Shown here piece after piece: positions 1 to 64,000 of a stretch of DNA of 64,000 bases. Source of the DNA: an uncultured Christensenellaceae bacterium (GTDB taxonomy: Bacteria > Bacillota > Clostridia > Christensenellales > UBA3700). Position numbers and translations under genes: made by a program. Location of the stretch: contig CALWRI010000002.1 of the NCBI GenBank assembly GCA_944383905.1, positions 36,913 through 100,912 on the forward strand. The letters run 5' to 3'. Each line of letters begins with the position of its first letter. Within the stretch, counting starts at the first letter, position 1. The notes below the pieces were generated by a model. It worked only from the letters and a program-made list of their open reading frames with translations. It was not told the DNA's origin and did not search any database.

Positions 1-382
1 CTTCAAACACGGTCATGGGTCTTTGTCCCAGCTTTCCGCGCCCGCTAAAATGCGTGAAGCCGCCGTTGAGAGCCGCGCATACGGGAAGGCACATCCTCAA
101 CGTCGAGCCGCTCTCGTTGCAGAACGCCTCCGCGTCGCGGCATACGCCCCTCGTGCCCTCTATTTCGAGACAGCCGTCCTTTTCCTGCGCCTCTGCGCCC
201 ATTTCGCGCATCACGCCGAGAGTCGCCGACACGTCCTGACTGTACTGAACGCCTCTTATCCTGCTTTTTCCGTGCGCGAGCGCGGCGCAGATGATAGCTC
301 TGTGCGCCAGGCTCTTTGACGGCGGCACTTTGACTTTGCCGCAAAGCGTACTCTTTGAAAAAGTCAGGTCTTTAGCGTTCAT
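1..382 (-). CDS. aroA: 3-phosphoshikimate 1-carboxyvinyltransferase (EPSP synthase), N-terminal part; gene runs off the left edge
   Basis: Absent from the ORF track because it has no stop in the window. Manual translation from the ATG at 382 gives MNAKDLTFSKSTLCGKVKVPPSKSLAHRAIICAALAHGKSRIRG...GRGKLGQRPM. The PPSKS..HR and LGxRPM motifs are typical of EPSP synthase. The start overlaps the aroB stop by 11 nt. Confidence 0.85.
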   Translation of the reverse strand, partial: MNAKDLTFSKSTLCGKVKVPPSKSLAHRAIICAALAHGKSRIRGVQYSQDVSATLGVMREMGAEAQEKDGCLEIEGTRGVCRDAEAFCNESGSTLRMCLPVCAALNGGFTHFSGRGKLGQRPMTVFE

Positions 383-1424
383 CGGCAAAAAACTCCGCGT
401 TGGTCGGATAGAGATAGCTCTCCCCTATATCTTTGAGGAGAACGGTAACGAGTTTGTCTCCGAGATTTTTCTTGTCGTTTACCACTCCCGCGACGACTTC
501 TCTTTCGGGAGCGGGATCGGAAACGGGCAATCCGAAAAGTCTGCAAACGCTCTCTATCTTTTCCGCACAGCCCTTTTTCGTCAGTCCCTTTTCTTCCGCC
601 TTGCGCGTTATCACGCACATACCGACGGCGACCGCCATTCCGTGCGAGATCTTTTCGAAAGCGTAATATTTTTCGAGCGCGTGTCCGTATGTATGACCGA
701 AGTTGAGGATCATTCTCTCCCCTTTGTCCTTTTCGTCCTTTTCGACGACTTCGCGCTTTATGTCGCAGCAGCGGTATATGATTTCGTCCTGCTTATCGGG
801 AGCTATCCTGCCGCCTTTGCACGCGGAGAGCGCGTCGAATAGCGCCGCGTCCCTTATGCAGCCGTATTTTATCACTTCCGCCATGCCGTCCGAGTAGTAA
901 TAATCGGGCAACGTGTCGAGCGCGGTCGTATCTATGAGCACGACGTCGGGCTGATAGAACGCTCCGACGAGGTTTTTGCCCTGCGGAAGGTCTACCGCGA
1001 CCTTTCCGCCGATGCTGCTGTCTACCTGCGCAAGGAGAGAGGTCGGGATCTGCACAAAGCCTATGCCGCGCAGATAAGTCGCCGCGACGAAACCGCAGAG
1101 ATCCCCTATCACTCCGCCGCCGAGAGCGACGAGCGCGTCCTTTCTCGTGATCTTTTCTTCAAGCAATCTCGCGTAAACCGACGGCAGAACGTCGAACGAC
1201 TTTGTCTTTTCTCCGTGAGGAAGCACGATGACCGAAGTCTCGTAACCCGCTTTTTTCAAAGACGAGAGCACGTCGTCCGCGTACAGTTTCGCGACGTTTT
1301 CGTCCGTGACGACGCAGATCTTCTTCCCGTCGCAGGCAACGTAGTCCGCAACGTGAGAAAGAAGCCCTCTTTCGAATATTATGTCATAGCTGTCCAACCC
1401 GAGATCGACGTGAAGTTTGTGCAT
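372..1424 (-). CDS. aroB: 3-dehydroquinate synthase
   Basis: 350-aa ORF with GGGVIGDLCGFVAATYLRGI and HGMAVAVGM-type motifs. It lies between the DAHP synthase and aroA genes. Confidence 0.9.
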   Translation of the reverse strand: MHKLHVDLGLDSYDIIFERGLLSHVADYVACDGKKICVVTDENVAKLYADDVLSSLKKAGYETSVIVLPHGEKTKSFDVLPSVYARLLEEKITRKDALVALGGGVIGDLCGFVAATYLRGIGFVQIPTSLLAQVDSSIGGKVAVDLPQGKNLVGAFYQPDVVLIDTTALDTLPDYYYSDGMAEVIKYGCIRDAALFDALSACKGGRIAPDKQDEIIYRCCDIKREVVEKDEKDKGERMILNFGHTYGHALEKYYAFEKISHGMAVAVGMCVITRKAEEKGLTKKGCAEKIESVCRLFGLPVSDPAPEREVVAGVVNDKKNLGDKLVTVLLKDIGESYLYPTNAEFFADER

Positions 1425-1425
1425 T

Positions 1426-2439
1426 TTACACCTCTCTGCCGACTACCGAAGCGATCTGCTTTATCTGTCCGACGAGGTCGTCGAAGACGTCGGGCTTTAT
1501 CGACTGATTGCCGTCGCAGAGCGCGTGAGCCGGGTCGTTGTGGACCTCGACGATAAGTCCGTCCGCGCCGACCGCTATCGCCGCTCTCGCGAGAGGCTCC
1601 ACCATCCACCATTTGCCCGTTGCGTGAGAAGGATCCACGACTATGGGCAGGTGCGAAAGCTGTTTTACCGCGACGATCGCGCTGAGGTCGAGAGTGTTTC
1701 TCGTATAGGTCTCAAAAGTTCTGATACCTCTTTCGCAGAGAATTATCTGCTCGTTGCCGCCTGCCATTATGTATTCTGCGGACATGAGCCATTCCTCTAT
1801 CGTCGCGCTCAGACCGCGTTTGAGAAGAACGGGCTTTCTCGTCTGACCGAGAAGGCGGAGCAGATCGAAATTCTGCATATTTCTCGCGCCGACCTGGATC
1901 ACGTCCACGTCGCGCACGAATCTGTCAATGTCGAAAGGAGACATGATCTCCGTGACTATCGGAAGTCCCGTGACTTCTCTCGCCTCTTTGAGAAGTTCGA
2001 GCCCCTGATATTTGAGTCCCTGGAACGCATACGGAGAAGTACGCGGCTTGAACGCGCCTCCGCGCAGGAAGTTTGCGCCCGAAGCCTTGACCGCCTTTGC
2101 GACCTCGACTATCTGCGCCTCGCTTTCGACGGAACAAGGGCCCGCCATAAGCGCAAGTTTTTTGCCGCCTATCTTCGTGCCGTTGACGTCAACTATCGTC
2201 GGCTCCGGATGGAACATCTTGTTCGCCTTTTTGAACGGCTCCGCAACGTGCATGACCTTTTCGACGTTGTGGTTAGCCTCTATCTGCGTCGGGTCTATCT
2301 TGCTGGTATCGCCGACGAGACCGAGTATTATCAGATCCTGACCGAAGACGGGGTTGACCTGAACGCCGTAACCGGTAATTTTATCGATAAGACTGTCGAC
2401 CTCGTTTTTCGGGGTATTTGGTTTGAGAATAACTATCAT
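1426..2439 (-). CDS. aroF: 3-deoxy-7-phosphoheptulonate (DAHP) synthase, type I-beta with an N-terminal regulatory domain
   Basis: 337-aa ORF. The catalytic part contains MAGPCSVES...FLRGGAFKPRTSPYAFQGL, preceded by a ~70-aa ferredoxin-like domain. Its stop is 1 nt from the aroB start. Confidence 0.9.
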   Translation of the reverse strand: MIVILKPNTPKNEVDSLIDKITGYGVQVNPVFGQDLIILGLVGDTSKIDPTQIEANHNVEKVMHVAEPFKKANKMFHPEPTIVDVNGTKIGGKKLALMAGPCSVESEAQIVEVAKAVKASGANFLRGGAFKPRTSPYAFQGLKYQGLELLKEAREVTGLPIVTEIMSPFDIDRFVRDVDVIQVGARNMQNFDLLRLLGQTRKPVLLKRGLSATIEEWLMSAEYIMAGGNEQIILCERGIRTFETYTRNTLDLSAIVAVKQLSHLPIVVDPSHATGKWWMVEPLARAAIAVGADGLIVEVHNDPAHALCDGNQSIKPDVFDDLVGQIKQIASVVGREV

Positions 2440-2472
2440 GGTTTTACCTCTGGTAAAAATATTATCTTTTAC

Positions 2473-2501
2473 ATTTTACACTAACGCGCGCAAATAATCA
2501 A
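2473..2501 (-). promoter_or_regulatory. sigma-A-like promoter for the DAHP synthase-aroB-aroA operon
   Basis: On the minus strand: TTGATT, a 17-nt spacer, then TAAAAT preceded by TG. It lies about 35 nt upstream of the ATG at 2439. Confidence 0.55.
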
Positions 2502-3080
2502 GAATACGGATATATTTCTTGTCGTTTTTTGACGGGTAAAAGACACGAAGCCCCCGCCGTGAACGGATAATCCTCATACGCTTATTTCTCACGTCGTGAT
2601 TAATTGCCGTTTGTTAAGCAATACCTTACTCTCGACACTTTCAACAGCAATCTTCTTTTTATCCGACCCGTCTCGTCAATACCCGTAGCATTTGCGGGCT
2701 TCGGGCGACCTTTCGTCTTTACCTTGTCAAAAAACGCTTCGCCCTTTCCTCTACACGGTTTCACCTCCTTGATCGGATGAAAAAAGACAACCCGTATGAG
2801 TTGCCTTTTGAAACACATTGCAAATATTTGTCTCCTGAAAAAATTTCTTTCTCGCAATATTACTCCCTTCGTCGCAAACAAGATTGACCGCTTCCGCATA
2901 ATATCCCTCTGCCCTGTCCTTTTATTTGTCGGGTCAGTCACGCACTCTTAATCCTTGTCTTTACGTCACGACAACAAACAGAACGTGACGTTTCTTTTTA
3001 ACAAAATCAGAGCGATTTGCCTTTTTACATATCCCGTTAATCTGATACGATAAACGCAAATTGCAAAAAAAGGTGCGTAA

Positions 3081-3211
3081 GAGCGTTTCAGGTCCGAAAG
3101 AAAAAAACGCTTCCTGTCAAGTACCTCTCTCCCCGCAAAACAATTGCCGCAAAGGACGGGAACGAGCGCGACCGTGAGCGAGCGTTTCAAGTCCGAACGA
3201 GAAAAAAACGC
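3081..3211. repeat. two copies of a ~31-nt direct repeat (3081-3110 and 3180-3211)
   Basis: GAGCGTTTCAGGTCCGAAAGAAAAAAACGC versus GAGCGTTTCAAGTCCGAACGAGAAAAAAACGC. Each copy can fold through GCGTTT...AAACGC. Confidence 0.8.
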
Positions 3212-3238
3212 GGGGCAATACTCTTTTGTATTGTCCCG
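3202..3238 (-). terminator. rho-independent terminator of leuA
   Basis: On the minus strand: CGGGACAATAC-aaaaga-GTATTGCCCCG followed by CGTTTTTTT, about 50 nt downstream of the leuA stop. Confidence 0.75.
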
Positions 3239-3288
3239 TGGTTTTGACAATGTTCAGGCTTGAAAAAGCCGTTCACAGTCCGTGAGTT

Positions 3289-4965
3289 TCAGTTCTTTGC
3301 GGCAGAAGTATACTTGAGCATCTTGTTTATCGCGCTGACGAGCGCGGAAACCGACGCAGCGATGATGTCGTTGTGGATGCCCACGCCCCAGACCTTCTTG
3401 TCGCCGTACTGCACGCAGACGTAAGCGACTGCCTGCGACCTGGACGTCGTGGTGAGCGCGTGCTCGTGATACTCCGCGATCGTATAGTCCTGCGTGACTA
3501 TGTTGCGCAAAGCGTTGTTGACCGCGTCGAGTCTGCCGTTGCCTATGCCCGACAGCTCCCTGATCTTGCCCTCGTAATCCACCGTTATCACTGTGTGGAT
3601 GTCGCCCTTTTGCTGATAGTGGTGCTCGTACAGCTTTATCGGCTCGACGATATTGATGTAGTTTTTCTCAAAGATATCCATCAATTCGTCGGGTTTGAGC
3701 TCCTTGTGAGCGTGATCGCTGACCGACTTGACGAGATAGCCGAAAGACTCCCTCATATTCTGCGGCAGTACGAATCCGAACGAATTTTCAAGCAGATACG
3801 CGACGCCGCCCTTGCCCGACTGGCTGTTGATGCGGATGACGTCCGCCTCGTAAACTCTGCCGACGTCGTGCGGGTCTATCGGGAGATAAGGCACGTCCCA
3901 TATCTCTTTTTTGTTCGCCTTGCGGTAGTTCATACCCTTTGCGATAGCGTCCTGGTGCGAACCGCTGAACGCGGCGAAAACGAGTCTTCCTCCGTACGGC
4001 TGACGGTCGCTGACGTGGAGTCCCGTCGCCTTTTCGTAAGCCTCGCATACCGCGGGCATATCCGAAAAATCCAGTCCCGGGTCAACGCCCTGCATATACA
4101 TATTCATCGCGACGGTCACGATGTCCGCGTTGCCCGTGCGCTCGCCGTTGCCGAAAAGCGTGCCTTCTATTCTGTCCGCTCCCGCAAGCAGCCCGAGTTC
4201 GCAGTCCGCAACCGCGCAGCCTCTGTCATTGTGCGGATGCAACGATATGAGTACGTTTTCTCTGTCGTGCAGGTTCTTGGACATGAATTCTATCTGTTGA
4301 GCGTAAACGTGAGGCGAACTCATCTCGACGGTTGCCGGAAGGTTGATAATGACCTTTTTGTCCGCAGTCGGCTTCCATACGTCAATGACCGCGTTGCAGA
4401 TCTCGAGCGCAAATTCGGGTTCCGTACCCGTAAAACTTTCGGGCGAATACTCAAACAGGAAGTTGCCCTCCGTCTTCTCTGCATATTCGACGAGAAGTTT
4501 TGCGCCGGTGACGGCGATCTCGACAATCTTATCCTTCGGTTTTTTGAAGACCTGTTCTCTCTGCGCGACCGACGTGGAGTTGTAAAGGTGCACGATAGCC
4601 CTTTTCGCGCCTTTGAGCGCGTCGAAAGTCTTTGCGATAATGTGTTCTCTCGACTGCGTGAGCACCTGAATGGTGACGTCGTCGGGGATAAGATTTTTCT
4701 CTATGAGAGCGCGCAGAAATTCGTATTCCGTCTCGCTCGCGGCGGGAAATCCCACCTCTATTTCCTTGAAGCCTATTTTGCAAAGGAAAGTGAAAAATTC
4801 CAGCTTCTGGTCGAGGCTCATCGGTACGACGAGCGCCTGGTTTCCGTCGCGCAAATCGACGCTGCACCACACGGGAGCCTTGTCGATGCTGTCCTTTCTG
4901 ACCCAATCGTTGCACTCCTCGGGCGGCATAAAGTAACCTTTGCGGTACTTCTCAAAATTTTTCAT
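3289..4965 (-). CDS. leuA: 2-isopropylmalate synthase (long LeuA type)
   Basis: 558-aa ORF containing PVWCSVDLRDGNQALVVPM, HPHNDRGCAVA and a C-terminal LeuA dimerisation/regulatory domain. The RBS is GGAGGG. Confidence 0.9.
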   Translation of the reverse strand: MKNFEKYRKGYFMPPEECNDWVRKDSIDKAPVWCSVDLRDGNQALVVPMSLDQKLEFFTFLCKIGFKEIEVGFPAASETEYEFLRALIEKNLIPDDVTIQVLTQSREHIIAKTFDALKGAKRAIVHLYNSTSVAQREQVFKKPKDKIVEIAVTGAKLLVEYAEKTEGNFLFEYSPESFTGTEPEFALEICNAVIDVWKPTADKKVIINLPATVEMSSPHVYAQQIEFMSKNLHDRENVLISLHPHNDRGCAVADCELGLLAGADRIEGTLFGNGERTGNADIVTVAMNMYMQGVDPGLDFSDMPAVCEAYEKATGLHVSDRQPYGGRLVFAAFSGSHQDAIAKGMNYRKANKKEIWDVPYLPIDPHDVGRVYEADVIRINSQSGKGGVAYLLENSFGFVLPQNMRESFGYLVKSVSDHAHKELKPDELMDIFEKNYINIVEPIKLYEHHYQQKGDIHTVITVDYEGKIRELSGIGNGRLDAVNNALRNIVTQDYTIAEYHEHALTTTSRSQAVAYVCVQYGDKKVWGVGIHNDIIAASVSALVSAINKMLKYTSAAKN

Positions 4966-4974
4966 ATACCCTCC

Positions 4975-5250
4975 GATAAAAAATTACAGCCGTCGTCTTT
5001 AAGAGACGAAGGCTGCGTTTCGTGGTACCACTCTTATTCGATTTCTCCCCGCCTCGCGGCTACGGCTTGCGCCTCAAGGGGAAATATCCTCTTTTCGCTG
5101 TAACGGGCTACTCCCGGCAGAGCTGACTGTTCACTCTGCGGACTCCGAGGCGAGTTCGTCCGTCGTGGCGTCCGCTTTTCACCTGCCGCGGCTCTCTGTG
5201 CACCCGTACACGACTAATATTCCTCTTCTTTGTCCGAAAAATATTGTGAT
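4975..5250 (-). promoter_or_regulatory. T-box leader riboswitch (probable Leu specifier CUC) controlling leuA
   Basis: The minus-strand transcript contains an AGAGAG bulge, GAACUCG (CUC at 5152-5154), an F-box CCGTTA and the T-box AAGAGTGGTACCACG (5021-5032). A 12-bp terminator stem (4987-5015) follows, then TAATTTTTT just before the leuA RBS. Confidence 0.85.
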
Positions 5251-5257
5251 TGTTTCT

Positions 5258-5286
5258 ATCATATTGTATTTTACAGTGTCTGTCAA
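5258..5286 (-). promoter_or_regulatory. sigma-A-like promoter of the T-box/leuA transcript
   Basis: On the minus strand: TTGACA, a 17-nt spacer, then TATGAT. Confidence 0.6.
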
Positions 5287-5381
5287 GCGTTTTTTGAAAA
5301 TCCGCTCCCGACAGACGGCTTACGGGCGCCGCAAAACGTGCGTTTCCACCCCTTTTCAGACGATATGTCCGCCCCCTTGCG

Positions 5382-5981
5382 TCAGAGCGACATGAGCGCG
5401 TCGAGCAGACTGTCCATCGCGACGTCCGCAACGTCCGCCGTCGTGTTGAGGTGGCGGTAAAGCTCTCTGAACTTGAATATCTCGTGTATCTCCGAAGTGT
5501 CGAAAAGCCTTGCGAGCGCTTTGTAGTAAGCCGCGCCCACCTTGTTTTCGAGGCTTTTGACCTTTATCGCCTCGTCTCTTGCTATGCTCTTGTGCTTTTC
5601 CATGTTCGTAACGGCTTTGGTGATATGCTGGGTGATGTCGAGAAGAATAGAGACCATCTTCACCATATCTTCGTTGGGCTTCACATTGAAGAGTCTCGTC
5701 TCGTCGACAGTCGTCTTCGCATAGTCGAGTATCTCGTCGAGCTGTCTCGAAAGATCGAATATGTCGTTTCTTTCCATCGGCGTTATAAATGTCTTGTTGA
5801 GCTCGTCGATCAGCACTCTCCTGACCATGTCCCCTTCGTCTTCGATCGCAATGACGCTGTCTCCGAACTTATCGTCGCCCGTCGTGCAGTAATCGTAAAG
5901 AGCCTGCATACCGCGCACCATCGCGTCGCACTGCTTGCCGAGAAGCTCGAAAAAATTCGTCTTTTTCTTGAATAATGCCAT
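5382..5981 (-). CDS. DUF47-family (PhoU-like) protein associated with the phosphate transporter
   Basis: 199-aa helical ORF. Its N-terminus (MALFKKKTNFFELLGKQ) matches the DUF47 family as I recall it. RBS is GGGAGG. It lies immediately downstream of the PiT gene. Confidence 0.8.
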   Translation of the reverse strand: MALFKKKTNFFELLGKQCDAMVRGMQALYDYCTTGDDKFGDSVIAIEDEGDMVRRVLIDELNKTFITPMERNDIFDLSRQLDEILDYAKTTVDETRLFNVKPNEDMVKMVSILLDITQHITKAVTNMEKHKSIARDEAIKVKSLENKVGAAYYKALARLFDTSEIHEIFKFRELYRHLNTTADVADVAMDSLLDALMSL

Positions 5982-5996
5982 AATTTCCTCCCTGTA

Positions 5997-7028
5997 TTAC
6001 CGTACGATTATCAATTTGAGAATAAGTGCGACGAAAGCGCCGACGCACGCCGCGACGGGGAACGTGAGCATCCAGCTCGTAAAGATCTTTTTCGCCCTTC
6101 CCCAGCGCACCGCGCTGACTCTTTCCGCAATACCGACGCCGATAATGCTCGACGAAACGACCTGTCCCGTGCTTATCGGTATGCCCGCAAACGAGCAAGT
6201 GAGAGCAACCGTTTCAGTCGCCACCTGCGCGGTAAACGACTGCATCGTACCCACTCTGTATATTTTTTTGCCGACGGCATATATCAGTCTGTATCCGCCG
6301 AACACGATGCCCGCCATTATCGCGACGGAAATGAGCGCGACTATCAGAAAATCGAATTGGTACGTCTCAATGTCCACGCCCTTGCATACGGCGAGCGTGA
6401 GCAGGTATATGCCCATCGTCTTCTGCACGTTGTTTATAGAAATGGACGTGCTCATTATCACGACGTTGACGACCTGTGCGACGCGGAAATACTTTTTCAC
6501 GCTCCTGTCGAGATAGACGCATACCGCCCTTGTTATCTTGTTGAGCAAAAAGCCGACCGTCATGCACAAAAGCGGAGTGAGAAAGACCATGAGGATGACC
6601 TTGAGACCGACCGCCGACCAGTTTACGCTCTGAAATCCGAAACAGGCTATCGCCGCGCCGACGAGCCCGCCGAGCAACGTGTGAGACGTGCTGTTGGGAA
6701 CGGATACGAGGACGCAGATCACCGACCAGATGAGAGCGGCTATCATCGTGGAAAGCATAAACACAAAGCCCGCTTTGGGATCCACGCTTTCGAGCGTCTC
6801 GCTGTACACGAGACTGCCGACCGTCCTCGCGACGCTGTCGCTTTTGAGAAAATAGCAGATGACTATGGGAGCAACGAGCATTACAACACCCGCAATGATG
6901 AGCGCGTATCTTGCTTTTATGGCACGGGTAGCCACACAGGTCGCGACGGCATTTGCCCCGTCGGAGAAACCCATGTAAAACGTATATAACATCGCAAAGA
7001 TCATCACAACGATTATGTACGCGTCCAT
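5997..7028 (-). CDS. inorganic phosphate transporter, PiT family
   Basis: Polytopic membrane ORF with GFSDGANAVAT and GIPISTGQVVSSSIIGVG motifs. I start it at MDAYIIVV (7028) rather than at the track start of 7094. Confidence 0.85.
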   Translation of the reverse strand: MDAYIIVVMIFAMLYTFYMGFSDGANAVATCVATRAIKARYALIIAGVVMLVAPIVICYFLKSDSVARTVGSLVYSETLESVDPKAGFVFMLSTMIAALIWSVICVLVSVPNSTSHTLLGGLVGAAIACFGFQSVNWSAVGLKVILMVFLTPLLCMTVGFLLNKITRAVCVYLDRSVKKYFRVAQVVNVVIMSTSISINNVQKTMGIYLLTLAVCKGVDIETYQFDFLIVALISVAIMAGIVFGGYRLIYAVGKKIYRVGTMQSFTAQVATETVALTCSFAGIPISTGQVVSSSIIGVGIAERVSAVRWGRAKKIFTSWMLTFPVAACVGAFVALILKLIIVR

Positions 7029-7062
7029 ATTTTCCGTCCCGCTTTTATCTTTTGACGCATTG

Positions 7063-7091
7063 ATTATACAATAAAAAACGATAAGATTCAA
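7063..7091 (-). promoter_or_regulatory. sigma-A-like promoter of the PiT-DUF47 operon
   Basis: On the minus strand: TTGAAT, a 17-nt spacer, then TATAAT. It lies about 35 nt upstream of the ATG at 7028. Confidence 0.55.
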
Positions 7092-7255
7092 CACCGTAAA
7101 CCCGTGCGTCGCCGTAAATATATTATATTATATTGCCGCAGCGCATCAAATACAATGCAAAATAACAATTATTTTATGGATTTTTCGGCGCAATGATTTT
7201 GTCGCGTTTTTAGACAAAGCGAATATTTGTCACCGTTGTCGTTAATTATTATTAC

Positions 7256-7277
7256 TTAATAATAATTGATAATAATT
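7256..7277 (+). repeat. 22-nt AT-rich element TTAATAATAATTGATAATAATT, identical to the reverse complement of 36341-36362
   Basis: Exact identity read by eye. It is embedded in tandem 10-mers (AATAATTGAT x2 at 7261-7280) with AATT phased every ~10 bp. Confidence 0.8.
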
Positions 7278-7601
7278 GATAATTAGATTACAGACGGCAA
7301 ATAATACGATTATTTTTTCGCACAAAGCGGCAAAATACAAACGACTCAACTTCATACAAACAAGCATATTTCGGTGTGAATACGCAGTGCACCACACCCT
7401 GTTTCCGAGCCCCTTGCTTCGCTCTGTTTGCATCTCTCGCAATCGGGATAAGTCGCCCCGAAGGGTGCTCACTTTGACAAAAAACTTTTAATTTCCTCGA
7501 TCGGGTCGGTGAATAACGAAACGGGACCCCTCGTGCGTGACTTGTATGTTAAAGACATTTTGCCCTCGTCTTCGCCTTGCGGACTTTTCAATGCAATCGC
7601 G

Positions 7602-7628
7602 AAAAAAACCGCAAGAAAATACCTTGCT
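7602..7628 (-). terminator. orphan terminator-like hairpin inside a gene-free gap
   Basis: On the minus strand: GCAAG-gtatttt-CTTGC, then GG and T7. No gene upstream of it can be assigned. Confidence 0.4.
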
Positions 7629-7895
7629 CGTTCAAAAAACTTTTTACTCTCGAGCCCTCTCTACTCACGTTGTCTTTGCCTCACGGCTTCATCTGCAAGG
7701 TTCGCTCTCTTTTGACCGAATCTTCGCGCTGTTTCTGCTATTTTCCGTCTTCCCGCGCCGACTTGCCGTCGCAACGTGCGACTCATCTTTTGCCGGTTCT
7801 TCCCCTGCGCTCCTCCGTCGACATTTTCTTTTTTACCTTTCACGCTCAACATCGACGTTTTCCGTTTCTTCTCTCGGCTTTCGTGGTTTGATTGC

Positions 7896-7924
7896 AAAAA
7901 AAAGGCTCCGCCGTCTGCGGAGCC
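7896..7924 (-). terminator. rho-independent terminator of the TrpB-like gene
   Basis: On the minus strand: GGCTCCGC-agacg-GCGGAGCC followed by T8, 20 nt downstream of the stop at 7944. Confidence 0.8.
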
Positions 7925-7943
7925 TTGAACTCTTATTATTTGA

Positions 7944-9338
7944 TTATCCTCTTACGCCAGCGTTTTGAGGAATGTCGGGCAAACTTGCAAATCCCGCTTT
8001 GAGATCGTTGTCCGTCGGAATGAAGTCGGTCATCGTCTTGTCGTTGAACGCCTTGTATGCCGCCATATCGAAGTAACCCGTGCCCGTCAGACCGAACAGT
8101 ATCTTCTTGTGCTCGCCCGTTTCCTTGCATTTGAGCGCCTCGTCGACGGCGACTCTGATAGCGTGCGAAGATTCGGGTGCAGGCAGTATACCTTCGCATT
8201 TTGCAAACATCTCTGCAGCCTCGAAAACCTTGGTCTGTTCGACGCTTCTCGCGGTCATATAGCCGTCGTGATACAGTTTGGAAAGTATCGGGCTCATGCC
8301 GTGATAACGGAGTCCTCCCGCATGGTTGGGAGAAGGCAGGAAGCCGCTGCCCAGCGTGTACATTCTCGCAAGCGGGGTCGTCTTGCCCGTGTCGCAGAAG
8401 TCGTAAGCGTAAACGCCTCTCGTAAGCGAAGGACAGCTTGCGGGTTCGACCGCGATGAACTGAATATCGTTTTTGCCTTCCAGCCTATCCGCCATAAACG
8501 GAGCGATAAGTCCCGCAAGATTGGAACCGCCGCCCGCACAACCGATAACGAGATCGGGGGTGACGCCGTATTTGTCGAGCGCCGCTTTCGCCTCGAGACC
8601 GATGACGCTCTGATGAAGCGCGACATGGTCAAGTACGCTGCCGAGGACGTATCTGCAATTGGGCGTCGAAGTAGCTACTTCGATCGCTTCGGAGATCGCG
8701 CAGCCGAGCGATCCGCCGGTATTGGGGTGCTCCTTGAGAATGGCTCTGCCGACCTTGGTCGTCTCGGACGGAGACGGTATTACCTGCGCGCCGTAAGTGC
8801 GCATGACCTCTTTGCGGTACGGCTTCTGTTCGCTTGAAACCTTGACCATATACACTTTGAGGTCTATGCCGTAAAACGCGCACGCCATGGAAAGCGCCGT
8901 ACCCCATTGTCCCGCGCCCGTTTCGGTGGTAAGAGAGGTTATGCCTTGTTCTTTTGCATAATACGCCTGCGCCACAGCGCTGTTGAGTTTGTGAGAGCCG
9001 GAGGTGTTGTTGCCTTCGAATTTGTAATAAATCTCCGCGGGGGTGCCCAGCGCCTTTTCAAGCTCGTAAGCTCTGACGAGCGGAGACGGTCTGTACATCT
9101 TGTAAAAATCGCGTATTCCTTCGGAAATATCGATATATTTATCCGTGCTGTTGAGCTCCTGATCTATGACTTTGTCACAGAACACGGGACGAAGATCGTC
9201 CTTCGTGCACGGCTTGAGCGTCGCGGGATTGAGGAACGGATCGTGCTGTTCCTTCATGAACGCCTTGAGGTTGAGCCATTTTTTTGGGATCTCTTCCTCT
9301 GGCAGATATATTTTGTACGGTATTTTATCGTTTTTCAT
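7944..9338 (-). CDS. TrpB-like PLP-dependent enzyme (tryptophan synthase beta-chain-related, TrpB2 type)
   Basis: 464-aa ORF containing YYKFEGNNTSGSHKLNSAVAQAYYAKEQG (PLP lysine motif) and GCAGGGSNLAG. The long N-terminal extension is typical of TrpB2. No trpA gene is adjacent. Confidence 0.85.
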   Translation of the reverse strand: MKNDKIPYKIYLPEEEIPKKWLNLKAFMKEQHDPFLNPATLKPCTKDDLRPVFCDKVIDQELNSTDKYIDISEGIRDFYKMYRPSPLVRAYELEKALGTPAEIYYKFEGNNTSGSHKLNSAVAQAYYAKEQGITSLTTETGAGQWGTALSMACAFYGIDLKVYMVKVSSEQKPYRKEVMRTYGAQVIPSPSETTKVGRAILKEHPNTGGSLGCAISEAIEVATSTPNCRYVLGSVLDHVALHQSVIGLEAKAALDKYGVTPDLVIGCAGGGSNLAGLIAPFMADRLEGKNDIQFIAVEPASCPSLTRGVYAYDFCDTGKTTPLARMYTLGSGFLPSPNHAGGLRYHGMSPILSKLYHDGYMTARSVEQTKVFEAAEMFAKCEGILPAPESSHAIRVAVDEALKCKETGEHKKILFGLTGTGYFDMAAYKAFNDKTMTDFIPTDNDLKAGFASLPDIPQNAGVRG

Positions 9339-9410
9339 AATATGATTCTCCTGTTATTTACGTTTTTGCGGCTTTGACCGAGCGCCGTAAGGCATTTGCG
9401 CAGCGACTAT

Positions 9411-9442
9411 AAAAAAATCGTTCGGCATAACATGTCAAACGA
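9411..9442 (-). terminator. candidate attenuator hairpin plus U7 in the TrpB-like leader
   Basis: On the minus strand: TCGTTTG-11 nt loop-CGAACGA (7 bp including one G.U pair), followed by ATTTTTTT. Confidence 0.45.
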
Positions 9443-9446
9443 AATA

Positions 9447-9485
9447 CTACCGCGAACGCCATCGCGTAAAATATGCTGAATTCAT
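9447..9485 (-). CDS. candidate 12-codon leader peptide MNSAYFTRWRSR
   Basis: ATG lies 6 nt after GAAGGAGAAG. The peptide has one Trp codon and its stop is 5 nt before the hairpin. It is too short for the ORF track. Confidence 0.3.
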   Translation of the reverse strand: MNSAYFTRWRSR

Positions 9486-9556
9486 GTCTGTCTTCTCCTT
9501 CTTTTCTTGTCTTGTCTCAACCAGCAAATCCACTAGGATCCGCTCGGTATGATATT

Positions 9557-9585
9557 ATATTACATTATCTTTTGCGCGTTGTCAA
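9557..9585 (-). promoter_or_regulatory. sigma-A-like promoter of the TrpB-like gene
   Basis: On the minus strand: TTGACA, a 17-nt spacer, then TAATAT. This leaves a ~210-nt leader. Confidence 0.55.
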
Positions 9586-9613
9586 CGCATTTCAAAAACA
9601 AAATCCGCGTTTT

Positions 9614-10768
9614 TCAGTTTTTCGTATAATATCTCGTCATCAGTACGAGCTGTATGTCCGAAAGCTCTATTTCGTAAGTTACGTTGCCCTCGTCGTCGGG
9701 CTCCGAAGGCGTTACTTCCCAGAAATTGCCGTCGTTGTAGCTGCCCGTGCCGAGATCCTGACCGTTGAATTTGAGATATATATTGTTGAAGAACTCCGAT
9801 ATTTTGTTGAGCGCGCCTTTTGACTTCCAGAATTCTGCCTCGCTATTTAACTCGGTCAGAACGGGACTTTCGTTTATCTGCTTTTCGTATTCGTCGTATT
9901 TCTCCTTGTCGAGCAAGTTGAGCACGTTCATCATTCTCCCGTAATACTCGGTCATCGCCGCGTATCTCAAAAGGTCGTTGTCGCTGTTTATCAGGACGTA
10001 AGTCGCGACGAGGTTGGCGTCCTCCTCCCTCATAATGCCGATAGAATGTGCCATTTCGTGCGCAGTCGTGAATATCTTGTCGCACAGCGGAGCCTGCTCG
10101 TTTACGTTTGCTTCGCCTATCGGCGTAAAGGTGATCCCTATGAGATACAGCTCGCTCATAAGCGGCGAAAACGCCATGCCTTTCGCAAGCGGAACAAAGT
10201 CGCAATAATAGTCGTCGGTAAGTTTTTCGTATTCCTTGCGTATGAGAGCGGACAGATCCTCGACGCTTCCGCCGTAAACGGGCACGCCTTGCTCGTCTCT
10301 TTCAAGCGAGTAAGCAACGTCGAGAAAATCCGCCATGAAATTGTCTATCGCTTCGAGCTGTTCTTCCTGCGAAAGCTCTCCGTTGGCGTAAATATCGAGA
10401 GGAGGCTCCTCCCTGTTGTATGCGAACGACGTGTCGAGCATATACACCGACACCACGCAAAGCACCGTGGCGACGAGTGTGGTAAACGAACACAATCCTG
10501 CGGAAAACCTGCGTTTTGCAAGCATGACTATACATCTGATTATCAGAAAGAGCGCGGCTACGACCGCAATGCAGACAAGCAATTCGAAAAGAGAAAACGG
10601 GAGCGCAGAGGACAGTCTGCCCAGCGACGAAGTCAACGCAAACGTGACGGCGCGCGTCGCCTTTTCGCTTAAAGCGACGTCCCTCGAAAGAACGGCGACG
10701 ACAACGATCAGTACGATCGCAAGCGCCGCGCAAATACCGTTGAATATCATCCTGCGCCTTTCTTTCAC
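9614..10768 (-). CDS. DUF3810-family membrane-anchored putative zinc metalloprotease
   Basis: 384-aa ORF with N-terminal TM helices and GITFTPIGEANVN...TTAHEMAHSIGIMREEDANLVA (an HExxH motif). The start may be GTG at 10768 or ATG at 10750. Confidence 0.75.
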   Translation of the reverse strand: MKERRRMIFNGICAALAIVLIVVVAVLSRDVALSEKATRAVTFALTSSLGRLSSALPFSLFELLVCIAVVAALFLIIRCIVMLAKRRFSAGLCSFTTLVATVLCVVSVYMLDTSFAYNREEPPLDIYANGELSQEEQLEAIDNFMADFLDVAYSLERDEQGVPVYGGSVEDLSALIRKEYEKLTDDYYCDFVPLAKGMAFSPLMSELYLIGITFTPIGEANVNEQAPLCDKIFTTAHEMAHSIGIMREEDANLVATYVLINSDNDLLRYAAMTEYYGRMMNVLNLLDKEKYDEYEKQINESPVLTELNSEAEFWKSKGALNKISEFFNNIYLKFNGQDLGTGSYNDGNFWEVTPSEPDDEGNVTYEIELSDIQLVLMTRYYTKN

Positions 10769-10787
10769 AACAGCCTCTCAATGCGTT

Positions 10788-11519
10788 TCAAACGCGCTTT
10801 TCTTTCTCTTTTCCGTCGACATTCTCCGGGGCGGAAGCCTCGTCTTTGTCGTCATTTTCCCCGTCCGCGTCCTTCCTTCCGCCGTTTTCGCCAAAGCCGT
10901 CGAAGACGTCGCCTTCGACCTTTTCGATCTTTGCCTCGCTCTTTACATCGTCGCCACCGACGGACGTGCGCGAGCGCCTGTCACCGCCGACGTATTTCGT
11001 GACTATCCTGCCCATATTGACGAAGACGAGCCGATAAAGCGGATCGTATACGCAAAAGCACGCAAGCCCGACGAGCATAAACAGCGGGAGCGTCCAGTCG
11101 ACGCCGAACAGATCTATATCTGCGATCACGATTTTCATAAGCGTAAGACAACCGTAAAACGCCGCCGAGAAAAAGCCGAGTTTGAAGACGGTTATCATCG
11201 CTATTTTGCACCACTTGGGAAGTCTGACCTTTTTGTAGAATACGAAGTCGAGCGCATACTGAATTATCGAATACGGCGCGTAAAACAAGATGAACGGCAA
11301 AGCCTTCACGTTTACGATGAGAAAACATATCACGCCCGAAGCGACGTAAGAAAAAACAGCTCCCCCCACGGACTTCTGCGTGAGAGGAAGCGATATTGCG
11401 AGCGCCGCGATCACGTTTATCGCAATGCTCGCCGCGGAGACGTACGCCTGCGCCACGACCGCAATGACCGCGAGCGCGCAGGATACCGCCGCAAGAGCTA
11501 TTTTGTAACTGCGTCTCAT
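10788..11519 (-). CDS. polytopic membrane protein with an acidic C-terminal tail, function unknown
   Basis: 243-aa ORF with about 5-6 hydrophobic helices, then a tail rich in D/E/K/G. Its start is 1 nt after the J-protein stop. Confidence 0.6.
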   Translation of the reverse strand: MRRSYKIALAAVSCALAVIAVVAQAYVSAASIAINVIAALAISLPLTQKSVGGAVFSYVASGVICFLIVNVKALPFILFYAPYSIIQYALDFVFYKKVRLPKWCKIAMITVFKLGFFSAAFYGCLTLMKIVIADIDLFGVDWTLPLFMLVGLACFCVYDPLYRLVFVNMGRIVTKYVGGDRRSRTSVGGDDVKSEAKIEKVEGDVFDGFGENGGRKDADGENDDKDEASAPENVDGKEKEKRV

Positions 11520-11520
11520 T

Positions 11521-12174
11521 TCAGCAGCAAGGGATGAGATCCCCGCCCATCATTTCGCAACAGCAGTCGCAACAGATAAGAGTCGAACAGGTGTTGCAGC
11601 AAGCGGTCGACGTATCGGGACCGGCGTCGGATTGCCCGGGTCTCGCATAGCCGCCCCTCTGCCGTCCGTAAGGATTTGCCGTTTCGTCCGCGGAATTGTT
11701 CGTGGTCGTGCCGGCATTGTTGATAAGAGCGGTCAACTTTGAATGACTCGTCTTGTACTTTTGATTCTCGGGGTCGAGAGTCATAGCGATCTCGAGCTGT
11801 TTTTTACTTTCGACGTGCCAGTTTCTTTTATAATATATTATCGCCTGAACGTAATGCCATTCCGCGTCGCGGCTTTCCGCCATATCGAGCCTTGTCTGCG
11901 CCTCGTCCAGCTTTCCCTGCCTGATCAGTTCCTCGACGGGAGCGAGCCTGCTTGCGTTCTCCGAGACGGAAACGCGATTTTGAAGATCGTCGAGACAATC
12001 CGCATACGCCCTGTCGATCTCTCCGAGCGCACGGGTAGCCTCCGCGCCTTCTTCGCCCTCTCTGAAGCGCAGTTCTTCGTATTTGCGGCGCAACGCGCGG
12101 TAGGCGTTTTCCACCTGTTCCTGCGTGGCATCGTTTTTGAGTCCGAGCACTAAATACGGATCTTTTGCTTGCAC
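11521..12174 (-). CDS. J-domain protein with a TPR-like middle region and a C-terminal cysteine string
   Basis: DPYLVLGLKNDATQEQVENAYRALRRKY is a DnaJ-type J-domain start. The C-terminus is ACCNTCSTLICCDCCCEMMGGDLIPCC. I prefer the GTG start at 12174, which overlaps the upstream gene by 25 nt. The track start at 12300 would overlap it by 151 nt. Confidence 0.75.
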   Translation of the reverse strand: MQAKDPYLVLGLKNDATQEQVENAYRALRRKYEELRFREGEEGAEATRALGEIDRAYADCLDDLQNRVSVSENASRLAPVEELIRQGKLDEAQTRLDMAESRDAEWHYVQAIIYYKRNWHVESKKQLEIAMTLDPENQKYKTSHSKLTALINNAGTTTNNSADETANPYGRQRGGYARPGQSDAGPDTSTACCNTCSTLICCDCCCEMMGGDLIPCC

Positions 12175-13025
12175 TTGTCGGTCCTCCTTAAAATTCTGTC
12201 CGTCTGCTCTTTCAGACCGTACCAGACGACGTTTGTCACTACGCCTTCGTATGCCTTGAGCTTTACGTTGTCGAACGAGTTGTTTATCTCTTTTAGACAA
12301 CAGTTGAGAATAAACGCGGCGTCTTCGCCCTTATCCCTGACGAAAGAAGCTCTGTCTTTATATTCGTAGCCCGTCAGAAAGACGTTGAATTCCTTTTTCT
12401 TCGCGTCCTCGTCCGCATCGTCGTACGCGTCGGCGAAATAAACCCACCTGCCGAGGTTGTACATCATGTTTCCTGCCGCCTCGCTGTAATCCTCTTTCGC
12501 AAGGATACGCGTGAGTTCTTTGAGTATCGTCGCAAACTGATGCGCGATAAGGTCCTCGTTTTCGCAGCGTTCCGATTCCAGCCTGCCGAGCTCCTCGTAT
12601 CCCGTCCTGACGATCTCTGCGATTTCCGGGTTTCTCTTGCGCGCCTTTTTGAAATGGCGCTTTATCACAAGCGCGTCCGCCGCCTTCTTACCCGCGCTCT
12701 TGTCGTCGTTGACGTCGTCCGCGGCTTTGTAATGAGCGAGTATCGTATTGACGTCCGCTATCCCGAGCATCAGAGGAGTCGGTTTTATCACGGATTTTTT
12801 TCTGACGGGATTGAGTATGCACCCCTCGTTTTTTATCTCCGTCTTTTCTCCCGTGAGCGCGTGCAGAAACACGCTGAAAAACGTCATGTCGTAATTCGTC
12901 GTCAGTCTCATCAGCTGACCGCACCTTTTGCCTATGCACTTGCACAGACCGCAGTAAAACGCGCGGTACAGCGTAAAGTCCTTGACAAACATATTGGGCT
13001 TGTCTGGGATAACGTATCCGAACAT
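12150..13025 (-). CDS. DUF5685-family protein
   Basis: 291-aa ORF. The N-terminus MFGYVIPDKPNMFVKDFTLYRAFYCGLCKCIGKRCG matches the DUF5685 signature as I recall it. The ATG shares 1 nt with the trpS stop (TAATG). Confidence 0.7.
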   Translation of the reverse strand: MFGYVIPDKPNMFVKDFTLYRAFYCGLCKCIGKRCGQLMRLTTNYDMTFFSVFLHALTGEKTEIKNEGCILNPVRKKSVIKPTPLMLGIADVNTILAHYKAADDVNDDKSAGKKAADALVIKRHFKKARKRNPEIAEIVRTGYEELGRLESERCENEDLIAHQFATILKELTRILAKEDYSEAAGNMMYNLGRWVYFADAYDDADEDAKKKEFNVFLTGYEYKDRASFVRDKGEDAAFILNCCLKEINNSFDNVKLKAYEGVVTNVVWYGLKEQTDRILRRTDKCKQKIRI

Positions 13026-14023
13026 TACATCACGAATCCTATCTTTTCTTTTACTTCTTTCAGCGTTTTTTCCGCAATGGCGGAAGCTCTCTCTGCGCCG
13101 TTTTTCGCAACCTTGAGGAGATAGTCTTCGTCACCCCTGATACTCTCGAAGCGCTCTCTGAAAGGACGGAGCATTTCGACCACGGCGTCCGCTGTAGCGA
13201 GTTTGAGATGGCCGTACATCTTGCCTTCGAATTCCTTTACGAGAGAATCCATATCCTGCTTGCGCGCGATGGAAAGTATGGTGAGAAGATTGGACACGCC
13301 CGGCTTGTTTTCGGGGTCGTAAATTATCTCCGAACCGCTGTCGGTCACGGCTCTCTTTATCTTTGCGACGATGTCCTTCTCGCTGTCGAGCACTCCTATG
13401 ACCGCGTTGGGATTGGGGTCGGACTTGCTCATCTTTGCGAGCGGATTCTGCAAGCTGGCGATCTTTGCGCCGAACTTCTTGACTCTCGCTTCGGGCACCG
13501 TAAAGGTGTCGCCGTATATATTGTTAAAGCGCAGCGCAATGTCTCTCGCGATCTCGAGATGCTGGCGCTGGTCTATGCCTACGGGCACGCTGTCGGTCTT
13601 GAAAAGCAGAATGTCCGCCGCCATAAGCACGGGATAATCCATGAGCCCCATATTTATATTGTCCGCATGTTTTTCGGATTTTTCCTTGAATTGGGTCATT
13701 CTGTTCATTTCACCGACGTATGTGTAGCAGTTGAGAAGCCACGACAGTTCGCTGTGCTCGTGAACGTGCGATTGGAAATATACTATATTCTTGTTTTCGT
13801 CTATGCCTGCCGCCAGAAGAAGCGCAAACATATCGAGAGAGTTCTTGCGAAGCGCGGCGGGATCCTGCCTCACCGTAATCGTATGCAGATCGGCGACCTC
13901 GAAGATACAGAAATTGCCCTCCTCATTCTGCATTTCGCTCCACTCGTTTACAGCGCCTATATAGTTGCCGAGAGTCATGATGCCGGTGGGTTGGATGCCG
14001 CTGTAGATCACCTTTCTTTTCAT
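13025..14023 (-). CDS. trpS: tryptophan--tRNA ligase
   Basis: 332-aa ORF with YSGIQPTGIMTLGNYIGA (HIGH region) and KMSKS (AKMSKSDP). Confidence 0.92.
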   Translation of the reverse strand: MKRKVIYSGIQPTGIMTLGNYIGAVNEWSEMQNEEGNFCIFEVADLHTITVRQDPAALRKNSLDMFALLLAAGIDENKNIVYFQSHVHEHSELSWLLNCYTYVGEMNRMTQFKEKSEKHADNINMGLMDYPVLMAADILLFKTDSVPVGIDQRQHLEIARDIALRFNNIYGDTFTVPEARVKKFGAKIASLQNPLAKMSKSDPNPNAVIGVLDSEKDIVAKIKRAVTDSGSEIIYDPENKPGVSNLLTILSIARKQDMDSLVKEFEGKMYGHLKLATADAVVEMLRPFRERFESIRGDEDYLLKVAKNGAERASAIAEKTLKEVKEKIGFVM

Positions 14024-14196
14024 TGCTTAACCTCTAAAAAAGATATTTGCAATATTATAACACAAATATAACCTTACTGCAAAGATTTTGCGCTCAAGTT
14101 TGGGGATTTTGCCCTTTTGTTACCTTATTTTTCAAAATTTTATCACGCGAGCGTTAAAAACGCGTTAAAATCACGCGCAAAAGCGGTTTTCCCCTC

Positions 14197-14225
14197 TTTA
14201 CACGAGCGCCCCGTTTTTGTATAAT
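14197..14225 (+). promoter_or_regulatory. sigma-A-like promoter placed for a leaderless dGTPase-like mRNA
   Basis: TTTACA, a 17-nt spacer, then TATAAT. The ATG (14232) starts 7 nt after the -10 box and has no SD. Confidence 0.55.
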
Positions 14226-14231
14226 AAAACC

Positions 14232-15236
14232 ATGGAAGATTACAAAAAGACCGTTTACGAAAAAGAAGCAATGTTTTTCAGTCCCTACGCCTGCCGTTCG
14301 GACGCAAGCAAAGGCAGAGTCAGGGAGGAAAAACCCTGTCCTCTCCGCACCGATTTCATGAGGGACAGAGACCGCATCGTGCACAGCAAGTCTTTCCGCC
14401 GTCTCAAACACAAAACGCAGGTATTCATATCCCCAGAAGGCGATCATTACCGCACGAGACTGACGCATACTCTCGAAGTGGCGCAGATAGGCAGGACGAT
14501 AGCGCGCGCTCTCAATCTCAACGAGGATCTGATCGAGGCGATCGCGCTCGGACACGACCTCGGACACACGCCTTTCGGACACGCGGGCGAAAGCGTGCTC
14601 GACAAACTGATCGAAGGCGGCTTCTCTCACAATGAACAGAGCCTGCGCATCGTCGAACTTCTCGAAAACGACGGCAAAGGACTCAACCTGACGTTCGAGG
14701 TCAGAGACGGCATTGTAAATCACAAATTCAGCGGAAAACCCGCAACTCTCGAAGGCGAGATAATAAAATACGCGGACAGGTTCGCATATATCAATCACGA
14801 CATCGAAGACGCGATCTGCGCGGGCGTACTCAAAGAGTCGGAGCTTCCCAAAGACTGCACGGAGCTTCTCGGTCACAGCAAGAGCGCGAGGATAAACAGC
14901 CTGATACTCGACATAGTCGGCAACAGTTACGGCAAACCGTTCGTAAAGCAGTCTCCGGACTTTGAAGCCATGCACCTCAAGCTGCACAGATTCATGTTTG
15001 AAAGCGTGTACACCAACCCTATCGCAAAGGGAGAGGAAAAGAAAACGCTCGCGCTTATCGAGCTGCTCTTCGATCACTACATGAAAAAGCCGGAAGAACT
15101 GCCCGCCTTTTTCCGTTCTCTGCTCGAAACGACTCCCCGCGACCGCGTCGTCGGGGATTATATCGCCAGCTTTACCGACAGATACGCCGTGCGCACCTTC
15201 CACGAGATATTCACTCCGAAAGGCTGGAACGTATAA
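14232..15236 (+). CDS. dgt: deoxyguanosinetriphosphate triphosphohydrolase-like HD-domain protein
   Basis: Contains RTDFMRDRDRIVHSKSFRRLKHKTQVF and HTLEVAQIGR...GHDLGHTPFGH. I prefer the ATG at 14232 over the TTG at 14217. Confidence 0.88.
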   Translation: MEDYKKTVYEKEAMFFSPYACRSDASKGRVREEKPCPLRTDFMRDRDRIVHSKSFRRLKHKTQVFISPEGDHYRTRLTHTLEVAQIGRTIARALNLNEDLIEAIALGHDLGHTPFGHAGESVLDKLIEGGFSHNEQSLRIVELLENDGKGLNLTFEVRDGIVNHKFSGKPATLEGEIIKYADRFAYINHDIEDAICAGVLKESELPKDCTELLGHSKSARINSLILDIVGNSYGKPFVKQSPDFEAMHLKLHRFMFESVYTNPIAKGEEKKTLALIELLFDHYMKKPEELPAFFRSLLETTPRDRVVGDYIASFTDRYAVRTFHEIFTPKGWNV

Positions 15237-15263
15237 GATTTTCGCTTGTTCACCGAACAAAAC

Positions 15264-15296
15264 GACGGACGGGCAAAAGCTCCGTCCGTCTTTGTT
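15264..15296. terminator. bidirectional terminator between convergent dgt and ilvE
   Basis: GACGGACGG-gcaaaagct-CCGTCCGTC, flanked by T-rich runs on both strands. Confidence 0.7.
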
Positions 15297-15349
15297 ATCT
15301 CACAATGAAAACGCCGCCCTTGCGGACGGCGCTCTTTTTGTTTGTCGCG

Positions 15350-16405
15350 TCAGTTTATCTGAGTGACCCAGCCGAATTCGTCGGCGTATTTTTCCTGCTG
15401 TATACCCGTGATCTTGTCGTAAAGGAACGCGGTTATCTCGCCCATCTTGCCGCCGTTGACGACCATATCTTTGCCCTTGTAGCCGATAACTCCGACAGGA
15501 GAAATGACCGCCGCGGTGCCCGTGCCGAAACACTCGCGGAGCGTGCCGTCTTCGTATGCCTTGACGACCTCGTCGATCGAGATCCTTCTCTCGCTCGCCT
15601 TGTAACCGTACTTTTTGAGCACCTCGAGACAGCTCTTTCTCGTAATTCCGGGAAGAATACTGCCGACGAGCTGCGGAGTGACGACTTCGTCGCCTATCAC
15701 GAAAAAGATGTTCATACTGCCGACTTCCTCGACATACTTGTGCTCTTTGCCGTCAAGCCAGAGCGCCTGATCGTAACCGAGCGCGTTCGCCTTTTCGCCG
15801 CCGAGCAACGAGCAAGCGTAGTTGCCCGAGCATTTCGCTTCGCCCGTACCTCCGATGAACGCTCTGACGAGAGTGTCCTCGACGAGGATCTTCGTGGGTT
15901 CGAGACCGTGAGCGTAATAGGAGCCGACGGGAGAAAGAATGATGCAGAAAACGTATTTTTTGCTTGCGTGCACGCCGAGCACTTCTTCGTTGGCGAACAT
16001 AAACGGACGGATATAAAGCGCGGTACCAGGCTTTGTCGGGATCCATTCGCTTTCCAGCTTGAGGAGTTCGAACAACGCGGGTTTGACGACGTCTGCGTCA
16101 AACTGCGGCATGCACATTCTCTTTGCGGAATTGTTCATTCTGACAAAGTTGTCGTCGATACGGAAAACGGTTATCTTTCCTTGCTCGTTCTTGTACGCCT
16201 TCGCGCCCTCGAAAATGCTCTGCGCATAATGCAGTACGTTTGTGGCGGGAGCCATCGGGAAAGAAGCGTAAGGCACTATCTCGGGCTCTTTCCAAGCGCC
16301 GTTTTCGTATTCCATCACCAGCATATGGTCGGTGAAATACTTGCCGAAGCCGAGTTTGGTAAAGTCGGGTTTTTGCTTCAAAACTTGAGATCTGGTTATC
16401 TTCAT
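15350..16405 (-). CDS. ilvE: branched-chain amino acid aminotransferase
   Basis: Contains MKITRSQVLKQKPDFTKLGFGKYFTDHML and the GTGAAKCSGNYA-like stretch GGTGEAKCSGNYACSL. The ATG at 16405 is preferred. Confidence 0.9.
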   Translation of the reverse strand: MKITRSQVLKQKPDFTKLGFGKYFTDHMLVMEYENGAWKEPEIVPYASFPMAPATNVLHYAQSIFEGAKAYKNEQGKITVFRIDDNFVRMNNSAKRMCMPQFDADVVKPALFELLKLESEWIPTKPGTALYIRPFMFANEEVLGVHASKKYVFCIILSPVGSYYAHGLEPTKILVEDTLVRAFIGGTGEAKCSGNYACSLLGGEKANALGYDQALWLDGKEHKYVEEVGSMNIFFVIGDEVVTPQLVGSILPGITRKSCLEVLKKYGYKASERRISIDEVVKAYEDGTLRECFGTGTAAVISPVGVIGYKGKDMVVNGGKMGEITAFLYDKITGIQQEKYADEFGWVTQIN

Positions 16406-16429
16406 AAAAATACCCCGCAATTTGTTTTC

Positions 16430-17059
16430 TTATTTGTCAAAATCGAAAAATCCTTCACCCGTGTAGGTTATACTCGCTTTTCCGAAAGACAGATCGGTCA
16501 GTTTTTCTATCAGTGCTTCCGCATCTTTTTCGGGTACTGCAAACGCCGTTGCGACGTCTTCGCCGTATTCCGTCGACGTGACCTGCGCGCACTTCGCGAT
16601 CTCGTCGGACAGCCTCCTGAAATCGGAATAATCGCAGGAGACCTCATAATATTTCGCAAAGTCGTATCTCGCGATCCGCGCGTTGTCGAGAGCCTCGGAT
16701 ACGCTCCTCGAATAGGCGCTCACAAGGCCTCCCGCCCCCAGCTTCACGCCCCCGAAATAGCGCGTGACGACGGCGAGCGTCATCCTGAAATTTCTCTTTT
16801 TAAGCACCTCGAGCATAGGAATCCCCGCAGTCCCCTGCGGCTCTCCGTCGTCCGAAAAGCGCTGTTCGGTATTCTCTCTGTTGGATACGAACGCATAGCA
16901 GTTGTGCGTCGCGTCCGAATACTTTTTGGATATGCGTTTTATTTCTTCGAAAGCCTGCTCCGCGCTGTCAACGGGAACGAGCGTCGTGATGAAACGCGAC
17001 CTGTTGATCACGATCTCGCTTTCGCTCTCGCCCCTGACGCAGTAGTAGGATTCTTTCAT
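16430..17059 (-). CDS. YigZ/IMPACT-family protein
   Basis: [30 protein letters not shown]...ATHNCYAFV...[14 protein letters not shown]. The ATGA overlap with the tyrS stop fixes the start at 17059. Confidence 0.8.
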
Positions 17060-18270
17060 TGCGCCTTGACTCTGACGTGCACTTTCTTGCCCTTGTGCAA
17101 TATGACGCCCTTTTCGAGCCTCTCGTCGCTGACGACGTAATCGAAACCTTCGACCTTTTCGTCGTCCACTTTTACACCGCCGCCGCTGATAAGATTTCTC
17201 GCTTCGCTCTTGGACTTGCATACGCCGACGGCGCACATTATGTCGATGACGTTGTTGACGCCTTTAGCCACGATAGCCTCGGGCATATCGTCGCCCGCGC
17301 CGCCGAACGCCGCTCTCGCCTGCGCTTTGGCTTTGTCCGCTTCTTCTTTGCCGTGGACTATCGCGGTGACTTCGTAAGCGAGTCTCTCCTTTGCCGCGTT
17401 AATGCGCTCGTCGCGGTATCTGCAAAGCTCCGCTATCTCGTCGAGATCGATGAACGTGAGCAGTTTGAGGCACTTTTCGACGTCCTCGTCCGCGGTGTTT
17501 CTCCAATACTGATAAAAATCGTAGGGAGAGGTCTTCGCGGGATCGAGCCATACCGCACCCGCCTGCGTCTTGCCCATCTTCTTGCCCTCGCTCGTCGTGA
17601 GGAGCGCAAATGTCATCGCAAACGCCGGAGCGCCTTCCTTTCTCCTTATCAGATCCGCGCCCGCCAGAATGTTGGACCACTGATCGTCGCCGCCGCATTC
17701 GAGCTTGCAGCCGTAATGCTTGAAAAGATACAGGAAGTCGTATGCCTGCAAAAGCATATAGCTGAATTCAAAGAAAGAGAGCCCCCTTTCCATGCGGGTC
17801 TTGAAACATTCCGCGGTAAGCATCTTGTTGACAGAGAAACTTGCGCCGATGTCCCTCATGAATTCGAGGAAATTGAGATTGTCGAGCCAATCCGCGTTGT
17901 TTACCATTATCGCCGCGTTCTCGCCCTCGAAGGAGAAGAACCTTGACATCTGTTTTTTGAAACACTCGCAGTTGTGATTTATCGTTTCGTTCGTCATCAT
18001 GCGGCGCATATCCGTTCTGCCGGAAGGATCGCCGATCTTGCCGGTGCCGCCGCCGATGAGAACTATCGGCTTGTGTCCCGCTTTCTGCATATGGCTCATA
18101 GCCATAAGAGCGAGAAAATGTCCGACGTGCAGACTGTCCGCAGTCGGGTCGAATCCTATATAAAACGGTACGCTCTCCTTGCCGAGCATTTCGTAGAGCT
18201 CGTCCTCGAAAACCACCTGTTTGATAAAACCTCTGGCTTTCAGCGTGTCCATTATGTTCGTGCCGTTCAT
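17056..18270 (-). CDS. tyrS: tyrosine--tRNA ligase
   Basis: 404-aa ORF with [13 protein letters not shown] (HIGH), KMGKT (KMSKS-type) and a C-terminal S4 domain. Confidence 0.92.
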
Positions 18271-18300
18271 TTTTTACTCCTTAAATATACGTTTGCAATA

Positions 18301-18329
18301 ATTATACCACCCTTTTTTTGCGTTGTAAA
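18301..18329 (-). promoter_or_regulatory. sigma-A-like promoter of tyrS
   Basis: On the minus strand: TTTACA, a 17-nt spacer, then TGgTATAAT (extended -10). Confidence 0.6.
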
Positions 18330-18428
18330 ACGATATTTTCTTTTTTTATTCAAATATCGGACTGTTTTTTGCGGCGCATGCATAGTTTTTTGTCAAACGC
18401 ACACCTTAACGACAAAGAGAGGTGCGTT

Positions 18429-19118
18429 ATGAAACGAAACAACAACTATCTTCTTCTGCTCGCGTTACTGCTGATCGTCGTCGCGGCGCTGGCTCTGTGG
18501 GGTTGCGAAAATGGAGAATCCGCAAACGCGACTTACACCCCCGAAGACTTTGTGTCGCTCGACAACTTCACGCTCAGAACGAACACGAAAAAGAACAGCG
18601 TGATGAGGTATGATAAATCGGAAGAAGGACTTTTTTATTCTTCAACTTATATAGGCGAAGGACATACCAACACCGTTTATTACGCGTTTGAAAAGGACCG
18701 TAACAGAGAATACAGCGAAGGCGCGTGGAAGGACGTCGAGGACTCCGACCGCGACAAATACGTTGACTCGATCGAAAACGCATGCGGACTGATATACAAC
18801 AAGCTCGATCCGACGCAATTTGAGGAAATAAAGGGCAAAAAGCTAAAATTCGGCGTCGAACCTCACGCCTTTTTCAAACAGGCATACAGACAGATATACC
18901 AAAACTATTATGGCACGGATTATGACGAAAAGACGTTTGACGAAGACTTCGAGCAAAACGCCCCTACCCTTTTCGGGGATATGGACGACTTTGAGATAAT
19001 TCTCGACTGTTCACAGTCGGACAGACTCGTTCTCGAGATCAAAAACGACAGAGACGGAAGCAGCGATATTTACGAATATTACGCTATCGGAAAGACGGAG
19101 ATTTCTCTGCCGGAATGA
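18429..19118 (+). CDS. secreted protein or lipoprotein of unknown function
   Basis: Signal peptide MKRNNNYLLLLALLLIVVAALALWGCENG, preceded by RBS GAGAGG. I recognise no catalytic motif. Confidence 0.6.
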   Translation: MKRNNNYLLLLALLLIVVAALALWGCENGESANATYTPEDFVSLDNFTLRTNTKKNSVMRYDKSEEGLFYSSTYIGEGHTNTVYYAFEKDRNREYSEGAWKDVEDSDRDKYVDSIENACGLIYNKLDPTQFEEIKGKKLKFGVEPHAFFKQAYRQIYQNYYGTDYDEKTFDEDFEQNAPTLFGDMDDFEIILDCSQSDRLVLEIKNDRDGSSDIYEYYAIGKTEISLPE

Positions 19119-19237
19119 CGGGGACGGCACATGCCGTCTCCCCGCGCGCTCCGCTTACATACCTGCGTCCGTCCCGACGTCAGCGGGCGGCTTCCCACGT
19201 GCGCATATAATTTTTTACGCTATCTCCCGAAAATTCT

Positions 19238-19266
19238 TTGATATTTTTTTGACTATATGATATAAT
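19238..19266 (+). promoter_or_regulatory. sigma-A-like promoter of the NifU-like/GGGtGRT operon
   Basis: TTGATA, a 17-nt spacer, then TGaTATAAT (extended -10). Confidence 0.6.
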
Positions 19267-19304
19267 CCAATCAATGCAAGAAATTTTTAAGGAGGATTTT
19301 CCTA

Positions 19305-19997
19305 ATGGAATATTCACGCGAAGTTCTGAATATGTGCAAAGTTGCCAAAGGCGCGAATCACGGTCCTGCTCCTATCCCCGAAGAAGCCAGATGGGTTCAG
19401 GCGAAAGAGATCAAGGATATCAGCGGTTTCACCCACGGCGTAGGCTGGTGCGCTCCGCAGCAGGGCGCTTGCAAGCTGTCGCTCAACGTCAAAAACGGCG
19501 TAATCGAGGAGGCTCTCGTCGAGACTCTCGGCTGCTCCGGCATGACCCACTCCGCAGCTATGGCGGCTGAAATACTGCCCGGCAAGACCATTCTCGAAGC
19601 GCTCAACACCGACCTCGTATGCGACGCTATCAACACCGCTATGAGAGAGCTGTTCCTTCAGATCGTCTACGGCCGCACGCAGTCCGCTTTCTCCGAAAAC
19701 GGCCTCAACATCGGCAGCGGTCTCGAAGACCTCGGCAAGGGTCTCCGTTCGCAGGTCGGCACGATGTACAGCACCAACGCAAAAGGCGTGCGCTACCTTG
19801 AGATGGCAGAGGGTTACGTCACCCACATCGGTCTCGACAAGGACAACCAGGTCATCGGCTACGAATTCGTCAACCTCGGCAAGATGATGGAAGACATCAA
19901 AAACGGCATGGACGCCAACGAAGCTGTCAAAAAGCATACGAAGAGCTACGGCAGATACAACGAGGCGGTCAAGAAGATCGACCCGCGCAAGGAATAA
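19305..19997 (+). CDS. NifU/IscU N-terminal-like Fe-S scaffold-type protein with a ~100-aa C-terminal extension
   Basis: 230-aa ORF. GWCAPQQGACKLSLNVKNGVIEEALVETLGCSGMTHSAAMAAEILPGKTILEAL resembles the IscU fold, with Cys residues at scaffold-like positions. RBS is AAGGAGG. Confidence 0.65.
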   Translation: MEYSREVLNMCKVAKGANHGPAPIPEEARWVQAKEIKDISGFTHGVGWCAPQQGACKLSLNVKNGVIEEALVETLGCSGMTHSAAMAAEILPGKTILEALNTDLVCDAINTAMRELFLQIVYGRTQSAFSENGLNIGSGLEDLGKGLRSQVGTMYSTNAKGVRYLEMAEGYVTHIGLDKDNQVIGYEFVNLGKMMEDIKNGMDANEAVKKHTKSYGRYNEAVKKIDPRKE

Positions 19998-20011
19998 GGA
20001 GGTAATGACTT

Positions 20012-21013
20012 ATGGCAGTTACGTTTGAAAGTTATGAAAGAAGAATAGACAAGATCAACAAGTGCCTCGCCGAATACGGCATCAAGGATCTGGAAGACGC
20101 CAGAAAAGTCTGCCTCGACAAGGGCATCGACGTTGAAAGCATCGTCAAAGGCATCCAGCCCATCGCTTTTGAAAACGCGGTCTGGGCTTACACCGTCGGC
20201 TGTGCGGTCGCTATAAAGAAGAATTGCAAAAAGGCAAGCGACGCGGCTGAAGCGATCGGTATCGGTCTGCAGAGCTTCTGCATCCCCGGTTCCGTTGCAG
20301 ACCAGCGCAAAGTCGGTCTCGGACACGGCAACCTCGCAGCTATGCTGCTGAGAGAACAGACCAAGTGCTTCGCGTTCCTCGCGGGACACGAATCCTTTGC
20401 GGCGGCAGAAGGCGCTATCGGTATCGCCCGCACCGCTAACACGGTCAGAAAAGAGCCCCTTCAGGTCATCCTCAACGGTCTCGGCAAGGATGCGGCGCAG
20501 ATCATAAGCCGTATCAACGGTTTCACCTACGTTCAGACCAAACTCGACTACTACACCGGCGAGCTCAAGATCGTCAACACAACATCTTACAGCAGCGGCG
20601 AACGCAGCAAGGTCAGAGTTTACGGCGCTGACGACGTCGTCGAAGGCGTTGAGATCATGAAACACGAGAAAGTTGACGTTTCCATCACCGGCAACTCCAC
20701 CAACCCGACCAGATTCCAGCACCCCGTTGCGGGCACCTACAAGAAATGGTGCGTCGAGAACGGCAAAAAGTACTTCTCCGTTGCAAGCGGCGGCGGCACC
20801 GGTCGTACCCTGCACCCGGACAACATGGCTGCGGGTCCCGCAAGCTACGGCATGACGGACACGATGGGACGTATGCACAGCGACGCACAGTTCGCAGGCA
20901 GCTCCTCCGTTCCCGCACACGTCGAGATGATGGGTCTTATCGGCATGGGCAACAACCCGATGGTCGGCGCAAGCGTTGCATGCGCGGTCGCGGTCGAAAA
21001 GGCTATGGCTTAA
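20012..21013 (+). CDS. GGGtGRT-family protein (function unknown)
   Basis: 333-aa ORF. The eponymous motif SGGGTGRT is encoded at 20789-20809. RBS is AAGGAGG. It starts 14 nt after the NifU-like gene. Confidence 0.85.
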   Translation: MAVTFESYERRIDKINKCLAEYGIKDLEDARKVCLDKGIDVESIVKGIQPIAFENAVWAYTVGCAVAIKKNCKKASDAAEAIGIGLQSFCIPGSVADQRKVGLGHGNLAAMLLREQTKCFAFLAGHESFAAAEGAIGIARTANTVRKEPLQVILNGLGKDAAQIISRINGFTYVQTKLDYYTGELKIVNTTSYSSGERSKVRVYGADDVVEGVEIMKHEKVDVSITGNSTNPTRFQHPVAGTYKKWCVENGKKYFSVASGGGTGRTLHPDNMAAGPASYGMTDTMGRMHSDAQFAGSSSVPAHVEMMGLIGMGNNPMVGASVACAVAVEKAMA

Positions 21014-21043
21014 CTTTTCAGGAACAACGCAAAATAAACAAAA

Positions 21044-21069
21044 GGGACCGTCAAAAGCGGTCCTTTTTT
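21044..21069 (+). terminator. rho-independent terminator of the GGGtGRT operon
   Basis: GGACCG-tcaaaag-CGGTCC followed by T6. Confidence 0.8.
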
Positions 21070-21218
21070 ATTGTCTGTTTGCCGTTCTCGTCGCGTATTG
21101 ACTTCTTCCTCCGCGATTTCGGAGACTGCTCGAGATCGGAAATCCGCGCCCTTTTGCAGGCTTTTCCCGTTTTCAACGATAACGTCTCTTTCCGGAATCT
21201 TCAGCCCTTCTGACCGGC

Positions 21219-21247
21219 AAAAAAATTCCCGCGACTATGCGCGGGAA
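21219..21247 (-). terminator. rho-independent terminator of the TetR gene
   Basis: On the minus strand: TTCCCGCG-catagt-CGCGGGAA followed by T7. Confidence 0.8.
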
Positions 21248-21272
21248 ACACATGCCTGCCCGTCCGACGGAA

Positions 21273-21848
21273 TCAATCCGCTTTTTTTGCGTATTTCTCC
21301 CTGAACATTCCGACCGCCGCTTCGATCATTCCTATCTGCAGCAAAAGATATTCTTCGTCCTCAAACAGCGCATAGTGCACGCTCGCCCTGACGAAAGAAT
21401 AGATCAACGGCTGAATGACCTGCCAGGGTATGCCCAGCTTCGGCTCAAGCGACTTTGCATAATCGGTATAGCGTTTGGTCACTCCTTTGAAGAATTCCTT
21501 GCCATGCTCGAGATAACTCGGTGACGTATAGACCTGATACATAAAGCGGTATTTCTCGCCGTGTTTCTTTGCTGTCCAATAAGGGATCTCGTGCAGGAAA
21601 CGCGGCACGTCGTCAAAGCTCTTCGGAGCGTTTTCCATAAAGTCGTCCTCGACTTTCGCCATGCTATACGCGGTTGAATCGATTATTATCTCGTCCTTCG
21701 TCCCGAAATAATGAAATATATTACCCGAACTCATGCCGCAGGCTTCGGCAAGCATTTTCGTCGACGTGGCTTCGAGACCGTTTTTACAAAAGCAGTCAAA
21801 ACATTTTTCGAGAAGTTCGTCTCTCTTGTTCGGATTCTTTTTCCTCAT
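21273..21848 (-). CDS. TetR/AcrR-family transcriptional regulator
   Basis: 191-aa ORF with an N-terminal HTH: RDELLEKCFDCFCKNGLEATSTKMLAEACGMSSGNIFHYFGTKDEI. Confidence 0.85.
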   Translation of the reverse strand: MRKKNPNKRDELLEKCFDCFCKNGLEATSTKMLAEACGMSSGNIFHYFGTKDEIIIDSTAYSMAKVEDDFMENAPKSFDDVPRFLHEIPYWTAKKHGEKYRFMYQVYTSPSYLEHGKEFFKGVTKRYTDYAKSLEPKLGIPWQVIQPLIYSFVRASVHYALFEDEEYLLLQIGMIEAAVGMFREKYAKKAD

Positions 21849-21965
21849 ATCTTTACTCCTTTGAAGTCGACGGAATTTAGCCGGTCCGTTCAGTATTTAC
21901 CATAAAGTCGCGACATCTCCCGCTCGTCGCAGAGATAATGTCGCCAATCTCCCACGTCTTTCCCG

Positions 21966-22247
21966 TCAGGCAAAGACGAACGTCAGTATCGTAACGGCAA
22001 CGGCAGTTGCCGCGAACAGCGGAACGAGCACGCAGAATTTCGCATGTTTCGTCTTGTGACGACAAAGCGCCATGCCGAGCAATCCTCCGACTCCGCCCAT
22101 AAAAAAACTCGCGCCGAGCAACGTCGACTCGGGGATCCTGCGCCTTTTTCTTTTCGCCAAATACTTGTCGGTCGCGAAAAGTGCAAAAGTAACGACGGTC
22201 ATCGTCGCGAAAACGACAGTGACCGCGATCTCCGGGACAGTCATCAT
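21966..22247 (-). CDS. DUF1294 membrane protein
   Basis: FATDKYLAKRKRRRIPESTLLGASFFMGGVGGLLGMALCRHKTKHAKF. The ATGA overlap with the upstream gene fixes the start at 22247. Confidence 0.75.
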   Translation of the reverse strand: MMTVPEIAVTVVFATMTVVTFALFATDKYLAKRKRRRIPESTLLGASFFMGGVGGLLGMALCRHKTKHAKFCVLVPLFAATAVAVTILTFVFA

Positions 22248-23341
22248 TGCAACACGAACGTCATCGTCGCGGGGTTGTGATCGCTGTACAAAAAGTCGTT
22301 GTCGATATTCACGCAACCGACCACCGTGACGTTGTCGGACACTATAAATCCGTCGAGTACGACCGAATAGTTGACTCCTTTCTCATACGGGATATCCGTA
22401 CTGCGGCAGGTCGGAGCGTTTGTCGAAGCGACAAACGAAAACCCTTCCGCGAGGTCGTCGTCGGACAGAGAAAACACCCAGTCCGGGCGCTTTTGCTGCG
22501 TTTCGAACAAGCCGTCGCTTGCCGCTATATCGTGATTGAAGTCGCCGCCCACTATAACGTAATTGCCCTTCTCTTTTTCCTGCGTCAGAAACGCGTTGAG
22601 CGTTTCGAGCTGCTGCTGACGTATAGTGCCGCCCTCGTCGTATGCCGACATATGACTGTTCACTACGACGAGCTCCTTGCCGTTTTCAAGCGCGTAACGC
22701 GTGACGACGAAACATCTGTCGAGATCGAAATATTTGCTGAAATCGGTCGCAAGCGGATATTGTCTGCGAAGTGCGCTCGCCATTTGATATTTACTGTAAG
22801 AAGCAAGCCCCGTCAAGCTCTTGCCGTGCGGATCGGTGATCGGATAGAACAGAAACGCGCTGTCGTAACAGATGCCGAGATTTCTCGACATCTCCGCCCC
22901 GAAAGTGGAATTGAAAATCGCGTTTTGATCGACGTGATAACTGCGCGTCGAATCTATATCCACTTCCTGAAGCAACACGAAGTCGTAATCTCCGTCCGCG
23001 ATCAATTGCGCCGAGCCGTTGATATTTTCGAGTACGACCTCCTTGCTCGCGGCTTTGCTGTTCTTGCCCGTGACCTTCGTGCCATCCTTCATCACGCCGC
23101 TGTCCATGAAGAATGAAAACGCGTGATTGTACGCGCCGAAACCCACGTTGTAAGTGGCAATCGTATACTCCTTCCCCGTTTGTACGGCAAGCGAAGTATT
23201 GTTCTCGATTTCAAGGGTCTGGTTGTCGGGTATTCTGTAATAAGAGATCGCGACGTAACAAACGTAACCGATAACTACGGCAATCAAAAGCGCGATCAGA
23301 GTGATAAGGACGCGCGCGGTAACGGACACAAATTTTTTCAT
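22244..23341 (-). CDS. endonuclease/exonuclease/phosphatase (EEP) family protein, membrane-anchored
   Basis: 365-aa ORF with an N-terminal TM helix, plus LLQEVD, NSHMSAY, GGDFNHD and SDHNP motifs. Confidence 0.8.
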   Translation of the reverse strand: MKKFVSVTARVLITLIALLIAVVIGYVCYVAISYYRIPDNQTLEIENNTSLAVQTGKEYTIATYNVGFGAYNHAFSFFMDSGVMKDGTKVTGKNSKAASKEVVLENINGSAQLIADGDYDFVLLQEVDIDSTRSYHVDQNAIFNSTFGAEMSRNLGICYDSAFLFYPITDPHGKSLTGLASYSKYQMASALRRQYPLATDFSKYFDLDRCFVVTRYALENGKELVVVNSHMSAYDEGGTIRQQQLETLNAFLTQEKEKGNYVIVGGDFNHDIAASDGLFETQQKRPDWVFSLSDDDLAEGFSFVASTNAPTCRSTDIPYEKGVNYSVVLDGFIVSDNVTVVGCVNIDNDFLYSDHNPATMTFVLQ

Positions 23342-23510
23342 ATCTCACCTCTCAATCACAAAGATCTGTCGTCGGTATATTACAATTATAAATCCGTGCG
23401 GAAAATAAGTCAACCCGCAACCCCGCCGCGGCGTTCCGCAGGCAACTCAAATGCTTCTCGCCTCGGTTTCGCGGCGCAAAAGCCGTTTTGGTTCTCAAAA
23501 GAGATCTTTA

Positions 23511-24362
23511 TCAGAAATCCGCCTCGTCGGGATGCTGACCTCTGCCTCCGAACGGTCTCATATAGTCGATAAAGTACATATCCGAAAGCGAGATCTCAAA
23601 ATCGAACACATCGGCGTTTTCCGACATTCTGTCTCCCCTTACCGATTTGGGAAGAGGAACCGCGCCGTGCTGAAGCGCCCATCTGACGGCAAGCTGCGCG
23701 GGAGTTTTGCCGTATTTGTGCGCCATTGCGACGATCTCGTCGTTTTCAAGCACTTCACCTCTGCCGAGAGGTCTGTACGCCTCGACGAGAATATCGTTTT
23801 CCTTGCAGAATGCAACGACGTCGAACTGCGGATACCCGGGGTGCATTTCTATCTGATCGACGGCGGGTCTGACCGTACAGTTTTCGAGTATGCTCAAAAT
23901 ATGGTGAGGCAGGAAGTTGGAAAGACCTATGCTCTTCACCTTTCCGCTTGCCTTTATCTCCTCAAACGCCTTCCAGGTGTCGCAGTTGATCTTTTGCCAA
24001 TCGCTGAAATTCTTCGCATTTGCCGGCCAATGTATCAAAAAGAGATCGATATAGTCGAGACCGAGGTTTGAAAGGCTCTTTTCAAAGCCCGCGAGCGCGC
24101 TCTTGTAACCTCTGTCCGTACCCCAGAGCTTGCTCGTGACGAAGATCTCTTCTCTCGGCACCTTGCTGTCTCTTATCGCCTTTCCGACGCCCTTCTCGTT
24201 GCCGTAAATAAATGCCGTGTCGACATGGCGGTATCCGAGACCGAGCGCCTCGCGCACACAGCCGTACGCCGCGTCGTCATCGGCTATCTTGAAAGTGCCG
24301 TATCCGACGCACGGTATACTGTTCCCGTCGTTCATAACAAAGCGATCGCTTAAATCTTTCAT
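23511..24362 (-). CDS. aldo/keto reductase
   Basis: Contains GYGTFKI, GYRHVDTAFIYGNE, LDYIDLFLIHWP and IPKS-like LPKSVR. The ATG at 24362 (MKDLSDRF) is preferred. Confidence 0.88.
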   Translation of the reverse strand: MKDLSDRFVMNDGNSIPCVGYGTFKIADDDAAYGCVREALGLGYRHVDTAFIYGNEKGVGKAIRDSKVPREEIFVTSKLWGTDRGYKSALAGFEKSLSNLGLDYIDLFLIHWPANAKNFSDWQKINCDTWKAFEEIKASGKVKSIGLSNFLPHHILSILENCTVRPAVDQIEMHPGYPQFDVVAFCKENDILVEAYRPLGRGEVLENDEIVAMAHKYGKTPAQLAVRWALQHGAVPLPKSVRGDRMSENADVFDFEISLSDMYFIDYMRPFGGRGQHPDEADF

Positions 24363-24809
24363 GTTTCCTCCGATTGCCGCGCCGAATAAAGCGCGCAGCC
24401 GTATAGATTCAGTATACCAAAACAACGGCATACAAGCAATATTAATTCGGAAATATAATAAAAAAAATGTTTGCGCTTTTTACTCTTTTTTTTCTCGTTT
24501 TTTCAATCGCGGACTCTCAAGAAAAATCATGAGACGACATCTATTTTTTAATGTGGCTATGTTAAACGCTCGTTGCTCCTCTTTTTTTGCGAAAATGCGG
24601 CGCAAATCGCAAAAATCGCACGAAAAAACGGCTGTTTTTTCAAAATGCGTATTGACAACGACTTTTTCAAATGTTTTAATATATTTAAGGAATAATATGA
24701 CGCTTGACGGGTTCAGAGGCGGATAAACCCTACCGCATTCGACGCGCAAAAACGCGCACACGGCTCAATGCGGGGGTTAGTCTCCCCGCCAGACGTAAAG
24801 GAGAAAATT

Positions 24810-25421
24810 ATGGACAAAGTCATTACGATAAGCCGTCAGTTCGGCAGCGGAGGAAGAGAATTCGGCATAAAGCTCGCGCAGGCTCTCGGCATTCCTTTTT
24901 ACGACAAAGAGCTGATCTCTCTTGCCGCGCAAGGCACCGCAATGTGCGAAGAATTCTTGCAACATCACGAAGAAAGCGCTCCTTCTATGCTCTCGGGAGT
25001 GTTTTACTCCACTTATTTTATGCCAATGTCCGATCAGATCTATATCGCGCAGAGCAACGCAATCAAGGAAATTGCAAAAAAAGGTCCCTGCGTCATACTC
25101 GGAAGATGCGCGGACGCGATCCTCGAAGACTCCGTCAAGATATACGTCCACGCAGATCTGAAAAAACGCGTTGCGCGCAAAAACGCGCTCAACCTCGGCA
25201 TCGAGCCCGAAAAGATGGAAGCTCACGTCAAAAAAATCGACAAGAAGCGCAAGAAATATTACGAGTTTTACACCTACCAGAAATGGGGCATGGCAGAAAA
25301 CCACAATCTCTGCCTCGACAGCGGTCAGATCGGCATAGACGGTTGCGTAAAGACCACCCTCGCCTATCTTGCGAGCATCGACGAGCACACCCCGCTCGAA
25401 GATCCGGGTCAACACGGCTGA
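24810..25421 (+). CDS. cytidylate kinase-like family protein
   Basis: MDKVITISRQFGSGGREFGIKLAQALGIPFYDKELI, preceded by RBS AAGGAG. Confidence 0.8.
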   Translation: MDKVITISRQFGSGGREFGIKLAQALGIPFYDKELISLAAQGTAMCEEFLQHHEESAPSMLSGVFYSTYFMPMSDQIYIAQSNAIKEIAKKGPCVILGRCADAILEDSVKIYVHADLKKRVARKNALNLGIEPEKMEAHVKKIDKKRKKYYEFYTYQKWGMAENHNLCLDSGQIGIDGCVKTTLAYLASIDEHTPLEDPGQHG

Positions 25422-25564
25422 TAACGTACGGCAGGTCTTCGACACCCTGGCTTTGCGGCAACGGAAAACGACGACGTTTTCTCATTCATTGCACCGACAA
25501 AACGAAACGCACCCGAAAAGGGCGCGTTTTTAATTTGCCTGATATTCCGCTCACACGCGGCATT

Positions 25565-26992
25565 TCAGAGTCCTATTATATTGAATATCAGTATAAGGAG
25601 CATACAGACGGGCGCGACGATCTTTATCATGACCGAAAAATATCTGTCTCTGAACGACTTGACCTTGAGCCCGATCTCATCCTTTATCGCCCTGAAATTG
25701 ACGAAAAAACCCGCGATCACGCAAGTGCCTATCGCGACGATCGGCATGAGTATGCTGTTGCTGACGTAGTCGAATATGTCGAGAATGGTCATATCCCCTA
25801 TCGACACCATATCGAGCACACCGAACCCGAGCGAAGACGGAACGCCGAGAAGAATGACAACTCCGAACACGACGAGACAAGCCGCCCACCTCTTCATCCC
25901 CAGATTTTCGCGTAGTACGGCGACGATCGCTTCGATAAGCGAGATCGCCGAAGTCAGAGCCGCAAAGAGCACGAGCAGGAAGAACAGCGCGCCGATCACG
26001 CTGCCTCCGGGGATCTGTCCGAACACGTTGGGCAGAGACACGAACATAAGCGTCGGACCGCTGTTTTGCAAAACGTCCTGCGGAGACGACGAAAACGCGA
26101 ATACGGACGGGATTATGATGAGTCCCGCGACTATCGCGAAAGCCGTGTCGCAGACGCTTATCTGTCTTGCCGACTTCTGAATATCGGTATCCTTTTTCAT
26201 ATAGGAGCCGTAAGTTATCATAATGCACATCGCAAGCGACATCGAATAGAACAACTGCCCGAGCGCGGCAAGGAAAACCTCTGCGATATTGACGTTTTCA
26301 AGTTTGGGAATGAGAAAATATTTGACTCCTTCGAGCGCGCCGTCCTGACACATCGCGAAGATAGCGAGCCCCACCGACAGCACGGCGAGGAGCGGCATGA
26401 GTATCTTGCCGATCTTTTCAATACCCTTCTGCACTCCGAATACGACGACCGCGAACGACAAAAACGCGAATATCACGAAGAACACGATCGGTTCCCACGG
26501 AGCGGATATGAAATTCTGAAAATAGGTCGCCGCGTTCTCTCCCGTCATGGCGCCGGAAGCGCCGTCGCCCGAAACGTAAGCGAACAGATATTTCGTGACC
26601 CAGCCGCCGATGACGCAATAATAAGGCACTATGAGCACGGGAACGATCAGGCTGAAAAACCCGAACCATTTCGTCTTTTTGTTGAGTTTAGCGAAAGCAC
26701 CTATGACGTCTTTGCCGGTATGTCTTCCGATCGCGATCTCGAGCACGAGAAGGCTGAATCCGAACGTGACCGCAAGCGCGATGTAGCACAAAAGAAATAT
26801 TCCGCCGCCGTATTTTGCGGCAAGATAAGGAAATCTCCACAGGTTGCCGAGACCGACCGCGGAACCCGCCGCCGCAAGGACAAAACCTATCTTTCCCGTA
26901 AATCCGTGATGTTTTTTGACGCGGACCTCTCCCGCGTCCGCCTGTATCGGTTCGCCGTTCTGTTCAACGCCGACCTGTTTTTCTTCTTGCAT
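25565..26992 (-). CDS. sodium-dependent transporter, NSS/SNF family
   Basis: 475-aa polytopic ORF containing AAAGSAVGLGNLWRFPYLAAKYGGG. Confidence 0.9.
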   Translation of the reverse strand: MQEEKQVGVEQNGEPIQADAGEVRVKKHHGFTGKIGFVLAAAGSAVGLGNLWRFPYLAAKYGGGIFLLCYIALAVTFGFSLLVLEIAIGRHTGKDVIGAFAKLNKKTKWFGFFSLIVPVLIVPYYCVIGGWVTKYLFAYVSGDGASGAMTGENAATYFQNFISAPWEPIVFFVIFAFLSFAVVVFGVQKGIEKIGKILMPLLAVLSVGLAIFAMCQDGALEGVKYFLIPKLENVNIAEVFLAALGQLFYSMSLAMCIMITYGSYMKKDTDIQKSARQISVCDTAFAIVAGLIIIPSVFAFSSSPQDVLQNSGPTLMFVSLPNVFGQIPGGSVIGALFFLLVLFAALTSAISLIEAIVAVLRENLGMKRWAACLVVFGVVILLGVPSSLGFGVLDMVSIGDMTILDIFDYVSNSILMPIVAIGTCVIAGFFVNFRAIKDEIGLKVKSFRDRYFSVMIKIVAPVCMLLILIFNIIGL

Positions 26993-27054
26993 AAATCCTC
27001 CGAACGCAATGCACGTTTATATATTGTAACAGTATTATCCGTTTTTAGCAAACG

Positions 27055-27089
27055 AAAAAACGGATTTTGCCGTTTTGAGCAAAATCCGT
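27055..27089 (-). terminator. rho-independent terminator after the 27122-27838 gene
   Basis: On the minus strand: ACGGATTTTGC-tcaaaacg-GCAAAATCCGT followed by T6. Confidence 0.8.
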
Positions 27090-27121
27090 CCCCATCTGTA
27101 TTTTTTTGTCGGATTTTTTTA

Positions 27122-27838
27122 TCAGATAAGAGCGTAAGCCTGCATGAGCGCCTGCATGCCGTCGAGATACGAATAGGCGTTGCGGTAGCCTTCCATAACG
27201 GAGCGCAGCCCCAGCCATACGACCTTGACCATCTTCGCGCTGGCGATCTCGAACGCGTAATACAAACCTTCGAGCATTGTGACGTAATCGTCTCTCGTCT
27301 CGTCGGAAAGGCGTTCGTCCGAAACGACGAGCTCTGTCAGCGAAGTGATATAAGGTACCACGTTTTCCTTGACGATATCCTGCACGACGAAGTCTCCCTC
27401 GCCGAACCTCGCCGCCTTTTCGTCGTCCTTTTCGTCGAGCACGTTCTTGAACGCGAGAACGTATGCCGTTATCACGCTGTTGCAGAACATCTTGAAGGAC
27501 TGATCTATATCGTCCGATCTGAAAAACGTCTTGAGAAATTTGTGCAGGCTCTGCGTGCCCCTGTCAAACTCGTACAAAAGACCGGTAACGAGCGCCACGA
27601 CTCCCCTCGACGAGGGCGGAAGTTTGAAAGAATTGCCGACGACGGCAGCCTGAAACTCCTTTTTGTAATCCACGCCCGTATTACATTTCGCAATATATCC
27701 CATAAGCGACGGATTGGACGCGAGGTAACGCAAAAGGCTCTTTATCGCGTTGCCCGCCATGATAAATCTGCCCTTTGAAAGATCGTTGCACCTCGAGACG
27801 AATCCCGTATATGCCTGTTTGAGGCTTTCGTTTGCCAT
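27122..27838 (-). CDS. hypothetical protein (all-helical by composition)
   Basis: 238-aa ORF with genome-typical codon usage and its own terminator. I recognise no motif. Confidence 0.55.
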   Translation of the reverse strand: MANESLKQAYTGFVSRCNDLSKGRFIMAGNAIKSLLRYLASNPSLMGYIAKCNTGVDYKKEFQAAVVGNSFKLPPSSRGVVALVTGLLYEFDRGTQSLHKFLKTFFRSDDIDQSFKMFCNSVITAYVLAFKNVLDEKDDEKAARFGEGDFVVQDIVKENVVPYITSLTELVVSDERLSDETRDDYVTMLEGLYYAFEIASAKMVKVVWLGLRSVMEGYRNAYSYLDGMQALMQAYALI

Positions 27839-28052
27839 AAAATCTCCTCTTTTGCGCCGAACGCGCGGAGTTATTATATATTATTATACTCCCGCGAGCG
27901 TTTTAATGCAAGCAAATACGCGCCCGCGCCTTCCCGCGTCTTTTTCCGCGCAAAAATGTAAAATTTTTATAATTTCTCCGAAATCATTGCAAATCCGACT
28001 CAAAGTAATTTATAATAACAGAGTACAATTTTCAGTCAACGGAGTGTTCATC

Positions 28053-28283
28053 ATGAAATCTGTAAGTTTACTACTCAATACTACAGAAAGCGTTAAGAAA
28101 TTCGTAAACATCATTTCGTCATACGACTACGACGCAGACGTCAGAAGCGGCAGATACGTCGTGGACGCAAAGTCCATTCTCGGCTTGTTCTCGCTCGACC
28201 TCAACAAACCGGTAGTGCTTGAAATTTACAGTGCCGACTGTGACGATCTTCTCGAACAGCTTACCCCGTTCATCTACGTCTGA
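28053..28283 (+). CDS. HPr-like protein lacking any histidine (Crh-like)
   Basis: 76 aa: MKSVSLLLNTTESVKKFVNIISSYDYDADVRSGRYVVDAKSILGLFSLDL. It aligns to the HPr segment YDADV...KSIMGVMSLG. The Ser46-equivalent (KS) is present, the His15 position is not His, and the protein has no His at all. RBS is GGAG. Confidence 0.75.
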   Translation: MKSVSLLLNTTESVKKFVNIISSYDYDADVRSGRYVVDAKSILGLFSLDLNKPVVLEIYSADCDDLLEQLTPFIYV

Positions 28284-28288
28284 CAGCC

Positions 28289-28807
28289 ATGCTCGACGCA
28301 AAAGCCCTCAACAAAGTTATCCTGCTCTTCATCTTCGACAAGATGGAAGTGGCAATGAAAGAGGATATAATAATCGAAATGGCCGTCTCCAACGAGTGGC
28401 TCGCCTATATCGACGCGAAGGAAAGTTTTTCGGAGCTCGCATCAAGCGACTTCCTGACCAACGTCTCTCCGCGCGGTTCCGTCGCGCACTACTCGATAAC
28501 GAGCGACGGCAGAGAGTGCCTGCAGCATTTCTATACGCAGATACCCTCGTCGCTCCGCGACGCGATTACCGACCACGTCAAGAAGAACAGACTGATTTAC
28601 AGGAGAAAACAGGACTATTCTTCGGATTACTACAAAAATTCTGACGGCACCTACACCGTCGTGCTCAAGATAGAAAGCGTGACCGTTCCCCTGCTCGAGC
28701 TCAAGCTCAACGTGCAGAACCGCAATACCGCAAAGTGGATATTCAAACACTGGTCGGACAAGGCGCTCAACGTCTACGAGCTGATACACGACAATCTCGT
28801 CGAATAA
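28289..28807 (+). CDS. DUF4364-family protein
   Basis: 172-aa ORF. Its N-terminal winged-helix-like region (NKVILLFIFDKME...) and size fit DUF4364 as I recall it. It starts 5 nt after the HPr-like stop. Confidence 0.7.
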   Translation: MLDAKALNKVILLFIFDKMEVAMKEDIIIEMAVSNEWLAYIDAKESFSELASSDFLTNVSPRGSVAHYSITSDGRECLQHFYTQIPSSLRDAITDHVKKNRLIYRRKQDYSSDYYKNSDGTYTVVLKIESVTVPLLELKLNVQNRNTAKWIFKHWSDKALNVYELIHDNLVE

Positions 28808-28820
28808 AAATAACTCAAAG

Positions 28821-28848
28821 AAAGACGCGCCGTCGGCGCGTCTTTTTT
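28821..28848. terminator. bidirectional rho-independent terminator
   Basis: GACGCGCC-gtc-GGCGCGTC, followed by T6 on the plus strand and by a T-rich run on the minus strand. Confidence 0.85.
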
Positions 28849-28881
28849 ATGCTTATCGTCCGTATCTTTATCTTTATTTAT

Positions 28882-29313
28882 TCAGTCCTTGAGATCGGAC
28901 TCGTCTCTTACCCTGACACCGCAATTCTTGCAGAATTTCTCGCCGGGAGCTATTTCCGTACCGCAATTCACGCATCTTTTCACAAGCGGTTTTCCGCAGG
29001 TTTCGCAAAATTTGCTCCCGGGGGAATTGGGTACTCCGCAATACGGACAGACGACGGGAGCGGGTTTTTCCTTCTTGCCGAGCTTTGCACAGCCCACCGC
29101 CGACAGTATTGCGCCGACTAACGCGAGGACGAGTCCTATCAACCCTATGGCGTTCGAACACACGACAATCGCCGTATATACGTTCAGCGTCACTCCTTTC
29201 AGAAAGAGGTTTGTCGCAATCCTCGACAATATTGCCGAAATCAGAAGAGCCGCAACGCCGCCCGTGGCGAGACCCGCGCCTATCTTTATCTTCTTTACGC
29301 TTTTTTCGTTCAT
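28882..29313 (-). CDS. membrane protein with a C-terminal double zinc ribbon (paralog 1)
   Basis: MNEKSVKK..., then 2-3 TM helices, then CPYCGVPNSPGSKFCETCGKPLVKRCVNCGTEIAPGEKFCKNCG. RBS AAGGAGG precedes the ATG at 29313. Confidence 0.7.
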   Translation of the reverse strand: MNEKSVKKIKIGAGLATGGVAALLISAILSRIATNLFLKGVTLNVYTAIVVCSNAIGLIGLVLALVGAILSAVGCAKLGKKEKPAPVVCPYCGVPNSPGSKFCETCGKPLVKRCVNCGTEIAPGEKFCKNCGVRVRDESDLKD

Positions 29314-29408
29314 AAGAATTTCCTCCTTTGCCGGTAACGCTTCCCTGTCGAGGCGAAGGCGCACGACGCGTTGCTCAAAACGCGTCCGCAGTCGCATATA
29401 ATGCCGCT

Positions 29409-29846
29409 TTAATCTTTAGGATCGGTATTGTCTCTCACCCTTACGCCGCATTTTCCGCAAAACTGTTCACCGGGCGCAAGCTCCGCGCCGCAGTTTACGC
29501 ATCTCTTTACGGTCGGATTGCCGCAACTGACGCAAAACTTGTTCTCCGCAGGATTGGGAGCGCCGCAATAAGGGCACAAAACGCTCTTTTTGACCTCTTT
29601 TTTGCCGAGTTTTTTGCAAGCGACAAGCTGGAGCACCGCTCCGACGAGGATGACCGCCATCCCTCCGTACCAAAAGACGATCACGTTGACCGTGGCAAGC
29701 GTCGACGTCACAATTTCGTTTATCGTCCCGCTTGCGAACAACGTGTTCAATATCGTCGAAAACAGATCGTTGACAAGGCAAAACGCTATGCCTGCAAATA
29801 CGAGACTGACGCCCGCGATCATGCATTTTTTCATTTTATTATCCAT
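29409..29846 (-). CDS. membrane protein with a C-terminal double zinc ribbon (paralog 2)
   Basis: It has the same architecture: CPYCGAPNPAENKFCVSCGNPTVKRCVNCGAELAPGEQFCGKCGVRVRD. ATG at 29846 follows AAAGGTGA. Confidence 0.7.
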   Translation of the reverse strand: MDNKMKKCMIAGVSLVFAGIAFCLVNDLFSTILNTLFASGTINEIVTSTLATVNVIVFWYGGMAVILVGAVLQLVACKKLGKKEVKKSVLCPYCGAPNPAENKFCVSCGNPTVKRCVNCGAELAPGEQFCGKCGVRVRDNTDPKD

Positions 29847-29875
29847 ATCGGTCACCTTTGCGCTTTTTATTTATT

Positions 29876-30802
29876 TTAACCCGGATCCTTCGAGCCGTCA
29901 ATGCCCTTCCTCGCCGCCGCGCCTTCCGCAATGACGCTCTCGTCCCTCGCCGCGGCTATTATTGGATCGTAATAAGCGACGTGCTCTCTGACCGAGTATA
30001 CGTTGAGAGGCAGGCTCTTTCTCTCCTCGACGTATCTCCTGTAAGAACCGCCGCCCCACGCAGAGCGAGGCTCCGGATTCTTGCGGCTGAACGCGAGTTT
30101 TGACAATCTGTACAGCACCGCGATATATACGAAGAACACTGACAGATACTCTATGATAAACAGATGGTTTTTGTCAAATCCCGGGATGAGCAGCCATTCG
30201 GGCAACACGCATTCCTGAATAAACATTATGTTTTCCGGCTTGTCGAGCTCGTGATCGTATCTCCATGTAAACGCGGCAAGCGTGCCCCAGAGCAATATCA
30301 CGAGGAATCCGGCGAGCGCCTTCCACAGATCCTTGTATCTCAACGGCTCTATCGTGAAATTCCAGATCAGACCGCCAAGGTAAAGACAGTAGTGCATGAT
30401 GATGCTCTCTATGAACGTGAAATTCGTCATGTCGCTGTTGACGAACGAAGCGGGCGATATGCTCATCGCGATAAGCTGAACGAGCCCCGCGAAAAACCCT
30501 ACGAACCTGCCTGTCTCCTTGAGTATCTTTGACCCCGAAAGGTATGCTATCGGCATGAGGAAATAGCTGACCGAGCTGATCTCGACGGGAATGAGTTTTA
30601 CCGCGTCCTGCCTGAATACGGTGGGCATGAGCGTAAAATGTATGATCTTGTAGACAAGCAGGAAGATCATCAGGCGGTACATGAATTTCTCCGCCCTCTC
30701 CCTCGATTTGCCAAAGGTCTTTATCACGACGAAAGGACTGATCACAAGCGCGCCCAGCCCGACGACAAGGCAGAACGCTTGCCAGAAAGTATTCATCAAC
30801 AT
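29876..30802 (-). CDS. polytopic membrane protein, function unknown
   Basis: 308-aa ORF with about 7 hydrophobic helices and a hydrophilic C-terminal tail. It is tightly coupled to the upstream small ORF. Confidence 0.6.
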   Translation of the reverse strand: MLMNTFWQAFCLVVGLGALVISPFVVIKTFGKSRERAEKFMYRLMIFLLVYKIIHFTLMPTVFRQDAVKLIPVEISSVSYFLMPIAYLSGSKILKETGRFVGFFAGLVQLIAMSISPASFVNSDMTNFTFIESIIMHYCLYLGGLIWNFTIEPLRYKDLWKALAGFLVILLWGTLAAFTWRYDHELDKPENIMFIQECVLPEWLLIPGFDKNHLFIIEYLSVFFVYIAVLYRLSKLAFSRKNPEPRSAWGGGSYRRYVEERKSLPLNVYSVREHVAYYDPIIAAARDESVIAEGAAARKGIDGSKDPG

Positions 30803-30803
30803 A

Positions 30804-30983
30804 TCACCAGTCCTCCTTGTGCGAGAGCTTTATATCGGTATAAAACTCCTTGTATTTGCGTTTGAAAGCCTCCGCGTCGGTCTCGTAACCCTGCGCTCTT
30901 TCGAGGTCTTCGTCTTCTTCCATGCAATCGCAGTCCTCGTCGTACTTTTCGGCGAGCTTGCTCTTTTCGTAATCGGTCATCAT
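30804..30983 (-). CDS. small acidic protein (59 aa), hypothetical
   Basis: Absent from the ORF track. Sequence is MMTDYEKSKLAEKYDEDCDCMEEDEDLERAQGYETDAEAFKRKYKEFYTDIKLSHKEDW. Its ATGA overlaps the hprK stop, and its TGA lies 1 nt before the next ATG. Confidence 0.45.
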   Translation of the reverse strand: MMTDYEKSKLAEKYDEDCDCMEEDEDLERAQGYETDAEAFKRKYKEFYTDIKLSHKEDW

Positions 30984-31933
30984 TCACCTTTTTTCTTTTG
31001 ATTGTTGAGAAGATCGGCGACCGCGTCGTAACCCATCTTCTTCATGCGGTAATTGCGCGCCGCAACTTCGACGACGACGGCGAGGTTCCTGCCCGGCATG
31101 ACGGGCAAAGTGAGCTTGGGCACGCTTATGCCGAGTATCTCCTCGTATTTCTCCTCGTTGCAGAGTCTGTCGAAATCGGCGTCGCCGTTCCACTGCCGCA
31201 ACTCTATAACCATATCAATGCTCTTGTCGGGCAAAACCGACGAAACGCCGTAAAGACTCCTGACGTCGATTATCCCTATGCCGCGCACTTCCATAAAAAA
31301 TTTGATGCGCTCGGGCGCCGTGCCGATGAGCATGTCGTTTATCCTCTTGACGATCACCGCGTCGTCTCCGACGAGCCTGTGACCCCGGTGTATGAGTTCG
31401 AGCGCCGTCTCGCTTTTGCCGAGACCGCTCTTGCCCGTGAGCAACACGCCGATACCGCTTATCTCGAGCAGCGTCGCGTGCACGCTCTTCATAGGCGCGA
31501 GCAGCTTTTCGAGATAGTTGGCTATATCCGTATTGAGTGCCGTCGTGGTCTTGTGAGACAGAAACACGGGTATATTGTAACGGGACGCGACTTCAAGCGC
31601 GATAGAGCTGGGATTTATCGAGCGGGTGTAGATTACGCAAGGTACGCGCTTTGAAAACAGCCTCTCGATCGCATGCTCTTTTTTGTCGTCGGGCAGCGAT
31701 TTAATATAGTAGTATTCCGCGTTGCCGATGAGCTGCACTCTGCCCGCGCCGAAGTAATCGTCAAAGCCTGCGAGAAGCAATCCCGGGCGGTTGAGAAGCC
31801 CCGACCTGAAAGTGATGTAATCCGTCTCGTTGCCCTGCAAAAGTTCGAGATTGCAGTCCTGACAGAAGTTTTTGATCTTTACGCTTTCGCTTATAGCGTA
31901 TTCGTTGTCGAAAAAGTTGTTTGCGTCTTCCAT
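30980..31933 (-). CDS. hprK: HPr kinase/phosphorylase
   Basis: 317-aa ORF with Walker A GKSGLGKSETALELIHRGHRLVGDDAV. Confidence 0.92.
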   Translation of the reverse strand: MEDANNFFDNEYAISESVKIKNFCQDCNLELLQGNETDYITFRSGLLNRPGLLLAGFDDYFGAGRVQLIGNAEYYYIKSLPDDKKEHAIERLFSKRVPCVIYTRSINPSSIALEVASRYNIPVFLSHKTTTALNTDIANYLEKLLAPMKSVHATLLEISGIGVLLTGKSGLGKSETALELIHRGHRLVGDDAVIVKRINDMLIGTAPERIKFFMEVRGIGIIDVRSLYGVSSVLPDKSIDMVIELRQWNGDADFDRLCNEEKYEEILGISVPKLTLPVMPGRNLAVVVEVAARNYRMKKMGYDAVADLLNNQKKKGE

Positions 31934-31934
31934 C

Positions 31935-32747
31935 TCAATCCTTGCAATAGTTTTCGATTATCCACGCTATCGCGTCGTGGTTGTTGCTCACGCTTATGAC
32001 GTCGGCGTGCGCCTTCGTCGTCTCCATCGCGTTCATCACGGCGACGCCGAGTCCCGCGTATTCTATCATGGAAATATCGTTGTCCGCGTCTCCGACGCAG
32101 ATGATCTCCTCTCTGTCGAGTCCGTGCATTGCGCACACATTCTCTACCGCGACGCCCTTGCTGAGCCCGTATGCTGTAAACTCCACCATAAAAGGCTGCG
32201 AGCGCGTGAGCGAGAGCTTTCCTTCGTATTCTTTGCGATACTTATCCGCAAGAGCGAGCGCGTCTTCGGGCTGCACCATCGCAAGCAGTTTGTTGGGCGT
32301 CGAGCCCGTCCTTTTGACGTATTCCGACATCTTTTCATAGACGAAAATACATTCGATCTTGCAGATATTGCAAAACATCTCGATCGCGGGATGAGGCTCC
32401 GTGCCGTAACACTTGTCGTCTATGTACACCATATTGACGGACTTGCCCTCTTCTTCCAGCTTTTGCAGACAGTCGACGGCGACGTCGTTGTCTATCGTCT
32501 TTTGCCAGAGCGCCTTTTTGCTTTCTATGTCGAAGATGCCTCCGCCCTGATAGACTATGACTTCTCCTTTGAGCCCGAGCGCGGAGACGTGAGGATATAT
32601 CGCCTGAAAAAGACGACCCGTTGCGACGAAGAATTTGCCTCCCCTCGCCTCAAAATCGCGGATCGCCGAGATATTCTTTTGTGACACTTCGAATTTGTCG
32701 GAATACAGAGTCCCGTCAAAATCGCTGAAAATCGCCTTGTACTTCAT
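31935..32747 (-). CDS. Cof-type HAD-IIB family hydrolase
   Basis: MKYKAIFSDFDGTLY...GDADNDISM. Confidence 0.85.
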   Translation of the reverse strand: MKYKAIFSDFDGTLYSDKFEVSQKNISAIRDFEARGGKFFVATGRLFQAIYPHVSALGLKGEVIVYQGGGIFDIESKKALWQKTIDNDVAVDCLQKLEEEGKSVNMVYIDDKCYGTEPHPAIEMFCNICKIECIFVYEKMSEYVKRTGSTPNKLLAMVQPEDALALADKYRKEYEGKLSLTRSQPFMVEFTAYGLSKGVAVENVCAMHGLDREEIICVGDADNDISMIEYAGLGVAVMNAMETTKAHADVISVSNNHDAIAWIIENYCKD

Positions 32748-32838
32748 CTTTTACTCTCTTTGCGCGCAAAATGCGCCCGTACATATTAATAATATAACCG
32801 CGCGACGGTTTTGTCAAACGATTGCGACGCGGGAGCGT

Positions 32839-34674
32839 TTACTCCTCGTTCCCGTGGAAAGCGTCGTAGACGTTGCGGGCGGTGCGCGCGTCTATGCCCT
32901 TGACGGCGGAAAGCTCCGTGACGCTCGCGTTTTTGATATTGTCAAGCGTCCTGAACGCGTCGAAAAGCAGCTTGACTCTCGTCTTTCCCACTCCCTCTAT
33001 GCCGAGAAGCGCGCTTTGAGTCTGCGACTTCTTGCGCAGACTTCTGTGGAATGTAATGGCAAATCTGTGCGCTTCGTCTCTTATCCTCTGAAGCAACTTC
33101 AACGCATAGCTATCTCTCGGAAGTATCACGGGCGCACTCTGCCCAGGCAAAAAGACTTCCTCTTCTCTTTTTGCGAGACTTATGAAGTTTATGCCGCTCG
33201 TGTCCTCGCCCTCGACGACTTCCATCACGCTGCTCAACTGACCTTTGCCTCCGTCTATGATTATCAGGTCGGGACGGGAAGAAAAACTGACGTCCTGCGA
33301 CCTGTCCTTCATATCCCGAAGCCTTCTTTTCAACGTCTCCTGCAAACAGGCGAAGTCGTCGTTGCCCGCAACGGTCTCGATCTTGAATTTGCGGTAATGC
33401 GACCTCTCCGGCTGTCCGTTGACAAAAACGACCATCGAAGCGACCTTGTTCGTGCCGCTGATGTGCGAGATGTCGTAACATTCCATTCTTACGGGCATCT
33501 TCGGGAGCGCGAGATATTCCGCAAGCTGTATCACGCCGCCCATCGTCATGTTTTCCTTTCTCTCCATGACGGAGACGGATTTTTCGAGATAATCCTGCGC
33601 GTTGCTGACCGCCATGTCCGCAAGCTGACGTCTCACGCCCTGATGAGGACAGATCACGTTTATCTTCTTTCCCGCCTTTTCGGACAGATACTCCTGCATT
33701 ACGTCCGCGTCGTCCGTATCAGAAGCCAAAACGATCTCGCTCGCAATATACCCCGTAACGTCGTAAAACCGCATTATGAAATTGGACAGCGCGCTTCCCT
33801 CGTCGAGAGATACGCCTTCGACGACCTGTTTGTCGCTGCCGACAATCTTTCCCCCGCGCACGAATATGACCGCCGCGACCGTATTGAATCCGTTTGCCGC
33901 AACGGCGAAAACGTCCATGTCAAAGTCTTTCGGGAGCGCGCCAACCTGCCGTCTCACCAGCTTTTCGAGCACCTGAAGTTTTTGTTTGTACGCAAGCGCG
34001 AGCTCGTATTCTTCTCTCTCCGAAGCCTCTTTCATCTTTGACGTGAGGATCTCGGCGATCTTCTTGTCGTTGCCCTGCAAAAACGAGATTATCTCCTTCA
34101 TCACGCCGTCGTATTCTTCGCGCGAAATAAGCCCCGCGCACGGCGCGTAGCAACGCTTGATGTGATAGTTGAGACAGGGTCTGTGATTTTGCGGAACTTT
34201 GATCAGATCCATCTTGCAGGTGCGCACGCAGAACGCGCTGTTTATCAGCCCGAGGATCTCCTGCGTGCTTATGCCCTGCATATAAGGTCCGAAGTATTTT
34301 GCGCCGTCGTTTTTGAGTTTTCTGACGACCTCGACTCTCGGAAAAGGTTTTTTTACGTCTATCTTTATAAAAGGATAACTCTTGTCGTCCTTGAGCAAAA
34401 TGTTGTAAGGCGGCTTGTGCTTTTTTATCAGATTGTTTTCAAGCACGAGCGCCTCTACCTCGTTCGCCGTGATGATATAGTCGAGGTCGTCGATCTTTTC
34501 GACCAGCTTGATGACCTTGACCGTACGGTTGGCTTTGTTGCCGAAATACTGATGCACGCGCTTGAAAAGATCGCGCGCCTTGCCGATATACAGTATCTGG
34601 CGAGCGCTGTTGTACATTATATAAACGCCGCTCTTGTGAGGCAGGTCCTTGAGTTTTTGCTCCAATTGCTTCAT
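32839..34674 (-). CDS. uvrC: excinuclease ABC subunit C
   Basis: 611-aa ORF with a GIY-YIG N-terminus (GVYIMYNSARQILYIGKA), a UvrBC domain and a C-terminal HhH. Confidence 0.93.
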   Translation of the reverse strand: MKQLEQKLKDLPHKSGVYIMYNSARQILYIGKARDLFKRVHQYFGNKANRTVKVIKLVEKIDDLDYIITANEVEALVLENNLIKKHKPPYNILLKDDKSYPFIKIDVKKPFPRVEVVRKLKNDGAKYFGPYMQGISTQEILGLINSAFCVRTCKMDLIKVPQNHRPCLNYHIKRCYAPCAGLISREEYDGVMKEIISFLQGNDKKIAEILTSKMKEASEREEYELALAYKQKLQVLEKLVRRQVGALPKDFDMDVFAVAANGFNTVAAVIFVRGGKIVGSDKQVVEGVSLDEGSALSNFIMRFYDVTGYIASEIVLASDTDDADVMQEYLSEKAGKKINVICPHQGVRRQLADMAVSNAQDYLEKSVSVMERKENMTMGGVIQLAEYLALPKMPVRMECYDISHISGTNKVASMVVFVNGQPERSHYRKFKIETVAGNDDFACLQETLKRRLRDMKDRSQDVSFSSRPDLIIIDGGKGQLSSVMEVVEGEDTSGINFISLAKREEEVFLPGQSAPVILPRDSYALKLLQRIRDEAHRFAITFHRSLRKKSQTQSALLGIEGVGKTRVKLLFDAFRTLDNIKNASVTELSAVKGIDARTARNVYDAFHGNEE

Positions 34675-34681
34675 ACCCGTA

Positions 34682-34710
34682 ATTATATCACACTAAAAAG
34701 ACAATATAAA
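34682..34710 (-). promoter_or_regulatory. sigma-A-like promoter placed for a leaderless uvrC mRNA
   Basis: On the minus strand: TTTATA, a 17-nt spacer, then TGaTATAAT. The ATG starts 8 nt after the -10 box and has no SD. Confidence 0.5.
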
Positions 34711-34785
34711 GCGATTTTTACCTGCCCCGCAAAAGCGGCGGCTTGAAAATTTTTTCAAGATAAATAAAGTCTGACGACAATCCTC

Positions 34786-35139
34786 TCAACCCGCGCTTTG
34801 AGAAAATTGCTTTGCGCCCGTAAGCAGCACGTCGTTGACGTAAGGATTGACCACTGCGTAAAGTATCAGTTTGCCCGCCCTGCGGCAACCGACTATCCTC
34901 GCGTCCTTGAGCAGTCGGAGCTGGTGCGACACCGTGCTCTGACTCATCGAAAGGATAAAAGACAGATCCGCGACGCAAAGCTCTTTCATCGAAAGCGCAG
35001 AAAGTATGCGCAGTCTCGTATTGTCAGAAAACACGTCGAAAAACCGCGCAAGATGTTCCGTCGCAGCCTTGGGAGGCATACTCCTCATTATGCTCCTTTC
35101 CTGTTGTTCGGTTATGGTGAGACACCCGTCATACATCAT
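34786..35139 (-). CDS. ArsR/SmtB-family metalloregulator-type transcriptional repressor
   Basis: 117 aa: FFDVFSDNTRLRILSALSMKELCVADLSFILSMSQSTVSHQLRLLKDARIV. RBS is AAAGGAG. Confidence 0.88.
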   Translation of the reverse strand: MMYDGCLTITEQQERSIMRSMPPKAATEHLARFFDVFSDNTRLRILSALSMKELCVADLSFILSMSQSTVSHQLRLLKDARIVGCRRAGKLILYAVVNPYVNDVLLTGAKQFSQSAG

Positions 35140-35420
35140 AAAAAACTCCTTTCAGAGCCGATAACGCTCCTTTCTGTAAGTCGCTTCAATCTGCCCGACA
35201 GACGACAACGCACAGCTCCGCAAGCTCGTCTTCTTTACTCTTTCCGACCGTCAACGCGCACGGTCAACGGTATTGCCCCTTCCTATACGGCGAGATTTTC
35301 GGAACCGGCATTGCCGCATCAGGCATAAATATCGGCGTATGAACATATTATATAGCGTTAAAACGGACGTAAAATCGGAATTGTTGCCGAAAGCCGTCGA
35401 ATTTTGTAAGAGGTGATAAA

Positions 35421-35582
35421 ATGAACAATCTTCTGCTCCTGATGCTGCTCTGCTGCGGCAACGACAACAACGGTTGCAATACAAATTGCTGCGATCCACT
35501 CGCGCTCATCATTTGTTGTCTTGCGTTTGCAAAATGCCTCGGCACGAGCGCGTCGTCTCTTTCGGACAGCTCATGCTGTTGA
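35421..35582 (+). CDS. 53-aa cysteine-rich hydrophobic peptide (10 Cys), hypothetical
   Basis: Below the ORF-track size cutoff. Sequence is MNNLLLLMLLCCGNDNNGCNTNCCDPLALIICCLAFAKCLGTSASSLSDSSCC. SD AGAGGTGA lies 4 nt upstream and codon usage is genome-typical. It is divergent from the ArsR gene. Confidence 0.5.
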   Translation: MNNLLLLMLLCCGNDNNGCNTNCCDPLALIICCLAFAKCLGTSASSLSDSSCC

Positions 35583-35953
35583 TGACGGCGCGGGTATAAT
35601 TTATATCCGCGACCGTATTCTCTGTATTGACGCGCCTGCAAAAAAACTCCCGACATAAAAGCCGACACACCGTTCGGACATCTCTGCCCGACAGACGCGC
35701 CGCGCGTAACAGACAGCGGCGCAATTTTTGCCGTTGATTTACTGCGAGCTTCACTTTACTCTTTTTACCATTAATTCGTTTTTTCAAACGTGCAGTCAGT
35801 ATATTGTCAGACAGTGTAAAACGCGAAGATTTTTTCGACAAATCCTTTTCAAGTCGGAAATCTGCAACGGGAAAAGCGCATAAAAATCTTTGAAAAACAT
35901 GATGTCTCGTCACAAAGCCACCGAGAATACTTTTATAATCGTAGTTATGAAAC

Positions 35954-35980
35954 AAAAAAAAACGGGGCGAAACGCCCCGC
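35954..35980 (-). terminator. rho-independent terminator of the 80-aa Cys-rich gene
   Basis: On the minus strand: CGGGGCG-ttt-CGCCCCG followed by T9, starting about 15 nt after the stop. Confidence 0.85.
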
Positions 35981-35994
35981 ATGAAATTTTACCC

Positions 35995-36237
35995 TTATCG
36001 GGAACAGCCGCAACAGTAGCAGTCACAGTCGGAACTTCCGACGTTGTAAACGCCGACGAGCACCGGTATCACGACGCGGACGGAAGAATACCATCCGCAG
36101 GGGTTAACGTAATACGGCAGATCGTCGCTCTGACAACACGAACCGTTGCAACCGGAGCAGCCGCCGCACGAACAGCTTCGGGAAAAGCAAGAACCCGAGC
36201 CGCACCCGCAGCCGCAATTAACGCTTGAGTAACACAT
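35995..36237 (-). CDS. 80-aa cysteine/glycine-rich protein (17 Cys), hypothetical
   Basis: MCYSSVNCGCGCGSGSCFSRSCSCGGCSGCNGSCCQSDDLPYYVNPCGWYSSVRVVIPVLVGVYNVGSSDCDCYCCGCSR. I prefer the ATG at 36237 (AAAGGA lies 8 nt upstream) over the track start at 36327. It has its own terminator. Confidence 0.55.
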   Translation of the reverse strand: MCYSSVNCGCGCGSGSCFSRSCSCGGCSGCNGSCCQSDDLPYYVNPCGWYSSVRVVIPVLVGVYNVGSSDCDCYCCGCSR

Positions 36238-36340
36238 ATTGCACATCCTTTTCCCGCGACAAAAAGCCGCAGGACAATACATAGTATGTCCCGCAGCGAC
36301 GTTTTGTGAAATTGCAACATTCGACAATTTCAGTATTATT

Positions 36341-36362
36341 AATTATTATCAATTATTATTAA
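36341..36362 (-). repeat. second copy of the 22-nt AT-rich element (reverse complement of 7256-7277)
   Basis: The plus strand reads AATTATTATCAATTATTATTAA. It sits within four 10-bp-phased AATT units (36341-36380), between the spoIVA stop and the Cys-rich gene. Confidence 0.8.
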
Positions 36363-36427
36363 TTTTGATTAATTACCGTTTTTCGTTTTTTTGTCACAAC
36401 GCCCGTCGAGAAATATGCACGTTTTCG

Positions 36428-37903
36428 TCAGAGCAATATGCACAGCACACCGCCCTTTCCTTCGTTGACTATCCTGCCGACCGTCTTTCTCAATTTGAGC
36501 CTGGTATCCGCGGGCATCGAAGCGAGCTTTGTCGTCAATCCGTCTTTCGCCATTACGTCGAGAGATTTTCCGAGCATATTCGTCTTCCAGACCGCTTTGC
36601 TGTCTTCGCCGAAACCGTCGAGCCATTCTTTGAGCATCTTTTCGTCCTGCGATTCGCTCATTATCGGACTGACTTCAGTCTCCACGTCCACCTTCATTAT
36701 ATGATAGCTGGGCGCGCTCGCTTTGAGTTTCACGCCGCATCTCGAGCCTTTTTTGACTATTTCGGGCGCGTCGAGATTCATGTCGTCTTCCGTCGGTATC
36801 ACCACACCGTAACCGAACTCATCTGCCTGTTTTACCGCTTCGGACAACTTGTCGTACTGTTTTTTCGCATAGCCGAGAGATTTTATGTACGACACGAGCT
36901 CAAAGTCGTTTTCTATCTTCAGATCGCACTGCTTGCTCAACACCTCGTAAAACAGTCCCTGTCTCGGCGACAATTCGAGGGTTATCTTGCCCGTGCCGAA
37001 ATCCACGTTGACTTCGGCGACTTTCTGTATGTAGTCGTCTTCTTCAAAAACGCCGGCAAGACGGGTAAAATCGCCCATGACTTTTACGTCTCCGCAAGCC
37101 TGTCTCGCCTTTTCGACGACGTCGACGATGATCTCGTTGTCCTTGGGGAGAGCCTGCAACCATTTGGGCATGACGATCCCGACGCCTTCGACGGGAAACT
37201 GAAGAAGGACTGCCTTGAGTATCTCGGAGATCTCGTCTTTGCCCATTTCCGCGACGTTCTGAAGCATAACGGGAACGCCGTATTTTTCAGACAGTTTCGC
37301 TGCAAGTTTTTTGCTGTCGGCGTTCTTTTCGTTTTTGGTATTTAGTACGACGGCAAAAGGCTTTCCGAGCTCCTTCATCTCGTAGACTATGCGTTCCTCC
37401 GCTTTTTCGTAAGCCTTTCTCGGCAATTCCGTAACGGAGCCGTCGCAAGTAACTACTATTCCGATAGTAGAATGGTCCGTCATGACCTTTCTCGTGCCGT
37501 ATTCCGCCGCTTGCTCAAACGGCATTTTTTCGTCGCTCCACGGCGTGTCGACGAGACGGGGTTTCCCGTCCTCGACGTGACCCTCGGCGTTGTCGACGAG
37601 ATAGCCGACGCAATCTATGAGTCTTATCCCTGCTTTCAGATTGTCGCCGAACTCGACGACCTGCGCTTCGTCGGGAACGAATTTTGGCTGTGTGGTCATG
37701 ATCGTCTTGCCGTCCGCGGACTGCGGCAACTCGTCGGTAACGCGTTTTTTGCGGTGCGCGTCCTTGATCGCGGGCAAAACGAGCGTTTGCATAAACCTGG
37801 TGATGAACGTGGATTTACCCGTGCGCACGGGTCCCTCCACTCCGATATAGATATCTCCGTTTGTGCGCATGGAGATATCGCGGTACAAGTCGAACTGTTG
37901 CAT
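36428..37903 (-). CDS. spoIVA: stage IV sporulation protein A
   Basis: MQQFDLYRDISMRTNGDIYIGVEGPVRTGKSTFITRFM (Walker A). It is 491 aa from the ATG at 37903, with RBS GGAGGG. The upstream extension in the track is rejected. Confidence 0.92.
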   Translation of the reverse strand: MQQFDLYRDISMRTNGDIYIGVEGPVRTGKSTFITRFMQTLVLPAIKDAHRKKRVTDELPQSADGKTIMTTQPKFVPDEAQVVEFGDNLKAGIRLIDCVGYLVDNAEGHVEDGKPRLVDTPWSDEKMPFEQAAEYGTRKVMTDHSTIGIVVTCDGSVTELPRKAYEKAEERIVYEMKELGKPFAVVLNTKNEKNADSKKLAAKLSEKYGVPVMLQNVAEMGKDEISEILKAVLLQFPVEGVGIVMPKWLQALPKDNEIIVDVVEKARQACGDVKVMGDFTRLAGVFEEDDYIQKVAEVNVDFGTGKITLELSPRQGLFYEVLSKQCDLKIENDFELVSYIKSLGYAKKQYDKLSEAVKQADEFGYGVVIPTEDDMNLDAPEIVKKGSRCGVKLKASAPSYHIMKVDVETEVSPIMSESQDEKMLKEWLDGFGEDSKAVWKTNMLGKSLDVMAKDGLTTKLASMPADTRLKLRKTVGRIVNEGKGGVLCILL

Positions 37904-37932
37904 AAAATCCCTCCAAAGGTTTGTTCTTTTAT

Positions 37933-37959
37933 ACATTATGACGGCTTGTCTGAAAATAT
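37933..37959 (-). promoter_or_regulatory. sigma-E-type (mother-cell) promoter candidate for spoIVA
   Basis: On the minus strand: tcATAtt, a 16-nt gap, then CATAATGT. The recalled consensus is ATA-N16-18-CATACAnT. It lies ~30 nt upstream of the ATG. Confidence 0.5.
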
Positions 37960-38017
37960 GACCCGATCCGTTCGGACAATAGAACGAGCGCGGGAATAAA
38001 AAACAGGACGAACGCGC

Positions 38018-38051
38018 AATAAAAAATATCCGCCCCCGTCGGAGCGGATAT
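38018..38051 (-). terminator. rho-independent terminator of the hydrogenase-containing operon
   Basis: On the minus strand: ATATCCGC-tccgacggggg-GCGGATAT followed by TTTTTTATT. Confidence 0.75.
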
Positions 38052-38072
38052 AATTGCTGACTTAAAACCCTT

Positions 38073-39518
38073 TTATTGCTGTTCGCTTTCGTTTTTAAGG
38101 CTTTCCTCGTACTTCGCAACGCTCGAAGAAATATCCTTGTGACTTGCCGCATTGCCGAACTTGTCGATCTCGACGACGTTTTTCTGTTCGTGGTGCAATA
38201 TCAGCGCGCCGTTGAGACAGCCGCCGTCGCAAGCCATGCCTTCGAAGAAGTTTTCCGCGGCTCTGCCAAGCTTGAGTTTGAGCAGGTTTATCCTGCATTC
38301 TTCTATGCCGTTCATCGCGATCGGCTTGACGTTGTCAACGCCCATGGACTTTGCCACGTTCATTACGCCCTGCGTGATGCCGCCGGACTTTGCGAATATT
38401 CTGCCGTAATAAGATGCCTCGTCCACGGGGCAATCTTCGAGTTTGAGAAGCTCTATATCGCGCGCATCGAAGAACGCCTGCAACTCTTCAAACGACATGA
38501 CGCAATCGATCGCACCCTTCGTTTTGGGCAGTCTGTATTCGAGTTTTTTGCTGGTGCAAGGTCCTATGAATATGCATTTTGCGGTCGGATCGTTGCGCTT
38601 GATGAGCATGGCGGTCTCAATCATCGGAGAGACAGAGCTTGAAACGTACTTTACGAGCTCCGGAAAATTCTTTTCGATAAACATAACGAAAGACGGACAA
38701 CACGAAGTCGTCAGTATGCCGCGCTCCTTGAGCTCCTTCGCCTCGTGATACAGCGTAATATCCGCGCCGAGCGCCGCTTCGGCAACGTCGTAGAAACCCA
38801 GCTTTTTGATACCGCTGGCTACTTTTGCCATAGGCACGCCGGTAAATTGGCTCGCAAGCGCGGGAGCAACGACCGCGTAAACGTGATATTTCGTGTTGTT
38901 TTCGGACTTCTTGAGAATATCGAGCACGTCCATTATCAGAGATTTGTCGACTATCGCGCCGAACGGACACTGATATACGCAGGCGCCGCACGAAATGCAC
39001 TTGTCGTTGTTTATCTTCGCCTTTTTGTTTTCGTCCATAGAGATAGCGCCGACTTTGCAGCTCCTGACGCACGGACGGCGTTGTTCGATGATAGCGCTGT
39101 ACGGACAAGCCTTTGCGCACCTGCCGCACTCGACGCATTTATCCTTGTCTATCACGGGATGGTTGTCGACGATCGTGATTGCGTTTTTTGGGCAAGCCTG
39201 CTGGCATTTGTGAGAAATACAGCCTCTGCACGCAGGCGTGATATACATGCCTTCGATCGGGCACGCGTCGCAAGCCGCGTCGATGACTTCGACGCTGTTG
39301 GGATTGGATTTGTCGCCGCCGAGCGCCATTTTTATCCTCTCCTGAACGATGGCTCTTTCCTTGTATATGCAGCATCTCATCGTCGGCTTGGGTCCCGGCG
39401 AGATCTGCTTGGGTATATCCATATATATATTGCTCATATCGCCGCTGTCCGCCGCCTTGATGACGGCTTTGAGCACTTCGTATTTGAGCTCCTGAACCTT
39501 TGTATCGAAAATCTTCAT
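38073..39518 (-). CDS. [FeFe]-hydrogenase-type protein (ferredoxin-like 4Fe-4S domains plus an H-cluster domain)
   Basis: 481 aa with two CxxCxxCxxxCP motifs and three H-cluster motifs: TTSCCPSF, IGPCTSKKLE and EGMACDGGCLNG. Confidence 0.85.
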   Translation of the reverse strand: MKIFDTKVQELKYEVLKAVIKAADSGDMSNIYMDIPKQISPGPKPTMRCCIYKERAIVQERIKMALGGDKSNPNSVEVIDAACDACPIEGMYITPACRGCISHKCQQACPKNAITIVDNHPVIDKDKCVECGRCAKACPYSAIIEQRRPCVRSCKVGAISMDENKKAKINNDKCISCGACVYQCPFGAIVDKSLIMDVLDILKKSENNTKYHVYAVVAPALASQFTGVPMAKVASGIKKLGFYDVAEAALGADITLYHEAKELKERGILTTSCCPSFVMFIEKNFPELVKYVSSSVSPMIETAMLIKRNDPTAKCIFIGPCTSKKLEYRLPKTKGAIDCVMSFEELQAFFDARDIELLKLEDCPVDEASYYGRIFAKSGGITQGVMNVAKSMGVDNVKPIAMNGIEECRINLLKLKLGRAAENFFEGMACDGGCLNGALILHHEQKNVVEIDKFGNAASHKDISSSVAKYEESLKNESEQQ

Positions 39519-40060
39519 AAAATCTCCTCTTTTGCTAAAACTTCAGCGTCGGAAAGCGCCTTCAACGTAAGTACGCCTTTCTCGATTACGATGTAGCCCG
39601 CCTTGGTATTGTCTTTGGGGAGTGAAACCGACCCCGGGTTTGCTATCGTCCTTCCGTCCTTCTTGATGACGAACGAGGTGTGGAAATGCCCGTAAATCAA
39701 CGCGTTTCCGCAGTTTTCGGGCACGTTGTCCTTGTTGTACTTGTCGCCGTGCTGGAGCGTGATCTTTGCTCCGTCGACGTATATCTGCGCGAGATTGACG
39801 AATTCAAACGGCGCGATCATCGCGTCCACGTCGCTGTCGCAGTTGCCTTTTACGACGAGAAGTCTGTCCGTGTAAGGCGCAAGCATTTCTGCGACTTTCA
39901 TCGGAGCGTACTCCTCGGGGAGCGGATTTCTGGGTCCGTGATAAAACACGTCGCCGAGAATGACGAGCTCGTCGGCTTTTTCTTCGGCAAAGCGCTCGAG
40001 CATGAGTTTTGCAAAGCGCGCGCTGCCGTGTATATCGGACGCAATAAACAGTTTTGCCAT
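39515..40060 (-). CDS. yfcE: YfcE-family metallophosphoesterase
   Basis: MAKLFIASDIHGS...LVILGDVFYHGPRNP...GNCDS...YGHFH. Confidence 0.85.
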   Translation of the reverse strand: MAKLFIASDIHGSARFAKLMLERFAEEKADELVILGDVFYHGPRNPLPEEYAPMKVAEMLAPYTDRLLVVKGNCDSDVDAMIAPFEFVNLAQIYVDGAKITLQHGDKYNKDNVPENCGNALIYGHFHTSFVIKKDGRTIANPGSVSLPKDNTKAGYIVIEKGVLTLKALSDAEVLAKEEIL

Positions 40061-40069
40061 GATCCTTCC

Positions 40070-41332
40070 TTATTTCGCAAGTTTTTCGAGACAAGCGAGT
40101 TTGACGCAAGCCACGAGTATTTCCGCCGCGACGGAAACGTCTTCGCCGTTGGTATAGGTCGGCGCGATGCGCAGATTCTTGTCGCTGTCGTCTCTGCCGT
40201 ACGGGAAAGTCGCTCCCGCACCCGTCAGGGTCAGACCCGCGCCCTTGCAGAGCGCCGCGACTCTCGAAGCACAGCCGTCGAGCACGTCGAGGCTTATGAA
40301 GTAACCGCCTTTCGGATTGGTCCACTTTGCAATATCGCAATCGTCGCCGAGGCTCTCTTCGAGGGTGGAAACTATCGCGTCGAACTTGGGTTTGATAACG
40401 GCTCTCTGCGCGTCCATGATCTCCTTTATGTGTTCGACTGATTTAAGATATCTGAAATGTCTGTATTGATTGACTTTGTCGTTGCCGATTGTCTGGAACG
40501 TAATATGGCTCATAGCGTCCTTGACGTTGGCTTCGCTCGCGCCCATGCAGGCAACTCCCGCGCCGGCAATGGTTATCTTGGACGTGGACGCAAACTCGAA
40601 CACTCTGTTCTCGTTGCCCGCTTTCTTTGCATAAGTCATGATGTTGGCAAGCTCCGTCGGGGTGTCGGTAAGCTCGTGTACGCAATACGCGTTGTCCCAG
40701 AATATCCTGAAATCCTTTGCCGCCGTCTTCATCGAAGCGAGTCTTTCGACGACTTCGTCGCTGTATACGATACCGGTCGGGTTGGAATATTTGGGCACGC
40801 ACCATATACCCTTTATGCTCTCGTCGTTGGCGACGAGGCTCTCGACGAGATCCATATTGGGACCGTTGTTGTCCATAGGCACGTTGATCATATCGATCCC
40901 GAAATGCTCCGTCACGGCAAAGTGGCGGTCATAACCGGGAACGGGACACAAAAATCTGACCTTGTCGCATTTATTCCAGGGCTTTTCTCCGAGAAGTCCG
41001 AACTGCATCGCCCTCTGCACGGCGTCGTACATCATATTGAGAGAGCTGCTTCCTCCCACGATGATCTGCTGGGGTTCGAGACCAAGAAGCTGCGCAAAGA
41101 GTTTTCTCATCTCGGGTATGCCCTCGGGCATACCGTAATTCAGATAGCTCATCGGAAATTCTTCCGCTTCGGGAGACGTAAGCATGGGATATGCGAGCGC
41201 CGCCTGCGCATTGCACGGCTTGCCGCGGGCAATATCCACTTTGTAGCCCTTTGCGGCTATCTCGTCATACTCCTTTTTCGCGGAGTCGAAAAGTTCTTTG
41301 AGTTGCTCTTTCGTCAGGTTTGTGTATTTCAT
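40070..41332 (-). CDS. class I/II-fold PLP-dependent aminotransferase
   Basis: 420-aa ORF containing KYSNPTG and a STSKITIAGAG segment (PLP-lysine region). Confidence 0.8.
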   Translation of the reverse strand: MKYTNLTKEQLKELFDSAKKEYDEIAAKGYKVDIARGKPCNAQAALAYPMLTSPEAEEFPMSYLNYGMPEGIPEMRKLFAQLLGLEPQQIIVGGSSSLNMMYDAVQRAMQFGLLGEKPWNKCDKVRFLCPVPGYDRHFAVTEHFGIDMINVPMDNNGPNMDLVESLVANDESIKGIWCVPKYSNPTGIVYSDEVVERLASMKTAAKDFRIFWDNAYCVHELTDTPTELANIMTYAKKAGNENRVFEFASTSKITIAGAGVACMGASEANVKDAMSHITFQTIGNDKVNQYRHFRYLKSVEHIKEIMDAQRAVIKPKFDAIVSTLEESLGDDCDIAKWTNPKGGYFISLDVLDGCASRVAALCKGAGLTLTGAGATFPYGRDDSDKNLRIAPTYTNGEDVSVAAEILVACVKLACLEKLAK

Positions 41333-41449
41333 AAAGACCTCGTGTATATAAAAAAATTGTTTTCACAAGATAATGCCTTTCAGCCTTCGCGCTACATTTT
41401 ACCACAACGCGCGCGCAGTATCAAGCAAAACGCACGCGCAAAGTAATAT

Positions 41450-42778
41450 TTACATCTCGTAGTCACGCGAATCCTTGCTCCTCATTTCGAGCTTTATCGG
41501 CGTTCCTCTGAACGTGAACGCGTTTCTCAAAGCGTTGTTCAGATAGCGTTTATAACTGAAATTGAGCAGCTTTTCGTCGTTTACGAAGAACACGAACACG
41601 GGCGGATTCGTCGAAGCCTGCGTGACGTAATATATCTTGAGTTTTTTGCCGTTGAACGTGGGCGGCTCATTAGCAAGGACTGCCTCTCTGACAATGTCGT
41701 TGAGCACGCCTGTCGCCACGCGTTTGCTTGCTTCATCGTACACTTCAAGCGCGGTAGCAAGTATCTTTTCCACCCTCTGTCCCGTCTTTGCGGAGACGTA
41801 CATAGGCACGAAATAAGACATGAACTTGAGCTCGCCTTCCAGCTTTTTGTTGAACGTGTTGACCGTGAAAGCGTCCTTTTCGACCGCGTCCCACTTGTTC
41901 ATTATTATCACGGACGGCTTGCCCTGCTCGTGAACGTAACCGCATATCTTGACGTCCTGTTCTGAAATTCCCTCTTTTGCATCGATAACGACAAGCACGA
42001 TGTCCGCGCGCCTTATCGCGGCAAGCGAACGTATCACGCTGTATTGCTCAACGCCTTCGTCCACGCTCGATTTTTTTCTTATCCCAGCGGTATCGATTAT
42101 GTTGAACTTGCGCCCCTGCCACTCGAACGCTGTGTCTATCGCGTCGCGCGTGGTACCGGCAATGTCGCTGACTATTACCCTCTCGTAACCGAGAATTTTG
42201 TTGGTTATCGAAGATTTGCCCGCGTTCGGTTTGCCGACTATCGCGACGTTGAGCACCTCGGGATCGCTCTCTGCGGGAGTCTTGTCGATATTTTTGACCA
42301 CTTCGTCGAGCAGATCGCCTATGCCGAGCCCCTGCTCCGCGGATACGCCGACAGGGTCTCCTATGCCGAGATTGTAAAAATCGTATATCCTGTCCTCTTC
42401 GTAATTGTCCAGCTTATTCACGGCAAGCACGACGGGTTTTTTGCTTTTGCGCAGGAAGGAAGCTACTTCGATGTCGTTGGAAGTAAGTCCGCCCTTGCCG
42501 TCCACGACGAAGATTATCGCGTTGGCTATATCGACCGCGACCTGCGCCTGGCGACGGATATGCGACCACATTTCGTCCTCGCTCTTGACGTCGAGTCCGC
42601 CCGTATCTATGAGCGTAAACGAATATCCGCACCACTCCGTGTCGCAATAGAGACGGTCTCGCGTGACCCCCTCATAATCCTCCACTATGGAAACGCGTTT
42701 TCCCACTATCTTGTTGAAAAGCGTGGATTTTCCCACGTTGGGTCTGCCGACTATGGCGACCAAAGGTTTTACCTGCAT
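41450..42778 (-). CDS. der: ribosome-biogenesis GTPase Der (EngA)
   Basis: Two GTPase domains (GRPNVGKST and GKPNAGKSS) plus a KH-like C-terminus. Confidence 0.93.
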   Translation of the reverse strand: MQVKPLVAIVGRPNVGKSTLFNKIVGKRVSIVEDYEGVTRDRLYCDTEWCGYSFTLIDTGGLDVKSEDEMWSHIRRQAQVAVDIANAIIFVVDGKGGLTSNDIEVASFLRKSKKPVVLAVNKLDNYEEDRIYDFYNLGIGDPVGVSAEQGLGIGDLLDEVVKNIDKTPAESDPEVLNVAIVGKPNAGKSSITNKILGYERVIVSDIAGTTRDAIDTAFEWQGRKFNIIDTAGIRKKSSVDEGVEQYSVIRSLAAIRRADIVLVVIDAKEGISEQDVKICGYVHEQGKPSVIIMNKWDAVEKDAFTVNTFNKKLEGELKFMSYFVPMYVSAKTGQRVEKILATALEVYDEASKRVATGVLNDIVREAVLANEPPTFNGKKLKIYYVTQASTNPPVFVFFVNDEKLLNFSYKRYLNNALRNAFTFRGTPIKLEMRSKDSRDYEM

Positions 42779-44061
42779 TTCGTTGCCTCCTTTGCCGCGC
42801 GCACGAGATCCGCTCCCGAAGCGCTGATCAGGATTTTTGTACCGAGTCTCTTTTCGAGTTCTTCCACGCTGACTCCGTCGAGGAAGGTATGAGTAAATTC
42901 GCGCAGCATTGCCGAAGGTATCACCGTATATTCCGGCATATCCTTCGCCTGCGCCACGATGTCAGTCGCGGTTATAAGTCCCGCCACGGTTATGCTTGCG
43001 CCGAAGTAGTAGTTTATTATGTCGACGACTCTGAATTTGCAGCGCGGGAAATATTTCCCCACTTTAGCGAGGCACTTTTTGAGTTCGCCCTTGAACGACT
43101 GCCCGGTGATAAAGGCGACTTCTCCTTCTCTCTCGCAGACTTCGAGATCTTTGAGGCTCTCGTCGACCTCTCTTTCGAACGCGCGCACAAGCCCGACGCC
43201 GTTTTCTATCTGCGAAAAATCTCCGTAACTCTCAAACGACGGAAGCGGCAGATCGGCTTTGAGATAAAATTCGTCCGAGCAGTAACAGAACCCGCCGCCG
43301 ACGCTTTTGTCAAATTCTTCCGCCTGCGCAACGACCGTCCTCGCGGTATCCCTGTCTATCGCTTTGAGGTCTTTGAGTCCCTTCCTGTGCCCCGTAAGTC
43401 CGACGGGCACTATCGCGACCGAAGCCACCTGCGGACGCAGTTTTGCAAGCTCTCTCAACGTCTCGTCGAGTATCTCTCCGTCGTTGAGCCCCTTGCAAAG
43501 CACTATCTGCGTATGCATAATTATCCCGTGCGCGGCAAACAGCTTCATCTTCTCAAAGAGGTTCGCGCCTTCGGGATTGGCTATCATCTCGACTTTGCGC
43601 TTTTTGTCGAAGCAATGCACCGAAATATAGAGCGGACTCATGTGGAGCCGGATTATCCTTTCGATCTCCTTTTCTCCGACGTTGGTGAGAGTGACGTAAT
43701 TGCCGCTTACGAAAGAAAGCCTGTAATCGTCGTCCTTGACGTACAGCGTATCTCTCATACCCTTGGGCAGCTGATCCACAAAACAGAATACGCACTTGTT
43801 CCTGCAACGTATGGGCACGAGCTGACCTTCGTCGTCGAATTCGACGCCGATAGGTTCGTCGGGCAATTTTTCCACTTCGCAATCCACGATCTCGCCGTCT
43901 TTCGTGCGTGCGTTTATCGTAAACTTTTCCTGTCCGTCGTAAAAAATATAGTCGAGCACGTCCTCGTAGGGATGAGAATCGAATCCTATTATCTCGTCGC
44001 CCGGCTCAAAGCCGAGTTCCGCCGCGACGCCGTCTTCACGGACTTTTACGATTTTTGGCAT
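42769..44061 (-). CDS. DUF512 domain protein (PDZ plus radical-SAM-like fold)
   Basis: MPKIVKVREDGVAAELGFEPGDEI...CRNKCVFCFVDQLPKGMR. ATG at 44061 has RBS AAAGGAG. It overlaps der by 10 nt. Confidence 0.8.
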   Translation of the reverse strand: MPKIVKVREDGVAAELGFEPGDEIIGFDSHPYEDVLDYIFYDGQEKFTINARTKDGEIVDCEVEKLPDEPIGVEFDDEGQLVPIRCRNKCVFCFVDQLPKGMRDTLYVKDDDYRLSFVSGNYVTLTNVGEKEIERIIRLHMSPLYISVHCFDKKRKVEMIANPEGANLFEKMKLFAAHGIIMHTQIVLCKGLNDGEILDETLRELAKLRPQVASVAIVPVGLTGHRKGLKDLKAIDRDTARTVVAQAEEFDKSVGGGFCYCSDEFYLKADLPLPSFESYGDFSQIENGVGLVRAFEREVDESLKDLEVCEREGEVAFITGQSFKGELKKCLAKVGKYFPRCKFRVVDIINYYFGASITVAGLITATDIVAQAKDMPEYTVIPSAMLREFTHTFLDGVSVEELEKRLGTKILISASGADLVRAAKEATKCR

Positions 44062-44195
44062 AACGTCTCCTTTGCGGGGTTTTACTGTAAAATTATATAA
44101 TATCGCGCGGACAAAGTAAAGCAAGCGCGCGCAAAATATGCAAACGCAAAACAAGCGGGCGACGACGCATCCTCGGCAAGCGCAGAAAACGCATA

Positions 44196-44795
44196 TCAGA
44201 AGACGTCCGTGCCCGTAAAACGCAAAATTCCAGCGTCAAAGCTCTTTTCTGTCCGCAAAGTTCTCCCGTCCACGCCCTGCAAAGCCCTTTGAAGCGCGGT
44301 AAAGAAACACGCCGCGACATGACAGACAATCGCCGCGAAAACTATCTTCTGCGAAAACAAATCCGTCCTCGTCGCAAGTGCGGAATCGGCAAAAAGCGAA
44401 TACGCGTTGCCCGAAACGAAACCGACCGCGAGGGCGAAAGCCGCCGTCTCCCTGCCGCACGCTATCGCGCACAACGCCGCCGCGCACAAAAAACCGCCGT
44501 AATCCGCAAACTCGCCGTAATACGCGCCCTCCGTAAGCGAAGCCGAACAGACAGCGACCGTAGCCGCGCACAACACTGCCGCAACGTCCCTTTTTACCGC
44601 CATCCTGACGACCCCGACGCAGGCGAGAAAGATCGACGAAAGCGCAATCTTTTCCTCTCCGACCGGCTCGAAGCACATAAAAGCGACAAGCAGGCAAAAA
44701 AAGACGAGCTCTCCCGTTCCTTTACCGCTCGCAAGAGTCCTGAATGCCGCGGCGACGATCATTACGAACAACAAAAAAACCGCCGTATACTCCAT
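44196..44795 (-). CDS. hypothetical polytopic membrane protein
   Basis: Ala/Cys/Phe-rich hydrophobic ORF. The start is ambiguous (ATG at 44795 or TTG at 44813) and there is no clear SD. Confidence 0.45.
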   Translation of the reverse strand: MEYTAVFLLFVMIVAAAFRTLASGKGTGELVFFCLLVAFMCFEPVGEEKIALSSIFLACVGVVRMAVKRDVAAVLCAATVAVCSASLTEGAYYGEFADYGGFLCAAALCAIACGRETAAFALAVGFVSGNAYSLFADSALATRTDLFSQKIVFAAIVCHVAACFFTALQRALQGVDGRTLRTEKSFDAGILRFTGTDVF

Positions 44796-44849
44796 ATCGG
44801 TAGTATACGGCAACTTTGCATTTAAGTCCGTGTCAAATTATGGCAAAAG

Positions 44850-45344
44850 TCACTCGACAATCTCGACCGACCCGATGACGACGGGTTGCAGCGGCACGTC
44901 GTCGTAATAGCCGTATCTGCCTGTCGGGACCTGCGAAACCGCGATCGCCACGTCGAGGCTGTCCTTGTCGTCGAGTTTGCCGAACGCCGCATATTCACCG
45001 TCGAGGAACGTGCAGTCGGCTACGCAGATGAAAAACTGCGAGCTCGCGCTGTCCTTGACCTGCGTGCGCGCCATAGACAGCACTCCCGGGACGTGCGAGA
45101 TCGGGTTTTTCACCCCGTTGGACGCAAATTCTCCCTTTATCGACTTTGCTCTTTTTTCTCTGAGATCCGCGCCGAGACCGCCGCCCTGGATCATAAATCC
45201 CGGGATAACGCGGTGAAACACGAGTCCCTCGTAAAATCCCTCGTTCGCGAGTTTTACAAAATTCGCCACCGTAAGCGGCGCCGCGCTCTCGTCGAGAGTC
45301 GCCGTCATGGTCCTGCCGTCTTTGAGTTTGATGACCGCTTTCAT
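44850..45344 (-). CDS. peptidyl-prolyl cis-trans isomerase, cyclophilin type
   Basis: FHRVIPGFMIQGGG...SMARTQVKDSASSQFFI. Confidence 0.9.
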   Translation of the reverse strand: MKAVIKLKDGRTMTATLDESAAPLTVANFVKLANEGFYEGLVFHRVIPGFMIQGGGLGADLREKRAKSIKGEFASNGVKNPISHVPGVLSMARTQVKDSASSQFFICVADCTFLDGEYAAFGKLDDKDSLDVAIAVSQVPTGRYGYYDDVPLQPVVIGSVEIVE

Positions 45345-45367
45345 AATATCTCCTTTTCGTCTTTATG

Positions 45368-45655
45368 TCACAGCTCGAAATCCACGCTGTGAGAGCGCTC
45401 CACGACCGTCTTTGCGTATGCGAGCACGGGCAGATGCACGGGGTGCGAAGCGTATTTTTCAAATTCTTCCCTGTCCTCTATCTCGCAAATCAAAGCAACG
45501 TCATAACTGCGTCCTTCTTTTTTGAAATCCTTGCCCGACCTGATGTCGACGAGTCCCTCTATCCTGCCTTTCATCGACAGAAACTTCGAGATGAGCTCGT
45601 CCGCCTTATCCTTGCAGTCGTCCTTGAGCTTGTACATCACGACGTGAACTATCAT
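45368..45655 (-). CDS. Dabb (stress-responsive alpha/beta barrel) family protein
   Basis: 95 aa: MIVHVVMYKLKD...EFEKYASHPVHL. Confidence 0.8.
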   Translation of the reverse strand: MIVHVVMYKLKDDCKDKADELISKFLSMKGRIEGLVDIRSGKDFKKEGRSYDVALICEIEDREEFEKYASHPVHLPVLAYAKTVVERSHSVDFEL

Positions 45656-46902
45656 TTCGTCTTCTCCTTTTCCTGCGATTTCTTTTCTGTCTTTTCCGCG
45701 GGCGCGGCGACCTTTGCGTCCTCGCGCGCCTTGTTTATCTCGCAGCTTTCCTTGTATATCGTCCTGGCAAAGCCCTCGATCGCTCCCGCGTCGAAGAACT
45801 TGCGCTGATTGTAAAGATACTCCTGCTTGATATTGTTGTTGTTTATGAATCCGAGCACCGCGGTAGCAAGCTGCTCGTCCTTGCCTCCGCGCATCGCGAG
45901 CTGTTCTTCCGCAAGGAAAGTATGGTTGCCCTTTTCGTTGTTGTTAAGGCTTCTTATCAACACGCACGGGATATTTTTTGCAAATATCTCATACATCGTG
46001 ACCGTTGTCGGAGAACATACCATGACGTCGCTGACCGCATAGATCGTGTTCATGTCCGCATTGCCGTTTATCACAAATATGTTCTTGTCGTAATTCTTCG
46101 CCTTGCAGTATGTGAGCACGAATTTTTCGATCGACGAGCTCCCTCCCGTAAGAACTATGAGGTTGAGCCTGTCGGTATAAGCCGACAGAGTCGCGAACGT
46201 ATCCTTGACGTAACTCACCCCGTATCTTCCTCCGCTGATCGTGACCGTGGGTAGATCGTTGGATATGCCGATCTTCTCCCTCGCCTCGTCCGCGGGAACG
46301 TCGACGAGCCTCTCCTCGTCGATAAGCGTGCCGCATACGGAGATCTTCTGCTCGTCCACCTTGTTGGCGATGAGCGCCTGTTTGATGACTTCGTTCTGCA
46401 CGAAATAGCCGTCGCTCTGATAGTTGATATACGCTTTGTTCAGAGAAAAATCGGTGAGGAGCGCATAGACCCTGACGTCGTTCATTGCAAGTCTCTGCTT
46501 TGCGAGTATCGCCTTGTTGTGCGCCTTCGGAGAGAGGCAGAGCACGATCTCCGGCTCGAAGCGCATAAATACATTGTCCACCTTGTGGAACTTCTGGCGG
46601 TAATTCCTCAACGGAGTCTCCTCTTTGGGATGGCTTTCGTAAGGTTTGACCGTCTTGTCGATCTTCTTTGGCAAAAATTTTTCTCTGACGAGAACCGCCA
46701 CCCTGTTGAGCCACGCCATATTGCGCGCGGTAAAGACATAGGTCTTGCGCACGAACATCGAAGAACGCAGATTGCTGTACTCGTCTTCGTCTATCGCTAT
46801 GACGTCGCAATCCTTGTAGCGCTTTTCTATATAATTGGCAATGTCTTTGGCTACCGTATCGTACATGCCTTTGGTATAAAGAATAACGATTGTCTTTTTC
46901 AT
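45652..46902 (-). CDS. glycosyltransferase, MGDG-synthase/UgtP-like (divergent), with a Lys/Glu-rich tail
   Basis: 416-aa ORF whose overall layout resembles diacylglycerol glycosyltransferases. Motif support is weak. Confidence 0.5.
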   Translation of the reverse strand: MKKTIVILYTKGMYDTVAKDIANYIEKRYKDCDVIAIDEDEYSNLRSSMFVRKTYVFTARNMAWLNRVAVLVREKFLPKKIDKTVKPYESHPKEETPLRNYRQKFHKVDNVFMRFEPEIVLCLSPKAHNKAILAKQRLAMNDVRVYALLTDFSLNKAYINYQSDGYFVQNEVIKQALIANKVDEQKISVCGTLIDEERLVDVPADEAREKIGISNDLPTVTISGGRYGVSYVKDTFATLSAYTDRLNLIVLTGGSSSIEKFVLTYCKAKNYDKNIFVINGNADMNTIYAVSDVMVCSPTTVTMYEIFAKNIPCVLIRSLNNNEKGNHTFLAEEQLAMRGGKDEQLATAVLGFINNNNIKQEYLYNQRKFFDAGAIEGFARTIYKESCEINKAREDAKVAAPAEKTEKKSQEKEKTK

Positions 46903-46903
46903 C

Positions 46904-48130
46904 TCACACCTTCTTCCTCAAAATATCGTCTTTGCCGAGCGCATACCCGGTCGGAATATACAAAGTCTGCTGCACGAGTTTCGCGTCAGACACGGCGTTG
47001 CCGTTTTCGTCGTATATCTCTTTCACTTCGAGCGTTTTGCCGAAATACCTGTCGTCCGGAGAAAGTATCTCGAGAGTATCTCCGACGCGAAAGCGGTTTC
47101 TCATCTCGACGGCAACGCCCTTTTTCTCGTCGTAACCTTTGACCAGCGCGATGAATTCGTAGTCGCATTCCGGTTGCGAAGTATCGGTACATACGCTGTC
47201 CTTCTCTCCGAAATAAAATCCGGTCGTATAGTCGCGGTGACTGTTCTTTTCAAGCTCCGCCGAAAGCAGAGGCGGCACCTTGTAATTCTTATCCGCGGCA
47301 AAGCCGTCTATCGCCTTGCGGTAGGCGTTGACCACGCTCGCGACGTAATACTGGGACTTCATTCTCCCTTCGATCTTGAATGAATACACCCCGCTGTCTA
47401 CAAGCTCTCCGATATGTTCGAGCATATTGAGGTCCTTGCTGTTGAGAATGTAAGTGCCTCTGTCGTCTTCGAACACGGGAAGTCTCTGACCTTTACGGTT
47501 CTTCTCCGTTATCTCGTATTCCCAACGGCACGCCTGCACACAGTCGCCCCTGTTACCGCTCCTGCCCGCAAGCACTGCGGAAAGCAGACATCTGCCGCTG
47601 TACGATATACACATCGCTCCGTGCACGAACGCCTCTATCTGCACGTCGTCAGGGAGATAATCCCTGATCTCCCTGATCTCGGCAAGGCTCGTTTCTCTTG
47701 CCAGCACTATGCGCTTCGCGCCCTGATCCGCCCAGAATTTAGCGGCGTATTTGTTTGTCGTGTTCGCCTGCGTGGAAATGTGTATCTCCAACACGGGCGC
47801 GTATTTTTTGCAAAACTCTATCACACCGGGATCGGTGACGATAACGCCGTCGACCCCTATTTCCTGTAGGTAAGCGAGATATTCCGGCAGCGCCGCGAAA
47901 TCGTCGTTTTTAGCAAACACGTTGACCGCGACGTATATCTTTTTGCCCCTCTCTCCGACGTATCGGCATGCTTCTTTCAGCTGTTCGCGCGAAAAGTTTT
48001 TCGCGTTTGCCCTCAAAGAAAAGTTACTGCCGCCGACATACACCGCGTCCGCCCCGAAATGCAGCGCGGTCTTGAGCTTTTCGAAATCCCCCGCGGGAGC
48101 GAGAAGTTCCGTCTTTACAGTTTCACACAT
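46904..48130 (-). CDS. peptidase U32-family protein (possible RNA hydroxylase, TrhP/RlhA type)
   Basis: ELLAPAGDFEKLKTALHFGADAVYVGG...AFVHGAMCISYSGRCLLS. Confidence 0.88.
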   Translation of the reverse strand: MCETVKTELLAPAGDFEKLKTALHFGADAVYVGGSNFSLRANAKNFSREQLKEACRYVGERGKKIYVAVNVFAKNDDFAALPEYLAYLQEIGVDGVIVTDPGVIEFCKKYAPVLEIHISTQANTTNKYAAKFWADQGAKRIVLARETSLAEIREIRDYLPDDVQIEAFVHGAMCISYSGRCLLSAVLAGRSGNRGDCVQACRWEYEITEKNRKGQRLPVFEDDRGTYILNSKDLNMLEHIGELVDSGVYSFKIEGRMKSQYYVASVVNAYRKAIDGFAADKNYKVPPLLSAELEKNSHRDYTTGFYFGEKDSVCTDTSQPECDYEFIALVKGYDEKKGVAVEMRNRFRVGDTLEILSPDDRYFGKTLEVKEIYDENGNAVSDAKLVQQTLYIPTGYALGKDDILRKKV

Positions 48131-48735
48131 ACAGCTGTGCCGTCCTCCGTATCGTATATCGTTGTGTCGAACTTGTCCTTGTCCTGTATCTTTTTCAGGA
48201 ACGCGCGCATATTCACGACGATCGTTCTGTGTTTGTGCGGCGGATAAGCGTCCCCTTTTACGAGCCCGAGATAGTATACGTTGTCCGCAAACACGGCTCC
48301 TCCTCTTTCGAGAGAAGGATAAACCGCGTCGAGATAATCCGAGTACCTGCTCTTCGCCGCGTCTATGAAGACGAAACCGTATCCGTGCTTTGTCGCAAGC
48401 TTCGGCACGATTTCGTCAGCGTCTCCGAGATACGCGTTTATCCTGTCGTCAAGTCCCGTTGCTTTCCAGAACTCGCGCGCCCTTTTCAGCCTTTCGGGAT
48501 CCTTTTCGACCGTATCCACGATCGCTCCCGTCTCCGCCGCGAGCCACGCGGTTGAAAACCCGATCGCGGTGCCGATCTCGAGCACTCTTTCGCACTTCGT
48601 CTTTTTCGCTGCATCGAGCAGCAGTTTCAGACTTTCGGGACGTATGACGGGGACGTGCTCCTCCCTCGCCTGCGCCTCGTAAGAAGGGCTCAACTCGCGC
48701 AATTTTTTCCCGCATTCGGAATGACAAGACATCAC
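48115..48735 (-). CDS. class I SAM-dependent O-methyltransferase (YrrM/TrmR-like)
   Basis: RVLEIGTAIGFST...FVFIDAAKSRY. It has an ATGA overlap with the rnj stop. Confidence 0.85.
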   Translation of the reverse strand: MMSCHSECGKKLRELSPSYEAQAREEHVPVIRPESLKLLLDAAKKTKCERVLEIGTAIGFSTAWLAAETGAIVDTVEKDPERLKRAREFWKATGLDDRINAYLGDADEIVPKLATKHGYGFVFIDAAKSRYSDYLDAVYPSLERGGAVFADNVYYLGLVKGDAYPPHKHRTIVVNMRAFLKKIQDKDKFDTTIYDTEDGTAVCVKL

Positions 48736-50390
48736 TCTACCTCTGTGATGATGGGCAGGATCATAGGTCTTTGCTTTAACTTTGCGGAGATATATCTCTC
48801 CGTCTGACGGCGGAGCGCCGACTTGAGTTTGCCCCTGTCCTTCGCGCCTTTGTAATCCGCCTTCTCCACGGTCGTGCAGATAATCTCCTTTATCGGTTCG
48901 ACGTGTTCCTCCGCGATCTGCAATCCGCGCGTGATGATCTCCGGCGGCGCGAGAAGCGACGAAGTCTCGAGACCTATTGTGACGAGAAGTATCACAAAGC
49001 CGTCGTTGCTCAACTGCTGACGGTCGCGAAGCACGAGATTGTCCACGTCCACGAGTCCGTCGACGTAAACGTTGCCAGCAGTGACAGTACCCGTCTTTAC
49101 CAGCTTTTTCTGTTTGAGTTCAAAGCAGTCTCCGATCTCAGGGATCCTGATGTTATCCTCTCTCATACCCAGTCTTTCCGCAAGTTCCTGGTGCAGTTTG
49201 AGATGTCTGTATTCGCCGTGCACGGGTATGAAATACTGCGGATGAATAAGCCTTTGCATGAGTTTGAGCTCTTCCTTGCATGCGTGACCGGAAACGTGCA
49301 GTTCGGCAAGCGAACCGTAAAGCACCCTCGCACCGCGCTTGCAGAGATTGTTGATGACGTTGTAGATCATCTTCTCGTTGCCGGGTATCGGCGACGAAGA
49401 GATTACAACGACGTCCTGTCTGCCGACGCTGACCTTGTCGTCTCCCGACGCCATACGGGTCAGAGCGCTCATCGGCTCTCCCTGTGATCCCGTAGTGATT
49501 ATGCACAGTTCGCCCGGAGCGTATCTTCCTATCTTTTCTATATCGACGATCGTACCGTTGTCCGCGTTCATAATGCCGAGCTTGGTCGCGATCTCGCTGA
49601 TATTTTTCATGCTTCTGCCGTTGAAAGCGACCTTGCGGTTGTACTTCTGGCAGATGTTGATTATCTGTTGGATCCTGTTGACGTTGGAAGCAAAAGTCGC
49701 AATGATTATCCTGCTGTCGGTATTGGCGGATACGATCTTGTCAAGCGTTTCTCCGACCTTCTGCTCGCTCATCGTGTAGCCGTCGCGCTCCACGTTTGTG
49801 GATTCTCCGAGCATTATTTTGACGCCCTTTTCGCCTATTGCCGCAAGACGCGGGAGATCTATGCTTTCTCCCGAAAGCGGAGTGTGGTCCACCTTGAAGT
49901 CTCCCGTATGGAACACGACTCCTACGGGAGTGTTTATCGCAAGCGCGTATGCTCCCGAAATACTGTGCGTCACCCTCACGAATTCGACGTCGAAGCAGCC
50001 GATGTTTTTCGTCTCTCCGCCCTTGACGGTGACGAGCTTGGGAGAAGTTATCCCGTGTTCTTTGAATTTGTTTTTGACAAGCGCGAGAGTCAGGTCGCTG
50101 CCGTAAATCCTGACGTTTTCCAGCCTGTCTTTTACGAGGTACGGCACGCCGCCGATATGATCCTCGTGTCCGTGCGTAAGCACGATGCCCTTTATTTTGT
50201 CTATATTCTCGTCAATATACGAAAAGTCGGGAACAATCAGATCCACTCCCGGCGTATCGTAAGTTCCGAACATACAACCGCAATCCACGATGAGTATGTT
50301 GTCGCCGTACTCGATCGCGGTCATGTTCTTGCCTATTTCGCCCACGCCGCCGAGAAAGACGACTTTGAGCGATTTGTATTTTTTCGCCAT
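48732..50390 (-). CDS. rnj: ribonuclease J
   Basis: LKVVFLGGVGEIGKNMTAIEYG...THGHEDHIGG. ATG at 50390 has RBS GGAGG. Confidence 0.92.
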   Translation of the reverse strand: MAKKYKSLKVVFLGGVGEIGKNMTAIEYGDNILIVDCGCMFGTYDTPGVDLIVPDFSYIDENIDKIKGIVLTHGHEDHIGGVPYLVKDRLENVRIYGSDLTLALVKNKFKEHGITSPKLVTVKGGETKNIGCFDVEFVRVTHSISGAYALAINTPVGVVFHTGDFKVDHTPLSGESIDLPRLAAIGEKGVKIMLGESTNVERDGYTMSEQKVGETLDKIVSANTDSRIIIATFASNVNRIQQIINICQKYNRKVAFNGRSMKNISEIATKLGIMNADNGTIVDIEKIGRYAPGELCIITTGSQGEPMSALTRMASGDDKVSVGRQDVVVISSSPIPGNEKMIYNVINNLCKRGARVLYGSLAELHVSGHACKEELKLMQRLIHPQYFIPVHGEYRHLKLHQELAERLGMREDNIRIPEIGDCFELKQKKLVKTGTVTAGNVYVDGLVDVDNLVLRDRQQLSNDGFVILLVTIGLETSSLLAPPEIITRGLQIAEEHVEPIKEIICTTVEKADYKGAKDRGKLKSALRRQTERYISAKLKQRPMILPIITEVE

Positions 50391-50502
50391 TAAATCCTCC
50401 GGATTATTCGATCGCGCGTCATAGCGCGCATAATAATACAAATATATTATAATTAAATAGTATCCATCTGTCAATAAATAACGCCGCAGACAATTTCCTG
50501 AC

Positions 50503-50560
50503 TTGAAAAGTCGAGTCTGTTTTTGTATAATATTGACAAATCCGAAATATTAAGTATAAT
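50503..50560 (+). promoter_or_regulatory. two tandem sigma-A-like promoters upstream of the third zinc-ribbon gene
   Basis: TTGAAA-17-TATAAT (50503-50531) and TTGACA-16-TATAAT (50533-50560). Confidence 0.55.
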
Positions 50561-50583
50561 ATTAATTAATACGGAGGTGTGAA

Positions 50584-51090
50584 ATGACCGAAGAAGAAAA
50601 AATAAAGACCGAAGAAGAAATCAAGGCTAAACACGAAAAAACCAAAAAGAAACTCAAAGCGGTGGGAATAACCCTGATTTCCGTTGGGGTCGTATGCCTT
50701 ATTACGGGATTTGTCAATATGGCAATGTCGGTATCTGCAGGCAATATGCCTACATTGTTTTTCTTGCTGATATTGGGTTTCCCGATGACGGGTGTGGGCA
50801 TTATGCTCACTCTGATGGGCTTCCGCAGAGAGCTAGCAAGCTATACGATGCACGAGAGCGCTCCCGTTTTCAACGAAGCGGGAAAAACAATACGCCCGGG
50901 AGTCAGCGCTATAGCGGACGCGGTAAAGAATTCGGATGATAAAGTATGCCCTGCTTGCGGCGCGCTCAACGACAAAGACAGCGCTTTCTGCAAAAAATGC
51001 GGCGCTCCCCTTTCCAAAAAATGCCCGGATTGCGGAGCAGAGCTGGACGCAGACGCGGCTTTCTGCGACAAGTGCGGCAAAAAACTCTGA
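50584..51090 (+). CDS. membrane protein with a C-terminal double zinc ribbon (third copy of this architecture)
   Basis: Charged N-terminus, 2 TM helices, then CPACGALNDKDSAFCKKCGAPLSKKCPDCGAELDADAAFCDKCG. RBS is GGAGGTG. Confidence 0.7.
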   Translation: MTEEEKIKTEEEIKAKHEKTKKKLKAVGITLISVGVVCLITGFVNMAMSVSAGNMPTLFFLLILGFPMTGVGIMLTLMGFRRELASYTMHESAPVFNEAGKTIRPGVSAIADAVKNSDDKVCPACGALNDKDSAFCKKCGAPLSKKCPDCGAELDADAAFCDKCGKKL

Positions 51091-51098
51091 AAGACAAA

Positions 51099-51130
51099 TT
51101 TCTCCCCGCGATCTTCGGGGAGAATTTTTA
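51099..51130 (+). terminator. rho-independent terminator
   Basis: TTCTCCCC-gcgatcttc-GGGGAGAA followed by TTTTTA. Confidence 0.75.
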
Positions 51131-51162
51131 TACTTTTATGCAGAACTTTCAGTTGTAAAAAT

Positions 51163-51876
51163 TCACAAACACAACCCGAACCGCTTTGAGTCGAGCGCGA
51201 CGTCGGCGTTTGTCAGGTAGTAGGAAGACAGCGTCCCTATATCCGACCAATAGCAATCTGTTTTCATTGCGGACATCTTGCCTACAAGCCTTGGAAACAA
51301 GTCTTTCGCAAAGTCGTATTTTTCACCTTTCGGCACCAATTCAAGAGCCGCTTTGTCCATAACGTACACCCCTATATTTACTATATCCGAAGATGGCGCT
51401 TCGGGTTTTTCTTCAAAACGCAACACTTTGCCGTTTGCGTCCGTCACTACGGTTCCGAAGGCGGTCGGGTCTTCCACTTTTTTTACGGCCATTGTCACGA
51501 GAGCTTGGCTTTTTTTGTGGAATTTTATTAATTCGTCATAATCTATGTCGGTGAACGCGTCTCCGCTCACCACGAGAAAGGGACCATCGTCGTTCTCCGT
51601 TGCGGCGGCAACTCCGCCTGCAGTCCCGAGAGGCGACTTTTCGATGAAATAATTGATTTTTACGCCGTATTTCAAGCCGTTTTTGAAGTGCCGAGTGATC
51701 ACGCCCGGACGATAGCACAAAGTCATCGATATATCGGTTATACCGTATCTTCTGAGGTGCTCTACTGTGTATTCAAGCACCGGTTTGTCTATAATTTTCA
51801 CCATAGGTTTGGGGATCCTGTCGGTCAGAGGACGCAATCTGCTCCCGACCCCGCCAGCCATTATCACAGCTTTCAT
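51163..51876 (-). CDS. sugar-phosphate nucleotidyltransferase
   Basis: MKAVIMAGGVGSRLRPLTDRIPKPMV. Confidence 0.85.
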   Translation of the reverse strand: MKAVIMAGGVGSRLRPLTDRIPKPMVKIIDKPVLEYTVEHLRRYGITDISMTLCYRPGVITRHFKNGLKYGVKINYFIEKSPLGTAGGVAAATENDDGPFLVVSGDAFTDIDYDELIKFHKKSQALVTMAVKKVEDPTAFGTVVTDANGKVLRFEEKPEAPSSDIVNIGVYVMDKAALELVPKGEKYDFAKDLFPRLVGKMSAMKTDCYWSDIGTLSSYYLTNADVALDSKRFGLCL

Positions 51877-52029
51877 ATCTTCCTCCCGCGGATTTTTGAT
51901 AGTATATAGAAAAATTTAGCAAAATATTCACAAACTACCGTCAAAAGTTGTTGCGCGCGCGAGTGCTTGAGAGTATAATTATATATATTAAATTTATTAT
52001 AATAATTATTTTATAAAGGAAGGATATAT

Positions 52030-53103
52030 ATGAGAGCTTACAATTTTTCCGCAGGTCCCTCGATGCTCCCGCTCGAGGTTCTGCGACAGGCACAAGCGGA
52101 CTTCGTCGACTACCAGGGTTGCGGCATGAGCGTTACCGAAATGAGCCACCGCAGCAAACAGTACGACGCCATTCATCAGGAATGCCTCACTCTTCTCAAA
52201 GAGTTGATGAACGTCCCCGACAACTACAAGATCCTGCTGGTTCAGGGCGGTGCTTCGCAACAGTTTGACGCTATCCCGCTCAACCTCCTGACCGGTTCCG
52301 GAGTTGCGGATTACGTCGTAACGGGCAACTTTGCTAAAAAGGCGTACAAGGCGGCAAAGCCTTTCGGCGACATCCGTCTCGCGGCTTCCTCCGAAGACAA
52401 GACCTACACCTACATTCCCAAGAAGCTCAACCTCTCCGACAATGCAGACTATCTGTACATAACGCAGAACAACACTATCTTCGGCACCCGTTATACAACC
52501 CTGCCCGTTCCCAAAAGCGGCGTACTCGTCTCCGACGTCTCCTCCAACATATTGAGCGAGGAGATGGACGTCAGCAAATACGGTGTCATGTATGCAGGCG
52601 CGCAAAAGAATGTTGCTCCCGCAGGCGTCACCATAATCATCGTACGCGAGGATCTCATCGGCAAAGAGCAGGCGATATGTCCGACCATGCTCAAATGGAG
52701 CACGCAGGCGGACGCGGACAGCCTTTACAACACTCCCCCCTGCTTCTCGATCTACATGGCAATGCTCAACCTGCGTCATCTCAAAAAGTTTGGCGGCGTA
52801 AAGGAGATCCAGAAGGTCAACGAATACAAGGCGGGATTGCTGTACGATTTCATCGACAACAGCTCTTTCTATCACAACTACGTCAACAAAGAAGACCGCT
52901 CCATGATGAACGTGCCTTTCGTGACGGGAGACAAGGATCTCGACGCGAAATTCGTATCCGAAGCGGCAAAGAACGGTCTCCTTTCGATAAAGGGTCACAA
53001 ACTCGTCGGCGGCATGCGCGCTTCCATATACAACGCAATGCCCGTCGAAGGCGTCAAAGCTCTTATCGAGTTCATGAAGAAGTTCGAACTTGAAAACAAG
53101 TAA
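52030..53103 (+). CDS. serC: phosphoserine aminotransferase
   Basis: MRAYNFSAGPSMLPLEVL...GAQKNVAPAG...GGMRASIYNAMP. Confidence 0.92.
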   Translation: MRAYNFSAGPSMLPLEVLRQAQADFVDYQGCGMSVTEMSHRSKQYDAIHQECLTLLKELMNVPDNYKILLVQGGASQQFDAIPLNLLTGSGVADYVVTGNFAKKAYKAAKPFGDIRLAASSEDKTYTYIPKKLNLSDNADYLYITQNNTIFGTRYTTLPVPKSGVLVSDVSSNILSEEMDVSKYGVMYAGAQKNVAPAGVTIIIVREDLIGKEQAICPTMLKWSTQADADSLYNTPPCFSIYMAMLNLRHLKKFGGVKEIQKVNEYKAGLLYDFIDNSSFYHNYVNKEDRSMMNVPFVTGDKDLDAKFVSEAAKNGLLSIKGHKLVGGMRASIYNAMPVEGVKALIEFMKKFELENK

Positions 53104-53115
53104 GCAGGTGAAATC

Positions 53116-54276
53116 ATGATAAACATACTCAAACTCAACGAAATCAGTCCCAAAGTCAAGAGCATTCTGTCCGAGCAATCCTACACCGTGGGCTCCGACG
53201 TAAGCAATCCGCAGGCGATACTTCTGAGAAGTTTCTCCATGCACGATTACGAAGTGCCCGCAAGCGTTCAGGCGGTTGCCCGCGCAGGCGCAGGCGTCAA
53301 CAATATTCCGATAAGCAAGATGACCGAAAAGGGAATCTGCGTATTCAACACCCCGGGCGCAAACGCAAACGCGGTCAAAGAGCTCGTGATAGCAGGTATG
53401 CTTCTCGGCAGCCGCAAGATAGTGCAAGGTATAAATTGGACGCAGTCCCTCAAAGGCGACGACGTGGACAAACAGGTCGAAAAAGGCAAAAAGGCTTTCG
53501 TCGGTCAGGAGATCCAGGGCAAGACCCTCGGCGTCGTCGGTCTCGGCGCGATCGGCAGACTCGTCGCAAACATTGCGATCGAACTCGGTATGACCGTGCT
53601 CGGCTACGATCCTTACCTCAGCGTTGACGGCGCTCTTATGCTCGACAAAAACGTCGTTCACATCACCGACGTCAACCAGCTTTTCGCCGAAGCGGATTAT
53701 GTGACCCTTCACGTCCCCGCCACCGAACAGACCAAAAACATCATCAACGAACAGAGCATCAACACGATGAAGACGGGCGTTGTGATTCTCAACTTCGCAA
53801 GAGGCGAGCTCGTCAACAACGCGGACGTCGTCGAAGCGGTAAAGAGCGGCAAAGTCGGCAGATACGTCACCGACCTTCCCAAGTCGGAACTCCTCGGCAT
53901 CGACAACATCATCACCATTCCCCACCTCGGCGCTTCCACCCCCGAAGCGGAAGACAACTGCGCGGTAATGGCTGCTCGTCAGCTCAAGGACTTCCTCGAA
54001 AACGGCAACGTGGTCAACAGCGTAAACTTCCCGTCCGCTTCCGCTCCGAGAACGGGCGTTTGCCGCGTGAGCATATTGCACAAGAACGTCGCCAATATGA
54101 TCGCGACCGCGACGTCGTTCATAGCAAAAAAAGGCATCAACATCGCAAACCTTGTCTCCGCATCCAGAGGCGAGATCGGCTATATGTTGCTCGACGTCGA
54201 CGCCAACGTGGACGAAGAGACGATCAGGCAGATGCAGAATCAGGAAGGATTTATCAAAGTCAGAGTGTTCGACTGA
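53116..54276 (+). CDS. serA: D-3-phosphoglycerate dehydrogenase
   Basis: GVVGLGAIGRLVA (NAD site), HVPAT, PHLGAST and a C-terminal ACT-like domain. Confidence 0.9.
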   Translation: MINILKLNEISPKVKSILSEQSYTVGSDVSNPQAILLRSFSMHDYEVPASVQAVARAGAGVNNIPISKMTEKGICVFNTPGANANAVKELVIAGMLLGSRKIVQGINWTQSLKGDDVDKQVEKGKKAFVGQEIQGKTLGVVGLGAIGRLVANIAIELGMTVLGYDPYLSVDGALMLDKNVVHITDVNQLFAEADYVTLHVPATEQTKNIINEQSINTMKTGVVILNFARGELVNNADVVEAVKSGKVGRYVTDLPKSELLGIDNIITIPHLGASTPEAEDNCAVMAARQLKDFLENGNVVNSVNFPSASAPRTGVCRVSILHKNVANMIATATSFIAKKGINIANLVSASRGEIGYMLLDVDANVDEETIRQMQNQEGFIKVRVFD

Positions 54277-54295
54277 TAAGCCATACGAAAACGAA

Positions 54296-54328
54296 AAAGA
54301 CGTCTCCTTTACGAGAGACGTCTTTTTT
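54296..54328 (+). terminator. rho-independent terminator of serC-serA
   Basis: AAAGACGTCTC-ctttacga-GAGACGTCTTT extending into a T-run. Confidence 0.85.
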
Positions 54329-54461
54329 ATGCGCCAACGCTGTCTTTCCCGTTTCTTCACCCTTTTACAAAAAACCGCAACCTTGTCAAGACAAGACAGC
54401 CCTCCTCGACCGCGAAAAAAGAAAAACGATATGCCCGGCAAAGCGAATATCCGCGCTTGCG

Positions 54462-54499
54462 GCAAAACGAAAACCGCGAGCCACTGCGGTACGCGGTTT
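54462..54499 (-). terminator. rho-independent terminator of the MMPL gene
   Basis: On the minus strand: AAACCGCG-13 nt-CGCGGTTT followed by TCGTTTT. Confidence 0.7.
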
Positions 54500-54529
54500 T
54501 CAAACGGAGAATATAACGTAGAGAACTTC

Positions 54530-56830
54530 TTATTGAGACTGCTTCTGCTCTGCCTTTTTGGCGTAGTCGCGCCTTATCGCCCTGTTGCGCAGTCGTTTTA
54601 TTCTTCTCGTTTCCAGCTTTTGATTGCCGGTTGAGATTATCAACAACGCCGGTAGCAACACAAGCACAAGCACGCCGCTTATCACCGCGCCTCTTGCGAT
54701 CATCAACGTGATCTCGCTGACAATTATATTGGTGGTGATCAGAGATACCGACAGACAGCAGCCTGCGAGTATGGCGACCGAAGTCATTATCGAAACGCCG
54801 CTTTCGGTAAGTGCGGCATACGCAGCCTCTCTAGCCGAACGCAGACCGAGATATTTCTGATATTTGACGGTATACAATATAGCATAATCGACTGTCGCGC
54901 CGAGCTGGATCGAACTCAATATGATATATGCCATAAAGTTTATGCTCTGCGAGAAGACGTAGCTGATCGACAAGTTGATGAATATACCGAATTCGATGAC
55001 GAGCACGACGATCGTAGACATCTTAACCGACCGCAGAGTGAACAGAAGTATTACAAGGATAATGGCGATCGAGACGAGAGAAACGACCATAAAATCGGTA
55101 GGAGTGATATCCTGAAGATCGCTGACAGCCTGCGTCATGCCCGTAATGTAATACTCCCCGCTTCCGAACGTATCGTCGAGGATCGACCTGATCTCCTTGA
55201 GCGCGGTCGTTCCTTCGGTCGACTCCGGATCCACGTCGAGCATTACCGAATACATGGTATACCCGTTGTTCAGATATCCCGTGATCATGGACATATCCAT
55301 GCCGGAATTCTGCATAAGTTTGCTCAATCTTTCGTCGCTGACGAGATTGACGATGCCTTCCGCTGTATCCTCGGGGAGCATGGAGAACAATCCCATGACC
55401 GCATTGACGTCGTCGCGGGCGTTTATCTTTTCAAGGAACTCGTATTGCAGCGCCACGTTGCTATCGCCGTCTATCCTTTCCGTCGTCGCGGGCACTATTA
55501 CGACGAGCGAATTGCTCAACTCGTCCACTTTTTGAGTCACAACGCTCGGATTGGGATCTTCTTCAACAAATTTGATATACGACAGTTGAACGAGATTTTG
55601 CAATATTATCGAAGGGATCAACAGCGCAAGAGCTATCGTTACTATCGTCTTTCTGTGCGTAACTGCGAAAGAAGCTACATTTTTGAACTTGGGGACGATT
55701 ATCCTGTGCTGGGTCTTTCTCGCGATCTTCTTTGTAAGAAGCATCAGACACGGTTGCAACAAGATGACCGTGAGAAGGCTGAGGAACACGCCTTTTGCAA
55801 GAACGAGACCGAGGTCTTCTCCGATCTTGAAGCGCATCGCGAACAACGCCAGGAAGCCGCCGACCGTAGTGAGCGCGGACGCGGAGATCGTGGAAAAGGT
55901 CTTGGGTATCGCCCTCTGCATTGCAAGGCTGTCGTCGAGCGTCTTCTTTTGTTCTTCGGCAAACGCATGCATGAGGAATATCGCATAGTCCATTGACAGC
56001 GCGAGCTGAAGCACGGACGAAGCCGCATATGTCACGACGGAAACGCTGGGCAGAATTATGTTCGTACCCATGTTTACCAGGATCGAAACGCCGAGAGTGA
56101 GCATGAGCACTATCGGATCTATTATCGAATTTGTGGTAAGAAGAAGAATAATGAACATGACGAGCACGGCGACGACGATGTATTTGCCGATCTCGCCTAT
56201 CGTGCTGTCGAATATCTCGCGGGTGATTTGCGTGCTTCCTCCCATCGCATAGTCGAAGCCCTTATCCTGCAAAGTTTTTTCTATCCCTTTGAGAAGGTTG
56301 AGCGCTTCGTCCGACGAGCTCGGCACGTTGAGCTGAAGGATCACCCTGTAAACGTTGTTTTCCTGATCGTAAAAAATCTTTTGAATTTCGGGATTTTCAG
56401 ACATCTGCGATGTCATTTCTTTCAGATCGTCGATAGTCAGACCGTAATCCATGATGAGCGCGTTGACAAATGCGGATATTACCGGATCGTCGAGTCTCGA
56501 CCAGTCGATATCCTGCATATCTTTGAGCAATCCGTACCAGATCACCCCGCCGGCTTTTATGCCTTCCTGCGATTCGATATAAGAGACGATCTCCTGCATT
56601 TCCTCATAAGAGGTTCCCTGTACGCCTATGATAGCGTCCCCCTGCATATCGAAGTTGTCCTTCATGAAATTCATGCCCGTGGTCATATCCACTTCTTCGG
56701 GAAGATAGGAAAGGATGTCTGAATTGACATTTACGAACGACAATGCAAAGAGCGAAGCTATCATGACAAGAAGCGTCAGCCCAAGGATAAGCAGCTTGTA
56801 TTTTACTATAAACTTTGCAAAGCGTTTCAT
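54530..56830 (-). CDS. MMPL/RND-superfamily membrane transporter
   Basis: 766-aa ORF with two 6-TM bundles separated by large loops. The N-terminus is MKRFAKFIVKYKLLILGLTLL. Confidence 0.85.
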   Translation of the reverse strand: MKRFAKFIVKYKLLILGLTLLVMIASLFALSFVNVNSDILSYLPEEVDMTTGMNFMKDNFDMQGDAIIGVQGTSYEEMQEIVSYIESQEGIKAGGVIWYGLLKDMQDIDWSRLDDPVISAFVNALIMDYGLTIDDLKEMTSQMSENPEIQKIFYDQENNVYRVILQLNVPSSSDEALNLLKGIEKTLQDKGFDYAMGGSTQITREIFDSTIGEIGKYIVVAVLVMFIILLLTTNSIIDPIVLMLTLGVSILVNMGTNIILPSVSVVTYAASSVLQLALSMDYAIFLMHAFAEEQKKTLDDSLAMQRAIPKTFSTISASALTTVGGFLALFAMRFKIGEDLGLVLAKGVFLSLLTVILLQPCLMLLTKKIARKTQHRIIVPKFKNVASFAVTHRKTIVTIALALLIPSIILQNLVQLSYIKFVEEDPNPSVVTQKVDELSNSLVVIVPATTERIDGDSNVALQYEFLEKINARDDVNAVMGLFSMLPEDTAEGIVNLVSDERLSKLMQNSGMDMSMITGYLNNGYTMYSVMLDVDPESTEGTTALKEIRSILDDTFGSGEYYITGMTQAVSDLQDITPTDFMVVSLVSIAIILVILLFTLRSVKMSTIVVLVIEFGIFINLSISYVFSQSINFMAYIILSSIQLGATVDYAILYTVKYQKYLGLRSAREAAYAALTESGVSIMTSVAILAGCCLSVSLITTNIIVSEITLMIARGAVISGVLVLVLLPALLIISTGNQKLETRRIKRLRNRAIRRDYAKKAEQKQSQ

Positions 56831-57073
56831 ACTCTAAATATATTACATTAATCGGTATTTGTAAATTGCCTTTCCTGAAATCCGAAGCGGTTTTACAAAC
56901 AATTTACCAAAGCGCGCGGCTGTTGTAAAATGTGCGTAAAATCTCTTTCGCCGTCATTTGTCGTAGTACTTTGACAAGCTCTTTTCGTCACGCAATTTCA
57001 CGCGCGCATTATTATATTATCCACATATAGATATGATTAAGAACACCTTTTTGCCGGTCATCGGAATATTTCA

Positions 57074-57116
57074 GAAAAAAATACGTCCGCCCCGGAACGG
57101 GACGGACGGTTTTTTC
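57074..57116. terminator. bidirectional terminator downstream of pckG
   Basis: CGTCCGCCCC-ggaac-GGGACGGACG, flanked by A8 on one side and T6 on the other. Confidence 0.8.
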
Positions 57117-57155
57117 TTTGGCGATATCTCTTTTCCTAACCGCAGGAAAAAAGGA

Positions 57156-58934
57156 TTACGCGTTGATCTTCTTTTCGAGCTCTTCAGCCTGCTTTGCCAA
57201 CTCTTTGGGGAGCTTGTCGCCAAACTTCGCATAGAACTCTTTGATGCCTTCGACCTCTTTCTTCCAATTCTCCTTGTCGATAGCGAGAAGACCCTTGACG
57301 GTGTCGACGCTCATGTCGAGACCTTCAATGTTGATATCCTCTGCCTTCGGGACGTAACCGATAGCGGTCTCTTCCGCTTCGACCTCTCCGGCGATCCTCT
57401 TGAGCATCCAGTCGAGTACTCTCATGTTGTCGCCGAAGCCCGGCCAGATGAAGTGACCTTCGTCGTCGGTCCTGAACCAGTTGACGTTGAAGAACTTGGG
57501 CTGCTTGTCCTTGTCGACGGTCTTGCCCATATCGAGCCAGTGCTGCCAATAGTCACCCATGTTGTATCCGCAGAACGGGAGCATAGCCATAGGATCGCGT
57601 CTTACCACGCCGACAGCGCCTGCCGCAGCAGCGGTGGTCTCGCTTGCCATGATGGAGCCGACGAATACGCCGTTGTCCCAGTCTTTAGCCTGATATACGA
57701 GCGGAGCGGTCTTTGCACGTCTGCCGCCGAAGATGAACGCACTGAGCGGAACGCCGTTGCCGTTCTCGAATTCGGGGCTGATGCAGGGGCAGTTTACAGC
57801 GGGAGCGGTAAATCTGCTGTTCGGATGAGCGCCCTTCTCCGTGGAGGTCTTGCCGTTCCAGGGATTGCCCTTCCAGTCGATAGCGTGCTCGGGCGGATTC
57901 TTGTCGAGTCCTTCCCACCACACGGTGTTGTTTTCGAGGTTGTGGCACACATTGGTAAAGATGGTGTTCTTTCTGGTAGCCGCAAGCGCGTTGGGATTGG
58001 ACTTCTGGTTTGTGCCGGGAGCGACGCCGAAGAAGCCGTTTTCGGGGTTGATGGCATAAAGTCTGCCGTCCTTACCCTTTCTGATCCATGCAATATCGTC
58101 GCCTACGCAGAACACCTTGTAACCGTTCTTGCGATAACCTTCCGGCGGAATGAGCATAGCCAGGTTGGTTTTGCCGCAAGCGGACGGGAACGCCGCCGCC
58201 ATGTAAACGGTCTCTTTGTTGGGTTTCTCGATGCCGAGGATGAGCATATGCTCTGCCATCCAATTCTCATTCTTGCCCTGATAAGAAGCTATACGCAGAG
58301 CAAAGCACTTCTTGCCGAGAAGGACGTTGCCGCCGTATGCGCTGTTGACGGAAATGATCGCGTTGTCCTCGGGGAACTGGCAAATGTATCTCTTTTCGGG
58401 ATCCACGTCGCATTTAGCGTGCGTGCCTCTGACGAAATCGTTGCTGTCGCCGAGAGCTTTGAGCACGTCCTTGCCAACGCGGGTCATGATCCTCATGTTG
58501 AGAACGACGTAGATGCTGTCGGTCACTTCGATACCGATCTTGGAAAGAGCGCCGCCGACAGGACCCATCGAGAACGGAATGACGTACATCGTTCTGCCCT
58601 TGTAAGCGCCGTCGAGAATGCCGTAAAGCGTAGCGTACGCTTCTTCGGGCTTCCACCAGTTGTTGGTGGGGCCGCAGTCCTCTTTGGTACGGGAGCAGAT
58701 AAAGGTTCTGTTCTCAACGCGGGCAACGTCGTTTTCCTTCGTGCGGTGGAGCAAACAACCGGGGAGGAGCTCCTCGTTGAGTTTGATCATCTCGCCGGTA
58801 GAAATAGCCTCTGCCGTCAGCTTGTCGTAAAGCTCGTCGGAGCCGTCGATCCAGACAACTTTGTCGGGTTGGCAACGCTTGACGGTCTCTTCGACGAAAG
58901 CAAGCACTTGCTTGTTGGAAGTCAAATCTGTCAT
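57156..58934 (-). CDS. pckG: phosphoenolpyruvate carboxykinase (GTP)
   Basis: 592 aa containing FPSACGKTNLAM and WMAEHMLILG, which are typical of GTP-PEPCK. Confidence 0.93.
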   Translation of the reverse strand: MTDLTSNKQVLAFVEETVKRCQPDKVVWIDGSDELYDKLTAEAISTGEMIKLNEELLPGCLLHRTKENDVARVENRTFICSRTKEDCGPTNNWWKPEEAYATLYGILDGAYKGRTMYVIPFSMGPVGGALSKIGIEVTDSIYVVLNMRIMTRVGKDVLKALGDSNDFVRGTHAKCDVDPEKRYICQFPEDNAIISVNSAYGGNVLLGKKCFALRIASYQGKNENWMAEHMLILGIEKPNKETVYMAAAFPSACGKTNLAMLIPPEGYRKNGYKVFCVGDDIAWIRKGKDGRLYAINPENGFFGVAPGTNQKSNPNALAATRKNTIFTNVCHNLENNTVWWEGLDKNPPEHAIDWKGNPWNGKTSTEKGAHPNSRFTAPAVNCPCISPEFENGNGVPLSAFIFGGRRAKTAPLVYQAKDWDNGVFVGSIMASETTAAAAGAVGVVRRDPMAMLPFCGYNMGDYWQHWLDMGKTVDKDKQPKFFNVNWFRTDDEGHFIWPGFGDNMRVLDWMLKRIAGEVEAEETAIGYVPKAEDINIEGLDMSVDTVKGLLAIDKENWKKEVEGIKEFYAKFGDKLPKELAKQAEELEKKINA

Positions 58935-59369
58935 ATATGATTCTCCTTATAAAATATATTTCAAATATTATTTGCAAAAACGCGTTTCCGACACGTCCCC
59001 GCAATTGTTAATATTATATCAAACATTGCGCTTTTTGGCAATTAAAATATTCTTATTTTTCGACGCGTTTGATTTAATTGCGCGTGCGCGGCGGCACGTC
59101 GGCGATTGAGCAACAAAACGCTCACGTTTGAGTATGACGTTTTGTCTCCGCCTATGCGAAGCCGCCGCACTGCATTTTTAACGAGCGATTCAGACAAAAC
59201 TTTGTATCTGCCGATCGACCTCTCTCCTGCCGCAAAAATAAGCGAACGGCGATGAAAACGATAATGAAATCTTTGCATAAAACGACATTTATATGCTAAA
59301 ATCATATTGTTTTTAAGATTTGTTTCATAGATAGAGCATATACTCTTTTACAAATAAAGGGAGGACAAT

Positions 59370-60701
59370 ATGAACACTCGAAAAAGAATTGCGACTGCGG
59401 TAATAGCGGTAGTGATCACGGTGCTCGCGGCAGTGCTTCTCTGCTCCTGCATTGAGGGCGACGCAGGACTCTCCGCATACGAGATTGCCGTCAAAAACGG
59501 CTTTGAAGGCACCGAGGCGGAATGGCTCGAAAGCCTCAAAGGTACGGACGGAAAAGACGGCGAGGACGGCGAAGACGGTGTTGACGGCACAAACGGCACG
59601 AACGGTAAAGACGCGTTCAGTCTCGACGAGCTGATAGACTACTATCTCCAATCCAATCCCGGCTCCACCGTCGAAGACTTCTACTCTTCTCTCGGTCTCG
59701 ACGTCACCCCAAGCATAACTTCCACGGTGCAGAAAGCTCTTTCGAGCTCCGTCGGAATAATCTGCGCCAGCCCTTACTCCACTCCTATGGGACAGAGCGA
59801 ACACCTCTGGTCGGGATCGGGCGTGATCTACAAGATAAGCGGCAACACCGCGTATATCATCACCAACTACCACGTCGTATACGACAGCTATAAATATCAG
59901 TATTGCACCGACATCACGGTTTACCTTTACAATCAAGTGCTCGAAGACGACATGATAAGCGCGACCGTGGTCGGAGCTTCGAAGGACAACGACATCGCGG
60001 TGATAAAGGCGACGTCGGATATGTTCCTCGAAGATACCGTCTCAACGGTCAGAGTCAACACTACCGATCCCGTTGCGGGACAGGCGACTTTCGCTGTCGG
60101 CTGCCCGACCCTTTACACCTTCTCCGTGACTTCGGGCATCGTATCCGTCGAATCGGAATACATCACGACGGAATCTTCCGAAAAAGTGCGCGTATACCGC
60201 ACCGACGCCGCTCTCAACAGCGGTAACTCCGGCGGCGGAATGTTCAACGAATACGGCGAACTGATGGGTATATCCGACGCAAAGTCCGCCGACACGAGCG
60301 ACGACAACATCTGTTATGCGATACCCGCGTCTCTCGCGATAGCCGTTGCCGACAACATAATAGAAAACGAAGGCATGCGCTTTATGCTGGGCATACAGAT
60401 GCAGCTCGTCGATATGGATACGATGTACGACGATAACGGCATACTGCGCACCGTCTACACCTACAAGGTTCTCGAAATCTCCGCAAACTCGGCGGTCGAA
60501 GGACTCCTTGGAGCGGAAGATATTCTTGTGTCCGTGTCGATAAACGGCGATGAAGCCGTCGCGATCGACACTTCTTTCCGAGCGCAGGAATACCTGATGA
60601 CGGCACGTTACGGCGACGAGATCACAATCAACGTGACGAGAAACGGAGAACCCGTCAGCGTTACTTTGACGGCGGACGAAAGTCATTTCTCGGCGATCTG
60701 A
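59370..60701 (+). CDS. trypsin-like (S1C-type) serine protease with an N-terminal anchor and a collagen-like Gly-X-Y segment
   Basis: TNYHVV, DIAVIKA and NSGNSGGGMF form the catalytic triad context. Residues 58-81 are 8 G-X-Y triplets. RBS is GGGAGG. Confidence 0.8.
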   Translation: MNTRKRIATAVIAVVITVLAAVLLCSCIEGDAGLSAYEIAVKNGFEGTEAEWLESLKGTDGKDGEDGEDGVDGTNGTNGKDAFSLDELIDYYLQSNPGSTVEDFYSSLGLDVTPSITSTVQKALSSSVGIICASPYSTPMGQSEHLWSGSGVIYKISGNTAYIITNYHVVYDSYKYQYCTDITVYLYNQVLEDDMISATVVGASKDNDIAVIKATSDMFLEDTVSTVRVNTTDPVAGQATFAVGCPTLYTFSVTSGIVSVESEYITTESSEKVRVYRTDAALNSGNSGGGMFNEYGELMGISDAKSADTSDDNICYAIPASLAIAVADNIIENEGMRFMLGIQMQLVDMDTMYDDNGILRTVYTYKVLEISANSAVEGLLGAEDILVSVSINGDEAVAIDTSFRAQEYLMTARYGDEITINVTRNGEPVSVTLTADESHFSAI

Positions 60702-60797
60702 AAAACGCATTACGCAACAAAAAACGCGCCTTAATACGAGGCGCGTTTTTTTGTTGTCTCTTTCCCTCTCTTTCGCCTAAAGCGCGATCCTTTCCTT

Positions 60798-61448
60798 TCA
60801 GACGGCTTTTATCAGTCTGACCTTTTTCTTTTGGAGCTCTATGAGACCGTCCGCCTGCATACTGGACAGCTCTCTCGTCATCGCGCTCCTGTCCGCACAG
60901 ATATATTCCGCAAGCCTCGTCACCGACATCGGCAGATAAAACTCGTCGCCGTATCTCTTTGCCAGAATGCGAAAATAATACAGCAGTTTTTCCCTCGTCG
61001 TCTTTTTGGACAGTATCTCTATCCTTCTACTCAAAGACAACGTCTTTTTCGCAATGAGGCCGAACATATTGGAAACAAGCCTGCTGTGATGAGCGCACGC
61101 GTTTTCGCACCTCTTGGTTATCTGCGAGTATTTTATGAACATCACCTCGCAGTCGCTTTCCGCCACAACCCTTACGCTGTCGCCGTTCTCGTTTGCAAAT
61201 GCAAGCACTTCACCGAATATGTCGCCTTCGTCAAAGAGCTCGAGCACGGCTATCTCCCCGTCCTCGTCCGTGCGCGTCATTGCAGCTCTCCCGTACATCA
61301 TGACCCCGACCTCGTCGCCGTCTCCCGCATAGTCGCAGACGGTCGCGCCCGCTTTGAAACGTCTGAACGTCGCGCCGAAACAACACATCATTTTTCCGAC
61401 GTCGTCTCCCGATATCCCTTCAAACAGATCGATTTTCGAAAATCTCAT
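60798..61448 (-). CDS. Crp/Fnr-family transcriptional regulator
   Basis: A cNMP-binding-like N-terminal domain plus a C-terminal HTH (MSVTRLAEYICADRSAMTRELSSM). ATG at 61448 follows GAGGAAAAAT. Confidence 0.85.
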   Translation of the reverse strand: MRFSKIDLFEGISGDDVGKMMCCFGATFRRFKAGATVCDYAGDGDEVGVMMYGRAAMTRTDEDGEIAVLELFDEGDIFGEVLAFANENGDSVRVVAESDCEVMFIKYSQITKRCENACAHHSRLVSNMFGLIAKKTLSLSRRIEILSKKTTREKLLYYFRILAKRYGDEFYLPMSVTRLAEYICADRSAMTRELSSMQADGLIELQKKKVRLIKAV

Positions 61449-61461
61449 ATTTTTCCTCAAA

Positions 61462-61479
61462 ATGTTGCATTTGCAACAT
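61462..61479. promoter_or_regulatory. perfect 18-bp palindrome ATGTTGCA-TT-TGCAACAT, candidate Crp/Fnr-type operator
   Basis: It lies between the divergent Crp/Fnr gene and the nrdD-like/fprA operon. Its centre is about 42 bp upstream of the start site predicted from TGtTATATT (61498-61506). Confidence 0.5.
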
Positions 61480-61559
61480 ATATATTTTCACAAAATATGT
61501 TATATTATATACGGTTAAAAGTAAAGCGATTAAGAAAACTAATTAGCGGGAGGACAAAA

Positions 61560-61826
61560 ATGATAAAAGTAAACGTAAACGGCGGCAATCTCGACCAGAA
61601 AGAAATCGACGCATACGTCGAGCACGGCAAGAAGAAATACCCCGACAAGAACATAACGCAGATGGACATCAACGTCGACGGCGATTATGTCGACATCAAA
61701 TACACTTTCGAAAACATACCTTTTGAAAGAATTCGTCGCATCACCGGCTATCTCGTCGGCACTCTCGACCGCTTCAACAATGCAAAGCGCGCCGAAGAGA
61801 GAGACAGAGTGAAACACGGCATCTGA
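61560..61826 (+). CDS. stand-alone 88-aa protein with an NrdD-type glycyl-radical C-terminal motif
   Basis: The C-terminus RIRRITGYLVGTLDRFNNAKRAEERDRVKHGI matches the class III RNR signature R-[IV]-x-G-Y-L...N-x-[AG]-K-x-x-E...R-V-K-H as I recall it. RBS is GGGAGG. The protein has no Cys. Confidence 0.7.
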   Translation: MIKVNVNGGNLDQKEIDAYVEHGKKKYPDKNITQMDINVDGDYVDIKYTFENIPFERIRRITGYLVGTLDRFNNAKRAEERDRVKHGI

Positions 61827-61856
61827 AATCACACTTCACAAAGGAGACAGCAGATT

Positions 61857-63056
61857 ATGGCAGCAAACAAAATTTCCGACAGAATATACAGCGTGGGAGT
61901 TCAGAATCCCGACCTGCGCGTGTTCGATATCGTCATGGCGACGAAATACGGCACAAGCTACAACTCATATATCGTCAAGGGTGAGGAAGTCGCGCTCATC
62001 GAGGCGTCTCACGCCGACTTCGAAGGCGTATACGAAGAAAACATACGTCAGGTCGTCGATCCCGCAAAGATAAAATACGTCATTCTCAACCACACCGAGC
62101 CCGACCATTCGGGTGCGCTCAAAGACATACTCAGGCTGTGCCCCGAAGCGACGGTGCTCGCAAGCGCGGTCGCGCTCAACTACCTGAAAAACATCGTCAA
62201 CGAGCCGTTCAATTCCCGTCCCGTTAAAGACGGCGAAGTGCTCGACCTCGGCGGCGTAACGCTCAACTTTACGACTGCACCCCTTCTTCACTGGCCGGAC
62301 AGCATTTTCACATATTGTCCCGAAGAAAAAACCCTTTTCAGCTGCGACGTATTCGGCTCGCATTACAGCAGCGACAAGACGTTCGACAAGGACATTGCAG
62401 ACGTCGACGGATACAAAGAGGCTTTCAAGGGTTATTACGACGCGATATTCGGGCCCTTCAAACCCTTTGTCGTCGCGGGTATGGCGAAGATAGCGAAATA
62501 CCCGTTCGAGACGGTATGCCCGAGCCACGGACCCGTGCTCACCAAGGAAGGACTCCTCCCCTACGTCCTTGACAGTTACCGCGCGTGGAGCAAGCCCGTA
62601 AGGAACGCCGTTAAAACGGTGCCCGTCTTCTACTGCTCCGCTTACGGCTGCACTGCGAAACTCGCTGCCGCGATCGTCGACGGCGTAAAAGAAGTCATAC
62701 CCGACGCAAATTGCGAAGCGTACGATCTGATAAAGAACGATATGGCTGTCATGCGCGAAAAACTCAACTCGTCCGACGCATTCGCAGTCGGCTCTCCGAC
62801 CCTGAACGCAGACGCGGTTCCCCCCGTGTGGGATCTGCTCGCGGGCATTGACGCGATCAATATCCGCAAGAGACCCGTGGCGGTATTCGGTTCTTTCGGC
62901 TGGAGCGGCGAAGCCGTCCCCAATCTCGTATCGAGACTGACTTCTCTCAAGACCGCCGTCGTCGGAGAAGGCTTCAAAGTATGCTTCGTCCCGACCGACG
63001 CCGACCTCGAAGCGGCGAAGGAATACGGCAAGCAGCTCGCCGCGTCGATAAAATAA
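61857..63056 (+). CDS. FprA-family flavodiiron protein (metallo-beta-lactamase-like plus flavodoxin domains)
   Basis: LNHTEPDHSGAL di-iron motif and a C-terminal flavodoxin fold. RBS is AAAGGAG. It starts 30 nt after the nrdD-like gene. Confidence 0.9.
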   Translation: MAANKISDRIYSVGVQNPDLRVFDIVMATKYGTSYNSYIVKGEEVALIEASHADFEGVYEENIRQVVDPAKIKYVILNHTEPDHSGALKDILRLCPEATVLASAVALNYLKNIVNEPFNSRPVKDGEVLDLGGVTLNFTTAPLLHWPDSIFTYCPEEKTLFSCDVFGSHYSSDKTFDKDIADVDGYKEAFKGYYDAIFGPFKPFVVAGMAKIAKYPFETVCPSHGPVLTKEGLLPYVLDSYRAWSKPVRNAVKTVPVFYCSAYGCTAKLAAAIVDGVKEVIPDANCEAYDLIKNDMAVMREKLNSSDAFAVGSPTLNADAVPPVWDLLAGIDAINIRKRPVAVFGSFGWSGEAVPNLVSRLTSLKTAVVGEGFKVCFVPTDADLEAAKEYGKQLAASIK

Positions 63057-63077
63057 CCCTTTATTCAGGAGTAAAAA

Positions 63078-63106
63078 ATACGATCCGTTGCCGGGTCGTA
63101 TTTTTT
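63078..63106 (+). terminator. rho-independent terminator of the nrdD-like/fprA operon
   Basis: ATACGATCCG-ttgc-CGGGTCGTAT (10 bp with one G.U pair), followed by T6. Confidence 0.85.
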
Positions 63107-63252
63107 CATGCCTTAAACGCGCCTGCGGTTGCTCTCGAATCAATCACTTTCCCAACCGACGGCTTTGCTTTTCTCTCGGCATTAGCTTGACTGAAAAATC
63201 AAAAAAACGCTTGACGTTACGCGCAAAATATCCGCAGCGGAAAAAACGAGGT

Positions 63253-63278
63253 AAAAAAAATCCGACCAGAAGGTCGGA
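63253..63278 (-). terminator. rho-independent terminator of thrC
   Basis: On the minus strand: TCCGACC-ttct-GGTCGGA followed by T8. Confidence 0.85.
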
Positions 63279-63284
63279 TGAATT

Positions 63285-64000
63285 TTAAGCGTTTGCCGCC
63301 TGTTTGCAATATTCGACGACTTTGTCGGCTATCTTGCTCCTGTCAATGACTTCCTCAAAGCGGACCGGTCTGTCCTTGAGCCCGTTAAGAGGCTCGGGCA
63401 CTTCCTCTCCCGTAACTTCGTGGAGCTTTTCGGTCGCCGTGAACGCGTCCTCTATCTTCTCGCCGCCGACCGCTTCGTAAACGTCTGCGGGGAATTTGTA
63501 CGCGTTTGCGGTGGAAACGACGACTGTCGGAGTCTTGTCCTCCGTCTCGTCCTCATAATCGCAGTAAACTCCGTAAGCGACTGCGGTGTGAGTATCCATC
63601 AGGTAGCCGTACTCGTCCATGGCGAAGGCAATGGTCTCCTTGGTCTCCTCGTCGTCCGCATATCCTACCGAGAACAAGGCTTTGAGCATTTCAAGCTCTC
63701 TCTCCGTGATCTCGTATCTGCCTTTCGTCTTGAGGTCGCTCATACGCTGCGCGATCAGCTTGTCGTCTCTGCCGCAGATCTCGAAAAGCAGTCTTTCGAG
63801 GTTTGACGATATGAGAATGTCCATCGACGGGGAGATCGTCTTGTGGAACTCTCTGTTGATGTCGTAAACGCCCGTCTCGAAGAAGTCGGTGAGGACGTGA
63901 TTGACGTTGGACGCGCAAATGAGTCTGTTTACTCCTACGCCCATCTGCATTGCGTAGTATGCGGCGAGGATATTGCCGAAGTTGCCGCTCGGAACGCAGA
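63285..64000 (-). CDS. thrC: threonine synthase, C-terminal part; gene runs off the right edge
   Basis: NRLICASNVNHVLTDFFETGVYD...ISPSMDILISSNLERLLF...DTHTAVA. The reading frame stays open to position 64000. Confidence 0.88.
   Translation of the reverse strand, partial: CVPSGNFGNILAAYYAMQMGVGVNRLICASNVNHVLTDFFETGVYDINREFHKTISPSMDILISSNLERLLFEICGRDDKLIAQRMSDLKTKGRYEITERELEMLKALFSVGYADDEETKETIAFAMDEYGYLMDTHTAVAYGVYCDYEDETEDKTPTVVVSTANAYKFPADVYEAVGGEKIEDAFTATEKLHEVTGEEVPEPLNGLKDRPVRFEEVIDRSKIADKVVEYCKQAANA

Follow-up and report, generated by a model that had tools for sequence, protein, structure and literature searches.

A conserved DUF5685, cysteine-tail and membrane protein trio in Clostridia that may attach lipid to a bacterial protein

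Results

Genes encoding a DUF5685 protein, a protein with a C-terminal cysteine tail and a small membrane protein form a module that is conserved across Clostridia. We found no paper describing this trio; it is unstudied, and its role may be the attachment of lipid to a bacterial protein. In the window, the 64,000-nucleotide stretch of DNA analysed here, the module sits in a composite cluster of five genes, preceded by the promoter-proximal housekeeping gene trpS and followed by a DUF3810 gene found there only in this genus.

The five open reading frames lie head to tail on the minus strand at the positions reported in an earlier note on this DNA, neighbouring genes overlapping or lying 1-19 nt apart. 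The stop codon of trpS and the start codon of the DUF5685 gene share the sequence TAATG, the gene for the cysteine-tail protein (hereafter the J-like protein) overlaps the end of the DUF5685 gene by 25 nt when counted from GTG 12174, the ATG of the membrane protein gene lies 1 nt past the J-like stop codon, and the DUF3810 gene begins with GTG after a gap of 19 nt, which matches the junctions described in that note. Judging from its position 7 nt after AGGAGGA, GTG 12174 is most likely the start of the J-like gene. TTG 12300, which would give the longest open reading frame, is a less likely start, as it adds 42 residues found in no homologue. A single good promoter precedes the cluster, a TTTGCA-18-TATAAT site with a TG extension (14054-14083, minus strand; 10/12 matches, extended -10) that leaves a short leader of ~25-30 nt upstream of trpS, and an Rfam search of positions 7000-16000 returned neither a T-box nor any other family. 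The cluster had been described as free of internal terminators. Strictly, a terminator-like hairpin followed by U6 is present within the membrane protein gene (11360-11389, minus strand; dG -18 kcal/mol, z -2.5), although it is probably incidental, since it is retained in the nearest species only and overlaps conserved codons.

The gene pair of DUF5685 followed by a cysteine-tail protein is found in 79/80 Christensenellales loci, and separate counts gave 12/12 in the same genus, 5/5 in the same family and 19/19 at the order level, the last leaving out one locus interrupted by a run of N. In the phylum sample the pair occurs at 27/29 loci, or 27/28 testable ones, the two exceptions being a contig end and one true orphan. 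The membrane protein gene follows the J-like gene at 59/80 Christensenellales loci and 14/29 phylum-sample loci. As the trio is syntenic far beyond the lineage of the window, we regard it as a real functional unit; of the neighbourhood proposed earlier as one module it is this part that recurs in the phylum sample, while DUF3810 and trpS are lineage-specific.

The trpS gene (13025-14023, minus strand; tryptophan-tRNA ligase; TIGR00233, 359 bits; PF00579) is the sole copy found in the assembly. It lies directly upstream of DUF5685 at 77/80 Christensenellales loci and at 0/20 loci from other orders and classes, and is thus a lineage-specific neighbour outside the conserved module, with a linkage seen only within the order Christensenellales. 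The suggestion that the downstream genes hitch-hike on an essential tRNA ligase is supported within this order only. At the other end, the 384-aa DUF3810 protein (9614-10768, minus strand; PF12725, 195 bits, E 3e-57) has 3-4 N-terminal TM segments followed by a domain containing HEMAH (residues 237-241; 10046-10060, minus strand), features of a putative membrane zinc peptidase. Its gene adjoins the module in 12/12 genomes of the genus, and adjacency is limited to that genus: elsewhere in the family DUF3810 is located on contigs other than that of DUF5685, and in a sample of 401 genomes the two occur together about as often as chance would have it (6 observed, 5.1 expected), with no case of adjacency. 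DUF3810 is therefore a genus-specific passenger, a neighbour without demonstrated connection to the trio, and its earlier placement within the module is not upheld.

The J-like protein (217 aa; 11521-12174, minus strand) ends in the tail CCNTCSTLICCDCCCEMMGGDLIPCC (11524-11601, minus strand), which places 10 Cys among its last 26 residues and is better conserved than any other region of the protein. At least five Cys occur within the last 30 residues in 156/157 DUF5685 partners, 101 of the 157 end in Cys-Cys, and the tail motif hardly varies even where two partners share only about 30% identity over the rest of their length. The tail occurs in a J-TPR-tail or a TPR-tail arrangement, the latter in J-less partners such as L196 and P0261, or fused to DUF5685 itself, as in 3/3 genomes of one order, where His, Cys and Asp abound in the fused tails (HHHHDCCCDCCDCDD...). 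The constant genomic partner of DUF5685 is thus the C-terminal cysteine tail and not the J domain. In the J-less lineages DUF5685 has a PF00348 polyprenyl synthase (E 3e-39 to 3e-49) as its direct neighbour or no more than 6 kb away (3/3 genomes of the order with the fusion and three further genomes), whereas no PF00348 gene was found within 8 kb at any of ~135 J-linked DUF5685 loci. An A24-like membrane peptidase homologue is also present in the fused-type operon.

Upstream of the tail, the J-like protein contains a TPR-like helical hairpin (residues 104-137; 11764-11865, minus strand; PF07719, E 0.002, below threshold) with conserved W106, W119 and N137. Stimulation of Hsp70 by J domains requires the HPD tripeptide. 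In alignments of J-like orthologues EEL (12070-12078, minus strand) replaces HPD in the window copy, the tripeptide is absent from 78/79 Christensenellales partners of DUF5685, and the Pfam DnaJ match falls below threshold (22.5 versus 27.8 bits). The J domain is therefore degenerate, and recruitment of DnaK, which the earlier note had proposed, is unsupported for the window copy. More distant orthologues retain KYHPD, and in some lineages the partner of DUF5685 has no J domain at all. Given this degeneracy, the role of the TPR/J-like body in the lineage of the window is probably DnaK-independent.

DUF5685 (291 aa; 12150-13025, minus strand; PF18937, 256 bits, E 4e-76) has no TM segment and is predicted to be a soluble enzyme with an isoprenoid-synthase fold (trans-prenyltransferase or class I terpenoid synthase). 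When its AF2 model (pLDDT 91, pTM 0.90) was compared with the PDB using Foldseek, isoprenoid-synthase-fold enzymes dominated the list and the first twenty matches were all trans-prenyl synthases or MoeN5. The best was the polyprenyl synthase 4jxy (E 1e-3, TM 0.57), with the prenyltransferase MoeN5 at TM 0.55-0.61, and further matches included octaprenyl-, GGPP- and hexaprenyl-diphosphate synthases, UbiA-type prenyltransferases and a class IB terpene synthase. These matches to the helical fold of trans-isoprenyl diphosphate synthases (PF00348) and MoeN5 are moderate (TM 0.5-0.6), with none below E 0.001. The PF00348 profile fails to detect DUF5685, hhalign against polyprenyl synthases is not significant (probability 0.8%, E 0.07), and a profile search of PDB sequences returned designed helical repeats only.

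Two acidic motifs of DUF5685 sit where isoprenoid diphosphate enzymes bind Mg-diphosphate. The first, DDVND (residues 103-107; 12705-12719, minus strand), lies on the helix equivalent to that of DDxxD in polyprenyl synthases and aligns with it in the non-significant hhalign alignment, in which the second, DAYDDADED (residues 199-207; 12405-12431, minus strand), is collinear. Invariant residues of the family include D103 and D107, D199, D203 and D207 at spacing i, i+4, i+8, and N214, and all of these are kept in divergent J-less homologues (E 1e-25 to 1e-43 versus the DUF5685 profile). In contrast to PF00348, the second motif has the form DxxxDxxxD rather than DDxxD, and the motifs are 96 aa apart as opposed to roughly 130 in the aligned polyprenyl synthases. 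Genomes with DUF5685 carry separate bona fide polyprenyl synthases. The metal- or thiol-type motifs reported earlier, YCGLCKCIGKRCG in DUF5685, the 10-Cys tail of the J-like protein and HEMAH in DUF3810, are all present, although within YCGLCKCIGKRCG (residues 24-36; 12918-12956, minus strand) only C25 and C28 are invariant while C30 and C35 vary. C69 is also invariant and H55 near-invariant, and these four residues could form a metal site. The isoprenoid-synthase-like nature of DUF5685 had gone unnoticed in the earlier note.

The third protein of the module (243 aa; 10788-11519, minus strand) is a small polytopic membrane protein with a ~180-aa core of 5-6 helices and a variable acidic tail, and has no Pfam or NCBIfam match. 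Its AF2 model (pLDDT 81) gave nothing significant against PDB folds. The best shape match, and the only compact one, was the ECF S component RibU (3p5n, 5kbw; TMt 0.44-0.54), which is alike in size (~180 aa) and number of helices (5-6), but the resemblance falls short of significance (E 3-5, probability 0.28) and no ECF A/T genes are located nearby.

Discussion

Our tentative reading, to which we attach somewhat less than even confidence, is that DUF5685 works as a ComQ-like prenyltransferase with the cysteine tail as its substrate. DUF5685 would bind and ionise a prenyl diphosphate (e.g. FPP or GGPP) supplied by the cell's polyprenyl synthase, which is encoded in the same genome, and would prenylate at least one cysteine of the tail, which is carried on a long flexible linker, as an analogue of ComQ acting on the adjacent ComX with Cys rather than Trp as acceptor. 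Lipidation would keep the protein at the membrane, perhaps at the membrane protein encoded with it, and in ancestral forms that had HPD intact a DnaK co-chaperone would thereby be placed there. Constitutive transcription of the cluster would be supplied by trpS.

In ComQ/ComX of Bacillus and PalQ/PalX of Paenibacillus, an enzyme of the isoprenoid synthase superfamily prenylates a peptide of its own gene cluster (PMC10853753, PMC5331326, PMC13290415). The superfamily to which ComQ and PalQ are assigned (PMC10853753, PMC13290415) is the one that dominates the Foldseek list of DUF5685. Characterised trans-IDS-like peptide prenyltransferases all target tryptophan and none targets cysteine (PMC13290415). 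DUF5685 resembles ComQ and PalQ in its Asp-rich motifs, its (predicted) isoprenoid-synthase fold and its location beside a protein bearing a presumed C-terminal acceptor. Unlike them, it would use cysteine and carries at its N terminus an additional module of ~80 aa that contains three invariant Cys, and it has no significant sequence similarity to ComQ or PF00348. Its partner is a folded protein of 200 aa rather than a short precursor peptide, with a tail that is highly conserved and not polymorphic.

Eukaryotes lipidate J-proteins and -CC termini, as in farnesylated Ydj1/DNAJA, the palmitoylated cysteine-string protein DNAJC5 and RabGGTase substrates ending in -CC, using alpha-alpha-barrel Zn prenyltransferases or DHHC acyltransferases. 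By analogy only, the J-like protein shares with Ydj1/DNAJA and DNAJC5 the architecture of J domain, flexible linker and C-terminal cysteine cluster, its cysteine density recalls the string of DNAJC5, and the frequent Cys-Cys ending recalls Rab-type termini. However, the eukaryotic enzyme folds are unrelated to that of DUF5685, the tail has no CaaX box, and the window copy lacks HPD.

Several observations count against prenylation: the moderate fold match and non-significant profile link to polyprenyl synthases, the lack in the tail of Trp, the residue that characterised enzymes use, the near-invariant non-Cys tail residues (D, E, GGD, L, I), and the fused form, since an enzyme is not usually joined to its own substrate; nor does prenylation need the three invariant DUF5685 cysteines. 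The near-invariance of the non-Cys residues and the composition of the fused tails suit a metal-binding fold no less than a lipid anchor, and perhaps better. Alternatively, then, the tail may fold round metal ions or an Fe-S cluster and form, together with Cys25, Cys28, Cys69 and possibly His55 of DUF5685, a metallochaperone or electron-transfer module, with DUF5685 making or modifying a small-molecule lipid and not a protein. We consider this somewhat unlikely. Those Cys and His residues are missing from canonical prenyl synthases, the non-Cys tail residues are almost invariant across orders, His/Cys/Asp richness is typical of metal binding, fusions of enzymes to cofactor-binding domains are common, and J-proteins serve Fe-S transfer elsewhere (HscB/Jac1). 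Yet Mg2+ suffices for class I isoprenoid-fold enzymes, the tail has no match among known metal-binding families, its position after a long, flexible and variable linker and its strictly C-terminal Cys-Cys ending recall lipid-anchored proteins, and the adjacency of hyp genes to the fused form is not conserved.

It is improbable that the modified tail is cut off and exported as a ComX-like signal or antimicrobial, with the J/TPR body as a large leader, the membrane protein as exporter and, in this genus, DUF3810 as processing protease. The ComX and PalX products do derive from the C-terminal part of their precursors (PMC10853753), a putative membrane HExxH peptidase accompanies the trio in this genus, and the fused-type operon contains the A24-like homologue. 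Pheromones and bacteriocins usually diversify, however, whereas this tail hardly changes from one order to the next. What would be the leader is a folded, conserved protein of 170-190 aa, no ABC exporter or immunity gene is present, the membrane protein has no transporter match, and DUF3810 is unlinked outside one genus. Still less probable is the model of the earlier note, in which the four proteins other than TrpS constitute one membrane-associated, DnaK-dependent assembly or quality-control machine. The tight packing of all five genes throughout the genus, the presence of DnaK in the genome and the HPD of distant orthologues are in line with it, but the loss of HPD here and in close relatives, the J-less partners and the separate location of DUF3810 in the family's other genera argue against it, and it leaves the isoprenoid-synthase fold and the polyprenyl-synthase neighbours unexplained. 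Finally, we give very little credence to the genes being functionally unlinked and merely compressed in a small (1.7 Mb), gene-dense genome. The lineage-specific linkages of trpS and DUF3810 fit such packing, and for these two genes alone the explanation stands; for the trio it is already contradicted, because the pairing of DUF5685 with the cysteine tail is retained in different orders and classes, in some genomes even as a fusion.

A DUF5685 gene and its cysteine-tailed neighbour form a conserved unit

By ORF listing and direct reading of the sequence we found five co-directional genes on the minus strand of the window: trpS (13025-14023; TIGR00233, 359 bits), a DUF5685 gene (12150-13025; PF18937, E 4e-76), a gene encoding a protein with a J-like, TPR-like and cysteine-tail architecture (11521-12174), a membrane protein gene without a family in Pfam or NCBIfam (10788-11519), and a DUF3810 gene (9614-10768; PF12725, E 3e-57). 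The tight packing that the earlier note described, with shared or overlapping gene ends, was borne out in both coordinates and junctions, and the metal- and thiol-type motifs that it quoted are all present. The stop codon of trpS and the start codon of DUF5685 share the sequence TAATG, the membrane protein gene begins 1 nt past the stop of the J-like gene, and DUF3810 follows after a further 19 nt. For the J-like gene the most plausible start codon is a GTG at 12174, 7 nt 3' of AGGAGGA, which gives an overlap of 25 nt with the end of DUF5685; an alternative TTG start at 12300 was rejected, as it would add residues found in no homologue. These spacings and overlaps are compatible with a single five-gene operon.

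The earlier note had described the five genes as one operon and suggested that the four partners of trpS may be a module hitch-hiking on its transcript. The genome is a Christensenellales MAG whose nearest named relatives are 'Candidatus Ornithoclostridium', and within the same genus the order of all five genes is kept, being complete in 11 of 12 loci; in the twelfth, a contig end inside DUF5685 cuts off trpS. Other genera of the same family retain trpS, DUF5685, the J-like gene and the membrane protein gene in that order, with DUF3810 on other contigs. In a set of 80 loci taken from named Christensenellales assemblies, the J gene comes after DUF5685 in 79 and trpS immediately precedes DUF5685 in 77; the membrane protein is present in 59 and DUF3810 in only 12. 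In other families of the order the DUF5685/J pair occurs in 19 of 19 usable loci, with trpS often displaced or absent and no DUF3810 within 8 kb of the pair.

At the level of the phylum, DUF5685 was found in 50 of 401 sampled genomes (about one in eight), as well as in most Christensenellales sampled, and the gene for the J/TPR/Cys-tail protein lies immediately downstream in 27 of the 29 best DUF5685 loci of the 401-genome sample. One of the two exceptions is a contig end and the other a true orphan. DUF3810 scored above the cut-off in 41 of the 401 genomes; the two families co-occur in 6 genomes versus 5.1 expected under independence, and in the other five of these six DUF3810 is not adjacent to DUF5685. 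Based on these counts across genus, family, order and phylum, we limit the conserved unit to DUF5685 and the Cys-tail protein, which the membrane protein usually joins, with trpS an order-level and DUF3810 a genus-level neighbour. The pairing of DUF5685 with the J-protein thus stood, while the inclusion of DUF3810, and with it the five-gene module as one unit, did not. We found nothing tying DUF3810 to the trio outside this genus, and the two should not be functionally tied in annotation. A literature search returned no published description of the core trio, with DUF5685 appearing in one paper, as no more than a list entry, and no mention of DUF3810 or of a J domain and cysteine string combined in Clostridia.

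In the orphan genome (L079:383-1276, L233:1468-1977), DUF5685 is followed by a convergent gene, and a J-TPR homologue located elsewhere has no HPD and only 2 Cys; the system in this genome is apparently decaying. In one genome of the order an additional TPR-like paralogue, lacking a J domain and with a Cys-rich end, is encoded directly after the membrane protein gene (L046:6384-6818). An apparent DUF5685-J fusion at locus L040 was discarded, since it stems from a run of N translated as XXXXXX.

DUF5685 is predicted to adopt an isoprenoid-synthase-like fold

The PF18937 match (256.5 bits versus a cut-off of 26.7) spans residues 1-276 of the 291 in the window protein, which has no hydrophobic segment. 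Alignment of 54 homologues revealed three invariant cysteines (C25, C28 and C69) and two acidic regions: K100, D103 and D107 are invariant within and beside DDVND (103-107), as are Y189, Y196, D199, D203, D207 and N214 around DAYDDADED (199-207) and the FN that follows it. The i, i+4, i+8 spacing of D199, D203 and D207 resembles the pattern of the metal-binding triad of class I terpenoid synthases.

An AlphaFold2 model of DUF5685 is all-helical (pLDDT 91, pTM 0.90), and its Foldseek matches in the PDB are dominated by isoprenoid-fold enzymes, the first twenty being trans-prenyl synthases or MoeN5 and the remainder mostly further enzymes with that fold. The top match is the polyprenyl synthase 4jxy (E 1e-3, TM 0.57; Foldseek probability 1.00 for the best), followed by the MoeN5 prenyltransferase (TM 0.55-0.61), by octaprenyl-, decaprenyl-, GGPP- and hexaprenyl-diphosphate synthases, by UbiA-type prenyltransferases and by a class IB terpene synthase. 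The matches lie at TM 0.5-0.6 with none below E 0.001, and the fold is predicted rather than solved; with that reading of the scores, the model points to an isoprenoid-synthase-like all-helical fold for DUF5685. In hhalign, DDVND and DAYDDADED are collinear with two aspartate-rich motifs, the FARM and the SARM, the second motif of DUF5685 being non-canonical. Despite this collinearity, alignment to 32 polyprenyl synthases was not significant (probability 0.8%, E 0.07) and so provides no sequence-level proof of the link, and Pfam detected neither PF00348 nor any family other than DUF5685 in the protein. A profile search of PDB sequences with the DUF5685 alignment retrieved designed helical repeat proteins only, which we regard as spurious.

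The cysteine tail is the best conserved region of the partner protein

In the partner, a J-like domain and a TPR-like hairpin are followed by a variable low-complexity linker and by a C-terminal tail with the consensus C..C..L.C.DCCCE(C/M)MGGDLI.CC. The tail is the best conserved region even where partners are only ~30% identical elsewhere: at least 5 Cys occur in the last 30 residues of 156 of 157 partners and a CC end in 101 of 157, a set that includes some genomes twice and holds 121 unique sequences. In the window copy the tail is a cysteine string, with 10 Cys in 26 residues. When the 43-residue tail was searched against 1.84 billion representative proteins, 18 matches came back; the readable ones belong to the same J/TPR family, as members, as variants with no J domain or as fragments. 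Several of the matches are short, with unrelated N-terminal parts, and may be mis-assemblies, leaving no clear evidence for the tail as a portable tag on other domains.

The J-like domain itself has diverged. Distant orthologues keep KYHPD and carry PF00226, while the window copy has KYEEL in its place and falls below the cut-off of that DnaJ profile (22.5 bits versus 27.8). The HPD tripeptide, which in J domains lies between helices II and III, is present in 33 of the 121 unique partners overall and is absent from 78 of the 79 Christensenellales partners, the trpS-linked clade, which have variable residues instead. The genome encodes a DnaK of its own; as HPD is required for stimulation of Hsp70, its loss leaves a link of the window protein to DnaK unsupported, against the suggestion that its J domain recruits DnaK, and the protein should not be named a DnaK co-chaperone in annotation. 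Compared with the cysteine-string protein DNAJC5, which has a functional J domain and an S-acylated string, the window copy has the dense Cys string and a degenerate J domain; no homology is implied.

The membrane protein of the trio was modelled with 5-6 long helices and a disordered acidic tail (pLDDT 81). Pfam and NCBIfam returned no family for it at E values up to 10, and no PDB fold matched significantly, its sole compact fold matches being RibU-type ECF S components (E 3-5). In DUF3810 (194.6 bits to its family), 3-4 TM segments at the N-terminus accompany a HEMAH domain; no solved relative was found by sequence, the HExxH gave only an Astacin match below threshold, and the protein may plausibly be a membrane zinc peptidase.

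J-less and fused loci link DUF5685 to the tail and to polyprenyl synthases

Of five weaker-scoring DUF5685 loci, four have no J/TPR/Cys-tail neighbour and the fifth has a J-less tail partner, and the Cys and Asp signatures of DUF5685 are kept in all five. The partner at locus L196, 123 aa long, consists of TPR and tail and has no J domain, an architecture also seen in the metagenomic protein P0261. In one low-GC order, DUF5685 itself carries at its C-terminus a fused tail rich in His, Cys and Asp in 3 of 3 genomes (L198:1501-4012, L231:7205-10134, L232:8001-11029). The enzyme and the tail are thus associated in three architectures, and from the J-less partners and fused forms we conclude that enzyme plus cysteine tail is the constant association.

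The fused form heads a conserved operon of four genes, in which it is followed by a ~150-aa TM protein, a polyprenyl synthase (PF00348, E 3e-49) and an A24-peptidase-like membrane protein of 140 aa. Two other genomes (L193:5757-8969, L195:5805-9005) have a DUF5685 that lacks a Cys tail and is followed by a conserved ~165-aa protein of no family, with genes for a polyprenyl synthase and a DUF2232-like membrane protein running convergently towards the pair; in a third, a polyprenyl synthase lies 6 kb from DUF5685. As such genes number 1-5 per genome in the 1.5-7 Mb genomes of the phylum, we estimate the chance of adjacency at ~2% per genome. DUF5685 has, in these genomes, an independent genomic link to prenyl-diphosphate supply; no polyprenyl synthase occurs within 8 kb at any of the ~135 J-linked loci. 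Between the membrane protein of the trio in the window and those at J-less loci, no homology was detectable. A neighbourhood of hyp genes beside the fused form was dismissed as coincidental, as it is not kept in the other two genomes. At L195, a Cys-rich-tailed ORF was seen 6.5 kb away from the DUF5685 pair (932-1423).

A possible cysteine-directed protein prenyltransferase

In the ComQ/ComX and PalQ/PalX systems, an enzyme of the isoprenoid-synthase superfamily modifies a peptide that the same gene cluster encodes (PMC10853753, PMC5331326), and all characterised members target Trp (PMC13290415). As in ComQ-type systems, where the acceptor gene adjoins that of the enzyme, DUF5685 has the Cys-tail gene immediately downstream at nearly all loci; whereas the acceptor of those systems is a Trp near the C-terminus, the tail here is Cys-rich and the last 80 residues of the partner hold no Trp. 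On the reading proposed below, the trio would belong with the isoprenoid-fold peptide prenyltransferases that have an adjacent substrate, among which a Cys-directed enzyme of ComQ-like type would be new. Tentatively, we propose that DUF5685 might use a prenyl diphosphate to alkylate the tail cysteines, by which the partner would become membrane-anchored, possibly at the membrane protein encoded with it. More doubtful is the fuller scheme of S-prenylation in Clostridia on a terpene/prenyl-synthase fold, unlike the alpha-alpha-barrel of eukaryotic protein prenylation, in which DUF5685 would lipidate the tail of a J/TPR chaperone adaptor that acts at the membrane and, here, independently of DnaK.

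The main rival is a reading in which the tail and C25, C28 and C69 of DUF5685 bind a metal and the enzyme makes a small-molecule lipid; we consider this rather improbable. Still less likely are a secreted ComX-like product, the four-protein DnaK machine of the earlier note and the absence of any functional link.

If prenylation by DUF5685 is true, this would be the first cysteine-directed ComQ-like enzyme and the first case in bacteria of an endogenous protein prenylated for a housekeeping instead of a pheromone role, extending bacterial peptide prenylation from tryptophan pheromones to the cysteines of a folded, conserved cellular protein. Membrane anchoring of J-proteins would then have evolved convergently with the eukaryotic cases, and a function would be assigned to a DUF found across the phylum and in a gut lineage. 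Should the tail be a metal site instead, DUF5685 would represent a new cofactor-dependent branch of the isoprenoid-synthase superfamily.

Expression signals of the array

A promoter, TTTGCA-18-TGnTATAAT, lies upstream of trpS (14054-14083); internal promoter-like sites are weak only, and the next good promoter (9557-9585) is that of the downstream TrpB-like gene. The earlier note's view that the array has no internal terminator does not strictly hold, as one terminator-like hairpin followed by U6 is located inside the membrane protein gene (11360-11389; dG -18 kcal/mol, z -2.5). As this hairpin is kept in the closest species only and overlaps conserved codons, we take it as incidental, though it could attenuate expression of the last two genes.

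The trpS gene is the sole copy found in the assembly. Its promoter and leader lie within 14024-14083, the leader being just 25-30 nt long without a T-box, and an Rfam search of 7000-16000 detected neither a T-box nor any other family. Although aminoacyl-tRNA synthetase genes of Firmicutes are commonly under T-box control, trpS therefore looks constitutively expressed. Just downstream of the array, the TrpB-like gene (7944-9338) is served by a separate promoter, TTGACA-17-TAATAT, and by a leader of ~210 nt with no Rfam family match, both within 9339-9585. Upstream, a divergent HD-domain dGTPase-like gene (14217-15236) starts ~140-150 nt from the trpS promoter and has its own promoter, TTTACA-17-TATAAT.

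What the first reader, a model, noticed from the sequence alone, without database searches (positions are those of the whole stretch)
34786..36237. ArsR/SmtB repressor divergent from an unannotated 53-aa 10-Cys peptide, with a convergent 80-aa 17-Cys protein
Seen: an ORF below the track cutoff (ATG 35421 to TGA 35582, SD AGAGGTGA) encodes MNNLLLLMLLCCGNDNNGCNTNCCDPLALIICCLAFAKCLGTSASSLSDSSCC, which has four CC pairs. It is divergent from an ArsR/SmtB-family gene (34786-35139) across a 281-bp control region. About 410 bp downstream a convergent gene (35995-36237) encodes a protein with CGCGCG, CSCGGCSGCNGSCC and CDCYCCGC runs plus one hydrophobic segment. That gene has its own promoter-like element and a strong terminator. 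Established: an ArsR/SmtB repressor divergent from a small Cys-rich metal-binding protein is the smtB-smtA metallothionein arrangement of cyanobacteria. Inference, hypothesis A: this is a thiol-rich metal or redox buffering module under ArsR-type control, and the regulator has only an atypical sensing site (Cys6, LCVADL, no alpha-5 His ligands). Inference, hypothesis B: these are Cys-rich spore coat or crust-type proteins, given the adjacent spoIVA and mother-cell-like promoters. The hydrophobic stretches are atypical for metallothioneins. I know of no characterised homolog.
Basis: partly seen in the sequence, partly recalled or inferred. Interest (0 to 1): 0.75.

Follow-up and report, generated by a model that had tools for sequence, protein, structure and literature searches.

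The report
Cysteine-rich sporulation peptides beside an ArsR repressor
Two tiny, very cysteine-rich proteins in an uncultured gut Clostridia genome are real, conserved genes with sporulation-type promoters, and one of them is always paired with an SmtB-like repressor gene, so they look like new spore-envelope components rather than a metallothionein system.

Summary
In detail: all three ORFs, their cysteine counts, the Shine-Dalgarno (SD) sites, the gaps and the terminator are as described. Both small ORFs are real genes. They are kept in frame in relatives, all indels are multiples of 3, and dN/dS is 0.16 (Cys53) and 0.30 (Cys80).

They are two units, not one. The SmtB-like ArsR gene lies divergent from the Cys53 peptide in every lineage where the peptide gene survives, whatever the flanking genes (one MAG keeps only a gene remnant). 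Cys80 is limited to this genus and its sister clade and always sits just 3' of spoIVA.

The Cys53 promoter (GCATAAA-N14-CATATTAT) has the same architecture as the spoIVA sigma-E promoter. A strict sigma-E consensus hits the 64-kb window only at those two places. Cys80 has a sigma-K-like promoter (CAC-N17-CATAnnnTA), a covarying 5' leader hairpin and a strong terminator.

Neither peptide matches Pfam, NCBIfam or PDB. Cys53 is hydrophobic, has no His, and only about 5 of its Cys are conserved, so it is unlike a metallothionein.

Best reading: these are mother-cell-expressed, disulfide-forming spore-envelope proteins, with the ArsR-type repressor gating Cys53. Function, operator and effector are untested. 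This is a new variant of known kinds, of moderate interest.

The parts
34786..35139 (-). ArsR/SmtB-family winged-helix repressor gene, 117 aa. Cys55 and Asp58 align with the SmtB alpha-3N ligands Cys61 and Asp64. The alpha-5 ligands are absent.
   Evidence: Pfam HTH_5 and NCBIfam NF033788 are above cutoff. The best PDB hit is SmtB 1r1t, E = 3.8e-16. The protein is 88-95% identical within the genus, versus 80-86% for SpoIVA. Cys55 is invariant; Cys6 and Cys84 are mostly conserved.
35146..35152 (-). Shine-Dalgarno site of the ArsR gene (AAAGGAG on the minus strand)
   Evidence: Read directly from the sequence. The CTCCTT element is conserved in relatives.
35323..35352 (+). Sigma-E-type (mother-cell) promoter of Cys53: -35 GCATAAA, 14-nt spacer, -10 CATATTATA
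   Evidence: The block is conserved in all genus and sister-clade loci. It has the same architecture as the spoIVA promoter. The pattern KMATAWW-N14-CATANNNT hits the window only here and at spoIVA, with 0.06 expected. All 14 hits in nine genus loci fall at these two places.
35338..35347 (.). Small palindrome TATGnnCATA overlapping the -10 of Cys53. It is a candidate ArsR operator. On the opposite strand the same block reads TATAAT, a possible -10 for the ArsR gene.
   Evidence: TATG is invariant although it lies in the promoter spacer. The palindrome is a perfect ATATGAGCATAT in the sister clade. It is not found in the more distant lineages, so this is only a hypothesis.
35409..35416 (+). Shine-Dalgarno site of Cys53 (AGAGGTGA)
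   Evidence: conserved AAAGAGGTG.
35421..35582 (+). Cys53: 53-aa hydrophobic, Cys-rich peptide gene. It belongs to a new family with core motif N-[SC]-C-D-P-x-x-L-x-x-C-C-x-x-F-x-x-C-x-G.
   Evidence: In-frame conservation and dN/dS 0.16. A profile search finds only a handful of clusters, all named hypothetical. There is no match in Pfam, NCBIfam or PDB. Predicted helices span residues 3-12 and 26-40 at low confidence. GRAVY is +0.79.
35585..35616 (+). 3' hairpin right after the Cys53 stop codon; a likely terminator
   Evidence: Fold energy -23.4 kcal/mol, z = -3.2.
35617..35951 (.). Species-specific spacer (the full spacer is 35583-35994). The 157-aa ORF annotated here in public assemblies (35509-35982, minus strand) is spurious.
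   Evidence: Outside the species, only the terminator part of the spacer aligns with relatives. The 157-aa ORF has no tblastn conservation. It is nonetheless called as a gene in the same-species contigs.
35952..35980 (-). Intrinsic terminator of Cys80: an 8-bp stem of which 7 pairs are G-C, followed by a T-run
   Evidence: It is the only part of the spacer conserved in relatives.
35995..36237 (-). Cys80: 80-aa protein rich in Cys, Gly, Ser and Asn (21% Cys). It has the conserved motif LPYYVNPCGWY, one hydrophobic segment and a Cys-rich C-terminus.
   Evidence: In-frame conservation and dN/dS 0.30. It lies just 3' of spoIVA in all 10 genus-level genomes, counting the window, and a 45-aa form is present in part of the sister clade. 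No family or PDB match.
36246..36252 (-). Shine-Dalgarno site of Cys80 (AAAAGGA)
   Evidence: Near-invariant block GAAAAGGAyGTGCAATATG.
36252..36274 (-). 5' leader stem-loop of the Cys80 mRNA; a likely 5' stabiliser
   Evidence: A hairpin sits at the same place in 10 of 10 orthologues, with different and mutually complementary stem sequences. z-scores run from -2.9 to -5.7.
36278..36308 (-). Sigma-K-type promoter of Cys80: -35 CAC, 17-nt spacer, -10 CATACTATGTA
   Evidence: CAC is invariant and the CATAnnnT(A/G)TA -10 is conserved across the genus. The -35 'AC' versus 'ATA' distinction between sigma-K and sigma-E is described in PMC3789822.
36333..36369 (-). Three 10-bp phased direct repeats (ATTRATAATA) upstream of the Cys80 promoter. 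The binding factor is unknown.
   Evidence: Conserved across the genus. The motif gives 7 hits in the window against 0.22 expected, with the other strong copy at 7259-7285. The tool also reports it as a 12-2-12 inverted repeat (I4).
36428..37903 (-). spoIVA (491 aa), the gene immediately upstream of Cys80
   Evidence: Pfam families SpoIVA_ATPase, SpoIVA_middle and SpoIVA_C on the identical gene in public contigs. Orthologues found.
37933..37961 (-). spoIVA promoter TCATATT-N14-CATAATGT. It serves as the internal sigma-E reference.
   Evidence: spoIVA is sigma-E-dependent in C. difficile (PMC3789822).

Best explanation
The region holds two separate units, both belonging to the sporulation programme of a spore-forming member of the Christensenellales ('Ca. 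Ornithoclostridium'-like).

**Unit 1: ArsR plus Cys53.** This is a conserved two-gene module. An SmtB-like ArsR-family repressor is transcribed divergently from a 53-aa hydrophobic, cysteine-rich peptide. The peptide gene is read from a sigma-E-type mother-cell promoter built like the spoIVA promoter. I infer four things:
- The ArsR dimer binds the shared control region, overlapping the -10 of the peptide promoter and its own -10 on the other strand.
- It keeps the peptide gene shut, or tunes it, until a signal sensed through its conserved alpha-3 Cys (with the N-terminal Cys in most lineages) releases it. That signal could be thiol oxidation, persulfide or a thiophilic metal.
- The peptide is then made in the mother cell at the time SpoIVA builds the coat basement layer.
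- With its two short hydrophobic helices, the peptide associates with the outer forespore membrane or the basement layer. It contributes thiols for disulfide cross-linking.

**Unit 2: Cys80.** This 80-aa, 21%-Cys protein is encoded directly downstream of spoIVA. It has a sigma-K-type promoter, a 5' stabilising hairpin and a strong terminator. That anatomy fits an abundant late mother-cell product. I infer that it is a lineage-restricted structural or cross-linking protein of the outer spore layers. It would work like CdeM and CdeC of C. difficile or CotY, CotZ and ExsY of Bacillus. It would stay reduced in the anaerobic mother cell and become disulfide-linked on exposure to oxygen.

**Shown:** both genes are real and under purifying selection, the synteny rules hold, and the promoters match the consensus and are conserved.

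**Inferred:** which sigma factor is used, that ArsR binds and what its effector is, and that the products are located in the spore.
For: **Coding status**
- Both ORFs are conserved in frame. All indels are multiples of 3. dN/dS is 0.16 and 0.30.

**Module structure**
- The ArsR gene lies divergent from Cys53 in all loci of the peptide-bearing lineages. This holds with spoIVA flanks, with DnaJ-like/DUF5685/tRNA-synthetase flanks, with PEPCK/DUF6273 flanks and on a 1.2-kb contig.
- Cys80 is found only next to the spoIVA 3' end, in the genus and part of the sister clade.

**Cys53 promoter**
- GCATAAA-N14-CATATTATA is conserved and matches the genus spoIVA promoters, TCATATT-N14-CATAnnTT.
- The textbook sigma-E pattern occurs twice in the 64-kb window, at spoIVA and at Cys53, with 0.06 expected.
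- All 14 hits in nine related loci are at these two genes.
- Distant lineages keep a single CATAnnnT(A/G) box 42-48 nt before the ATG. In two of them it reads GCATAATGTAtAAAA, nearly identical to the spoIVA -10 in the window.

**Cys80 promoter and transcript**
- CAC-N17-CATAnnnTrTA is conserved.
- C. difficile work shows that sigma-E and sigma-K share the -10 and differ by ATA versus AC at -35, and that spoIVA is sigma-E-dependent (PMC3789822).
- The leader hairpin shows compensatory changes in 10 of 10 orthologues. The terminator is strong.

**Composition**
- Cys80 has N/G/S/C low-complexity runs, an NPC-containing motif and a C-terminal Cys cluster, and it is taxonomically restricted. CdeM and CdeC are described in similar terms (PMC6101409).

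**Regulator**
- It belongs to the ArsR/SmtB family, and SmtB is its closest solved relative.
- There is a precedent for an ArsR-family regulator with a developmental rather than metal-related role in a spore former: CdsR (PMC11009283).
Against: - There are no expression, proteome or binding data. Sigma-factor assignment rests on consensus matching and on analogy with spoIVA.
- The -10 boxes are AT-rich. In some lineages they could also be read as extended -10 sigma-A promoters (TGTATAAT in L040).
- In the sister clade the strict sigma-E pattern fails for both spoIVA and Cys53.
- No inverted repeat shared by all lineages was found, so the ArsR operator is unidentified.
- The N-terminal and wing Cys of the regulator are missing in some lineages, so the sensing chemistry is unclear.
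- Cys53 has been lost in one MAG that keeps ArsR and Cys80. The peptide is therefore dispensable there, and ArsR must have another target or role.
- The AlphaFold model of Cys53 has low confidence (pLDDT 58).
- There is no sequence homology to any known coat or exosporium protein.
Confidence: 0.5

Rival explanations
1. Metal or thiol buffering module, the first reader's hypothesis A. ArsR is a thiophilic-metal or metalloid sensor. Cys53 is a metallothionein-like or ArsD-like thiol-rich binder, derepressed when metal binds the alpha-3N-type site. The arrangement is a functional analogue of smtB-smtA. Cys80 would be a second sink.
For: - SmtB is the best PDB hit of the regulator. Cys55 and Asp58 align with the SmtB alpha-3N ligands, and an N-terminal Cys is present in most lineages.
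- The divergent regulator-peptide arrangement is found in every lineage that keeps the peptide.
- CC pairs and about 5 conserved Cys in the peptide.
Against: - Cys53 is hydrophobic (GRAVY +0.6 to +0.8, two Leu/Ile-rich helices), has no His and almost no charge. That is unlike SmtA/BmtA-type metallothioneins (the SmtA sequence was recalled from memory).
- There is no Pfam metallothionein match.
- Half of the window's 10 Cys are not conserved in the family.
- The promoter is of the mother-cell type like the one at spoIVA, and the scan finds no sigma-70-like promoter on the + strand in 35140-35420.
- The alpha-5 regulatory site is absent, and the N-terminal Cys is missing in two lineages.
- No metal exporter is linked. 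Cys80 has no link to ArsR outside this genus and its sister clade.
Confidence: 0.17
2. Cys53 is a membrane-active small peptide, either a toxic or lytic effector or a regulatory partner. Its synthesis must be kept off by a dedicated repressor. This would resemble ArsR-family CdsR repressing the holin-like lrgAB genes, or SdpR with its membrane partner SdpI. The peptide might itself sequester or modify the ArsR protein. Cys80 would still be a coat protein.
For: - The peptide has two short, very hydrophobic helices and almost no charge.
- The pairing with a repressor is tight and holds regardless of genomic context.
- NCBIfam gives a sub-threshold SdpR hit for the regulator, 47.7 bits against a cutoff of 100.
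- CdsR is a precedent.
- Loss of the peptide with retention of ArsR in one MAG fits a dispensable effector.
Against: - The hydrophobic stretches (9-11 residues) are too short for ordinary transmembrane helices.
- Conserved Cys positions and dN/dS of 0.16 suggest a specific fold or chemistry rather than simple membrane disruption.
- No immunity or partner membrane-protein gene is linked.
- The SdpR score is far below cutoff.
Confidence: 0.13
3. The two ORFs are precursors of ribosomally made, post-translationally modified peptides, such as thiazole/oxazole-modified, sactipeptide or ranthipeptide-like products.
For: Small size and Cys/Ser/Gly/Asn-rich stretches that recall SagA or microcin B17-type cores. 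This is a resemblance recalled from memory only.
Against: - No cyclodehydratase, radical-SAM maturase, protease or exporter sits next to the genes in any lineage. The only radical-SAM gene nearby is the DUF512 gene beside the GTPase gene about 7 kb away.
- There is no NCBIfam precursor match.
- The conserved residues are in the hydrophobic helix and the PYYVNPCGWY motif, not in a leader/core layout.
Confidence: 0.03
4. The small ORFs are chance open frames in intergenic DNA.
For: Cys53 is not called by gene finders in the same-species assemblies, and Cys80 is called in only one of ten. The composition is unusual.
Against: The frame is kept across genomes whose SpoIVA is only 57-86% identical. 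Indels are multiples of 3, dN/dS is 0.16 and 0.30, and SD sites and promoters are conserved.
Confidence: 0.01

Closest known systems
smtB-smtA of Synechococcus (ArsR/SmtB repressor divergent from a small Cys-rich metallothionein)
   Same: - The regulator's closest solved relative is SmtB (E = 3.8e-16).
- The ELCVxDL alpha-3 motif with Cys and Asp is retained.
- The repressor gene lies divergent from a gene for a peptide of roughly 55 aa that is rich in Cys, across a shared control region.
   Different: - The peptide is not homologous to SmtA/BmtA. It is hydrophobic, lacks His, and only about 5 Cys are conserved.
- The alpha-5 regulatory Zn site of SmtB is absent.
- The peptide promoter looks like a sporulation sigma-E promoter.
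- No 12-2-12 operator was identified.
CdeM and CdeC, the cysteine-rich exosporium morphogenetic proteins of Clostridioides difficile (PMC6101409)
   Same: - Cys-rich with N/G/C low-complexity repeats, NPC-type motifs and C-terminal Cys clusters.
- No conserved domains and a very narrow taxonomic range.
- Inferred here to be made in the mother cell, with a proposed disulfide cross-linking role.
   Different: - No sequence homology.
- Cys80 is half the size of CdeM or less (80 versus 161 aa) and more than twice as Cys-rich (21% versus 8.7%).
- It has a hydrophobic segment.
- Spore localisation is untested.
CotY, CotZ and ExsY, the cysteine-rich crust and exosporium proteins of Bacillus, and CsxA of Clostridium sporogenes (PMC4950064, PMC8546674, PMC7333573)
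   Same: [quoted passage not shown] From my own knowledge, they are late mother-cell products that self-assemble and are disulfide-linked.
   Different: No Pfam match to the CotZ/CotY family. Cys53 and Cys80 are far smaller and of low complexity.
CdsR of Bacillus thuringiensis, an ArsR-family repressor of the holin-like lrgAB genes that is needed for sporulation (PMC11009283)
   Same: It is an ArsR-family regulator in a spore former with a developmental rather than metal-resistance role. It represses genes for small membrane proteins and is negatively autoregulated.
   Different: The target is different (LrgAB, not a Cys-rich peptide). Orthology was not tested.
SpoVM of Bacillus subtilis, a 26-aa peptide that anchors SpoIVA to the forespore membrane (from my own knowledge)
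   Same: It is a very small mother-cell peptide, made under sigma-E together with SpoIVA, that acts at the forespore surface.
   Different: SpoVM is an amphipathic, Cys-free helix. There is no sequence similarity, and no ArsR regulator is involved.

Membership tests
ArsR/SmtB family of metalloregulatory repressors (the regulator) | Winged helix-turn-helix of the HTH_5 type, scoring above curated cutoffs | tested here: met
   Pfam PF01022 at 61.1 bits (cutoff 22) and NCBIfam NF033788 at 81.7 bits (cutoff 55). PDB hits include SmtB, CzrA, CadC and NmtR.
ArsR/SmtB family of metalloregulatory repressors (the regulator) | A recognised metal-sensing site: alpha-3/alpha-3N thiolates, or alpha-5 His/Asp/Glu | tested here: inconclusive
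   Cys55 and Asp58 align with Cys61 and Asp64 of SmtB, and an N-terminal Cys6 is present. There is only one Cys per element, and Cys6 is missing in 2 of 7 lineages. The alpha-5 ligands are replaced by Asn and Tyr.
ArsR/SmtB family of metalloregulatory repressors (the regulator) | An imperfect 12-2-12-type inverted-repeat operator in the promoter it controls | tested here: inconclusive
   Only a short palindrome, TATGnnCATA, overlaps the -10, and only in the genus and its sister clade. No inverted repeat is shared across lineages.
ArsR/SmtB family of metalloregulatory repressors (the regulator) | Effector-dependent release from DNA | not testable with these tools
   Needs EMSA or in vivo reporters.
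Bacterial metallothioneins (SmtA/BmtA type) | Sequence membership (the Pfam metallothionein families) | tested here: not met
   No Pfam or NCBIfam hit at E <= 1 for Cys53 or Cys80, and none for any of the 12 and 10 aligned members at E <= 0.1.
Bacterial metallothioneins (SmtA/BmtA type) | A hydrophilic Cys/His-rich chain whose Cys ligands are conserved | tested here: not met
   GRAVY +0.6 to +0.8, no His, two hydrophobic helices, and only about 5 Cys conserved in the family.
Bacterial metallothioneins (SmtA/BmtA type) | Gene divergent from an SmtB-like repressor gene | tested here: met
   True in every locus of every lineage that keeps the peptide gene.
Bacterial metallothioneins (SmtA/BmtA type) | Stoichiometric metal-thiolate cluster binding | not testable with these tools
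   Needs the purified peptide and metal analysis.
Cysteine-rich spore coat, crust or exosporium proteins (CotY/CotZ/ExsY, CdeC/CdeM, CsxA) | Sequence homology to a known member | tested here: not met
   No Pfam, NCBIfam or PDB match. Database relatives are all named hypothetical.
Cysteine-rich spore coat, crust or exosporium proteins (CotY/CotZ/ExsY, CdeC/CdeM, CsxA) | Transcription from a mother-cell (sigma-E or sigma-K) promoter | tested here: met
   Met at the level of conserved consensus matches only. Cys53 is sigma-E-like and identical in architecture to the spoIVA promoter. Cys80 is sigma-K-like. Expression itself was not tested.
Cysteine-rich spore coat, crust or exosporium proteins (CotY/CotZ/ExsY, CdeC/CdeM, CsxA) | High Cys content, with low-complexity or lineage-restricted sequence | tested here: met
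   19% and 21% Cys. The family is restricted to Christensenellales-like MAGs: 7 hits among 1.84 billion representative proteins.
Cysteine-rich spore coat, crust or exosporium proteins (CotY/CotZ/ExsY, CdeC/CdeM, CsxA) | Physical presence in the outer layers of mature spores | not testable with these tools
   Needs spore proteomics or localisation.
RiPP precursor peptides (TOMM/SagA-like, SCIFF/ranthipeptide, sactipeptide) | Adjacent maturase, protease or exporter genes | tested here: not met
   None in any of the gene neighbourhoods.
RiPP precursor peptides (TOMM/SagA-like, SCIFF/ranthipeptide, sactipeptide) | Match to a curated precursor model | tested here: not met
   No NCBIfam hit.

The most novel reading that the evidence does not exclude
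An ArsR/SmtB-type sensor acts inside the sporulating mother cell as a checkpoint. It would couple thiol-redox or thiophilic-metal status to synthesis of a hydrophobin-like, Cys-rich micro-protein that primes the forespore surface alongside SpoIVA. Alternatively, the peptide itself could be the ligand or anti-repressor of the ArsR protein. Either way, this would be a new regulatory layer of endospore envelope assembly, specific to gut Christensenellales. It would also be a new family of bacterial spore-surface micro-proteins.
Probability: 0.15. Interest if true: 0.75.

Novelty: new variant of a known kind. Interest (0 to 1): 0.5.

Why it matters
Christensenellales are prominent, mostly uncultured gut bacteria whose sporulation biology is almost unknown. 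This locus adds three things.

- **Two uncharacterised micro-protein families.** Automatic gene callers miss or mis-annotate them; a spurious 157-aa ORF is annotated in place of Cys53. Their regulatory anatomy places them in the mother-cell sporulation programme.
- **An unusual pairing.** An SmtB-like ArsR-family repressor is paired in every peptide-bearing lineage with a gene that carries a sigma-E-type promoter. If confirmed, this would show an ArsR-family sensor feeding an environmental or redox signal into spore-envelope assembly. It would also extend the idea that unrelated, lineage-specific Cys-rich proteins build spore surfaces.
- **A caution for annotation.** 'ArsR plus Cys-rich peptide' does not by itself mean metallothionein.

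Tried and rejected
- **Single-sequence search with Cys80.** It found nothing. The profile search found only P0016 and P0017, probably because gene callers skip the ORF.
- **JGI metagenome scan with the Cys80 profile.** No relatives. The scan with the Cys53 profile returned six more loci, all with the same arrangement.
- **Rfam.** The locus at a permissive threshold gave only a sub-threshold hit on the terminator. The whole window at gathering threshold gave nothing.
- **Search for an ArsR operator.** I looked for perfect 6-nt inverted repeats with 0-12 nt spacers in ten intergenic regions. None is shared across lineages. The resemblance of TGAACA to SmtB/CzrA boxes was dropped because those bases vary within the genus.
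- **Cys53 5' UTR structure.** Not significant in the window, z = +0.5. Hairpins seen by eye in relatives are not in register.
- **AlphaFold2 of Cys53 with 12 sequences.** pLDDT was 58, too poor for a fold search.
- **Sigma-K pattern count.** The pattern was derived from the Cys80 sequence itself, so I give it no weight.
- **Lipoprotein or signal-peptide reading of the Cys53 N-terminus.** Rejected: there is no positive n-region, the first Cys is not conserved, and no lipobox is present.
- **Leader-peptide or attenuator reading.** Rejected because no gene follows the peptide gene on the same strand in any lineage.
- **The 157-aa ORF at 35509-35982 (-).** Rejected as a gene.

Full report
**1. The observation**

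- An ArsR-type gene lies at 34786-35139 on the minus strand. It is followed by a 281-bp gap.
- A 53-codon ORF runs from 35421 to 35582 on the plus strand. It has the SD site AGAGGTGA, 10 Cys and four CC pairs.
- A 412-bp gap follows, then a convergent 80-codon ORF at 35995-36237 on the minus strand. It has 17 Cys, and a strong terminator lies at 35962-35980.
- spoIVA (36428-37903, minus strand) lies directly upstream of the 80-codon ORF on the same strand.
- The regulator matches Pfam HTH_5 and NCBIfam NF033788 above their cutoffs.
- Neither small ORF matches any Pfam or NCBIfam model.

**2. Are the small ORFs genes?**

I used SpoIVA as an anchor and fetched 19 loci from species-representative genomes. 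The organism is a Christensenellaceae / 'Candidatus Ornithoclostridium'-like MAG lineage.

- In nine genomes whose SpoIVA is 80-86% identical, both ORFs are present, in frame and at the same positions.
- In a sister clade (SpoIVA 57-61% identical), Cys53 is intact. In part of that clade a shorter 45-aa Cys80 relative survives.
- Alignments show conserved cores. For Cys53 the core is N-x-C-D-P-x-x-L-I-x-C-C-L-x-F-x-x-C-L-G. For Cys80 it is M-C-[YFL]...G-S-C-F-S...L-P-Y-Y-V-N-P-C-G-W-Y, followed by a hydrophobic stretch and a Cys-rich tail.
- All length differences are multiples of three. Third-position changes dominate.
- Median pairwise dN/dS is 0.16 for Cys53 and 0.30 for Cys80.
- The upstream ATG at 36246 is not conserved, so ATG 36237 is the Cys80 start.

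Both are therefore real protein-coding genes. Public gene callers instead annotate a 157-aa ORF on the opposite strand (35509-35982). It has no conservation and lies in a species-specific spacer.

**3. One module or two?**

A profile of Cys53 found only a handful of database clusters, all called 'hypothetical protein'. An exhaustive HMM search of 1.84 billion representative proteins gave 7 hits. One is a spurious repeat protein and one is a more distant 92-aa member.

In every contig carrying any of these peptides, the peptide gene is divergent from an HTH_5 ArsR gene. The other neighbours vary:

- DnaJ-like, DUF5685 and a tRNA synthetase.
- PEPCK on one side and a giant DUF6273 protein on the other.
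- A 1.2-kb contig holding just the pair.
- The spoIVA arrangement.

ArsR-Cys53 is thus a self-contained two-gene module. Cys80 occurs only directly 3' of spoIVA, in the genus and part of the sister clade. It is absent from the more distant lineages.

One MAG (L017) has lost Cys53. It keeps a decayed promoter and an 11-codon remnant, and it retains ArsR and Cys80.

The ArsR protein is 88-95% identical within the genus. That is more conserved than SpoIVA at 80-86%.

**4. Regulatory anatomy of Cys53**

The 281-bp intergenic region varies in length (106-557 bp) and in sequence among relatives, except for one block about 70-100 nt before the Cys53 ATG.

- The block reads GCATAAATAT-n-CGTATGnnCATATTATATAgCG.
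- It can be read as -35 GCATAAA, a 14-nt spacer and -10 CATATTAT. That is the classical sigma-E layout as I recall it from the B. subtilis literature.
- It has the same architecture as the spoIVA promoter of this genome, TCATATT-N14-CATAATGT, which is conserved across the genus.
- The pattern KMATAWW-N14-CATANNNT occurs twice on both strands of the 64-kb window, at spoIVA and at Cys53. The expected number is 0.06.
- In nine related loci, all 14 hits are again at these two genes.
- Distant lineages each keep a single CATAnnnT(A/G) box 42-48 nt before the peptide ATG. In two of them it reads GCATAATGTAtAAAA, almost identical to the spoIVA -10 in the window.
- In C. difficile, sigma-E and sigma-K promoters share the -10 and differ by ATA versus AC at -35, and spoIVA is sigma-E-dependent (PMC3789822).

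On the opposite strand the same block reads TATAAT. This could be the -10 of the ArsR gene. In the shortest intergenic regions there is no room for an ArsR promoter elsewhere.

The invariant TATG in the spacer forms a small palindrome with the CATA of the -10: TATGnnCATA, a perfect ATATGAGCATAT in the sister clade. It is a candidate operator. It is not found in more distant lineages, and no shared inverted repeat emerged.

**5. Regulatory anatomy of Cys80**

The spoIVA-Cys80 spacer varies in length, but several elements are conserved:

- Three 10-bp phased repeats, ATTRATAATA, at 36333-36369. The motif is also present at 7259-7285.
- An invariant CAC, then a 17-nt spacer, then CATAnnnT(A/G)TA. 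This is a sigma-K-type layout.
- A stem-loop.
- A near-invariant GAAAAGGAyGTGCAATATG that carries the SD site and the start codon.

The stem-loop is present in 10 of 10 orthologues, with different but complementary stems and z-scores from -2.9 to -5.7. That pattern indicates an RNA structure, most simply a 5' stabiliser. Together with the strong terminator, this is the anatomy of an abundantly expressed late gene.

**6. The proteins**

*The regulator.*
- Its best solved relative is SmtB (E = 3.8e-16), followed by Lmo1102, CzrA, NmtR and CadC.
- ELCVADL aligns with ELCVGDL of SmtB, so Cys55 and Asp58 correspond to the alpha-3N ligands Cys61 and Asp64.
- The alpha-5 ligands are replaced by Asn and Tyr.
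- Across lineages only Cys55 is invariant. The N-terminal Y-x-G-C Cys and the wing Cys84 are each missing in some lineages.
- The sensing chemistry is therefore open. It could be a reduced alpha-3N-type thiolate site or a one-Cys redox switch.

*Cys53.*
- It is hydrophobic (GRAVY +0.79) and has no His and almost no charge.
- It has two short Leu/Ile-rich helices, predicted at residues 3-12 and 26-40 with low confidence (pLDDT 58).
- Only about five Cys are conserved in the wider family.
- This is not how SmtA-type metallothioneins look.

*Cys80.*
- It is 21% Cys, with G/S/N/C low-complexity runs, an NPC-containing motif and a C-terminal Cys cluster.
- These features recall descriptions of CdeM and CdeC of C. 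difficile. Those proteins have N/G/C repeats, NPC repeats and CNCC-type C-termini, lack domains and have a very narrow taxonomic range (PMC6101409).
- There is no sequence homology to them.
- No PDB relative exists for either peptide family.

**7. Interpretation**

The best-supported reading is that both small proteins belong to the mother-cell sporulation programme.

- Cys53 would be made early, with SpoIVA, from a sigma-E-type promoter that an SmtB-like repressor additionally gates.
- Cys80 would be made late, from a sigma-K-type promoter, as an abundant, lineage-specific, disulfide-forming component of the outer spore layers.

What is shown: the genes are real, the synteny rules hold, and the promoter-like elements are conserved and specific. 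What is inferred: which sigma factor is used, that ArsR binds and what its effector is, and that the products are in the spore.

The main rival is a metallothionein-like metal or thiol buffer under ArsR control.
- It keeps its support from the regulator's similarity to SmtB and from the gene arrangement.
- It is weakened by the peptide's hydrophobic, His-free and poorly Cys-conserved sequence, and by the sporulation-type promoter.
- It does not cover Cys80.

A second rival is that Cys53 is a membrane-active effector, or a partner of the repressor, on the model of CdsR-LrgAB or SdpR-SdpI. It cannot be excluded.

RiPP-precursor and chance-ORF readings are rejected. No maturase genes are present in any neighbourhood, and the coding signal is strong.

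**8. Novelty and verdict**

The two peptide families are undescribed. They are limited to Christensenellales-like gut Clostridia and are often missed by annotation.

The kinds of thing involved are known: an ArsR/SmtB repressor divergent from a small Cys-rich gene, and lineage-specific Cys-rich spore-surface proteins. What is new is the combination of an ArsR-family repressor paired, in every lineage that keeps the peptide, with a gene carrying a sigma-E-type promoter. I file it as a new variant of a known kind, with moderate interest (0.5). Confidence in the sporulation-envelope explanation is 0.5.

Noticed in passing
window 35509-35982 (-): A 157-aa, Arg-rich ORF is annotated as a gene in the public same-species assemblies. 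It has no conservation in relatives and lies in a species-specific 412-bp spacer. It is almost certainly spurious, and it masks the real Cys53 gene on the other strand.
   Followed up: yes
window 36333-36369 (-) and 7259-7285 (+): Three 10-bp phased direct repeats (ATTRATAATA) lie upstream of the Cys80 promoter and are conserved across the genus. A near-identical pair of repeats sits in an 850-bp ORF-poor gap at about 7.1-7.9 kb. The motif gives 7 hits in the window against 0.22 expected. The factor that binds it is unknown.
   Followed up: partly
L017:7950-8515: One MAG of the genus has lost the Cys53 gene. It keeps an 11-codon remnant and a decayed -10 box (CATATGATA), while retaining the ArsR gene (88% identical) and Cys80. 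The ArsR protein therefore probably has another target or role.
   Followed up: partly
window 34786-35139 vs 36428-37903: Within the genus the ArsR protein is more conserved (88-95% identity) than the essential coat morphogenetic ATPase SpoIVA (80-86%).
   Followed up: partly
L038:4866-4940 and L030:5896-5955: ArsR start codons are mis-called in the distant lineages. In L038 the true N-terminus (MRYDDCLYI...) lies upstream of the called TTG. A TATAAT box ends 6 nt before the ATG, which suggests a leaderless ArsR mRNA there.
   Followed up: partly
window 35650-35665 (-): A second terminator-like hairpin on the minus strand (TCGGCTTTTATGTCGG followed by a T-run) lies inside the species-specific spacer. 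No conserved ORF or RNA family is associated with it.
   Followed up: no
window 36428-38152 (-): The mechanical ORF containing spoIVA extends 83 codons upstream of the real start (ATG 37903, MQQFDLYR), running through its own promoter. The extension is not coding.
   Followed up: partly
window 1-64000: No Rfam family reaches gathering score anywhere in the 64-kb window.
   Followed up: yes
L030-L036, L038, L039 (genes convergent with the peptide gene): In the distant lineages the peptide gene is followed by a conserved trio: an unknown 183-251-aa protein, a weak DnaJ-like protein of 208-219 aa, and a DUF5685 protein. A tRNA synthetase gene comes next. Their relation to the module was not examined.
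   Followed up: no

Follow-up and report, generated by a model that had tools for sequence, protein, structure and literature searches.

We describe a family of small proteins, here called mini-NrdD or minis, that carry the glycyl-radical end of NrdD, a class III ribonucleotide reductase (RNR), on a separate polypeptide. Our reading, which we hold to be fairly probable, is that class III RNR is a two-component enzyme in many Clostridia and phages, with the radical glycine on a detachable subunit, and that the copies residing in stress operons are O2/NO-induced spare parts for NrdD. Oxygen irreversibly destroys glycyl-radical enzymes and, to our knowledge, a repair part is known for pyruvate formate-lyase (PFL) alone, namely GrcA/YfiD. 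If the reading is correct, the family would include the first spare-part protein for a glycyl-radical enzyme other than PFL, as well as the first glycyl-radical enzyme naturally split at its radical domain.

The starting point was a stretch of 64,000 nt (the window) from an uncultured Christensenellaceae bacterium (assembly GCA_944383905.1, contig CALWRI010000002.1, positions 36,913-100,912 of the forward strand). Its relevant features are, in window coordinates:

60798..61460, minus strand: Crp/Fnr-family regulator gene, divergent from the mini gene, with cNMP_binding and HTH_Crp_2 domains
61463..61478, unstranded: perfect palindrome TGTTGCA-TT-TGCAACA, likely Crp/Fnr operator, single copy in the window
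61498..61506, plus strand: extended -10 element TGtTATATT of the mini-flavodiiron operon (direct reading)
61548..61553, plus strand: Shine-Dalgarno sequence GGGAGG of the mini gene, 6 nt before ATG 61560 (direct reading)
61560..61826, plus strand: mini-NrdD gene, 88 aa plus stop, encoding the stand-alone glycyl-radical subunit
61560..61715, plus strand: N-terminal domain, aa 1-52, family-specific, with a predicted beta-alpha-beta-beta fold
61716..61823, plus strand: glycyl-radical segment IPFERIRRITGYLVGTLDRFNNAKRAEERDRVKHGI (aa 53-88), the radical loop and helix, with homology to the final ~36 NrdD residues
61746..61748, plus strand: codon GGC of Gly63, the predicted radical glycine, aligning with the glycine of ITGYLVG in NrdD
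61842..61846, plus strand: Shine-Dalgarno sequence AGGAG of the flavodiiron gene (direct reading)
61857..63056, plus strand: class A flavodiiron gene of the FprA type (O2/NO reductase), the operon's second gene, from Pfam, NCBIfam, and PDB matches
63073..63106, plus strand: intrinsic-terminator-like hairpin and U-run at the end of the two-gene operon (RNA fold)

The open reading frame of the mini runs from ATG 61560 to a stop codon at 61824-61826, and its 88-aa product (MIKVNVNGGNLDQKEIDAYVEHGKKKYPDKNITQMDINVDGDYVDIKYTFENIPFERIRRITGYLVGTLDRFNNAKRAEERDRVKHGI) contains no cysteine. Residues 55-86 match positions 533-562 of the 562 in the Pfam NRDD model (PF13597; E 2.2e-7), with a score of 30.4 bits that passes the domain cutoff of 26.2. 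NCBIfam NrdD equivalogs are matched over their last ~33 model positions only (E 1.2e-12), and the curated cutoffs of TIGR02487, PRK14704, and PRK07111 are not reached (scores against cutoffs 47.3/736, 45/764, and 28.8/326 bits). Comparison with full-length Clostridial NrdD by hhalign gives E 2.4e-20 with 74% identity over 39 columns, and the family profile matches the C-terminus of the closest solved NrdD (8p23, 'Anaerobic ribonucleoside-triphosphate reductase') at E 4.4e-9. Judged by these matches, the similarity to NrdD is far beyond chance and confined to the C-terminal end. There the mini carries the NrdD radical motif R-[IV]-x-G-Y-L … R-V-K-H (RRITGYLVGTLDRFNNAKRAEERDRVKH), and it shares with NrdD the ending …RITGYLVGT.DR[FW]N..K.AE..DRV.H. 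On the other hand, it lacks the ATP-cone, the ten-stranded alpha/beta barrel with its catalytic cysteine (thiyl-radical) finger loop, and the four-Cys Zn-ribbon that precedes the motif, and it has an N-terminal domain that is absent from NrdD. An earlier first-pass annotation, made from the sequence alone, had recognized an NrdD-type glycyl-radical C-terminus without barrel, cysteines, or Zn-ribbon, and was right in all of this.

The N-terminal domain is kept at 35-62% identity across the bacterial and phage minis compared. It has no relative in Pfam or by profile search of PDB sequences, and no similarity to full NrdD by hhalign. In an AlphaFold2 model of moderate quality (mean pLDDT 64.8), residues 1-52 reach a pLDDT of 74-79 and are predicted to form strands at 3-7, 32-40, and 43-50 and a helix at 13-26. 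The radical segment stays below 55 when modeled alone, which suits a loop that would take up its fold only within a partner. In a Foldseek comparison with the PDB, the model matched nothing at E<=0.001; ribosome hibernation factors came closest (E ~0.04), a resemblance that reflects the generic beta-alpha-beta-beta topology. We conjecture that this domain docks on the NrdD core.

The family is widespread: members are encoded in at least 596 genomes at species level, most of them from Clostridia, and in at least 568 viral contigs. Database searching gave more than 8000 matches, the best 120 of which are all 83-109 aa long. The alignment behind the profile searches had the window protein as its first sequence. 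In a 50%-identity library, 1558 cluster representatives were found at E<=1e-10; the best 150 of these are all short (52-236 aa) and mostly align over nearly the whole profile. Members follow the N-terminal signature M-x-[VI]-x-V…E-I-[DN]-x-Y…D-G-[DE]-[YF]-V-[DN] and, after this domain, P-F-[EDQ]-R-I-R-R-I-T-G-Y-L-V-G, with a length of ~85-100 aa, all of which the window protein fits. Family representatives have zero to two cysteines within the 55 residues before the radical motif. The window mini is 55-72% identical to the minis from operons, phages, and stress loci with which it was compared. The radical glycine, whose conservation in homologs the first-pass annotation had named as a check, is invariant in 32/32 close homologs and in all 147 aligned representatives of 50%-identity clusters, across which the radical segment is near-invariant.

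The closest known designs are E. coli GrcA/YfiD and phage T4 Y06I. Like the mini, they are small stand-alone carriers of the radical loop region only; presumably activated by the activase of the parent enzyme, such a protein would act in trans with a core that has lost its radical domain. Occurrence in phages and a link to oxidative stress are shared as well. However, GrcA/YfiD and Y06I are PFL-type and serve as cofactors of PFL, whereas the radical segment of the mini is NrdD-type. The stretch of homology to the parent enzyme is shorter in the mini as well, reaching from ~10 residues ahead of the glycine to ~25 beyond it, compared with ~40 ahead of it in YfiD, and a fold is predicted for the N-terminal half of the mini, while that of YfiD is disordered (PMC8683613; PMC13450708). 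Finally, and unlike GrcA, members of the mini family also act as the only radical carrier where the enzyme is naturally split. A split RNR is known from Pseudomonas aeruginosa, where the catalytic chain of the class II enzyme NrdJa/NrdJb is distributed over two polypeptides from adjacent genes (cited in PMC9669993); both the class and the split point differ from those of the mini, and the radical element is not a small replaceable subunit.

The link to class III RNR emerges from the gene neighborhoods of other family members, in which minis were found next to nrdD, nrdG, and fprA-type genes, precisely the linkages the first-pass annotation had suggested surveying. The order nrdD-mini-nrdG-nrdR occurs at L011, L091/L092, L093, L254-L258, L263, and L264, and nrdG lies directly 3' of the mini in at least 10 operons. 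Among 80 viral loci found via the mini, 15 have nrdD upstream and nrdG downstream, and the NrdD ORFs read in viral mini loci all end after the Zn-ribbon, without the glycine motif (12/12). A survey led by phage NrdD, separate from this mini-led viral set, comprised 77 informative loci with cores 75-100% identical. In 62 of them NrdD has its own glycine motif and no mini is present; in the other 15 NrdD is truncated, and a mini follows downstream in every one. Each of the 77 loci contains exactly one glycine motif, and these loci carry phage genes.

Split enzymes are found in bacteria too: 24 of the 120 bacterial-type NrdDs listed as closest relatives of the query lack the radical motif, with several different tail types, and in the five that were looked up a mini lies immediately downstream (5/5). 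In these five, as in every split phage system examined, the mini lies directly between the truncated nrdD and nrdG, and the Zn-ribbon is retained on the NrdD core. The truncated cores end in …VRRIK*, one residue short of the glycine, where O2 cleaves. At L122 the truncated nrdD and the mini are translationally coupled (TAATG). Every truncated NrdD examined is accompanied by a mini, whereas none is present in close phage relatives whose NrdD is intact, and minis that alone carry the glycine are in each case in tight linkage with nrdD. An intron or intein was considered as the cause of the phage split and rejected, as the insert has a stop, a Shine-Dalgarno sequence, and a start (TAATG overlap), and the inserted stretch encodes a conserved protein domain.

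Some operons combine an intact NrdD with an adjacent mini. In these, the 32-aa radical segments of the two proteins are identical at 32/32, 32/32, and 30/32 positions, with 6-8 synonymous codon differences, and each mini is closer to the NrdD radical segment of its own operon than to those of the other NrdDs compared. At the sequence level, mini and cognate NrdD radical segments co-vary. The nrd operons, the sole-glycine loci, and the co-variation together make it very likely that the radical loop of the mini serves an NrdD core in trans. The GrcA-like domain working with NrdD and NrdG that the first-pass annotation envisaged is strongly supported in this respect, but the role as obligate radical subunit of split NrdDs was unforeseen. 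As a side observation, gene conversion rather than selection could explain some of the radical-segment identity in adjacent genes; the synonymous differences argue against a very recent conversion.

The copy in the window stands in a different setting, with no nrdD, nrdG, or nrdR within the 64 kb. Only 30 nt separate it from the flavodiiron gene, a terminator scan found no terminator-like site between the two, and the hairpin at 63073-63106 has a dG of -19.3 kcal/mol (z -4.77; equally stable shuffles 0/200). We read the pair as a two-gene operon. The 399-aa product of the downstream gene has ODP/Lactamase_B (aa 34-225; ODP E 6.5e-23) and Flavodoxin_1 (aa 257-389) domains in Pfam. Its best PDB match is 1ycf, 'Nitric oxide reductase' (E 1.6e-61), and it aligns over its full length to 1ycf, 2ohh (FprA), and 1e5d (rubredoxin:oxygen oxidoreductase). 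NCBIfam models of the flavorubredoxin type span the whole product with scores below cutoff, and NCBIfam detects no rubredoxin domain. By these domain matches, it is a class A flavodiiron protein without extra modules. O2 cleaves glycyl-radical enzymes, NrdD included, at the radical glycine (PMC12288474), and NO irreversibly inactivates class III RNR (bioRxiv 10.1101/2025.02.23.639758).

The divergent gene encodes a Crp/Fnr-family protein with a cNMP_binding domain (PF00027, aa 33-119, E 6.8e-13) and an HTH_Crp_2 domain (PF13545, aa 161-216, E 9.8e-8); NCBIfam FixK/FnrL/CRP matches are weak, and no equivalog cutoff is reached. Its listed ORF starts at TTG 61460, but ATG 61448 is the more likely start. 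The palindrome at 61463-61478 (TGTTGCATTTGCAACA) is the sole match in the window at <=2 mismatches, where 0.12 would be expected. In 13 of 82 loci, namely those where a Crp/Fnr-like gene is adjacent (L028 being assigned by gene position only), a conserved version, TGTTGCAnnTGCAACA (<=1 mismatch), is found 83-157 nt upstream of the mini start, and 11-13 related loci have an ortholog of the regulator in this divergent arrangement. In the window, TGtTATATT corresponds in alignment to TATGATACAAT, an element conserved after the operator in the Ruminococcus loci; a consensus promoter scanner missed it because there is no -35 match. Relative to the start site that this -10 element implies, the palindrome is centred ~42 nt upstream, which would place the putative operator at a class II activator-like position. 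The divergent regulator probably controls the mini-flavodiiron operon. The features read at first pass, that is, a strong Shine-Dalgarno sequence, an FprA-type gene 30 nt downstream with no terminator between, and a neighboring Crp/Fnr regulator with a palindrome, all held up.

Stress genes recur at related loci. The mini is followed by a flavodiiron gene in the window and in a Candidatus Ornithoclostridium relative, by a rubredoxin-rubrerythrin gene at about 11 loci (10-11) in Ruminococcus/Oscillospiraceae, and by a Mn-catalase-like gene at one locus (L086). This context, together with the conserved operator, supports the oxidative-stress link proposed at first pass. As far as gene order tells, a handful of lineages provide the link, broadly the Ruminococcus and window/Ornithoclostridium clades plus isolated cases. 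Neighbors are unrelated at ~70% of the 71 nrd-unlinked mini loci, the same-strand upstream and convergent downstream genes of 71 genome loci are heterogeneous without a further recurrent theme, and no flavodiiron, Crp, rubrerythrin, or MetK genes were found around the 80 viral mini loci.

The lack of nrd linkage, the flavodiiron operon, and the divergent regulator with its activator-type operator point to a spare-part role in the window, and on balance we favor a stress-induced replacement part for NrdD. In the proposed mechanism, NrdG, the radical SAM activase of NrdD, would abstract a hydrogen from Gly63 of the mini, and the activated loop would insert into the barrel of an NrdD core without a working radical domain. 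The N-terminal domain would hold the mini on the core, replacing the covalent link after the Zn-ribbon, which itself would stay on the core. An O2-cleaved NrdD could be re-armed in this way by a fresh mini, while the flavodiiron protein removes the oxidant. The mechanism presupposes a full-length NrdD in the window genome and induction of the operon by O2 or NO, both of which we infer from the context.

The strongest competitor, which we consider possible but a good deal less likely, is that the obligate radical-subunit role applies to the window mini too, and it could. The nrdD elsewhere in this genome would then lack a radical domain, and the glycine would be carried by the mini alone, so that anaerobic dNTP synthesis would require it at all times, not just following damage, with the flavodiiron pairing simply protecting a consumable subunit. 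Split systems are common enough (about 20% of the bacterial-type closest relatives listed, 24/120, and 15/77 phage NrdDs), and the window mini is 55-64% identical to their minis and belongs to the same family. Yet the minis of the examined split systems directly follow a truncated nrdD and precede nrdG, whereas at least 61 kb separate the window mini from the nearest nrd gene (none in the 64-kb window). A dedicated regulator site and a detoxification partner would also be odd for an essential constitutive subunit, and a full-length NrdD exists (P0383) with a radical segment 31/32 identical to that of the window mini.

We think it improbable that the mini acts as a regulatory decoy or radical buffer, competing for NrdG or accepting and holding the radical such that RNR activation is lowered or buffered under oxidative stress and the enzyme is not repaired. 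It does carry the full activase recognition segment and appears to be co-expressed with stress genes, but its loop is the only glycine in the split loci, which argues for productive catalytic use, and a conserved docking domain and co-variation with NrdD would be superfluous in a pure decoy. Service to another glycyl-radical enzyme, such as PFL, has the GrcA precedent in its favor and is nonetheless very unlikely: the motif is NrdD-specific, Pfam Gly_radical (PF01228) gives no match at E<=1 with NRDD alone matched, no GrcA model in NCBIfam is matched, the operon partners are nrdD, nrdG, and nrdR, and the radical segment co-varies with NrdD. A decaying, functionless 3' piece of nrdD or a mis-called ORF, as the resemblance limited to the C-terminal ~36 aa and the "hypothetical" label of some public pipelines might suggest, can be dismissed with near certainty, given an ORF, start, Shine-Dalgarno sequence, and N-terminal domain conserved across hundreds of species and phages, a near-invariant radical segment, and a length steady at about 85-100 aa.

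Under the favored spare-part reading, the family offers a concrete and abundant candidate repair part for the DNA-precursor enzyme of strict anaerobes, and it would explain how DNA synthesis of gut and rumen Clostridia survives pulses of oxygen or NO. The split enzymes amount to nature's own partial experiment, since the radical there has to come from the small protein. The mini would also provide an 88-aa minimal substrate for studying radical installation by NrdG, and the two-piece class III RNR could be used for engineering. Our search of the literature on RNR spare parts and split NrdD found no description of the family, and a review of glycyl radical enzymes from June 2026 (PMC13450708) is in line with the first-pass statement that no class III RNR equivalent had been described.

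A further consequence concerns annotation. No family in Pfam, NCBIfam, or PHROGs is dedicated to the mini, all three matching the NrdD C-terminus only, and public annotation calls its members "hypothetical" or misnames them NrdD ("anaerobic ribonucleoside-triphosphate reductase"), a systematic error that would be corrected if our reading is true. Among the GenBank phages in INPHARED, no cultured phage has a full-length mini; two unannotated metagenomic "Bacteriophage sp." fragments do, and the remaining matches are C-termini of intact phage NrdDs.

The 88-aa protein encoded beside the flavodiiron gene (mini-NrdD, predicted radical glycine Gly63) is very probably a trans-acting glycyl-radical subunit for NrdD, the catalytic subunit of class III ribonucleotide reductase (RNR), activated by the radical-SAM activase NrdG. 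All the elements that the first-pass annotation had described from the sequence alone (the NrdD-type tail, absence of cysteine, Shine-Dalgarno sequence, flavodiiron and Crp/Fnr genes, and palindrome) are indeed present, and the relevant features are as follows.

61560-61826, + strand: mini-NrdD open reading frame, 88 codons, encoding no cysteine
6 nt upstream of mini-NrdD, + strand: Shine-Dalgarno sequence GGGAGG, read from the sequence
starting 30 nt downstream of mini-NrdD, + strand: class A flavodiiron protein, 399 aa (domain and structure matches)
63073-63106, 3' of the flavodiiron gene: strong hairpin with U-run
upstream of mini-NrdD, divergent: Crp/Fnr-family gene (domain matches)
61463-61478, between the Crp/Fnr gene and mini-NrdD: perfect palindrome TGTTGCATTTGCAACA, unique in the window

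Similarity to NrdD models is confined to the last ~36 residues of mini-NrdD (…PFERIRRITGYLVGTLDRFNNAKRAEERDRVKHGI) and, in the models, to the very C-terminal end. In the profile check proposed earlier, Pfam NRDD passed its gathering score (E 2.2e-7) with positions 533-562 of 562 aligned, and the NCBIfam NrdD equivalogs align over their last ~33 positions (E 1.2e-12, with a score far below the whole-protein cutoffs). With hhalign, a full-length Clostridial NrdD is matched at E 2.4e-20; the solved NrdD entry 8p23 is matched at E 4.4e-9. The AlphaFold2 model has an N-terminal domain of beta-alpha-beta-beta topology (pLDDT about 75) and an unstructured radical segment (pLDDT <55), and Foldseek gave no significant structural match to the model. 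A catalytic NrdD was rejected, as the barrel and Zn-ribbon are missing and scores stay below the whole-protein cutoffs.

Judged by its sequence, mini-NrdD is a member of a real and large family. A protein search gave at least 8000 matches, the best 120 of which are all 83-109 aa long and 66-100% identical, and 1558 representatives of 50%-identity clusters scored E<=1e-10. The best 150 of these are without exception short proteins (52-236 aa), most of which cover nearly the whole 87-position profile; R-[IV]-x-G-[YF]-[LIM] is kept in 148, none has the four-Cys ribbon, and the radical glycine, whose conservation had been singled out for checking, is invariant in all 147 aligned segments. At least 596 species-level genomes, nearly all Clostridia (cultured hosts include Ruminococcus flavefaciens FD-1 and ATCC 19208), encode relatives, as do at least 568 viral contigs of IMG/VR. 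Public records name them "hypothetical protein" or, wrongly, "anaerobic ribonucleoside-triphosphate reductase", and Pfam, NCBIfam, and PHROGs hold no dedicated family model. One 88-aa cluster representative, P0239, has the radical Gly replaced by Asp within a degraded motif (…YRATDYLVKT…) and may be a decayed copy. A single MAG, JAFSIC01, holds two different paralogs on two contigs (L067:10001-10255 and L071:787-1038; sharing 58% and 62% identity with the window protein), so some genomes may hold more than one copy.

NrdD and mini-NrdD also come together in naturally split class III RNRs, in which the NrdD core (NrdD without its radical domain) and mini-NrdD are separate genes and the latter, following the former, bears the sole Gly motif.

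L122:4166-6294; L117, L119, L123, L126-L128, L132, L135, L140, L150, L170: viral split loci, phage cores without ATP-cone
L254, L256, L258, L263, L264: bacterial split loci, Clostridial chromosomes, cores with ATP-cone, near nrdG and nrdR

In 15 of 80 viral loci found via mini-NrdD, nrdD lies directly upstream and nrdG downstream of the small gene, among virion, exonuclease, helicase, MazG, and endolysin genes. All 12 NrdD frames read in such loci end after the Zn-ribbon cysteines and lack the glycine motif (e.g., …CPCCGRTEHITITEKVRRIK before the stop codon). Starting independently from the phage NrdD core, a second survey covered 77 informative loci (cores 75-100% identical). In 62 of them NrdD keeps a …PFERIRRITGYLVG…RVKH tail of its own and mini-NrdD is absent, in 15 NrdD is truncated and mini-NrdD lies downstream, and none of the 77 has more or fewer than one glycine motif. 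In L122, the stop codon of NrdD and the start codon of mini-NrdD share the bases TAATG, a hint of translational coupling between the two subunits, and the AGGAGG encoding Arg-Arg of …VRRIK (L122:5990-6006) doubles as the Shine-Dalgarno sequence of mini-NrdD. Of 120 bacterial-type NrdD relatives, 24 are without the motif, and their tails, being of several different types, speak for losses that happened independently; each of the five looked up belongs to an nrdD(core)-mini-nrdG-nrdR operon set among housekeeping genes. Two phage split loci carry an extra frame between truncated nrdD and mini-NrdD (L117:4755-5819, 354 aa; L150:5375-5899, 174 aa), conceivably a mobile element behind the split.

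The truncated cores stop a single residue short of the radical glycine, just where O2 cuts glycyl-radical enzymes (PMC12288474; PMC13450708); they look like oxygen-cleaved NrdD. Unless the RNR genes are dead in all split phages and bacteria, mini-NrdD would supply the radical in trans to such a cleaved-looking core, which is exactly what a spare part would have to do.

Mini-NrdD also accompanies intact NrdD. In L011, it lies between full-length nrdD and nrdG, followed by nrdR, an order shared by L091/L092 and L093, which were found by looking up other Clostridial NrdDs. The 32-residue radical segments of mini-NrdD and its own NrdD are identical at 32, 32, and 30 positions, while 6-8 codons differ synonymously, and each mini-NrdD is closer to its own NrdD than to those of other genomes. 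The segment is thus constrained in the way that the NrdD radical domain is, which would be expected for a shared pocket and a shared activase. The operon of the Clostridium sp. CAG:1219 type encodes, between intact nrdD and mini-NrdD, a 217-244-aa protein with a hydrophobic N-terminal segment and no Pfam match (L091:5833-6486, L092:5833-6567). Numerous minis, as well as some of the intact NrdDs and truncated cores, end in short Cys-rich tails (…ECSCAEF, …HSVCC, …ECGCCDF, …SECNCD, …YECCFN; L011:4699-4983 and 2330-4669; L254:6548-6817; L258:6340-6624; L256:4001-6289), reminiscent of the redox cysteine pairs found at the C-terminus of class I/II RNRs; the window protein has no such tail.

How the genome's own NrdD ends decides which role mini-NrdD plays in this organism; nrdD, nrdG, and nrdR were sought across the 64-kb window and none was found. 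We lean toward a conditional spare part beside an intact NrdD, since full-length NrdD and mini-NrdD coexist in several genomes, and a full-length NrdD (P0383) has a radical segment 31/32 identical to that of the window protein. That mini-NrdD is instead the only radical carrier here, an obligate subunit as in the split enzymes, seems rather unlikely: the sole carriers seen are all tightly linked to truncated nrdD, whereas the window gene is linked to no nrd gene and is wired to a dedicated regulator site alongside a detoxification gene. Both readings follow the same logic, the oxygen-labile element being a small replaceable part. The GrcA-like repair module for NrdD, co-induced with O2 detoxification, that was first proposed is partly supported: its NrdD link now stands firmer than that reading could know, given the operons, split enzymes, and co-varying segments; repair and induction we infer.

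GrcA/YfiD and T4 Y06I, which serve pyruvate formate-lyase, are functional analogues. Mini-NrdD is not a member of the GrcA/YfiD family: it has no PF01228 match, its N-terminal half is different and predicted to be folded, and it shares a shorter stretch with the parent enzyme. Split class II RNR provides a precedent for divided RNR chains (PMC9669993), although there the radical element is not separated off. Neither a spare part for NrdD nor a split class III RNR was found described in the openly accessible literature searched, and a June 2026 field review knows spare parts for formate lyases only (PMC13450708). With natural split enzymes as ready-made test systems, the family makes a question that is explicitly open accessible to direct experiment.

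The spare-part reading also touches on the neighborhoods of unlinked minis. No terminator-like site was found between mini-NrdD and the flavodiiron gene, and in Candidatus Ornithoclostridium mini-NrdD, flavodiiron protein, and divergent regulator are conserved at 72%, 63%, and 57% identity, respectively. A partner reducing both O2 and NO fits, since NO irreversibly kills the class III RNR radical (bioRxiv 10.1101/2025.02.23.639758). In 10-11 Ruminococcus/Oscillospiraceae loci, the same regulator-mini layout is followed by a rubredoxin-rubrerythrin gene replacing flavodiiron, and in L086 a Mn-catalase-like gene follows. The operator TGTTGCAnnTGCAACA (<=1 mismatch) lies 83-157 nt upstream of mini-NrdD in 13 of 82 loci, those with an adjacent Crp/Fnr-like gene, followed by a conserved extended -10 element. 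In the window, about 42 nt separate its center from the inferred start site downstream, a placement that would correspond to class II activator-like geometry.

Elsewhere, S-adenosylmethionine (SAM) synthetase (metK) follows mini-NrdD in 6-7 loci (L039, L040, L046, L047, L048, L066; e.g., L048:3518-4699). The radical-SAM activase uses SAM as its co-substrate, and this neighborhood may reflect a functional link or lineage synteny. PcrA helicase and NAD-ligase are recurrent neighbors in Acholeplasmatales loci: mini-NrdD sits behind a PcrA/UvrD helicase gene in L080:3717-8222 and L084:7862-10234, with an NAD-dependent DNA ligase gene downstream in L080, a DNA-replication/repair context. About 70% of unlinked loci have unrelated neighbors.

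A second palindrome, GATTTTCGAAAATC, lies inside the 5' end of the window's Crp/Fnr frame (61431-61444), and Ruminococcus loci (L015, L018, L019, L025, L030) carry ATGTTAT-N6-GTAACAT near the regulator start, about 120-130 nt upstream of mini-NrdD; these may be autoregulatory sites. Just past nrdR in L011 lies a convergent, distant Crp/Fnr-like gene (6063-6668, - strand; 21% identity to the window regulator). Finally, an 819-aa frame in the window (52006-54465, - strand), with no Pfam family at E<=0.001, adjoins an MMPL-family transporter gene (54530-56830, - strand).
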